Origin: Dendrobates tinctorius
Lineage: Eukaryota
Direction of reading: 5' to 3'
NCBI RefSeq assembly: GCF_039654945.1
Contig: NW_027361806.1
Coordinates: 21,824,001-21,888,000, forward strand
Length of the DNA stretch: 64,000 nucleotides
Shown: piece after piece, positions 1-64,000 of the stretch
How the letters are laid out: the number at the start of each line of letters is the position of its first letter
Numbering within the stretch: the first letter of the stretch is position 1
The notes under the pieces: model-generated
The model's input: the letters and a program-made list of their open reading frames with translations, nothing else
Database searches by the model: none
What the model was told of the DNA's origin: nothing
Program-made: the position numbers and the translations under genes

Positions 1-1177
1 TTACAGTCCCACGGAGTGCGCGAATATTGCGGAGTCTGTGCGCGCTGCATCGCTCATCGACATTACACGCTCCAGTCTGGTGGAGATTTAGCTAGGGGGA
101 GCAGTTAGTCTCACGCTCCTTTATCTGACGTGAAATATGATTTCAATTAAAATGTACAAAATTACCATCTGTTTGCCGTGTATCAGTCTCTTGTCTCCAG
201 GTCCGGGGACATTATGTCTCGGCTTCTACTGCGAATACTGTGATATCTACGGGACCTGAAATCTACGGCATGATCTACGCTGGAAACATTTAGTCATCAT
301 CACGGTGAAATGGAAACAATTACACAGAGGCACATTACCTCCGAATCATTATGATCCTGGCGGCCATGGTAGCGCTGCGTTTCGTGCACGGAGACACTTA
401 GCAAGAAATCACTGAGTTTTAAAACCTGCAACGATGATTACGAGAAATTAACGCGTAGACATCCATAATGTTGAGACGAGACTATGGCCCCTCTGGATAG
501 GACAATTTCCGGACGATTAAAATTGCCTCTAAGAACAAGACATGAAGGGAATTTTGCAAATCTAACTGCTGCAAGAACGTGTGAGAAAAAAATCATGAAA
601 CGCGTTAGAAGCTTTCCCGAGTTGGGGGCGATAGTTATAGAAGTCGTCTGGATTAGACAACCTGGAATTATAAGTACAAAAAAAAAAAAAAAGGATCCAT
701 ATCCAGAACGCCGGAGCTGGCGATTGCAGAGGTGATGCTGGACGGCGAGCAGATAAAAAAATATGTCCAGCTCGGGCAGCCAGTACACCAGAGGAGAGCA
801 TAGACATGAAGCTGGAGGGTTTGGGGGTCGGGTATATGTCAAACTGAGAAATCAAGAAACGCATTAAAAAGAGCACCATTCCCTCTGGAGGTGATAGGTT
901 ATCCTCTTTACGTTCCATTATATACAGTTAGGTCCATATATATTTGGACAGAGACAACATTTTTCTAATTTTGGTTCTAGACATTACCACAATGAATTTT
1001 AAACAAAACAATTCAGATGCAGTTGAAGTTCAGACTTTCAGCTTTCATTTGAGGGTATCCATATTAAAATTGGATGAAGGGTTTAGGAGTTTCAGCTCCT
1101 TAACATGTGCCACCCTGTTTTTAAAGGGACCAAAAGTATTTGGACAGATTAAATAGTTGTAAATAAAATGTTCATTT

Positions 1178-3365
1178 CTAGTACTTGTTTGAAAACCCTT
1201 TGTTGGCAATGACTGCCTGAGGTCTTGACCTCATGGACATCGCCAGACGCTGTGTTTCCTCCTTTTTGATGCTCTGCCAGGCCTTCACTGCGGTGATTTT
1301 CAGTTGCTGTTTGTTTGTGGGCCTTTCTGTCTGAAGTTTAGTCTTTAACAAGTGAAATGCATGCTCAATTGGGTTGAGATCAGGAGACTGACTTGGCCAT
1401 TCAAGAATATTCCACTTCTCTGCTTTAATAAACTCCTGGGTTGCTTTGGCTTTATGTTTTGGGTCATTGTCCATCTGTAGTATGAAACGACGACCCATCA
1501 GTTTGGCTGCATTTGGCTGATCTGAGCACACAGTATGGCTCTGAAGACCTCAGAATTCATTCGGCTGCTTCTGTCCTGTGTCACATCCTCAATAAACACT
1601 AGTGACCCAGTGCCACTGGCAGCCATGCATGCCCAAGCCATCACACTGCCTCCGCCGTGTTTTACAGATGATGTGGTATGCTTTGGATCATGAGCTGTAC
1701 CACGCCTTCACCATACTTTTCTCTTTCCATCGTTCTGGTAGAAGTTGATCTTGGTTTCATCTGTCCAAAGAATGTTCTTCCAGAACTGTGCTGGCTTTTT
1801 TAGATGTTTTTTAGCAAAGTCCAGTCTCGCCTTTTGATTCTTGATGCTTATGAGTGGCTTGCACCGTGCAGTGAACCCTCTGTATTTATTTTCAAGCAGT
1901 CTTCTCTTTATGGTTGATTTGGATATTGATACGCCTACCTCCTGGAGAGTGTTGGTCACTTGGTTGGCTGTTGTGATGGGGTTTCTCTTCACCATGGATT
2001 CTGCGATCATCCACCACTGTTGTCTTCCGTGGGCACTCAGGTCTTTTTGCATTGATGAGTTCACCAGTGCTTTCTTTCTTTCTCAGGATGTACCAAACTG
2101 TAGATTTTGCCACTCCTAATGTTGTAGCAATTTCTCGGATGGGTTTTTTCTGTTTTTGCAGCTTAAGGATGGCTTGTTTCACCTGCATGGAGAGCTCCTT
2201 TTGTGGTAAAGGCAGGTAAGCGGGATGCAGTGACGAGACACGAGACGGATTGAACTTTAGGTAATAACTTTTATAGATTAATACCGGTAGGTCTATGCTA
2301 AGCAAACAAATAACAGGAATTGTCCCCGCAGGGACTCGATACAAGCCAACACTGGTTTAGGTGAACACGACTACTCCGGCAAAGGCCGGTCACTATAGGG
2401 CCGCGGTATGGCCGACTACGGGTCCTTAGTTATATAGTGTCACTTATCCGTCCTGACGTCCCTCGGCGTTCTGGACGATGTTGATTCGGCGTAGCAGCCG
2501 CTGGGCCCAGCTGCTGAGGATCTGGCATAGTCTTCGGGCGTTCCTACGCTCAGGTGAAGCAGGGGCACAACAGGCCTAGAAGAGTTCTTTGGCGGAGGGT
2601 CCCCCAGCAGCGCCAATGGGACACCGCCTGGGAGTGGGAGAGTCGAGGCCGCAGTCCCCGGACAGGGGCGAGCAGCGGCGGTGCTGGGTGGCGGTTGGTA
2701 GGCCACCGACGCAGCAAACGGCTGCACTAGGGGGTTCGAGGCAGGCGACGGCCCGTCTCTTGCCACGGACTGGAGCGGGGCAGTGGCGGCCGTAGGCGGC
2801 TACGAACAAGCCGCAGCCGCGGTCGGGAGCGGGGCGGCTGCGGGCAGGCCGCAGCCGCGGGCTGGATTGAGGCGGCAACGGCTGCGGGCAGTCCGCAGCC
2901 GTGGGCTGGAGTGAGGCGGCAGCGGCCATGGATGGCTGCGTGCAGGCCGCAGCCGCAGGCCAGAGTGGGGCGGCAACGGCCGCAGCCGCGATCTGGAGTG
3001 AGGCGGCAACGGCCGCGGGCTGGAGCGGAGCAGAGGTTCTCTGACGGTCGGCTCGGCATCGTCTCCCTGCAGTCTTCCGTGAGTCTCCCTCCTGCCTCTT
3101 TCCTCCTCTCTGGCTTCTGTTAGTCGTTCTGGCTCCCAGGTGCTCCCACGGTCTCCTGCTCCTGTCTCCCGTTCTGCTGACTCACTGTGACTAGCGTTCT
3201 CCGCCCCTTTTATATCGGCTCCTCCCCAACCCACCTGTCAGTCTCAGCGGTCCATCCCTTAACTCTGCTCCCCGGAAACAGTCTCCTCCGGAACCTGGAT
3301 GACTGTTCATTTGGTTCCGGCCCGGACACTCGGTGGGGGTCCTTCTTCCCACACTTTGACCGCAT
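1178..3365 (-). pseudogene. Tc1 transposase pseudogene
   Basis: ATG at about 3365 is separated from the rest of the ORF by the 2202-3353 insertion. The remainder is split over the ORFs 1892-2344, 1708-2064 and 1178-1531. Confidence 0.85.
2202..3353 (-). mobile_element. Solo LTR (1152 bp) of an ERV- or Gypsy-type retroelement inserted in the Tc1
   Basis: TGTGG...CCACA termini and a 4-bp TSD CTTT (2198-2201 and 3354-3357). Removing it restores the transposase sequence GAGCTCCTTTGACCGCAT. TATAAAA on the minus strand near 3207-3213; GC-rich internal repeats at 2780-3030. Confidence 0.85.
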
Positions 3366-3769
3366 GTTTCCTTCACAGCAAAACCTTCCAAATGCAAGCA
3401 CAACACCTCAAATCAACTCCAGGCCTTTTATCTGCTTAATTGAGAATGACATAACGAAGAGATTGCCCACACCTGTCCATGAAATAGCCTTGGAGTCAAT
3501 TGTCCAATTACTTTTGGTCCCTTTAAAAACAGGGTGGCACATGTTAAGGAGCTGAAACTCCTAAACCCTTCATCCAATTTGAATGTGGACACCCTCAAAT
3601 AAAAGCTGAAAGTCTGAACTTCAACTGCATCTGAATTGTTTTGTTTAAAATTCATTGTGGTAATGTCTAGAACCAAAATTAGAAAAATGTTGTCTCTGTC
3701 CACATATATATGGACCTAACTGTATATACACGCCATGGTGTGGGTTGGAGTGTGTGGAGCAGGAGCAGG

Positions 3770-4700
3770 AGATGAGCCCGCTCTGTAAACATGTCAAGTG
3801 ACAGCTGTGTTATACAGCCAGCAAGTGCTGCTCTCAGCAGTGATCAGAGATACGGCTGATCACCACTGATTAACCACTTAAGTAACTCAATCAATGACTG
3901 ACAGTACTATTTAAGGTGCAACCATGGGATTTTTGGGCTACATGATGGCGGCGTGAGGATGGGTTACAGTGGTAACAGTCATGAGACTCATAGGAAAAAT
4001 AATTTACAATATATAGCAACACTGCAGTATTGTAACAGAACTAGTGATCACACGACTGAAGGATTAAGTCCCCTGACAGGAAGAAAAAAAAATATTGTGA
4101 TATGAAAATAGAGTGATTAATAAAAAATTATCATTTTTTTTTAAATCCTTTATATTCTACCAAATTGATTAAAAGAAATTTTGAAAAAATAAATGTATCC
4201 TATTTGGTACCGTGACATCTGTAAACGTCCGATCTATGAAAATATAAATTATTTAATCTGTACGGTAAACACTGTAAAGATAAAAAGTTAAACTTCAGAA
4301 TTGCCTATTTCGAGCGCCGAAATCTTCCCAAAAAAAATGCAGAGAAAAAATTAAAAACTTTGCATATACAACAAAATGACACCACGAAAAGCTACAGCTC
4401 GTCATGAAAATACAAAGCACTCAAGAGGCTCCATGAATGGAAAAATAAAAACCGTACAGGTCTCGGAAAATGGAGACACAAACCCCAATATTTTTCTTAC
4501 AGAGTTTCTCTTTTTTAAAGTGCCCAAAAAACAAAACGGGAATTGAGTTTTTATTCATCATTTCACCACTCTTGGAATCTCTTATTCCATTTTTTCAAAA
4601 CACTATATAATAAAATGAATAACGTTATTCGGATCTACTACTCAACTTGCAAAAAAACAAAACCCCGTAGGCGCAGGGAAAATAAAAAATTATGAAATCC
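3770..4700. mobile_element. Degraded non-autonomous DNA-transposon-like interspersed repeat; a related copy lies at about 60370-60770 and 61330-62000
   Basis: Shares the block CAGCTGTGTTATACAGCCAGCA...GATCAGAG with about 60405-60450, followed by a similar AT-rich body. Confidence 0.45.
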
Positions 4701-5539
4701 TATTGCAAAAACAATCTTTAGGCAAAAATACATTCATTTAAGAAGTAAAATGGCGCCTGAGGGTGTCCACATCCTTTATATTTAGGTTCTGTCCCCTAAA
4801 TATTAACCCTTCCATGCACGTTCCTCTCTGACTCCTCCACACTGTTCCTTTGCTAACATTCGGATTCCCTGCTCTCAGCTTGTTATTTCCTTTTTTTCTG
4901 GAAGCATTTTTTTTTCCTTATTAACGTGCGGAAGTTCGACCTCCATATCTGTGACCTCAGGAACATTTCTACAAATAAACAACACATTCATCAGCGTCAC
5001 CGGTGAGTTCTTCTAAGGGAATTCTGTTATTGAAGGTCGATAAATAATACCTCTTATTGTGCGGCAGGGACTGCGGAGCGGACACGGACGGTCACCTTGA
5101 CATCTCAAAAATCTCCTATCATTGACTAGATGTCAAGAGACATTGATCACATTATCTCTGTGAGTTGGGACCAAGAGTGATTTTTCGACAGGTCTCCAAA
5201 AAGTTGAGCTAAATTTTATATGAATTTGAAGAACAATGAGATTATTATCGAAGATGAAGACGTGATAAACTTCATAATAAAGCTTCTTAGCCATGTAATA
5301 AGTGGCAAGACGACACCATCTACAGTAATAGGGAAAGATGTGGGACCAGGGCCGGCTCCAGGTTTTTATGTGCCCCGGGTGAAAGAGACTCAGTGGCCCC
5401 TTTAACAAATAGAACGATTCATGATGCACAAATACGGCAGAAAAATATAGTATAATGCCAAAGATTTCACTTCTTACAATACATGAGTGATATGTATTGT
5501 AAATTCTACAACAGGTGAGAAATCGGACAGTATAGTCCA

Positions 5540-8100
5540 CCATACAGAATGAGCCCCATGTAATGCTCCATACAGAATAATGTGCCCCATATAATGCTCC
5601 ATACAGTATAATGAGCCCCATATATTGCTCCATACAGAATAATGACCCCCATATATTGCTCCATACAGACTAATGAGCCCAATATATTGCTCCATACAGA
5701 ATAATGATCCCCTCTATAATGCTCCAAACAGAATAATGAGCCCCATGTAATGCTCCATACAGAATAATGAGCTTCATATATTGCTCCCTACAGAATAATG
5801 AGCCTCATATTGCTCCATATGTCCTGGGCCTGTCCTGGGCCCTGTATTGTTCAACATCTTTATCAACGATTTAGATGAAGGAATTGAGGGTAAACTGATT
5901 AAATTTGCTGATGACACAAAGCTAGGAGGGATAGCTAATACTAGAGAAGAGAGAGAGAGGATTCAAAAAGATTTAAATAAACTGGAGAAGTGGGCAGCAA
6001 CTAACAGAATGGTTTTTAACAGGGAGAAATGCAAAGTACTACATCTGGGCAATAAAAATGAAAAAAGCATATATAGAATGGGAGGAATAGGGCTAAGTGA
6101 CAGCACATGTGAAAAAGACTTGGGTATACTAATAGATCACAGACTGAATATGAGTCAACAGTGTGATGCAGCAGCAAAAAAGGCAAATGCAATTCTTGGA
6201 TGTATTAACAGAAGCATACAGTCTAGATCACGTGAAGTCATTATTTCCCTCTACTCCTCTTTGGTCAGACCTCATCTGGAATATTGTGTCCAGTTTTGGG
6301 CACCACATTTTAAAAAAGACATCAACAAACTGGAGCAAGTTCAGAAAAGAGCGACCAGAATGGTGACCGGTCTGCAAACCCTGTCTTATGAGGAAAGGTT
6401 GCAGGATTTGGGAATGTTTAGTTTGCAAAAGAGAAGACTGAGAGGAGACTTAATAGCTGTCTACAAATATCTAAAGGGCTGTCACATTGTAGAAGGATCA
6501 ACTTTATTCTCATTTGCACAAGGAAAGACTAGAAGCAATGGGATGAAACTGAATGGGAAGAGACACAGATTAGATATTAGAAAAAACTTTTTGACAGTTA
6601 GAGTGATCAATGAGTGGAACAGGCTGCCACGAGAAGTGGTGAGTTCTCCTTCAATGGAAGTCTTCAAACAGAGGCTGGACAGACATCTGACTGGGATGAT
6701 TTAGCGAATCCTGCTTTGAGCAGGGGGTTGGACCAGATGGCCCAGGAGGTCCCTTCCAACTCTACGATTCTATGATTCCATACAAAATAATGAGCCCCAT
6801 ATATTGCGCCATACAGAATGAACACTATATATTGCTCCATATAGATTAATGAGCCCCATATATTGCTCCACACAGAATGAGCACCATATATTGCTCCACA
6901 CAGAATAATGAGCCTCATACTGTATATTGCTCCACACAGAATAATGAGCCCCATATAATGCTCCATACAGAATAATGAGCCCCATATAATGCTCCATACA
7001 GAATAATGAGCTTCATATATTGCTCCATACAGAATAATGAGCCCCATATAATGCTCCATACAGAATAATGAGCACCATATATTGCTCCCTACAGAATAAT
7101 GAGCCTCATATTGCTCCATACAAAATAATGAGCCCCATATATTGCTCCATACAGAATAATGAGCACCATATATTGCTCCATACAGATTAATGAGCCCCAT
7201 ATATTGCTCCACACAGAATCAGCACCATATATTGCTCCACACAGAATAATGAGCCTCATACTGTATACTGCTCCACACAGAATAATGAGCCCCATATAAT
7301 GCTCCATACAGAATAATGAGCCCCATATAATGCTCCATACAGAATAATGAGCCTCATATATTGCTCCATACAGAATAATGAGCCCCATATAATGCTCCAT
7401 ACAGAATAATGAGCAGCATATATTGCTCCACACAGAATAATGAGCCTCATATATTGCTCCATACAGAATAATGAGCCTCATATATTGCTCCACACAGAAT
7501 GTTGAGCCCCATATAATGCTCCACACAGAATAATGAGCCCATAATTTGCTCCATACAGAATGAGCCTCATATATTTCTCCACACAGAATAATGAGCTCCA
7601 TATATTGCTCCACACAGAATAATGAGCCCCATATAATTCTCCATACAGAATAATGAGCCTCCATATATTGCTCCATACAGAATGAGCCCCATATATTGCT
7701 CCATACATAATAATGAGCCCCATATATTGCTCCATACAGTATAATGAGCTCCATATTTTGCGCCACACAGAATAATGAGCCCCATATAATGCTCCAAACA
7801 GAATAATGAGCCTCCATATATTGCTCCATACAGAATGAGCCCCATATATTGCTCCATACATAATGAGCCCCATATAATGCTCCATACAGAATAATGTGCC
7901 CTATATATTGCTCCATACAGAATAATGAGCTTCATATATTGCTCCATACAGAATAATGAGCCCCATATATTGCTCCATACAGAATAATGAGCTTCATATA
8001 TTGCTCCACACAGAATAATGAGCCCCTTATAATGGGCCCCATATAATGGGCCCCATATAGTGCTCAATTCAGTATAATGAGGCCAATATAGTGCTCCATA
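5540..8100. repeat. Minisatellite of about 29-33 bp units (CCATACAGAATAATGAGCCCCATATATTGCT), interrupted by a CR1
   Basis: Direct tandem repeats at 5540-5820 and 6779-8100; source of the MEQYMGLII-type artefact ORFs. Confidence 0.95.
5821..6778 (+). mobile_element. CR1 LINE 3' fragment (RT C-terminus plus 3'UTR), reading frame still open at 5847-6704
   Basis: [14 protein letters not shown]...[10 protein letters not shown]...[17 protein letters not shown]. The 3' end is GGTTGGACCAGATG...GGTCCCTTCCAACTCTACGATTCTATGATTC. Confidence 0.95.
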
Positions 8101-8632
8101 CATTAAAAATAAACAATAACTCACCTCTCCCCATTCCCCTGCTGCTCCAGTCTCTGCAGTCACTGGTCTACTGACCCTCTCCACTGATCAGCACAGAGGG
8201 CACTCTGTAGTTATGTCGTCGCGCCCTCTGTGCTGAGAAATCACAGGGCTCAGACGCATAGGGGGGAATGATGGGAGAGGAAGAGTCAGCGGATGGTTTC
8301 CTCTCCCATCATTGTTTTTAACTGTATTGGCATCCAGGATGCGGGGAGAGCACTGGCAATGGGCACCCCTGATTTATGGGCCACATAGTGGCCGCGTGGT
8401 TTGCTGCCATTGGCAGTATGCCACTGAGTGGGCCCCCCGTTTGTCCAGGGTGCCAGCACTTGTCCGGGTGCGCTGGGTGGTGATGCAGGCCCTGTGTAGG
8501 AAACCTGCATCTTGGAGTAACAGAGGCCACCATGTGTAGTCTTAGCGTTACTGTTCTGCCCAACAGTTTATATCCTGTTATTATACCTTTATTATTAACA
8601 CTTGCCACAGCAGTCTCCTAGAACCTCCCCTA

Positions 8633-11600
8633 GAATAGTGAGTGCAGCTCTGGAGTATAATACAGGATGTAACTCAGGATCAGTAATGTAATGTATGTAC
8701 ACAGTGACTGCACCAGCAGAATAGTGAGAGCAGCTCTGGAGTATAATACAGGATGTAACTCAGGATCAGTAATGTAACGTATTTACACAGTGACTGCACC
8801 AGCAGAATAGTGAGCGCAGCTCTGGAGTATAATACAGGATGTAACCCAGGATCAGTAATGTAACGTATTTACACAGTGACTGCACCAGCAGAATAGTGAG
8901 AGCAGCTCTGGAGTATAATACAGGATGTAACTCAGGATCAGTAATGTAATGTATGTACACAGTGACTGCACCAGCAGAATAGTGAGAGCAGCTCTGGAGT
9001 ATAATACAGGATGTAACTCAGGATCAGTAATGTAACGTATTTACACAGTGACTGCACCAGCATAATAGTGAGAGCAGCTCTGGAGTATAATACAGGATGT
9101 AACTCAGGATCAGTAATGTAATGTATGTACACAGTGACTGCGCCAGCAGAATAGTGAGTGCAACTCTGGAGTATAATACAGGAGGTAACTCAGGATCAGT
9201 AATGTAATGTATGTACACAGTGACTGCACCAGCAGAATAGTGAGTGCAGCTCTGGGGTATAATACAGGCTATAACTCAGGATCAGTAATGTATTGTATGT
9301 ACACAGTGACTGCACCAGCAGAATAGTGAGTGCAGCTCTGGGGTATAATACAGGATATAACTCAGGATCAGTAATGTAACGTATATACACAGTGACTGCA
9401 CCAGCAGAATAGTTAGTTCAGCTCTGGAGCATAATACAGGATGTAACTCAGGATCAGTAATGTAATGTATGTACATAGTGACTGCACCAGCAGAATAGTG
9501 AGTGCAACTCTGGGGTATAATACAGGATATAACTTAGGATCAGTAATGTAACGTATGTACACAGTAACTGCACCAGCAGAATAGTGAGTGCAGCTCTGGA
9601 GTATAATACAGGATGTAACTCAGGATCAGTAATGTAATGTATGTACATAGTGACTGCACCAGCAGAATAGTGAGTGCAGCTCTGGGGTATAATACAGGAT
9701 ATATATAACTCAGGATCAGTAATGTAATGTATGTACACAGTGACTGCACCAGCAGAATAGTGAGTGCAGCTCTGGGGTATAATACAGGATGTAACTCAGG
9801 ATCAGTAATGTAATGTATGTACACAGTGACTGCACCAGCAGAATAGTGAGAGCAGCTCTGGAGTATAATACAGGATGTAACTCAGGATCAGTAATGTAAC
9901 GTATTTACACAGTGACTGCACCAGCAGAATAGTGAGCGCAGCTCTGGAGTATAATACAGGATGTAACCCAGGATCAGTAATGTAACGTATTTACACAGTG
10001 ACTGCACCAGCAGAATAGTGAGAGCAGCTCTGGAGTAAAATACAGGATGTAACTCAGGATCAGTAATGTAATGTATGTACACAGTGACTGCACCAGCAGA
10101 ATAGTGAGAGCAGCTCTGGAGTATAATACAGGATGTAACTCAGGATCAGTAATGTAACGTATTTACACAGTGACTGCACCAGCAGAATAGTGAGAGCAGC
10201 TCTGGAGTATAATACAGGATGTAACTCAGGATCAGTAATGTAATGTATGTACACAGTGACTGCGCCAGCAGAATAGTGAGTGCAGCTCTGGGGTATAATA
10301 CAGGCTATAACTCAGGATCAGTAATGTATTGTATGTACACAGTGACTGCACCAGCAGAATAGTGAGTGCAGCTCTGGGGTATAATACAGGATATAACTCA
10401 GGATCAGTAATGTAACGTATGTACACAGTGACTGCACCAGCAGAATAGTTAGTTCAGCTCTGGAGCATAATACAGGATGTAACTCAGGATCAGTAATGTA
10501 ATGTATGTACATAGTGACTGCACCAGCAGAATAGTGAGTGCAACTCTGGGGTATAATACAGGATATAACTTAGGATCAGTAATGTAACATATGTACACAG
10601 TAACTGCACCAGCAGAATAGTGAGTGCAGCTCTGGAGTATAATACAGGATGTAACTCAGGATCAGTAATGTAATGTATGTACACAGTGACTGCACCAGCA
10701 GAATAGTGAGTGCAGCTCTGGGGTATAATACAGGATATATATAACTCAGGATCAGTAATGTAATGTATGTACACAGTGACTGCACCAGCAGAATAGTGAG
10801 TGCAGCTCTGGGGTATAATACAGGCTATAACTCAGGATCAGTAATGTATTGTATGTACACAGTGACTGCACCAGCAGAATAGTGAGTGCAGCTCTGGGGT
10901 ATAATACAGGATATAACTCAGGATCAGTAATGTAACGTATGTACACAGTGACTGCACCAGCAGAATAGTTAGTTCAGCTCTGGAGCATAATACAGGATGT
11001 AACTCAGGATCAGTAATGTAATGTATGTACATAGTGACTGCACCAGCAGAATAGTGAGTGCAACTCTGGGGTATAATACAGGATATAACTTAGGATCAGT
11101 AATGTAACATATGTACACAGTAACTGCACCAGCAGAATAGTGAGTGCAGCTCTGGAGTATAATACAGGATGTAACTCAGGATCAGTAATGTAATGTATGT
11201 ACACAGTGACTGCACCAGCAGAATAGTGAGTGCAGCTCTGGGGTATAATACAGGATATATATAACTCAGGATCAGTAATGTAATGTATGTACACAGTGAC
11301 TGCACCAGCAGAATAGTGAGTGCAGCTCTGGGGTATAATACAGGCTATAACTCAGGATCAGTAATGTATTGTATGTACACAGTGACTGCACCAGCAGAAT
11401 AGTGAGTGCAGCTCTGGGGTATAATACAGGATATAACTCAGGATCAGTAATGTAACGTATGTACACAGTGACTGCACCAGCAGAATAGTTAGTTCAGCTC
11501 TGGAGCATAATACAGGATGTAACTCAGGATCAGTAATGTAATGTATGTACATAGTGACTGCACCAGCAGAATAGTGAGTGCAACTCTGGGGTATAATACA

Positions 11601-12052
11601 GGATATAACTTAGGATCAGTAATGTAACATATGTACACAGTAACTGCACCAGCAGAATAGTGAGTGCAGCTCTGGAGTATAATACAGGATGTAACTCAGG
11701 ATCAGTAATGTAATGTATGTACACAGTGACTGCACCAGCAGAATAGTGAGTGCAGCTCTGGGGTATAATACAGCATATATATAACTCAGGATCAGTAATG
11801 TAATGTATGTACACAGTGACTGCACCAGCAGAATAGTGAGTGCAGCTCTGGGGTATAATACAGGATGTAACTCAGGATCAGTAATGTAATGTATGTACAC
11901 AGTGACTGCACTAGCAGAATAGTGAGTGCAGCTCTGGGGTATAATACAGGATTTAACTCAGGATCAGTAATGTAATGTATGTGCACAGTGACTGCACCAG
12001 CAGAATAGTGAGCGCAGCTCTGAGGTATAATACATTATAAGTAATGTATTGT
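8633..12052. repeat. 86-bp tandem satellite (about 39 units) with higher-order duplications
   Basis: Unit GAATAGTGAGTGCAGCTCTGGAGTATAATACAGGATGTAACTCAGGATCAGTAATGTAATGTATGTACACAGTGACTGCACCAGCA; 520-bp and 1122-bp higher-order periods. Confidence 0.97.
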
Positions 12053-13092
12053 CATACTGCACATCTCATCACATGAAGTCCAGCTGTTTTAGCTAGATGT
12101 TTCCAGATCCTATTTTTCTTCTCTGCATGGTGCTTGTTCATATTGAGTCTCCCTAGCGTGATCATTGCAAAAGCAGTAAAGTTTACACAGGGCTATAACA
12201 TCCAGCCGTAAAATATTCCACTGAAATTATATACTAAATTCAACAGAATTGCCTCAATCATAGCAGAAATAAAAATTGTGTCCGGGTCTCAGCTATAAGA
12301 TATTACATCAATGCGTTTTATAGTCTCTGATTCATTTTATGCAGCGTTCACAGGAAAAACAGCGAATATTCTGTATTCAGATCAGACTCCCGAAATCCTG
12401 AAAATTGCAAAAAAGACGATACCTTTTAGCGTTCAAAGGGTTTTCTGGTTTCGTACTTTTATGGTCCATAGGCCAGCAGAGGAATAACGTAAACCGAGCT
12501 GTCAGTCAAGTTCCCCGAGTCTAGCACTGCCTCTCCTGTGCTTGGTTACAGGCTGCAGGTGATAACACAGCTACACTGCACATCAACCGCTGCAGCCAAT
12601 CACTGGGTTCAGTGTCTCTGTCAAATCAAATGAAAAATCCAACATTACTTCCAGGACGACCTTTTTCATGTTGCAGGTTTGCAATTTATAAGGCAGCAAA
12701 TCTGTTTAATAACTAATGAGTCCCATATACCAGCTACACACGGGGGACCTTAAAGTAGTTTTATAGCATGCATCAGGATAAACCGTGACCATGAGAATTA
12801 CAAGTTTACATTTTATAACTTGGGGCCTATTTTTTGTAAAAAAATCAGAAATCTGCAAAACCTGAAATAATGCCTTATAAGAAAATTCCGCAGATTTTTT
12901 TTCTATGGAAGTCAACACTTTACAACACATAGTGAAAACCGAAAATAATCTCAGGTCAAGAAGGGTACAGGAAAGGTATTGTGCCACAAATTAATCTGTT
13001 AATCATAAAACAAAAACAGGAAAAACATAGGATAAGGTGCTTCATTCAAAGAAGACATGCAGCAACAGAGGACATGTAAATAGGCAATAATA

Positions 13093-13915
13093 ATAAAAAA
13101 GGGAACACAAATACCACATAGATATCACTGGATGAAATATTCCAGTTGCAAATCTTTATTCATAACACAGCGGGATGCGTTGAGAACAATATAACATAAA
13201 CATGATCAATGTAAATCACAATTAATATCCCATGGAGGTCTGAATTTGGAATGATACTCAAAATCAAAGTGGAAAATCAAATTGCAGGCTGATCCAACTT
13301 CAGTGGAAATGCTTCAAGACAAGGAAATGATGCTCAGCAGTGTGTGTCACCTCCACATGCCTGTATGACCTCCCTACAATGACTGGGCATGCTTCTGATT
13401 AGGAGGCAGATGGTCTCCTGAGGGATCTCCTCCCAGACACAGATTAAAGAATCAGACAACTCCTGGACAGTCTTTGGTGCAACTTGGTGTTGGTGAATGG
13501 AATGAGACATGATGTCCCAGATGTGCTCGATTGGATTCAGGTCTGGGGAACGGGCAGTCCAGCCCATAGCATTAATGCCTTCAACATGCAGGATCTGCTG
13601 GCACACTTCAGCCACATGAGGCCTAGCATTGTCATGCATCAGAAGGAATCCGGTCTGAGGATCTCATCAGGGTACCTAATGTCAGTTAGGATACCTCTGG
13701 TGAGCACATGGAGGGCTGTGCGGCAATCCAAAGAAATGCCATCCCACACCATTACTGACCCACTGCCAAACCGGTCATGCTGGAGAATGTTGCAGGCAGC
13801 AGATCGCTCTCCACGGCATCTCCACACTCTATATCGTCTGTTACATGTGCTCAGTGTGAACCTGCGCTCATCCATGAAGAGCACAAGGCCCCAATGTCAA
13901 ATCTGCCAATGTTGG
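13093..13915 (-). mobile_element. Degraded Tc1 (DD34E) fragment: transposase C-terminal half plus TIR remnant
   Basis: LFMDERRF...GSGSVMVWDGI and HDNARPH...[12 protein letters not shown], with a frameshift at about 13639. Confidence 0.85.
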
Positions 13916-14789
13916 GGGTCTCGAAGTAGCGACAAGCTTAGGAAGAGAACAGTCCATTGAGGTACAAGGCCAGGTGACCAGAGAGTCATAACCTGGCTTC
14001 TCCGAAGATTTTCATGAGCCAGGTCCCATTCCTGGCTTTCACAAACTTATCCATGGGGCTCAGTTGACCGGGAGGTCCAAATCATGACCATCCCAAACGT
14101 ATCCATGGTTCAGTGATGGTCAATGGAGCAGATCTGTATTATTTCAGCTGGGGCCGTGGTCTCCTAAGCTGGCATCGTGCAGAATGTCAAATCTGTGTCC
14201 CTCATGATAGAGCCATGATGTATTAACTACTGTCTTGTAAAGAGTCTATGGTTCTTTGGATTTATCTGCTGTCTGGATGTCTTTGGAGACATCTCTGTTA
14301 CAGAGGAGCATATCTCCTCTTTTAATAGTTAACAACTGTCCTTCAAGCCAGCAACCAGCGGTCAAGAGTAAGATGTGAAGAGGTTGTATCGCATTGTTAA
14401 TTAATTTTTTAATTAATTTGCATAGTTTTTACTCCTCTGATTTGCAAGTCAACAAGTTAGCTGGCCTAGACAATGAGTAATCACCATATCAGCCAACATC
14501 ATTGTTCAATTGCCCTTCATTTCTGTCATCCAGGATAACACCACAATATGTTACAATGGACGTCAACGTAATAGTCAATATTCCAGACATATACGAACAA
14601 AAGTGTGTATTTTCTTGACCAAAGAAAGAAACACAAATTCAAAAGTCAACAAATACATAACAGTCTATTTTTCCTGGTTTGCTGAAAATAGACATTATGT
14701 CTACAAAGTTACTTCTGTTTTCATCACTGCTATGTCAGGTCATGGGCTAATCCTTGTTCTCATTAGACTAGGCACCCCCCCTTAGTAAG

Positions 14790-15312
14790 AAAACTCTATG
14801 GGAACTACAGCCCCCATACGAGAAAGATATTGTCAATTTTATACGCATGCTACAAAACGAGGTGATACGAGAAAGCCAGAGCCTCTGGGCTACGCCCATC
14901 ATATTGGTCCAGAAGGATGGGACTCTGAGGTTCTGTATGGGCAATCGGCCATTGAAGGTCTGCACAGTCTGAGATTCATACTCTTTGCCAAGGATAGTAG
15001 AATACCTGTGGGTACAAGGAAAAGCTAGATACTTTTCTTCTCGCGATTTGGCCAGTGGCTACTTGCAAGACCTCATGTCTGAATGAATTTCATCCTCTCT
15101 ATGGGACAAACCAAGAGGAGCCTCGCTGAACTAAGCGTGCCAACGCTGGTGTGACACCCACAAGATACACGGAGGATGACCTCATTTGGCAGTAAATAGG
15201 AGACACAAGGATGTGCTTGGATGCTAGAAATACTGGGATCACCCCTGAGGAGCATCTAGAGATAAAGTGGTCTTTCTTGCCCAAGGGCTGGCGTGTTTCA
15301 AAAGAGGAGGAA
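14790..15312 (+). mobile_element. Ty3/Gypsy retrotransposon remnant (RT N-terminal part, pol C-terminus, polypurine tract)
   Basis: Manual translation MLQNEVIRESQSLWATPIILVQKDGTLRFC...DSYSLPRIVE...GKARYFSSRDLASGYLQ matches Gypsy RT motifs. A KRANAGVTPTRY pol-tail motif follows, then AAAGAGGAGGAA and TGTAAG at 15313 (PPT plus LTR start). Confidence 0.75.
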
Positions 15313-15877
15313 TGTAAGAAGATAGACAAGTGAGAAGTGTTATGAATGGGTCACCGAGGAGGATGGCCAGAACAGGATAAGCCACCAGGAAACCAGAGAC
15401 GTTGGTAACTGAGCGGATTTGTATAGAAGTCCAGCTCACCCACGTCTGCCCTCACCACACCTCAGACTCGGATCCGGCCCTGCCCTGGCCGCACAACAAT
15501 AATGAAAGAAGAAGCGATCCAGCTGAGTGCTCTGGTGATTTATTGAATGCTGTTCAGACAACAGAACGTTGTTTACGCGTTTCTGGCTAGACGCCCTTAA
15601 TCGCTGCTGATGGGCAACACGGTGGCTCAGTGATTAGCGCTGCAGCCTTGCAGCGCTGGGGTCCTGGGTTCGAATCCCACCAAGGACAACATCTGCAAGG
15701 AGTTTGTATGTTCTCCCCATGTTTGCGTGGGTTTCCTCCGGGTACTCCGGTTTCCTCCCACATTCCAAAGACATACTGTTAGGGAATTTAGATTGTGAGC
15801 CCCATCGGGGACAGTGATGATAATGTGTGCAAACTGTAAAGCGCTGGGGAATATGTTAGCGCTATATAAAAATAAAG

Positions 15878-15916
<39 letters not shown>

Positions 15917-17066
15917 ATACACAAAAAACCTGAGGCTGCACGACCTCACCCCTACTATATCAGCACTCTGGTGTAAACTGGGAGTAAAGTAAAGAGATAC
16001 CAATATAACAGGGGACTGAACAAACAGACACAAGCTGCAACATATGGAGTGGGGCCCAGCGCTGCCCCCAGCAGGGAGTACACTGAACCCTAGCAGCAAA
16101 GCAGAAAGCAAACAAAAGTACAACCAAACTAGATGCAAAGGATTATCAAAAGAATCATTTAACAGAACATGCAGATGCGGCAGGAGACAGAGGAACCACC
16201 AAGGACCGTCTGCTCAATTATATGCTCCCAGGCAGAAATCCCAGGTTCCCAATTATCATCGTCAGGTGGGGAACTTCCATCAATCTGGCCAGCTACACAA
16301 CTCCCAGTAACCACCAGAGGGAGCAGAGGAAGCGCTGGCTCAGAAGTCCGAGCCAGGGAATTCACAACAGAGAAGGCGCTCATAGATAATGTATGTACAA
16401 GAGAAAACTGGCATCTGCTAGTCAAAAACTATAAAGATAGTGAAAGCAGGAAGAATTGAATTAGTAGGAACTCAAGAGTGAAGTGTATGTTTCCTCCAGG
16501 AAGAGATTGGAGGAGACACCAGGTCAGATGACATCTGTGGCACAGTTAGCAAATATAAAATGTCTAGGAGGGTAGTGAAGGGGAGGAGTTGGCTCCCGAA
16601 CTTGTGGCAGTACAGACGTGTGTTACAGTAAGCTAGCTTATAGTCGCCATTGCGAGAGAGCAGATCTAAGTAGATGAGTCAAAAGACTAGAAGTGAGTAA
16701 AAGAGTTGAGGAGACAAGATCCGAGTAAAGGACCTAAGATAGGCCAGAATCAAGAGAGCCGAGCCGTGTGAGCAGAACCAGGGCAGAGAGAGACGACTAG
16801 GACACAGCAGAGGGGCGTTTATGTGAGATGTTGTTTCCAATGTAGTCGTATGGTACAAAGTGGGGCCCGGGGCCATGGTTCAGGGAATGAAGGCGGACAG
16901 TGAGACGAGTGTACCTAGTAACTCACCAACCTGGGACTTATTGCCTGGTGGGTAGCGTCGTCGACCCCTATGATGTTTTTGTGTTGCCTCGAGAGTGATG
17001 GGCCCAGTAGTGCCAGTGACGCCCTTTAGGTTGGGGTATTAGGGCTGTGACATCACTTACGATAAC
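15313..17066. mobile_element. Nested, degraded LTR-type sequence interrupted by a Penelope-like fragment and a SINE
   Basis: TG start after the PPT and several TG.../...CA-like ends (15338, 16627, 17052); no clean TSD found. Confidence 0.3.
15612..15917 (+). mobile_element. tRNA-derived V-SINE with an L2-type 3' tail
   Basis: A box TGGCTCAGTGATTAG, B box GGTTCGAATCC, V-domain-like TTTGTATGTTCTCCCC...GGGTTTCCTCCGGGTACTCCGGTTTCCTCCCAC, stem-loop GCGCT...GGAATA...AGCGC, and an (ATT)n tail. Confidence 0.9.
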
Positions 17067-18589
17067 AGTTATTTAATGGTAATAATAGAAGGATACTGTG
17101 TAAATAGCATTGTGTCACTGTCCTGCTCATCTGAATTACTGTATCCTCCTTGTAACAAAGCTTGTTCAATTTTCACCATTTGCGTTATTTCCTAATATTG
17201 TGCCGTAGGCCCCCCCCTGTAATTGTGTCAATCGAATAAATAGCTGTTTGATAGGTAACAGTGTCTCCTCATCGTGTACCATCTGCACAATTCCCACGTA
17301 CGAACACTTCTATAATGTATGGGTAGCCTGGTAGAACATGACCAATTCTGACAGGGACCGGGTAAAGAGCTCATATACACGCAGACGATTTTTACTGAAT
17401 TGCCAGTCCCCATCTTCTATTGACGTTGCAGGTCTTGCTGATGCTGCACGTGTCGCAGCAATGATTTTCTCCAGGAGTTTCTGTTCCGCTGCTTTTAGGT
17501 CCTCTGCATTAAGATCAGTGAGGCCAGATTGGATACAGAGTAGTCTGAATATCACCCTGGGTCTGATCACAGGATGCTGCTCTGTGCATCATCCGCCATG
17601 CTTTACATTGCAGGTAACTGATGACTATAATTTCATAGCGAAAATTTCTGCAATATGACTTTGCCTTTGTTTCTGTGCCCGGTCTTCGGAGATGGATCTA
17701 CGTGATCTGATCCAAAGCCAGAAAACAAGTGGCTGCTATTGAAAGTAATAAGAGGTTTGTTGTAGCAAAACAGCAGCGAGTGTCAGCGGAGCCTGTTCTC
17801 AGCGCAACGCCGCCGATTCCCGTAAGACTGATGGACGCCGTGGTCTTCAAGCCAAATGAGAATTTCTTGCATGAGCGGCTGCCACCTTTCACTGTTGATG
17901 GAACAAACAGCCAATTTAGGAAAACATTTTTCTTATTTTTTTTTACCTTGACGATTACGGCTATGTCACCGGCGGAATTTTTTCATACAGGCCGGCTGGG
18001 AACATCCACGCCGTAGAAGACCAAGTGAGGTGTGAAAAACCATAGGTGCAGCTATTATACTGCGCCGGAGCGACCAGTAAGTGAAAATGTCTAGATAAAG
18101 GTCAATGCAAGGACGCCATGCTCATCAATGAGGACTGAAAGGGAAAGAATCAGTGACATCATCATGCAGGTGTGATGACATCACATAAAGGGCACCTGTC
18201 AGAAACCGAGCTTCTGGGCCAAGGAAATGGTATGGAACAGAACATAAACAGATTTTTCATAAAATCCGCAGCGGATGAAATCTTTCAGAATTTTTCTGCT
18301 TTAATATCGACAGGTGCAAATTTGAAAATCCGTGGAATGACAATGACAATTTCTGTTGTGGATTTTCTCCATAGATTGCACCCGTCAGTGTAAACTTTGC
18401 AAAGAAATAACTGTGGATTATTACAGATGGATGTAGCCTGGGAATTTCATTTACCGTAGATTGGGGCTACAAAGTGACATGTCACACAATGACAATGGTC
18501 AGTCATGGATACATAGGGCCACCACTAGGGGGAGCAAACTGCATATGGATTTATACAGTTTGTATTGAATTCCATGAGAGTTTTATAAT

Positions 18590-20660
18590 TCTGTATGTGG
18601 AGAGCTCCCACAAGTGGTGGCTGCAGACAGAATATTATCATGTATCTCTGTATACAGGGAGCTCCCCCTAGTGGTGGCTGCAGACAGAATATTATCATGT
18701 ATCTCTGTATACAGGGAGCTCCCACAAGTGGTGGCTGCAGACAGAATATTATCATGTATCTCTGTACACAGGGAGCTCCCCCTAGTGGTGGCTGCAGACA
18801 GAATCTTATCATGTATCTCTGTATACAGGGAGCTCCCCCTAGTGGTGGCTGCATACAGCATCTTATGTGTCTCTGTATATAGGGAGCTCCTCCTAGTGGT
18901 GGCTGCAGACAGGATCTCATCATGTATCTCTGTATACACGGAGCTCTCCCTAGTGGTGACTGCAGACAGAATATTATCATGTATCTCTGTATACATGGAG
19001 CTCCCCCTAGTGGTGGCTGCAGACAGAATCTCATCATGTATCTCTGTATACACGGAGCTCTCCCTAGTGGTGGCTGCAGACAGGATCTCATCATGTATCT
19101 CTGTATACAGGGAGCTCCCCCTAGTGGTGGCCGCAGACAGGATCTCATCATGTATCTCTGTATACAGGGAGCTCCCCCTAGTGGTGGCTGCAGACAGGAT
19201 CTTATCATGTATCTCTGTATACATGGAGCTGCCCTAGTGGTGGCTGCCTACAGGATCTTATCATGTATCTCTGTATACAGGGAGCTCCCCCTAGTGGTGG
19301 CTGCAGACAGGAGCTTATCATGTATCGCTGTATACAGGGAGCTCCCCCTAGTGGTGGCTGCAGACAGAATCTTATCAAGTATTTCTTTATACAGGGAGCT
19401 CCCCCTAGTGGTGGCTGCAGACAGGCTCTCATCATGTATCTCTGTATACAGGGAGCTCCCCCTAGTGATGACTGCAGACAGGATGTTATCATGTATCTGT
19501 ATACAGGGAGCTCCCCCTAGTGGTGGCTGCCTACAGGATCTTATCATGTATCTCTGTATACAAGGAACTCCCCTTAGTGGTGACTGCAGACAGGATCTCA
19601 TCATGTATCTCTGCATACGGGGAGCTCCCCCTAGTGGTGGCTGCAGACAGGATCTTATAATGTATCTCTGTATACAGGGAGCTCCCCCTAGTGGTGGCTG
19701 CATACAGCATCTTATGTGTCTCTGTATACAGGGAGCTCCCCCTAGTGGTGGCTGCAGACAGAATCTCATCATGTATCTCTGTATATAGGGAGCTCCCCCT
19801 AGTGGTGGCTGCAGACAGGATCGTATCATGTATCTCTGTATACACGGAGCTCTCCCTAGTGGTGGCTGCAGACAGGATCTCATCATGTATCTCTGTATAC
19901 AGGGAGCTCCCCCTAGTGGTGGCCGCAGACAGGATCTCATCATGTATCTCTGTATACAGGGAGCTCCCCCTAGTGGTGGCTGCAGACAGGATCTTATCAT
20001 GTATCTCTGTATACATGGAGCTCCCCTAGTGGTGGCTGCCTACAGGATCTTATCATGTATCTCTGTATACAGGGAGCTCCCCCTAGTGGTGGCTGCAGAC
20101 AGGAGCTTATCATGTATCGCTGTATACAGGGAGCTCCCCCTAGTGGTGGCTGCAGACAGAATCTTATCAAGTATTTCTTTATACAGGGAGCTCCCCCTAG
20201 TGGTGGCTGCAGACAGGCTCTCATCATGTATCTCTGTATACAGGGAGCTCCCCCTAGTGATGACTGCAGACAGGATGTTATCATGTATCTCTGTATACAG
20301 GGAGCTCCCCCTAGAGGTGGCTGCCTACAGGATCTTATCATGTATCTCTGCATACAGAGAGCTCCCCCTAGTGGTGACTGCAGACAGGATCTCATCATGT
20401 ATCTCTACATACAGGGAGCTCCCCCTAGTGGTGGCTGCAGACAGGATCTTATCATGTATCTCTGTATACAGGGAGCTCCCACTAATGGTGGCTGCAGACA
20501 GGATCTTATCATGTATCTCTGTATACAGGGAGCTCCCCCTAGTGGTGACTGCAGACAGGATCGTATCTCTGTATACAGGGAGCTCCCCTAGTGGTGACTG
20601 CAGACAGGATCTTATCATGTATCTCTGTATACAGGAGCTCCCCCTAGTGGTAGCTGCAGA
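18590..20660. repeat. 57-bp minisatellite (about 36 units), each carrying a CTCF-like motif
   Basis: Unit GGGAGCTCCCCCTAGTGGTGGCTGCAGACAGGATCTTATCATGTATCTCTGTATACA, with a 792-bp higher-order duplication. Confidence 0.97.
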
Positions 20661-20873
20661 TAGTAACTAGATGCCTTTTCATCACTGGCGCCATATCAGT
20701 TGAATAGCAGTAGCTACACCATGACTATCTGTTTGGAGGCCACATAATCAGCATGGAGTCTCCTGAACAGGCCATGAATCTGTTAAAAAAAAAAGCTCAG
20801 TAAATGAAAGGAGCACCATATTTTGTTGTTACAATTGGTGAGGGTCACAACGACAGTCCTCCAATCCCTCAGA

Positions 20874-23800
20874 TTATTATTATTATTATTATTATTATTT
20901 ATTGTTATAGCGCCATTTATTCCATGGCGCTTTACATGTGAGGGGGGTATACATAAAAACAAGTACAATAATCTTAAACAATACAAGTCATAACTGGTAC
21001 AGGAGGAGAGAGGACCCTGCCCGCGAGGGCTCACAATCTTCAAGGGATGGGTGATAATACAGTAGGCGAGGGAAGAGCTGGTCGTGCAGCGGTTTGGTCG
21101 ATCGGTGGTTACTGCAGGTTATAGGCTTGTCGGAAGAGGTGGGTCTTCAGGCTCTTTTTGAAGGTTTCGATGGTAGGTGAGAGTCTGATATGTTGTGGTA
21201 GAGAGTTCCAGAGTAGGGGTGATGCGCGAGAGAAATCTTGTATGCGATTGTGGGAAGAGGAGATAAGAGGGGAGTAGAGAAGGAGATCTTGTGAGGATCG
21301 GAGGTTGCGTGCAGGAAAGTACCGGGAGACGAGGTCACAGATGTATGGAGGAGACAAGTTGTGGATGGCTTTGTATGTCATGGTTAGGGTTTTGTAATGG
21401 AGTCTCTGGGCAATTGGGAGCCAGTGAAGGGATTGACAGAGGGGAGAAGCTGGGGAATAGCGGGGGGACAGGTGGATTAGTCGGGCAGCAGAGTTTAGAA
21501 TAGATTGGAGGGGTGCGAGAGTGTTTGAGGGGAGGCCGCAGAGCATGAGGTTGCAGTAGTCAAGGCGAGAGATGATGAGGGCATGGACTAGGGTTTTTGC
21601 AGATTCTTGGGTGAGGAATGAACGGATGCGTGAAATATTTTTGAGTTGAAGTCGGCAGGAAGTGGAAAGGGTTTGGATATGTGGTTTGAAGGAGAGATCA
21701 GCATCAAGGATTACTCCGAGGCAGCGAGCTTGTGGGACTGGGGAGAGTGGGCAGTCATTTACTGTAATTGATAGGTTCGTAGGGGGGGTCACGTGAGATG
21801 GGGGAAAGATGATGAATTCTGTTTTGTCCATGTTGAGTTTCAGATATCTAGTGGAGAAGAAGGATGAAATAGTGGACAGACATTGAGGGATTCTGGTTAG
21901 TAGGGAGGTGATATCTGGTCCAGAGATGTAGATCTGTGTGTCATCAGCATAAAGATGATACTGAAAGCCATGAGATTCTATGAGCTGTCCCAGGCCAAAG
22001 GTGTAAATAGAGAACAGCAGGGGCCCTAGGACTGAACCTTGTGGGACTCCGACAGATAGGGGGCGAGGTGAGGAGGTGGTGTGTGAGTGGGAGACGCTGA
22101 ATGTCCGGTCTGTTAGGTATGATGAGATCCAGGAGAGGGCCAAGTCTGTGATGCTGAGGGATGAGAGGGTCTGTAATAATAGGGAATGGTCCACTGTGTC
22201 AAAGGCAGCCGACAGGTCCAGGAGGAGGAGGACAGAGTAGTGTCGCTTGCTCTTGGCAGTTAAGAGGTCATTGGTGACCTTAGTAAGGGCAGTTTCAGTG
22301 GAGTGGTGTGACCGGAAGCCAGATTGTAAGCGGTCGAAGAGGGAGCAAGAAGAGAGATGGGAGGACAGTTCAAGGTAGACGTGTTGTTCCAGTAGCTTGG
22401 AGGCGTATGGGAGAAGTGATATAGGGCGATAGCTAGATACAGAGGATGGGTCAAGAGAGGGCTTTTTGAGGATAGGTGTGATGGAGGCATGTTTAAAGCT
22501 TGAGGGGAAAACACCAGTTGTTAGTGATAGGTTGAAGAGATGGGTTAGGGTTGGGATGAAGACTGTGGTGAGGTTTGGGATGAAGTGGGATGGGATCGGG
22601 TCGAGTGCACAGGTGGTGAGATGTGATCTTGAGAGTAGAGTGGAGAGTCGATCTTCTGTCATGGTGGAGAAGTTGGTTTTGAAGGTGGAGGGCTGGGAAG
22701 TCGGGAGGAAGGGCTCTGGGGGTTGTTGACCAAAACTGTCCCTGATGTTATCAATTTTCTGCTTGAAAAATGAGGCAAAGTCTTCAGCTGAGATGAGTGG
22801 GGAGGGAGGAGGTGCTGGGGGGCGGAGGAGAGAATTGAAGGTGTTGAATAACTGTTTAGGGTTGTGAGACAGGGAGGATATGAGAGATGAGAAGTAGGTT
22901 TGTTTAGCTGTGGCGAGTGTGGTCTTGAAAGTAGTGAGGGACTGTTTGAATGCGATGAAATGCTCGTTGGAGTGGGATCTTTTCCATCTGCGCTCAGCAG
23001 CCCTGGAAGCTCGCCTCAGCTCTTTGGTCAGGCTGGTGTGCCAGGGCTGTCTGTTGATTTTGCGAGTTTTGGTATGTGTAAGTGGGGCAGCGGATTCCAA
23101 AGCTACAGCTATTGTGGTGTTATATAGAGCGGCAGCGTCATCCGCATTGTGTAAGGAACTTATATCTGTAAGAGGGAGGAGGGATTCGGAGAATGAGTGT
23201 AGGTCAAGGTGTTTAAGATTCCTGCGAGGGTGTGAAAGTTTGTGGGGTGGGGATTGTAGACATGGAGTGAAGAGGGAAGAGAATGTGAGCAGGTTGTGGT
23301 CAGAGAGAGGAAGAGGTGAGTTAGAGAGGTTAGATAGGGAGCAGAGGCGGGTGAAGATGAGGTCCAGTGTGTGGCCATCTTTGTGGGTGGCTGTAGAAGA
23401 CCATTGAGTGAGGCCGAAGGAGGAAGTGAGAGATAGAAGTTTAGTGGCAGCTGAGAGGGAAGTGTCAATGGGGATGTTGAAGTCGCCCATGATGATAGTA
23501 GGGATGTCCGCGGAAAGGAAATGAAGTAACCAGGTGGTGAAGTGGTCAAAGAAGGTGGTGGCTGGCCCTGGGGGGCGGTAGATGACAGCCAGTTGGAGGT
23601 TGGAGGGGGAGTAGATGCGCACAGAGTGCACCTCAAAGGAAGGGAGGGTAACAGAGGGTGGCAGTGGGATTGGGGTGAAGGAGCAGGTATCTGACAGGAG
23701 AAAACCAACTCCTCCACCAAGTTTGCTGCTGGGGCGGGGGGTGTGAGAAAGGTGGAAGCCGCCATACGAAAGTGCAGCAGGAGAGGCTGTGTCAGAAGGG

Positions 23801-24482
23801 GTGAGCCAGGTTTCGGTGATGGCGAGGAAGGAGAGTTTGGTAGTAACAAAAAGATCATAGATGTAGGAAAGCTTGTTGCAGACAGAGCGAGCGTTCCACA
23901 GAGCTCCTGTTAGTGGGACTGGGGAAGCGGGGGCTGGGTGAATGGGTATAAGGTTGGAGAGGTTACGGAAGGTTGTGATAGAGCGTGGATGGGAGGTAGA
24001 AATGACTGTGGGAATGTGGTGAGGAGGACCAGGATTTGGAGAGATATCACCAGCAGTGAGAAGGAGCAGAGAAAGTGTTAGCAGGTGGGAGCAGGAGAGG
24101 GCATGAGGGGGCTGTCTGTGTTTGGAGACAGAGGATTGTATGTTAAGGAACAGTTTTGAGGCGGAGGTGAGGTGGATGGGGAGGATTGAAGAAGAGATGA
24201 ACAGTTCCTTACTAGGAGTAGGGATTAGGGGAATTAGCAGAAAGTGAAGGATTATTGGGGTGAAAGTGAAAACAAACAGAAACATTGTTTACAGTGACTG
24301 TGTCCAGTTACCTTCAGTTCCCTTCTGGTTCAATTCTGGTTTTAATTCTTAAATTAATCTTCACACTTCTAGCACACACTTATAGCAATCACAATGCAGA
24401 CTGAAGTCTATGCAGACTTGTACTCTGCAATATATGTACAACTAAGTGCAGTCAGGTGTGAAGCAGAGAGGAGTGGTCTCTG
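20874..24482 (-). mobile_element. Apparently full-length L2-clade LINE with a single ORF
   Basis: Intact ORF and a 5'UTR of about 200 bp. The 3'UTR has the stem-loop GCGCCAT-GGAATAA-ATGGCGC and a (TAA)n tail. Candidate TSD CTCAGA at 20868-20873 and 24483-24488. Confidence 0.9.
21109..24285 (-). CDS. L2 LINE polyprotein (1058 aa): hydrophobic leader, 2A-like peptide, APE endonuclease, reverse transcriptase
   Basis: APE motifs WNARS, ITETWL, IYRPP, MGDFN, GHTLDL, LSDH; RT motifs [35 protein letters not shown]. No stops. Confidence 0.93.
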
Positions 24483-24864
24483 CTCAGACATGGATTCCTT
24501 TTATTGTACCTGACTTTACTTTAGTCTTTGATAAGTCTTTCTTTTAGCTGATAAAGGATATTTCTGATGAATGTCTTATAAAAAAAACTGTTAAACTTTT
24601 GGACAGAATATTCTAGTTGCCGTAGCAACTACAAAATGATATAAACGTTCGGGAAAATGGACTTTCTCTGCTCAGATTTGACAGAAAATGGATTTTTTTC
24701 CTTGTTAATGTTAGAAAGGAGGGGCGGTAGCTTTGTAAATAAATGTGAATTTGGTTTGGAAGATTACTGAATATCCGAACTAAAATCACTTGGACCCTCA
24801 CAGATCTGATACTGATGACATATCCTTGGAAAAGGTCATCAATAACAGTAAAGGAGCAAAATTA

Positions 24865-25127
24865 GGGCAGCACGGTGGCTCAGTGGTTAGTTAGTGGTTC
24901 GAATCCCACCAAGGACAACATCTGCAAGGAGTTTGTATGTTCTCCCCGTGTTTGCGTGGGTTTCCTCCGGGTACTCCGGTTTCCTCCCACATTCCAAAGA
25001 CACACTGATAGGGAATGTAGATTGTGAGCCCCATCGGGGGGCAGTGATGAAAATGTGTGCAAACTGTAAAGCGCTGCGGAATATGTTAGCGCTATATAAA
25101 AAAAATAAAAATAAAGATTATTATTAT
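24865..25127 (+). mobile_element. V-SINE, second copy, with a deletion in the tRNA head
   Basis: Near-identical to 15612-15917 but lacks the segment between the A and B boxes. Confidence 0.9.
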
Positions 25128-25188
25128 CACTCATAGAAGCAGATATACATGAACTGTACGAGTGCAAGACAAGGAGCAAGTACACCCT

Positions 25189-25466
25189 GAGCCATGTACA
25201 GGGTCCGCCCCCCCCGAGCCACATACAGGGTCCGCCCCCCCCGAGCCACATACAGGGTCCGCCCCCCCCGAGCCACATACAGGGTCCACCCCCCCGAGCC
25301 ACATACAGGGTCCACCCCCCCCGAGCCACATACAGGGTCCGCCCCCCCCGAGCCACATACAGGGTCCACCCCCCCCGAGCCACATACAGGGTCCACCCCC
25401 CCCCGAGCCGCATACAGGGTCCACCCCCCCCCCGAGCCACATACAGGGTCCGCTCCCCGAGCCACG
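25189..25466. repeat. C-rich minisatellite of about 30 bp (GAGCCACATACAGGGTCC(A/G)CCCCCCC), about 9 units
   Basis: Direct tandem repeats with variable C-run length. Confidence 0.9.
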
Positions 25467-26763
25467 TGCAGAAGTAACAGGACTAAGGAAGTTCCTGGAC
25501 CCCATTCCAAATCAGGGCCCATAACCATAAGAACACATTTTTGCAGAAACTCTTGCAACTGTTTATCAGCTCCAAACAGCCAGTGTAGTTTTATAGAGAA
25601 GCAGATGGATTTCTGCACTTCCCATTCAGATAAATGGGACAGTGGTGGAATTTGTCTACAAATCTGCTGCATTGGGGTCCGTGTTTAGGCATGGCAGGGC
25701 CCCCTGGAAACTGGACCACTTTTGTTGGGAGTCTCCTGTGCAATAAGGAAGATGTGGTGAGTACGGGGGAAGTTGAGGCTGAAGTATCGGGCGGCGCTGT
25801 TAGGAAATATAGATGTTAAAGTCACATTCACACATCAGTTCTTCATGGAATGATTTTCCTCTGTGTTTGCTCCGGGTATCAACATCTTTTTTTTTGTATG
25901 AGAAAAAAAAAAAATCTGGTGCGAGTTTCCCAAGCTTCTGCCAGCATTAGCCTGAATTCAGATGTCGGAGTATGATGAGAACGGACCGCGATGCTCGGAC
26001 CGGCCGCAGGGTCTCCAGACACAAGTGTGACAATGTCATAGCCAAGTGATAAGCTGTCAAGTTTGAGTCATTTTTTATGTGGACTTATTCACTTAAAGTT
26101 ATCCCCCAGGCAGAGGACAGAGGGTAACTTGCCGATCCCATGATTGAGTCTCTGCAGCAGCGGATGTGCGCATGCTCGGCCTCTGCGTCATTCATTGTCT
26201 ATGTAACTGCACCGCTCAGTTATTTCTGGCAATCCCACAGACAATGAATGAAGCAGAGGTCGTACACACGCACATCGGCTCCATTTAAGACTGGGTTCCC
26301 GGGTCCCGATCTTGGGATCGCTGGTGGTCCAAACACTCAATCCTATTCCTAGGAGATAACTTGATTTCTTTTTTTTTTTTAAATAGGTGGATTCGGTCTA
26401 CAAATTGGACATGTCTCCTTCACTCCTCAAAAAGAAATCCAACATGTGAAAAAGCCGAATAATGTGTCACCGAGCTGTTCGTTAAAACAGTTAGCACATG
26501 TACTGTGTGAACGGGGCCTAACACGGGCAACAGTCTCCCCTCAGGACGAAAACGCAGAGGATTTTCTCTGTGGATTTTTACATGGGAGATCCACAGTGTG
26601 TGACAAGAGCAGCTTGTAATCTAGATAGTCACAAAGTATCACCGAGGCGCTGCAGCGATCGATGCTCAGCAGGACAGGCTATGCTGCGGGACTCATTGTG
26701 GATTTCATCATGTGAAGAGTGAAATGTGAAGCAAAGTCGCAGCTTGTGAGGACGGGACCCTCA

Positions 26764-27123
26764 GGGGTGTGCACACGTTGCAGATTCTGCTGCGGAAATT
26801 TTCATGCGAATTTGTCCAAATCCGCAGGTAAATCCGTAGGTCAAAAGATCTGCGGCTCAGCCTGCGGTTTCCCCCTGCGGTTTGACACCTGTACAATAGA
26901 GCAGGTATCAAACCGCTGCGGATTCCGCACAAAGAATTGACATGCTGCGGATTTAAAACCGCAAAACAGCAAATCCGCTTGGAGAAATCCGCAGCATGTG
27001 CACTGTGTTTTTCATTTTCCATTGAAAATAAAGGTACTGTACAACGCAGGAGAAACTGCTGGGGATCTGCAGGGCCAAATCCGCTGCGAACCGCAGCAGA
27101 ATCCACAACGTGTGCACACACCC
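26764..27123. mobile_element. Palindromic PIF/Harbinger-type MITE
   Basis: GGGGTGTGCACACGTTG...CAACGTGTGCACACACCC flanked by TCA/TTA, with internal CCGCAG/TGCGG repeats. Confidence 0.7.
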
Positions 27124-28238
27124 TTAAAATGTTCCTGTCACTAGTCATGAATATGTAATTATTTTTACCCGGTGTAAACGCCGCTGTTCTCCTGAATCGG
27201 GCGACGGTTTTCTTTTGTTCCCGCTCCTCTCCGTTCCCGAGACATTGACCGTTCCTACTTGTATATAAAGATAACCCTTTCAGCCAAGTGGGAACATAGC
27301 CTCAAACTTGCAGGAAAAACGCGACGTGTGAACAGAGCTGAACCATGACCTGGGGTTGGCATTTCATCAGACTTTATAGGGAACCTGACAGGCGATACAA
27401 GGTGCGAAAACCGCGCCTCATCCGCATTCTCCACTTTTGTGGCTATTTTTTGGTAGCATGATCTATGGCTGCTATGCCTTTTTTTAAATAGATAAATTAC
27501 AATGTCTTTATAGAACTTGAAAAACAACATAAAAAAGGTTAATTAAAAAAAAACACCTCACCCTCCCCAGGTCCGGCGCTGACTTTCTGCTGCTGCCCCT
27601 GGTGTTTGTTATTGTCAGCAGCGCTGGCCTCAGGTTCACAGCACTGCAGACAATTACTGAGCTCAGCGATTGGCTACACAGCTATGGGACGTCAGCGCTG
27701 CAGACAATCACTGACATCGGAATCAGCGGCAGAGAGCAAACAAAACTATTTTATATCGGCCCCTCTCCCAGTGAAAAATAACAAGACGTACAATCTATAG
27801 ACGTGTGTCATCTCTCTAGCTGAAAACATCCGATCAAACTATAAATTATTTAACCGCTACGATAAACTCATAAAGCAAAAAAAAAAAAATCAAAATTCCA
27901 GAAAAGTTTTTGTAGCAAAAAGTGATTGAACCTCTCATTTACCCTCCACCAAGGGGTGAAGCTGCTCTCTCCTCTCCGCAGACACTGAGTGCAGGAGCCT
28001 GAGCGCCGCGGACCCGCCCCGACTACAGCAGAAGACATACAGCTCGTTTCCTGCGCATGCGCATCGTAGCCCCTGCCCTCCTGACCTATCAGACGAGAGA
28101 GCAACTGAAAGCCACTCCCCTTCGTCCTGATTGGCGCAGAGTTGTCACGTGATACAAGATATCTTTCTGGATTTGGCCCCGGTTTGGCGACGTCATCAAA
28201 CGACTTTCAGCGGTCGGTGGCGCTCGGAGGCTGCTGTC

Positions 28239-46330
<18,092 letters not shown>

Positions 46331-46567
46331 ACAATCTGCTCCCTCCACTCTGGACAGTTCTTCACCCCCGGCCTTAGTAATAATCTTGGTTTCTGCACAC
46401 TGCAGGAGTTTCTATCACTTTGTACTTTCAGACTGGCTGCAGACCATTCTTGATTGTATCTGTAGGTTTTATAATGTTATGCACATTGAGAAGATGTAGC
46501 CTCTTAATGTCATAACATCAGAAATGCACATGAAAATGCAAATATTTATCCATGCAAAAATTGTAAA

Positions 46568-46573
46568 AATAAA
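46568..46573 (+). other. acadm polyadenylation signal
   Basis: AATAAA about 240 nt after the stop codon, followed by a T-rich tract. Confidence 0.65.
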
Positions 46574-48042
46574 AGTCTCTAAAAACTGATATTCAAGATT
46601 TTTTTTTTTTCATTTGGAGGAAAAAAGTTTAACCCCCCCCCTCCTTGTTCTATAGAAAAATACATGTGAACTTCTTGTAATAATGCAGATTACATTTGCC
46701 TGGACCAGCTGCTGGCAAAAGGTGTCCTGTAAAGAATCGAAGGCCTCAAATTATTTCATCCCCTGTATGTAAGAAATCTGTGAGCTGCGCCAAAGGGACT
46801 TTATCTCCATAGACCCCATTCATCGTGATGGTCGGAGATCGCTGACTCTACCAATGTGGCCTCATCGTTTGCGTCTTTAATGTATCACAGCTTATTTTGG
46901 TGAATTTCTCCTTTAAGCATTGTGTTCAGAGCAGTTAACAAATATAAGAAGTGTCATTACTTTATTCTGCAGTAAAGTACAACCCCCAGTGTCCTCTGCA
47001 CCCTCATACCGGTAGTAAGCAGAGTGTAGTGATAATTATGTCTGCGGGTCTCCCCTGTAGTCACTACTGAAGACAGACATCACATAAGAGGGGACTCTGG
47101 GCTTCTCTTATGATAAGTGCATTTTTTAATAAAGAAGGAAATAAGAGCCAACGACAGACACATTTATAAAAGATAATCCCATCGTTAGAAGTAGGTGATA
47201 ACACGCTGATCAGTGGGGTCTGACCACAGGGACACCTAAGAGTGTGTGCACAGGATCAATATTTGCTGCAGAAAATCTGTTGAAAATACTGGAAACATAG
47301 GTATAGGCTTTTTTGTGGGTTCCCTCCCATTCATTTGAATAGGTGAAAAACACTGTAAAAATGCAGAAAGAATTAACTTTATGCAGATATGAAAACTGCT
47401 TCAAATCTGCCAGCAAAACATAACCAATGTGTACAGGAGACTTCAGGAGTATCATTAACTTTGCTGGTACAGTAAAGTGCTGCATTATTATTATTATTAT
47501 TATTATTTATTTATTTTTATTTTTTTTGCGGCAGGAACGCAACATGTGAACTTATCCTACCAGTCCACAAAATGAGGTTCTGAAGTGCCCTGTCTGAATG
47601 GAGTGGAGGTCAGACATGCCCACAACTGCTCCATTCATTCTCTATGGGGCTGCTAAAATACCACAAGTGCTGTACTCTGCCACCTCTTACCATCCCATAG
47701 AGAATGAGTGAATGAAGTGGTGAGCAAGTCCGGCCATGGCTCCATTTAGTCTGCTTACATGTGGATTTTTGTGGTCCTAGTTTGGACCCCCTCAAATCAG
47801 CAAATCGTCAGCTATGGATAGGTGATAACTTTTAGAGATAGGAAAAACTCTTCATTGAACCCTGATGTCCAAATGATTTAAAAAAAAAAAAAAAAGCATC
47901 AAATCTACTGCGGCCCCTGTAATTTCTGCTGTGAATTTTCAGTATGACACGTCCTGGATCAGCTCATGGATATAGCACCATCTAATGAAGTAAATCCATT
48001 CTGTGCAGCTACTCAGTACAGTTTCTGCAGCGAGAATGTCAG

Positions 48043-48680
48043 TGTCACGACTCTGTTGTTGGATGACCAGGGGCTAGTTCCCTGTCCCTAACCCTACGGG
48101 AACCCTAGCTCGCCCTGTTTCCCAGATTACTTCTGATGGTGAAGAGTCCAGGGCCACGTATCTTGCCTTAGCACCTGAATCCACCCTCAGTCTGTACTCT
48201 TCCCCCACCAGGGAAGAGCGAGGTAGTAGTGTACCCTAATACACCAACCAGACCAATTCGAACAGGGATATGGGAAAATGGCAATCATAAAAATATACAC
48301 ACCATAAACAATAGAGGTATGCATCAGGGAATGGAGGATGGGGTAATACCAAACTACAAGAAGACGGAATTATCACACACTCAAAACCAAGCAACAGTCA
48401 CAGACAAATCCACCAAACGCCTTCTTCAATAACAACCAACAACCACCTCTAGCCAGGCAGCATAAGCTATTCTCTGATAATGAGTGCTAGCGAGGGCCCA
48501 GATTATAGAGGCGATGGAGTGGCTAACAGTGAACAGCTGAAAGCCTTAATGCAGGAAAGCCTCCAGAAGCTCTCAACTGAGACGATTAACCTCTGCACTG
48601 CTAAAAGAAACTTGCACCGTTTAATATAAAGGTTAAATGCTTCTAAACAGTGCAGGAGCGGTCTTCTCAGTCATGTGATA
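48043..48680. mobile_element. Solo LTR (638 bp) with a 5-bp TSD
   Basis: TGTCAC...GTGATA (decayed GTGACA), flanked by GTCAG at 48038-48042 and 48681-48685. Confidence 0.75.
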
Positions 48681-49021
48681 GTCAGATCTTTTCTTAAATT
48701 CCTGAATGTGGTTTCAAACACTTGCTAGTAGTAAATGGAGCCGGATCACTATAGCATGGATTCCTATTGACACAGATGGAAAGGCCAGCGAACTGACTGG
48801 AGAGACTCTAGATCCCTGACCACAACTATGAGACCTGTAGACACAGGCTACTGCTCTGGCACATTGCAAAGGACCAATAGGTCATGTTCACGGGCAACGA
48901 GAGGAAAAAATTGACCTCTCTTGGAGTCGGAGAGTGACAATGTGGGTGGAAAGTGATTATTGCACCATAAACCTACAGGAAAAAAAAGAGGACGGTGGCT
49001 GATTGCTGTTTGTTTTCTCAT

Positions 49022-51996
49022 CCCGGCTGTCATTATGGAGGCTCGGTCACTGTGGCTGTCATTATGAAGGCTCAGTCACTGTGGGGAGCAACCTGGTCAT
49101 TATGGAGCCTCAATCACTGAAAGAGGCACTCTGGCTGTCATTATGGAGGCTCGGGCACTGTGGGGGCACCCTGGCTGTCATTAATGAGGCTCAGTCACTG
49201 TGGGGGCTCCCTGGCTGTCATTAATGAGGCTCAGTCACTGTGGGGGCTCCCTGGCTGTCATTAATGAGGCTCGGTCACTGTGGGGGCTCCCTGGCTGTCA
49301 TTAATGAGGCTCGGTCACTGTGGGGGCTCCCTGGCTGTCATTAATGAGGCGCGGTCACTGTGGGGGCTCCCTGGCTGTCATTAATGAGGCTCGGTCACTG
49401 TGGGGGCTCCCTGGCTGTCATTATGGAGGCTCGGTCACTGTGGGGGCAGCCCGGCTGTCATTATGGAGGCTCGGTCACTGTGGGGGCAGCCCGGCTGTCA
49501 TTATGGAGGCTCGGTCACTGTGGGGGCACCGTGGCTGTCATTATGGAGGCTCTGTTACTGTGGGGGCACCCCGGCTGTCATTATGGAGGCTCAGTCACTG
49601 TTGGGGCACCGTGGCTATCATTATTGAGGCTCAGTCACTGTGGGGGCATCCCGGCTATCATTATGGAGGCTCAGTCACTGTAGGGGCACCGTGGCTATCA
49701 TTATGGAGGCTCAGTCACTGTAGGGGCACCGTGGCTATCATTATTGAGGCTCAGTCACTGTGGGGGCATCCCGGCTGTGATTATTGAGGTTCAGTCACTG
49801 TGGGGGCACCTTGGCTATCATTGTGGAGGCTCAGTCACTGTGGGGGCACCCCGGCTGTCATTATGGAGGCTCGATCACTGTTGGGGCCAGCCCTGCTGTC
49901 ATTATTGAGGCTCAGTCACTGTGGGGGCACCTCGGCTGTCATTATGGAGGCTCAGTCACTGTGGGGGCATCCCGGCTGTGATTATTGAGGTTCAGTCACT
50001 GTGGGGGCACCTTGGCTGTCATTGTAGAGGCTCAGTCACTGTGGGGGCACCCCGGCTGTCATTATGGAGGCTCGATCACTGTGGGGGCATCCCGGCTGTC
50101 ATTAATGAGGCTCAGTCACTGTGGGGGCATCCCGGCTGTCATTATTGAGGCTCGGTCACTGTGGGGGCTCTCTGGCTGTAATTATTGAGGCTCGGTCACT
50201 GTGGGGGCTCCCTGGCTGTCATTAATGAGGCTCGGTCACTGTGGGGGCTCCCTGGCTGTCATTAATGAGGCTCGGTCACTGTGGGGGCTCCCTGGCTGTC
50301 ATTAATGAGGCTCAGTCACTGTGGGGGCTCCCTGGCTGTCATTAATGAGGCTCAGTCACTGTGGGGGCTCCCTGGCTGTCATTAATGAGGCTCAGTCACT
50401 GTGGGGGCTCCCTGGCTGTCATTAATGAGGCTCAGTCACTGTGGGGGCTCCCTGGCTGTCATTAATGAGGCTCGGTCACTGTGGGGGCTCCCTGGCTGTC
50501 ATTAATGAGGCTCGGTCACTGTGGGGGCTCCCTGGCTGTCATTAATGAGGCTCGGTCACTGTGGGGGCTCCCTGGCTGTCATTAATGAGGCTCGGTCACT
50601 GTGGGGGCTCCCTGGCTGTCATTAATGAGGCTCGGTCACTGTGGGGGCTCCCTGGCTGTCATTAATGAGGCTCGGTCACTGTGGGGGCTCCCTGGCTGTC
50701 ATTAATGAGGCTCGGTCACTGTGGGGGCTCCCTGGCTGTCATTAATGAGGCTCGGTCACTGTGGGGGCTCCCTGGCTGTCATTAATGAGGCTCGGTCACT
50801 GTGGGGGCTCCCTGGCTGTCATTAATGAGGCTCGGTCACTGTGGGGGCTCCCTGGCTGTCATTATGGAGGCTCGGTCACTGTGGGGGCACCGTGGCTGTC
50901 ATTATGGAGGCTCTGTTACTGTGGGGGCACCCCGGCTGTCATTATGGAGGCTCGGTCACTGTGGGGGCTCCCCGCCTGTCATTATGGAGGCTCGGTCACT
51001 GTGGGGGCACCTCGGCTGTCATTATGGAGGCTCTGTTACTGTGGGGGCACCCCGGCTGTCATTATGGAGGCTCGGTCACTGTGGGGGCACCCCGGCTGTC
51101 ATTATGGAGGCTCGGTCACTGTGGGGGCTCCCCGCCTGTCATTATGGAGGCTCGGTCACTGTGGGGGCACCTCGGCTGTCATTATGGAGGCTCTGTTACT
51201 GTGGGGGCACCCCGGCTGTCATTATGGAGGCTCGGTCACTGTGGGGGCACCTCGCCTGTCATTATGGAGGCTCGGTCACTGTGGGGGCACCTCGCCTGTC
51301 ATTATGGAGGCTCTGTTACTGTGGGGGCACCCCGGCTGTCATTATGGAGGCTCTGTTACTGTGGGGGCACCCCGGCTGTCATTATGGAGGCTCAGTCACT
51401 GTGGGGGCTCCCCGCCTGTCATTATGGAGGCTCAGACACGGTGGGGGCACCCCGGCTGTCATTATGGAGGCTCGGTCACTGTGGGGGCACCCCGGCTGTC
51501 ATTATGGAGGCTCGGTCACTGTGGGGGCACCTCGCCTGTCATTATGGAGGCTCTGTTACTGTGGGGGCACCCCGGCTGTCATTATGGAGGCTCTGTTACT
51601 GTGGGGGAACCCCGGCTGTCATTATGGAGGCTCAGTCACTGTGGGGGCTCCCCGCCTGTCATTATGGAGGCTCAGACACGGTGGGGGCACCCCGGCTGTC
51701 ATTATGGAGGCTCGGTCACTGTGGGGGCACCCCGGCTGTCATTATGGAGGCTCGGTCACTGTGGGGGCACCTCGCCTGTCATTATGGAGGCTCTGTTACT
51801 GTGGGGGCACCCCGGCTGTCATTATGGAGGCTCTGTTACTGTGGGGGAACCCCGGCTGTCATTATGGAGGCTCAGTCACTGTGGGGGCTCCCCGCCTGTC
51901 ATTATGGAGGCTCAGACACGGTGGGGGCACCCCGGCTGTCATTATGGAGGCTCGGTCACTGTGGGGGCACCCCGTCTGTGATTATGGAGGCTCAGT
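49022..51996. repeat. 40-bp G-rich minisatellite (about 74 units) immediately upstream of the rabggtb promoter
   Basis: Unit GTGGGGGCACCCCGGCTGTCATTATGGAGGCTCGGTCACT, with a homogenised block at about 50180-50840 and a 240-bp higher-order repeat at the 3' end. Confidence 0.97.
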
Positions 51997-52355
51997 CTCC
52001 CTGGTTGATCATGGGTGTGACCGGATCATCATTTTAGGGTCACTGAATTGAGGATAGCAGGTATTCTATGACACTTCTATTTATGTGGCAATCATTCATG
52101 ATACAGCAGGACAGGCATCACACAAGACACCCCTAATAAGTCCCTGCTAGGACCGGGCAAGTGATGACAGACGGGGGCCTCTCTGAGGGGAGCTGTCCTC
52201 GCACTGCCGGCGCTGATCACGTGCGCCGCGGCCAGTATAGCTCCACAGTGTGCGCGGACAGGCAGCGGGCGGACGCCTATGTCACCTTCCTCCAATCCAC
52301 GTGCAGCAGCGGGGTCCTGGCTAGCAGTGACTGAAAAGCTCCGCCCAGGCCGGAG

Positions 52356-60043
<7,688 letters not shown>

Positions 60044-60268
60044 AACTTGCAGGAAGAGAAGCGCTGCCATGATCAGCTGCTATTGTTTCCTTGCTCTAGC
60101 ACTATAGATAGAGCGAGGGGATGGGGTCGGGAACGTTGGTCTCTGCTCATTGCAAAGCCTTTAATTTATATGTATTTCTGACTGTTTTTTAAGAGCTGCC
60201 ACAATGTTGAATTCAGTTGACTGAATGTTCTGTGTCTAAGCCTTTTACTTACTGTGTAGAGGCAGCGC

Positions 60269-60274
60269 AATAAA
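60269..60274 (+). other. rabggtb polyadenylation signal
   Basis: AATAAA about 225 nt after the TAG stop. Confidence 0.65.
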
Positions 60275-60771
60275 AGTGAACGTGCAGATGAACTGGAGAC
60301 TGGAAACCGAGCCGCCATGCTTCCAAAGCTTCTGTAATCACGCTTTATTACGTAGAGACTTGCATTGAGGGAGTAAAGGTGCCGGTGTATGGAGCAGGGC
60401 TCAGCAGCTGTGTTATACAGCCAGCATCTGCCTCTAGCAGCAGAGATCAGAGCTAGCTCCCATCACTGCTGGTTAACAACTTAAATGCATTTAAGTGTTG
60501 CAATTTGTGAGGGGTACTGATGGTTCGCTATAGCCCCGTCACTGCCATTCTGGTACAAACAGTGGTGATTAAAGAGAACGTGCAATTATGGGGCAGCAAT
60601 CAGTTACAATGGCAGCCGGGGGTCTGCTGAAGGCGCCGATGCCATCATCTTGGTCCTCCTGTTAAGCTTGGCCACTGGTTGGGCATTATGGAAGACTGTG
60701 ATTTTCTATGTGTGCTACAATACTGTGATAGTACATTAGATAGTGTAAATGGACAAATGACCGTGAGTTAA

Positions 60772-61328
60772 AGGGAATCTGTCACCTTTTTTTGGACTTG
60801 AGTTGCCGGCACCGACATCAGGGGCTTATCTACAGCATTCCGTAATGCTGTAGATAAGCCCCCGATGTAACCTGAAAGATAAGAAAAAAAGAGTTAGATT
60901 ATACTCACCCAGGGGCAGTCCGGTCCAGCGCCTCCCATCTTCATACGATGCTGTCCTCTTCTTCCCTTCCTGACGTGGCACAGGTGCTCTGCCCTGTTGA
61001 GGGCAGAGCAGAGTCCTGCAGTGTGCAGGCATCGGGAGAGGTCCAGCGCCTGCGCACTGCAGTATTCTGCTCTGCCCTCAACAGGGCAGAGGCCTGCGCC
61101 GGAGCCACGACAGGAAGGGAAGAAGAGGACGGCATCGTATGAAGATGGGAGGCGCCCGTCGGACGGCGACACCCATCGGACCGGACGCCGGGGTGAGTAT
61201 AATCTAACTCTTTTCTTTCCTTTCAGGTCACATCGGGGGCTTATCTACAGCATTACAGAATGCTGTAGATAAGCCCCTGATGTCGGTGCCGGCAGCTCAT
61301 TGTCCAAAAAAAGGGTGACAGATTCCCT
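60772..61328. mobile_element. Young Kolobok (T2-family) MITE, nearly fully palindromic
   Basis: TTAA|AGGGAATCTGTCACC...GGTGACAGATTCCCT|TTAA, with long inverted arms. Confidence 0.9.
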
Positions 61329-62028
61329 TTAAAGTCTCCTAAAGAGAATTAAAAAATAAAGTAACAAATATATTTTTCATTTCAAATTATATTTTAATTA
61401 TACTAATATTGAAATCACCCTCCTTTTACCATATTCAAAGTAAAAAAATAAACATGTGGTATCGCCACCTCTGTAAGAGTTCGGTCTATGAAAATATAAA
61501 AATAACCAGATCTGCAAACACTATAACGAGGACAAAGGATCAAAACTGCAGAATTGTGGGAGGATTTTTTTGGTCACTATTCATCCCCTTAAAAAATGCA
61601 GTAAAATTCTATCAAAATGTCACGTCTACCTTAATTTGGTATCAATAAAACCATCAGCTCTCCATGTAAAGAGTAGGCCCCCACCAGCTCGATCAGCAGA
61701 GAAATAAAAATGTTATAGGTATGGAAAAAGCGAGACGCAATGTTTTATTTTTTTACGTGGCGAAAAAAAGATTGGCATCGCCATAATGTTGCTGACCTGA
61801 AACATCATGATTGAGTGCTTGTTACTACAGAATAAATGTCGTAAAAATAAATATTGGAATTGTATTTTTCTTTTCACAATTTTTTCACACTTGTTATTTT
61901 TTGGCACATTTCAAAGTAATATGAATGGAGTTTGTCAAAAGTACAAGTCGTCCCGCAGAGAACAAGCCCTTGTACGCTCAAATGGCAATACCAATGGGGA
62001 AAAATATATATTTACGGTATAATATATA

Positions 62029-62063
<35 letters not shown>

Positions 62064-62070
62064 ATATATA

Positions 62071-63283
62071 CACTCACTGGCCACTTTATTAGGTACACCA
62101 TGCTAGTAAGGGGTTGGACCCCCTTTTGCCTTCAGAACTGCCTCAATTCTTCGTGGCAGAGATTCAACAAGGTGCTGGAAGCATTCCTTAGAGATTTTGG
62201 ACCATATTGACATGATGGCATCACACAGTTGGCGCAGATTTGTCGGCTGCACATCCCTGATGCGAATCTCCCGTTCCACCACATCCCAAAGATGCTCTAT
62301 TGGATTGAGATCTGGTGACTGAGGAGGCCATTTGAGTACAGTAAACTCATTGTCATGTTCAAGAAACCAATCTGAGATGATTCGAGCTTTATGACATGGC
62401 GCATTATCCTGCTGAAAGTAGCCATCAGATGTTGGGTACATTGTGGTCATAAAGGGATGGACATGGTCAGCAACAATACTCAGGTAGGCTGTGGCGTTGC
62501 AACGATGCTCAATTGGTACCAAGGGGCCCAAAGAGTGCGCAGAAAAAATTCCCCACACCATGACACCACCACCACCAGCCTGAACCGTTGATACAAGGCA
62601 GGATGGATCCATGCTTTCATGTTGTTTACGCCAAATTCTGACCCTACCATCCGAATGTCGCAGCAGAAATCGAGACTCATCAGACCAGGCAACGTTTTTC
62701 CAATCTTCTACTGTCCAATTTCGATGAGCTTGTGCAAATTGTAGCCTCAGTTTCCTGTTCTTAGCTGAGAGGAGTGGTACCCAGTGTGGTCTTCTGCTGC
62801 TGTAGCCCATCTGCCTCAAAGTTCGACGCACTGTGCGTTCAGAGATGCTCTTCTGCCTACCTTGGTTGTAACGGGTGGCAATTTGAGTCACTGTTGCCTT
62901 TCTATCAGCTCGAACCAGTCTGCCCATTCTCCTCTGACCTCTGGCATCAACATGGCATTTCCGGCCACAGAACTGCCGCTCACTGGATTTTTTTTCTTTT
63001 TCGGACCATTCTCTGTAAACCCTAGAGATGGTTGTGCGTGAAAATCCCAGTAGATCAGCAGTTTCTGAAATTCTCAGACCAGCCCTTCTGGCACCAACAA
63101 TCATGCCACGTTCAAAGGCGCTCAAATCACCTTTCTTCCCCATACTGATGCTCGGTTTGAACTGCAGGAGATTGTCTTGACCATGTCTACATGCCTAAAT
63201 GCACTGAGTTGCCGCCATGTGATTGGCTGATTAGAAATTAAGTCTTAACACACAGTTGGACAGGTGTACCTAATAAAGTGGCC
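62071..63283 (-). mobile_element. Tc1/mariner DD36E (Incomer-type) transposon, about 1.2 kb with short TIRs
   Basis: TIR CACTCACTGGCCACTTTATTAGGTACACC within (TA)n; the other TIR is truncated at 63283; intact transposase ORF. Confidence 0.93.
62103..63143 (-). CDS. DD36E Tc1 transposase, 346 aa, intact
   Basis: Paired-like HTH, WSDESRF, and FQQDNAPCH...SPDLNPIE with 36 residues between D2 and E. Confidence 0.92.
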
Positions 63284-63303
63284 TAATAAAGTATATATAT
63301 ATA

Positions 63304-64000
63304 CACTCACTGGCCACTTTATTAGGTACACCTGTCCAACTGTGTGTTAAGACTTAATTTCTAATCAGCCAATCACATGGCGGCAACTCAGTGCATTTAG
63401 GCATGTAGACATGGTCAAGACAATCTCCTGCAGTTCAAACCGAGCATCAGTATGGGGAAGAAAGGTGATTTGAGTGCCTTTGAACGTGGCATGATTGTTG
63501 GTGCCAGAAGGGCTGGTCTGAGTATTTCAGAAACTGCTGATCTACTGGGATTTTCACGCACAACCATCTCTAGGGTTTACAGAGAATGGTCCGAAAAAGA
63601 AAAAAAATCCAGTGAGCGGCAGTTCTGTGGCCGGAAATGCCTTGTTGATGCCAGAGGTCAGAGGAGAATGGGCATACTGGTTCGAGCTGATAGAAAGGCA
63701 ACAGTGACTCAAATTGCCACCCGTTACAACCAAGGTAGGCAGAAGAGCATCTCTGAACGCACAGTGCGTCGAACTTTGAGGCAGATGGGCTACAGCAGCA
63801 GAAGACCACACTGGGTACCACTCCTATCAGCTAAGAACAGGCATCTGATGGCTACTTTCAGCAGGATAATGCGCCATGTCATAAAGCTCGAATCATCTCA
63901 GATTGGTTTCTTGAACATGACAATGAGTTCACTGTACTCAAATGGCCTCCTCAGTCACCAGATCTCAATCCAATAGAGCATCTTTGGGATGTGGTGGAAC
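63304..64000 (+). mobile_element. Second DD36E copy in inverted orientation with a 322-bp internal deletion; runs off the window
   Basis: Near-identical to the first copy. The junction AAGAACAGG|CATCTGATGG at about 63841 removes the first catalytic Asp and shifts the frame. Confidence 0.92.

What the first reader, a model, noticed from the sequence alone, without database searches (positions are those of the whole stretch)
24025..24285. 2A-like ribosome-skipping peptide behind a hydrophobic leader in an intact single-ORF L2 LINE
Seen: residues 58-87 are [29 protein letters not shown]|P, just before the APE domain. They follow a signal-peptide-like N-terminus ([20 protein letters not shown]). 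Known: picornaviral 2A has the pattern helix-D(V/I)ExNPG|P, and 2A-like sequences occur in APE-type non-LTR elements. Here Ser replaces the conserved Glu. Inference: an element lacking ORF1 may use StopGo recoding to make an 86-aa membrane or secreted peptide plus a free APE-RT, with skip efficiency controlling ER targeting versus retrotransposition.
Basis: partly seen in the sequence, partly recalled or inferred. Interest (0 to 1): 0.7.

Follow-up and report, generated by a model that had tools for sequence, protein, structure and literature searches.

The report
Frog L2 LINE with 2A-like leader
A young, intact jumping gene (single-ORF L2-type LINE) in a poison-frog genome starts its protein with a greasy signal-like tip and a virus-like "ribosome-skipping" (2A/StopGo) motif. 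The kind is already published, but here the motif carries Ser instead of the canonical Glu and is strongly conserved, so it is probably functional.

Summary
Window 21109-24285(-) is an intact 1058-aa APE+RT ORF. Its first 87 residues hold a very hydrophobic N-terminus (aa 2-21), a variable spacer, a Leu-rich helix and GDISPNPG|P (aa 79-87).

The element is full length, about 3.6 kb. It has a 201-nt 5'UTR without upstream AUG, no ORF1 and an (AAT)n tail. It belongs to a hugely abundant, recently active family.

The motif is not chance. Relatives down to about 36% APE identity keep LLLL-(A/S)-G-D-(I/V)-(S/A)-x-NPGP about 90 aa from the start. Ser or Ala, not Glu, is the family norm (29 of 43 unique peptides). 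The 2A segment has dN/dS 0.06-0.11, as constrained as the endonuclease. The hydrophobic N-terminus also recurs: 22 of 31 motif-bearing relatives against 13 of 65 without the motif.

The kind is known. Odon et al. 2013 described 2A-like sequences in single-ORF L2/CR1/Rex1 LINEs, including a frog. Roulston 2016 described signal/2A dual targeting. A 2026 preprint found "Class X" core variants with Ser or Ala active at 39-74%. Two Glu-to-Ser LINE variants tested in 2013 were inactive, so skipping here is inferred, not shown.

The conserved signal-like tip with a fixed ~90-aa leader appears undescribed, and the ER-targeting idea remains speculative. First readers noted the same feature on at least nine other pieces of this genome.

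The parts
20873..24486 (-). Full-length single-ORF LINE, about 3.6 kb
   Evidence: Family contigs from four runs cover 20800-24498 and drop to zero beyond about 24486-24498. Depth rises 5' to 3', the usual sign of 5' truncation. The 3' end is an (AAT)n tail. Only one copy lies in the window.
24286..24486 (-). 5'UTR, 201 nt, with no upstream AUG
   Evidence: The stretch has zero ATG, which only 1.7% of shuffles reach. There is an A at -3 of the start codon and an in-frame TAA two codons upstream. The 5' boundary comes from contig ends at 24486 and is good to about 5 nt.
21109..24285 (-). Intact ORF of 1058 aa (leader, APE, RT)
24223..24282 (-). Hydrophobic, signal-peptide-like N-terminus (aa 2-21)
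   Evidence: This is the highest hydropathy in the protein. The property is kept in Ranitomeya, L004 and Bombina copies and in 22 of 31 motif-bearing relatives. pN is below pS, with omega 0.24-0.33.
24100..24222 (-). Variable spacer of the leader (aa 22-62)
   Evidence: The sequence is poorly conserved but the length is kept. Leaders from Met to Gly have a median of 91 aa.
24052..24099 (-). Leu-rich upstream context of the 2A-like site (aa 63-78, [16 protein letters not shown])
   Evidence: Leu sits at -11 to -14 from the skip site. In the family, 28-39 of 43 unique peptides have Leu (or Leu/Ile) at the corresponding four columns. This matches the Leu enrichment reported for active eukaryotic 2A-like peptides.
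24025..24051 (-). 2A-like core GDISPNPG|P (aa 79-87). The predicted skip lies between Gly86 (24028-24030) and Pro87 (24025-24027).
   Evidence: Codons 63-87 show pN 0.058 against pS 0.39-0.53.
23902..24024 (-). Pro/Ser-rich linker between the 2A-like site and APE (aa 88-128)
23296..23901 (-). APE endonuclease domain (aa 129-330)
   Evidence: Pfam PF03372, E = 1.4e-09
21739..22467 (-). Reverse transcriptase domain (aa 607-849), with YADD at 779
   Evidence: Pfam PF00078, E = 2.6e-36; motif check
20873..21108 (-). 3'UTR ending in an (AAT)n microsatellite tail (20873-20908)

Best explanation
This is a full-length, recently active, single-ORF L2-type LINE of a dendrobatid frog. Its ORF opens with an 86-aa leader that ends in a functional but non-canonical StopGo/2A-like site, [14 protein letters not shown]|P, with Ser where viruses have Glu.

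Proposed mechanism. Translation starts at the first AUG of the transcript. When Gly86 is in the P site and Pro87 in the A site, the Leu-rich nascent helix and the GD-I-x-x-NPG turn in the exit tunnel slow peptide-bond formation. In a fraction of rounds the 86-aa leader is released and the ribosome carries on. This yields APE-RT beginning at Pro87, free of the hydrophobic leader. In the remaining rounds the ribosome reads through or the stall lowers output. The site would thus set the dose and the N-terminus of the endonuclease/RT in an element that has no ORF1.

What is shown and what is inferred. Shown here: the anatomy, the start codon, family-wide conservation and purifying selection. Inferred: the skipping itself and its efficiency. 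The conserved signal-like N-terminus is real as a sequence property; its role is open (see the novel case).
For: Anatomy.

Start codon: it is the first AUG of a 201-nt UTR, has A at -3, and has in-frame stops 2-17 codons upstream in five copies.

Conservation of the motif: it recurs at the same place in 31 of 120 and 22 of about 140 further relatives. Among 43 unique peptides, G11 and D12 appear in 35 and I/V13 in 37. NPGP is invariant only because the set was selected on it.

Selection: dN/dS of codons 63-87 is 0.06-0.11, against 0.11-0.17 for APE, with plenty of synonymous change. Ser/Ala at the Glu position is held across two deep, well-supported clades.

Family activity: the family is very abundant, and 6,769 of 37,639 laid contig pieces are at least 99% alike.

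Literature: 2A-like sites 40-80 aa into ORF2 of single-ORF L2/CR1/Rex1/Ingi LINEs, several of them active (PMC3708506). Natural core variants with Ser or Ala at this position gave 39-74% separation in HEK293T (bioRxiv 10.64898/2026.09.24.754024). Leu enrichment at -13 to -10 marks active eukaryotic 2A-like peptides (bioRxiv 10.64898/2026.06.17.732966).
Against: No assay exists for this peptide: exact-motif searches of papers found nothing and no supplementary tables were held.

Two natural Glu-to-Ser LINE peptides (L2A-1_NVe, Crack-3_NVe) were inactive in reticulocyte lysate. In F2A and P2A scans no substitution of E14 except E14H kept activity above 0.6. In RNA viruses this position is almost only Glu, and Glu14 contacts 28S rRNA in the cryo-EM structure.

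Many retrotransposon 2A-like peptides lower protein abundance rather than separate cleanly. An upstream signal sequence can inhibit the 2A reaction (PMC2978324). Transcription of this copy was not shown.
Confidence: 0.6

Rival explanations
1. The site is a conserved stalling or attenuator element without useful separation. The Leu-rich NPGP peptide stalls ribosomes and triggers quality control, keeping ORF2p scarce (the 'reduction' phenotype). The released leader has no role.
For: 59% of ORF2p-associated 2A-like peptides tested fell in a reduced-abundance class, linked to Leu-rich upstream regions. Odon et al. and Luke et al. proposed down-regulation of ORF2 as the role of 2A in ORF1-less LINEs. 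Ser at p14 should weaken separation.
Against: This does not explain why a hydrophobic N-terminus and a leader length of about 90 aa are also kept. Natural Ser/Ala cores can separate at 39-74%.
Confidence: 0.2
2. There is no recoding. The two hydrophobic stretches act as a signal or anchor plus a stop-transfer segment, so the APE-RT protein is made as an ER or nuclear-envelope-tethered membrane protein. NPGP would merely be a helix cap or turn.
For: The two most hydrophobic segments of the protein both lie in the leader. L2-clade ORF1p esterase binds phospholipids, which suggests membranes matter in retrotransposition (PMC3905857).
Against: The conserved residues are exactly those needed for StopGo (G, D, I/V, N, P, G, P plus a Leu helix), not those of a membrane span. 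The second stretch is short for a span: KD is 1.49 over 19 aa and it contains Ser, His and Thr. A tethered RT of over 100 kDa would have poor access to chromatin.
Confidence: 0.08
3. The motif is a decayed relic or chance motif. The leader would be junk translated from a T/C-rich 5' region and the motif would no longer do anything.
For: The coding strand is strongly G-poor, which gives long open frames in several registers and many Leu, Ser, Phe and Pro codons. Glu-to-Ser variants were called inactive relics in 2013.
Against: The pattern appears in 0 of 100 shuffles. pN is 0.058 against pS 0.39-0.53 in the 2A segment, and pN is below pS in the rest of the leader. The motif is conserved across frogs and distant aquatic relatives. 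The start codon is conserved, with stops just upstream and no uAUG.
Confidence: 0.04

Closest known systems
2A-like sequences in single-ORF APE-type non-LTR retrotransposons (L2, CR1, Rex1, Crack, Ingi/L1Tc clades; Odon et al. 2013, PMC3708506; Heras et al. 2006)
   Same: The 2A-like peptide sits in the N-terminal part of the APE-RT ORF, upstream of APE. ORF1 is absent. The L2 clade there includes a frog (X. tropicalis). Substitutions at the Glu position are frequent in LINEs.
   Different: Here Ser/Ala at that position is the conserved family norm under strong purifying selection, not a sporadic defect. A separate hydrophobic, signal-like N-terminus and a leader of about 90 aa are conserved too. 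The papers read do not mention either ('signal' and 'hydrophobic' occur 0 times in PMC3708506).
'Class X' 2A-like peptides with one substitution in the (G/H)D(I/V)ExNPGP core (bioRxiv 10.64898/2026.09.24.754024)
   Same: GDISPNPGP differs from the core at one position. Natural peptides with S21 or A21 were active at 39-74%. Class X peptides occur in non-LTR-like elements, including in samples from amphibians.
   Different: Whether this exact peptide or family was assayed could not be checked. Most Class X peptides were inactive in that screen.
Sea-urchin NLR N-terminal 2A-like signal sequences (Roulston et al. 2016, PMC4981915)
   Same: A hydrophobic targeting sequence is combined with StopGo.
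   Different: There a single 26-aa peptide is both signal and 2A, at the extreme N-terminus of a host immune protein. Here the hydrophobic tip and the 2A-like site are about 60 aa apart, in a transposon.
Picornavirus 2A (FMDV F2A, P2A) StopGo
   Same: It shares G-D-(V/I)-x-x-N-P-G|P with a hydrophobic or Leu-rich helix upstream. The presumed mechanism in the exit tunnel is the same.
   Different: Glu14, which contacts 28S rRNA and is almost invariant in viruses, is Ser here. The Leu run is longer.
XBP1u arrest peptide plus hydrophobic region HR2 (PMC4456659, PMC6624018)
   Same: This is a works-like analogue only: a hydrophobic nascent segment plus a downstream translational pause brings the ribosome-mRNA complex to Sec61 via SRP.
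   Different: There is no sequence relation. XBP1u does not release the chain and restart. The role here is hypothetical.

Membership tests
Canonical (class A) StopGo/2A peptide | C-terminal N-P-G|P | tested here: met
   N84-P85-G86-P87
Canonical (class A) StopGo/2A peptide | Core D(V/I)ExNPGP with Glu at p14 | tested here: not met
   The core is D80-I81-S82-P83, with Ser in place of Glu. The family norm is S 24, A 5 and E 3 of 43 unique peptides.
Canonical (class A) StopGo/2A peptide | Suitable hydrophobic or helical upstream context (about -19 to -10) | tested here: met
   Leu sits at -11 to -14, -16, -18 and -19. In the family, 28-39 of 43 unique peptides have Leu (or Leu/Ile) at the four central columns.
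Canonical (class A) StopGo/2A peptide | Demonstrated co-translational separation at Gly|Pro | not testable with these tools
   This needs a reporter assay. No published assay of this peptide was found.
Class X 2A-like peptide (one core substitution) | Matches (G/H)D(I/V)ExNPGP except at one conserved position | tested here: met
   GDISPNPGP differs only at p14
2A-bearing single-ORF APE-type non-LTR retrotransposon (Odon 2013) | [quoted passage not shown] | tested here: met
   The site is at aa 63-87 and APE at 129-330
2A-bearing single-ORF APE-type non-LTR retrotransposon (Odon 2013) | No ORF1 | tested here: met
   The element's 5' end is at about 24486, leaving only a 201-nt UTR before the ORF. 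The relative L002 is a 3738-nt contig with a single ORF.
L2 clade of LINEs | RT domain groups with reference L2 elements in a phylogeny | not tested
   No named reference sequences were available. Relatives include a platypus RT protein (P0109) and many frog and fish elements, which is a lead only.
L2 clade of LINEs | APE+RT ORF2 without RNase H, and a 3' end with a short tandem-repeat tail | tested here: met
   Pfam finds only APE and RVT_1. The tail is (AAT)n.
Cleavable ER signal peptide | N-terminal h-region of 7-15 or more hydrophobic residues | tested here: met
   aa 3-21 score KD 2.35. 22 of 31 motif-bearing relatives reach at least 2.0, against 13 of 65 without the motif.
Cleavable ER signal peptide | Positively charged n-region and small residues at -3/-1 of a cleavage site | tested here: inconclusive
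   The frog copy has no basic residue before the h-region, and only a Pro-rich TPS follows it. Distant relatives show textbook SFA|H, SIA|H, ALA|Y and AVA|H. No SignalP-type predictor was available.
Cleavable ER signal peptide | SRP-dependent targeting or translocation shown | not testable with these tools
   This needs microsome or cell assays.
2A-like signal sequence (Roulston 2016) | One N-terminal peptide of about 26 aa is both signal and 2A | tested here: not met
   The hydrophobic tip (aa 2-21) and the 2A-like site (aa 63-87) are separate.

The most novel reading that the evidence does not exclude
The leader is a co-translational mRNA-localising device. The signal-like tip emerges from the ribosome just as the 2A-like site, about 90 aa in, pauses elongation. 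From own knowledge, this is the length of classic SRP-targeting intermediates such as the 86-residue preprolactin nascent chain. SRP would then dock the ribosome and LINE mRNA on the ER or nuclear envelope, as XBP1u does with its own mRNA. StopGo then discards the leader into the translocon, and APE-RT is made signal-free at the membrane surface next to its own RNA. This would replace the membrane- and lipid-binding role proposed for L2 ORF1p esterase in an element that has lost ORF1. The weak Ser/Ala core would tune the pause and the split between productive (skipped) and dead-end (translocated) ORF2p.
Probability: 0.22. Interest if true: 0.8.

Novelty: new variant of a known kind. Interest (0 to 1): 0.45.

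Why it matters
2A-like sites in LINEs have been known since 2006 and 2013, but their purpose is still open, and variants lacking the Glu were written off as dead. This frog family is very abundant and recently active. It shows that a Ser/Ala-core version is kept by strong purifying selection over deep divergence, always about 90 residues behind a signal-like hydrophobic tip.

That gives three things. First, a natural test case for how far the StopGo core can drift and still work. Second, a possible new small, Leu-rich 2A variant for biotechnology. Third, a concrete, testable link between ORF1-less LINEs, translational pausing and membranes. If the peptide turns out to be inactive, the conservation would point to an unknown function for NPGP-type peptides.

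Tried and rejected
Searches that found nothing:
- Word-indexed protein search on the leader alone (aa 1-128): 564 candidates, none at E <= 0.01.
- ESM Atlas feature search on the leader: best score 0.88, below the useful range.
- Rfam at gathering threshold on the whole window: no hit.
- Exact-motif search of the paper library ([17 protein letters not shown] and others): no paper.
- Supplementary tables of the three screening papers are not held, so I could not see whether this peptide was assayed.
- P0005 could not be traced to DNA.

Expression is inconclusive. No run is on record as RNA. Several small contig sets guessed to be RNA, in two species, hold the 5' region. Contigs cannot show transcription or a start site.

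Readings considered and rejected:
- The hydrophobic tip as an artefact of extending the ORF into a T-rich UTR. M1 is the first AUG, has A at -3, has stops just upstream in five copies, and pN is below pS.
- A nucleotide-level (promoter) constraint on the leader. Synonymous divergence is high, pS 0.4-0.9.
- A relic motif.

Other open points:
- A target-site duplication could not be settled; CTGAG occurs at both ends but the boundary is ambiguous.
- About 20% of 2A-less relatives also open with a hydrophobic stretch, often followed by a second Met. The contrast is therefore real but not absolute, and it is not corrected for relatedness.

Full report
**1. What is in the sequence**

The minus strand of window 21109-24285 carries one intact ORF of 1058 aa. 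Pfam finds an APE-type endonuclease at aa 129-330 and a reverse transcriptase at aa 607-849. The catalytic motifs TETW, GDFN, SDH and YADD are all present.

They start [20 protein letters not shown], and residues 58-87 read [30 protein letters not shown]. A degenerate DNA pattern for D-I-x-x-N-P-G-P matches once in the 64 kb, at 24026-24048(-), and in none of 100 shuffles. The two most hydrophobic stretches of the whole protein both lie in the leader: aa 3-21 (Kyte-Doolittle 2.35 over 19 aa) and aa 62-76. The motif is 41 residues upstream of the APE domain, not directly against it.

**2. The element**

Closest proteins are from dendrobatid frogs, 95-97% identical to Ranitomeya imitator and Dendrobates tinctorius models. 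Other anurans follow: Gastrophryne, Phyllobates and Leptobrachium.

I laid contigs of four public runs on 20800-24900.
- The family is extremely abundant: 37,639 pieces in one 2-Gb DNA run, of which 6,769 are at least 99% alike.
- Depth rises about tenfold from 5' to 3', as expected for 5'-truncated LINE copies.
- Coverage ends abruptly at about 24486.

The element therefore runs from about 24486 to the (AAT)n tail at 20873-20908. That is about 3.6 kb with a 201-nt 5'UTR and no room for an ORF1.

The UTR contains no AUG, which only 1.7% of shuffles reach, and the start codon has A at -3. A distant full-length relative (L002, a 3738-nt contig) likewise has a 432-nt UTR without any AUG, followed by a single ORF. 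In five copies from different sources an in-frame stop lies 2-17 codons upstream of the shared Met. M1 is therefore the real start, and the leader is translated whenever the ORF is.

Only one copy lies in this window. The L2 label is plausible (APE+RT only, a microsatellite tail, frog, fish and platypus relatives), but I could not test it against reference sequences.

**3. Is the motif more than chance?**

Yes, on four grounds.

- Recurrence. Among the first 120 homologues, 31 carry x-NPGP, and nearly all of these have it in a Leu-rich GD(I/V)-x-x-NPGP context. Among about 140 further cluster representatives, another 22 do.
- Residue profile. Over 43 unique 25-mers, G11 and D12 occur in 35 and I/V13 in 37. 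Leu fills 28-39 of 43 at the four positions that correspond to -11 to -14 from the skip site. The canonical Glu position is Ser in 24, Ala in 5 and Glu in only 3. NPGP itself is invariant only because the set was selected on it.
- Codon-level selection. I compared frog copies for which DNA could be fetched: a Ranitomeya copy (L001, 91% identical in DNA to the window element), copy L004 (66% identical in protein over aa 1-330), and a third frog copy, L003. In codons 63-87, pN is 0.058 against pS 0.39-0.53, giving omega 0.06-0.11. That is as low as or lower than the APE domain (0.11-0.17). The hydrophobic tip and spacer evolve faster (omega about 0.24-0.36) but still with pN below pS. High synonymous divergence argues against a DNA-level constraint.
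- Phylogeny. A maximum-likelihood tree of the post-motif region places Ser/Ala-core peptides in two deep, well-supported clades: a frog clade (100/100) and an 'aquatic' clade of metagenome-derived elements (95/93). Ser and Ala swap repeatedly, and Glu is confined to three rows.

A small residue at p14 is thus an old, maintained state, not recent decay.

**4. The hydrophobic tip**

Sequence is not conserved but the property is. Examples:
- Ranitomeya: MFRFLFTFTPILLYFFLSPVV
- L004: MFTYALTVFAPLLLTLL
- L003 (frog): MLNIFIIIFATSCLY
- Distant relatives: MNLLWVSCLFFLSVSFA|HRH, MAPKFFIVAFFFILSIA|HRD, MRVLLLSTLFILTIALA|YRE and MFLLSGLILTALFFVAVA|HRD. These look like textbook signal peptides, with small residues at -3 and -1.

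Among Met-initiated relatives with the motif at aa 55-130, 22 of 31 have an N-terminal hydropathy window of at least 2.0. Most of the nine exceptions are evident chimeric gene models. Among relatives without the motif the figure is 13 of 65 (Fisher p = 2e-6, not corrected for relatedness).

Leader length from Met to Gly is tightly grouped, with a median of 91 aa and most between 86 and 98. I had no signal-peptide predictor. The frog copy lacks a basic n-region and has a long, Pro-interrupted h-region, so whether it is a signal, an anchor or neither remains open.

**5. What is known**

- Odon et al. 2013 (PMC3708506) reported 2A-like sequences 40-80 aa into ORF2 of non-LTR elements of the Rex1, Crack, L2, L2A, CR1 and Ingi clades, including L2 of Xenopus tropicalis. 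They noted the link with loss of ORF1 and frequent substitutions at the Glu. They found E-to-Q/D/N variants weakly active but E-to-H/A very weak, and two E-to-S peptides (L2A-1_NVe, Crack-3_NVe) inactive in reticulocyte lysate.
- Deep mutational scans of F2A and P2A tolerate nothing at E14 except E14H.
- In RNA viruses p14 is almost only Glu, and it contacts 28S rRNA.
- The same 2026 preprint that ran those scans tested natural 'Class X' peptides with one core substitution. It found A21 and S21 versions active at 74% and 39% in HEK293T, and found such peptides in non-LTR-like elements, including in amphibian samples.
- A second 2026 preprint links Leu at -13 to -10 with active eukaryotic peptides. 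It reports that most ORF2p-associated ones lower protein abundance.
- Roulston et al. 2016 showed signal/2A dual targeting for sea-urchin NLRs.
- de Felipe et al. 2010 showed that translocation of an upstream signal-bearing protein can inhibit the 2A reaction.

None of the papers I read mentions a hydrophobic or signal-like tip upstream of LINE 2A-like sites.

**6. Most likely mechanism**

The conserved residues are precisely those StopGo needs, apart from Glu14, and they sit behind a stronger than usual Leu helix. I therefore think the site still pauses the ribosome at Gly86/Pro87. In a fraction of rounds it would release the 86-aa leader, so that APE-RT starts at Pro87 (confidence about 0.6 for measurable separation). 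This would set ORF2p dose and free it from the hydrophobic leader in an ORF1-less element.

Rivals:
- A stall-only attenuator (0.2).
- A membrane-tethered ORF2p without recoding (0.08).
- A dead relic (0.04), which the selection data largely exclude.

**7. Speculative extension**

The fixed leader of about 90 aa means the tip is fully exposed when the ribosome reaches the pause. This resembles XBP1u, which uses a hydrophobic segment plus an arrest peptide to bring its own mRNA to Sec61 through SRP. L2 ORF1p esterase binds phospholipids, and its authors proposed a role for membranes in retrotransposition. A leader that docks the LINE mRNA at the ER and is then discarded by StopGo could replace that role. 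This is inference only (probability about 0.2).

**8. Verdict**

It is a new variant of a known kind, not a new kind.

The added value over the literature is threefold. The Ser/Ala core is the selected norm of a large, old and currently active family. A signal-like tip is conserved. Leader length is conserved. First readers of this scan noted the same feature on at least nine other pieces of this genome. Those are unchecked notes, consistent with the high copy number seen.

Noticed in passing
window 19500-20660: A 57-bp tandem array of at least 20.6 copies at 89% match lies about 200 bp beyond the 3' tail of the LINE. It may continue below 19500, which was the limit of the scan.
   Followed up: no
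window 49054-51997: A 40-bp satellite array of 73.6 copies at 92% match explains the GC-rich block (GC 0.61) and the long repeat-derived ORFs at 50761-52051.
   Followed up: partly
window 62103-63143 (-): A 346-aa ORF carries Tc1/mariner transposase domains (HTH_Tnp_Tc3_2, DDE_3, HTH_23) and may be an intact DNA transposon.
   Followed up: partly
window 5847-6704 (+) and 30854-31090 (-): There are further reverse-transcriptase fragments: a partial RVT_1 hit, and a 32% tblastn match to the L2 RT. These are other, decayed retroelements.
   Followed up: no
window 23160-23858 (-), alternative frame inside the L2 ORF: A 232-aa ORF in another frame of the same strand matches the start of an annotated Dendrobates tinctorius protein (P0099). 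It is probably a mis-annotated off-frame reading made possible by the G-poor coding strand (GC skew 0.53), not an overlapping gene.
   Followed up: no
window 25185-25465 and about 24880-24960 (-): Just upstream of the LINE 5' end lie a 27-bp tandem array (10.4 copies) and a tRNA-like, SINE-looking stretch. Neither gives an Rfam hit at gathering threshold.
   Followed up: no
relatives P0062, P0070, P0075, P0078, P0213, P0228: Some 2A-less relatives also begin with a signal-like hydrophobic stretch, ahead of a conserved 'Y-S/T-R-x-x-L ... HRG-x-R-x-G' N-terminal domain, often with a second Met just before that domain. A hydrophobic leader may be more widespread in this LINE group than the 2A-like site.
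   Followed up: partly
relatives P0047, P0048, P0050, P0058, P0103, P0179: A distinct sub-clade (100/99 support) carries a different conserved pre-NPGP core, (L/I)-(V/I)-GDLVFKLNPGP. Two extra residues lie between GD and NPGP, so it falls outside every published core definition I read.
   Followed up: no
relatives P0041-P0046, P0069, P0185: The 'aquatic' sub-family keeps Cys pairs (F-x-C-x-x-C and V-C-C-N-R-K/R) and an LLPLP motif in the leader spacer. This hints at a folded or disulfide- or zinc-bound mini-domain in the released peptide. The feature is absent from the frog copies.
   Followed up: no
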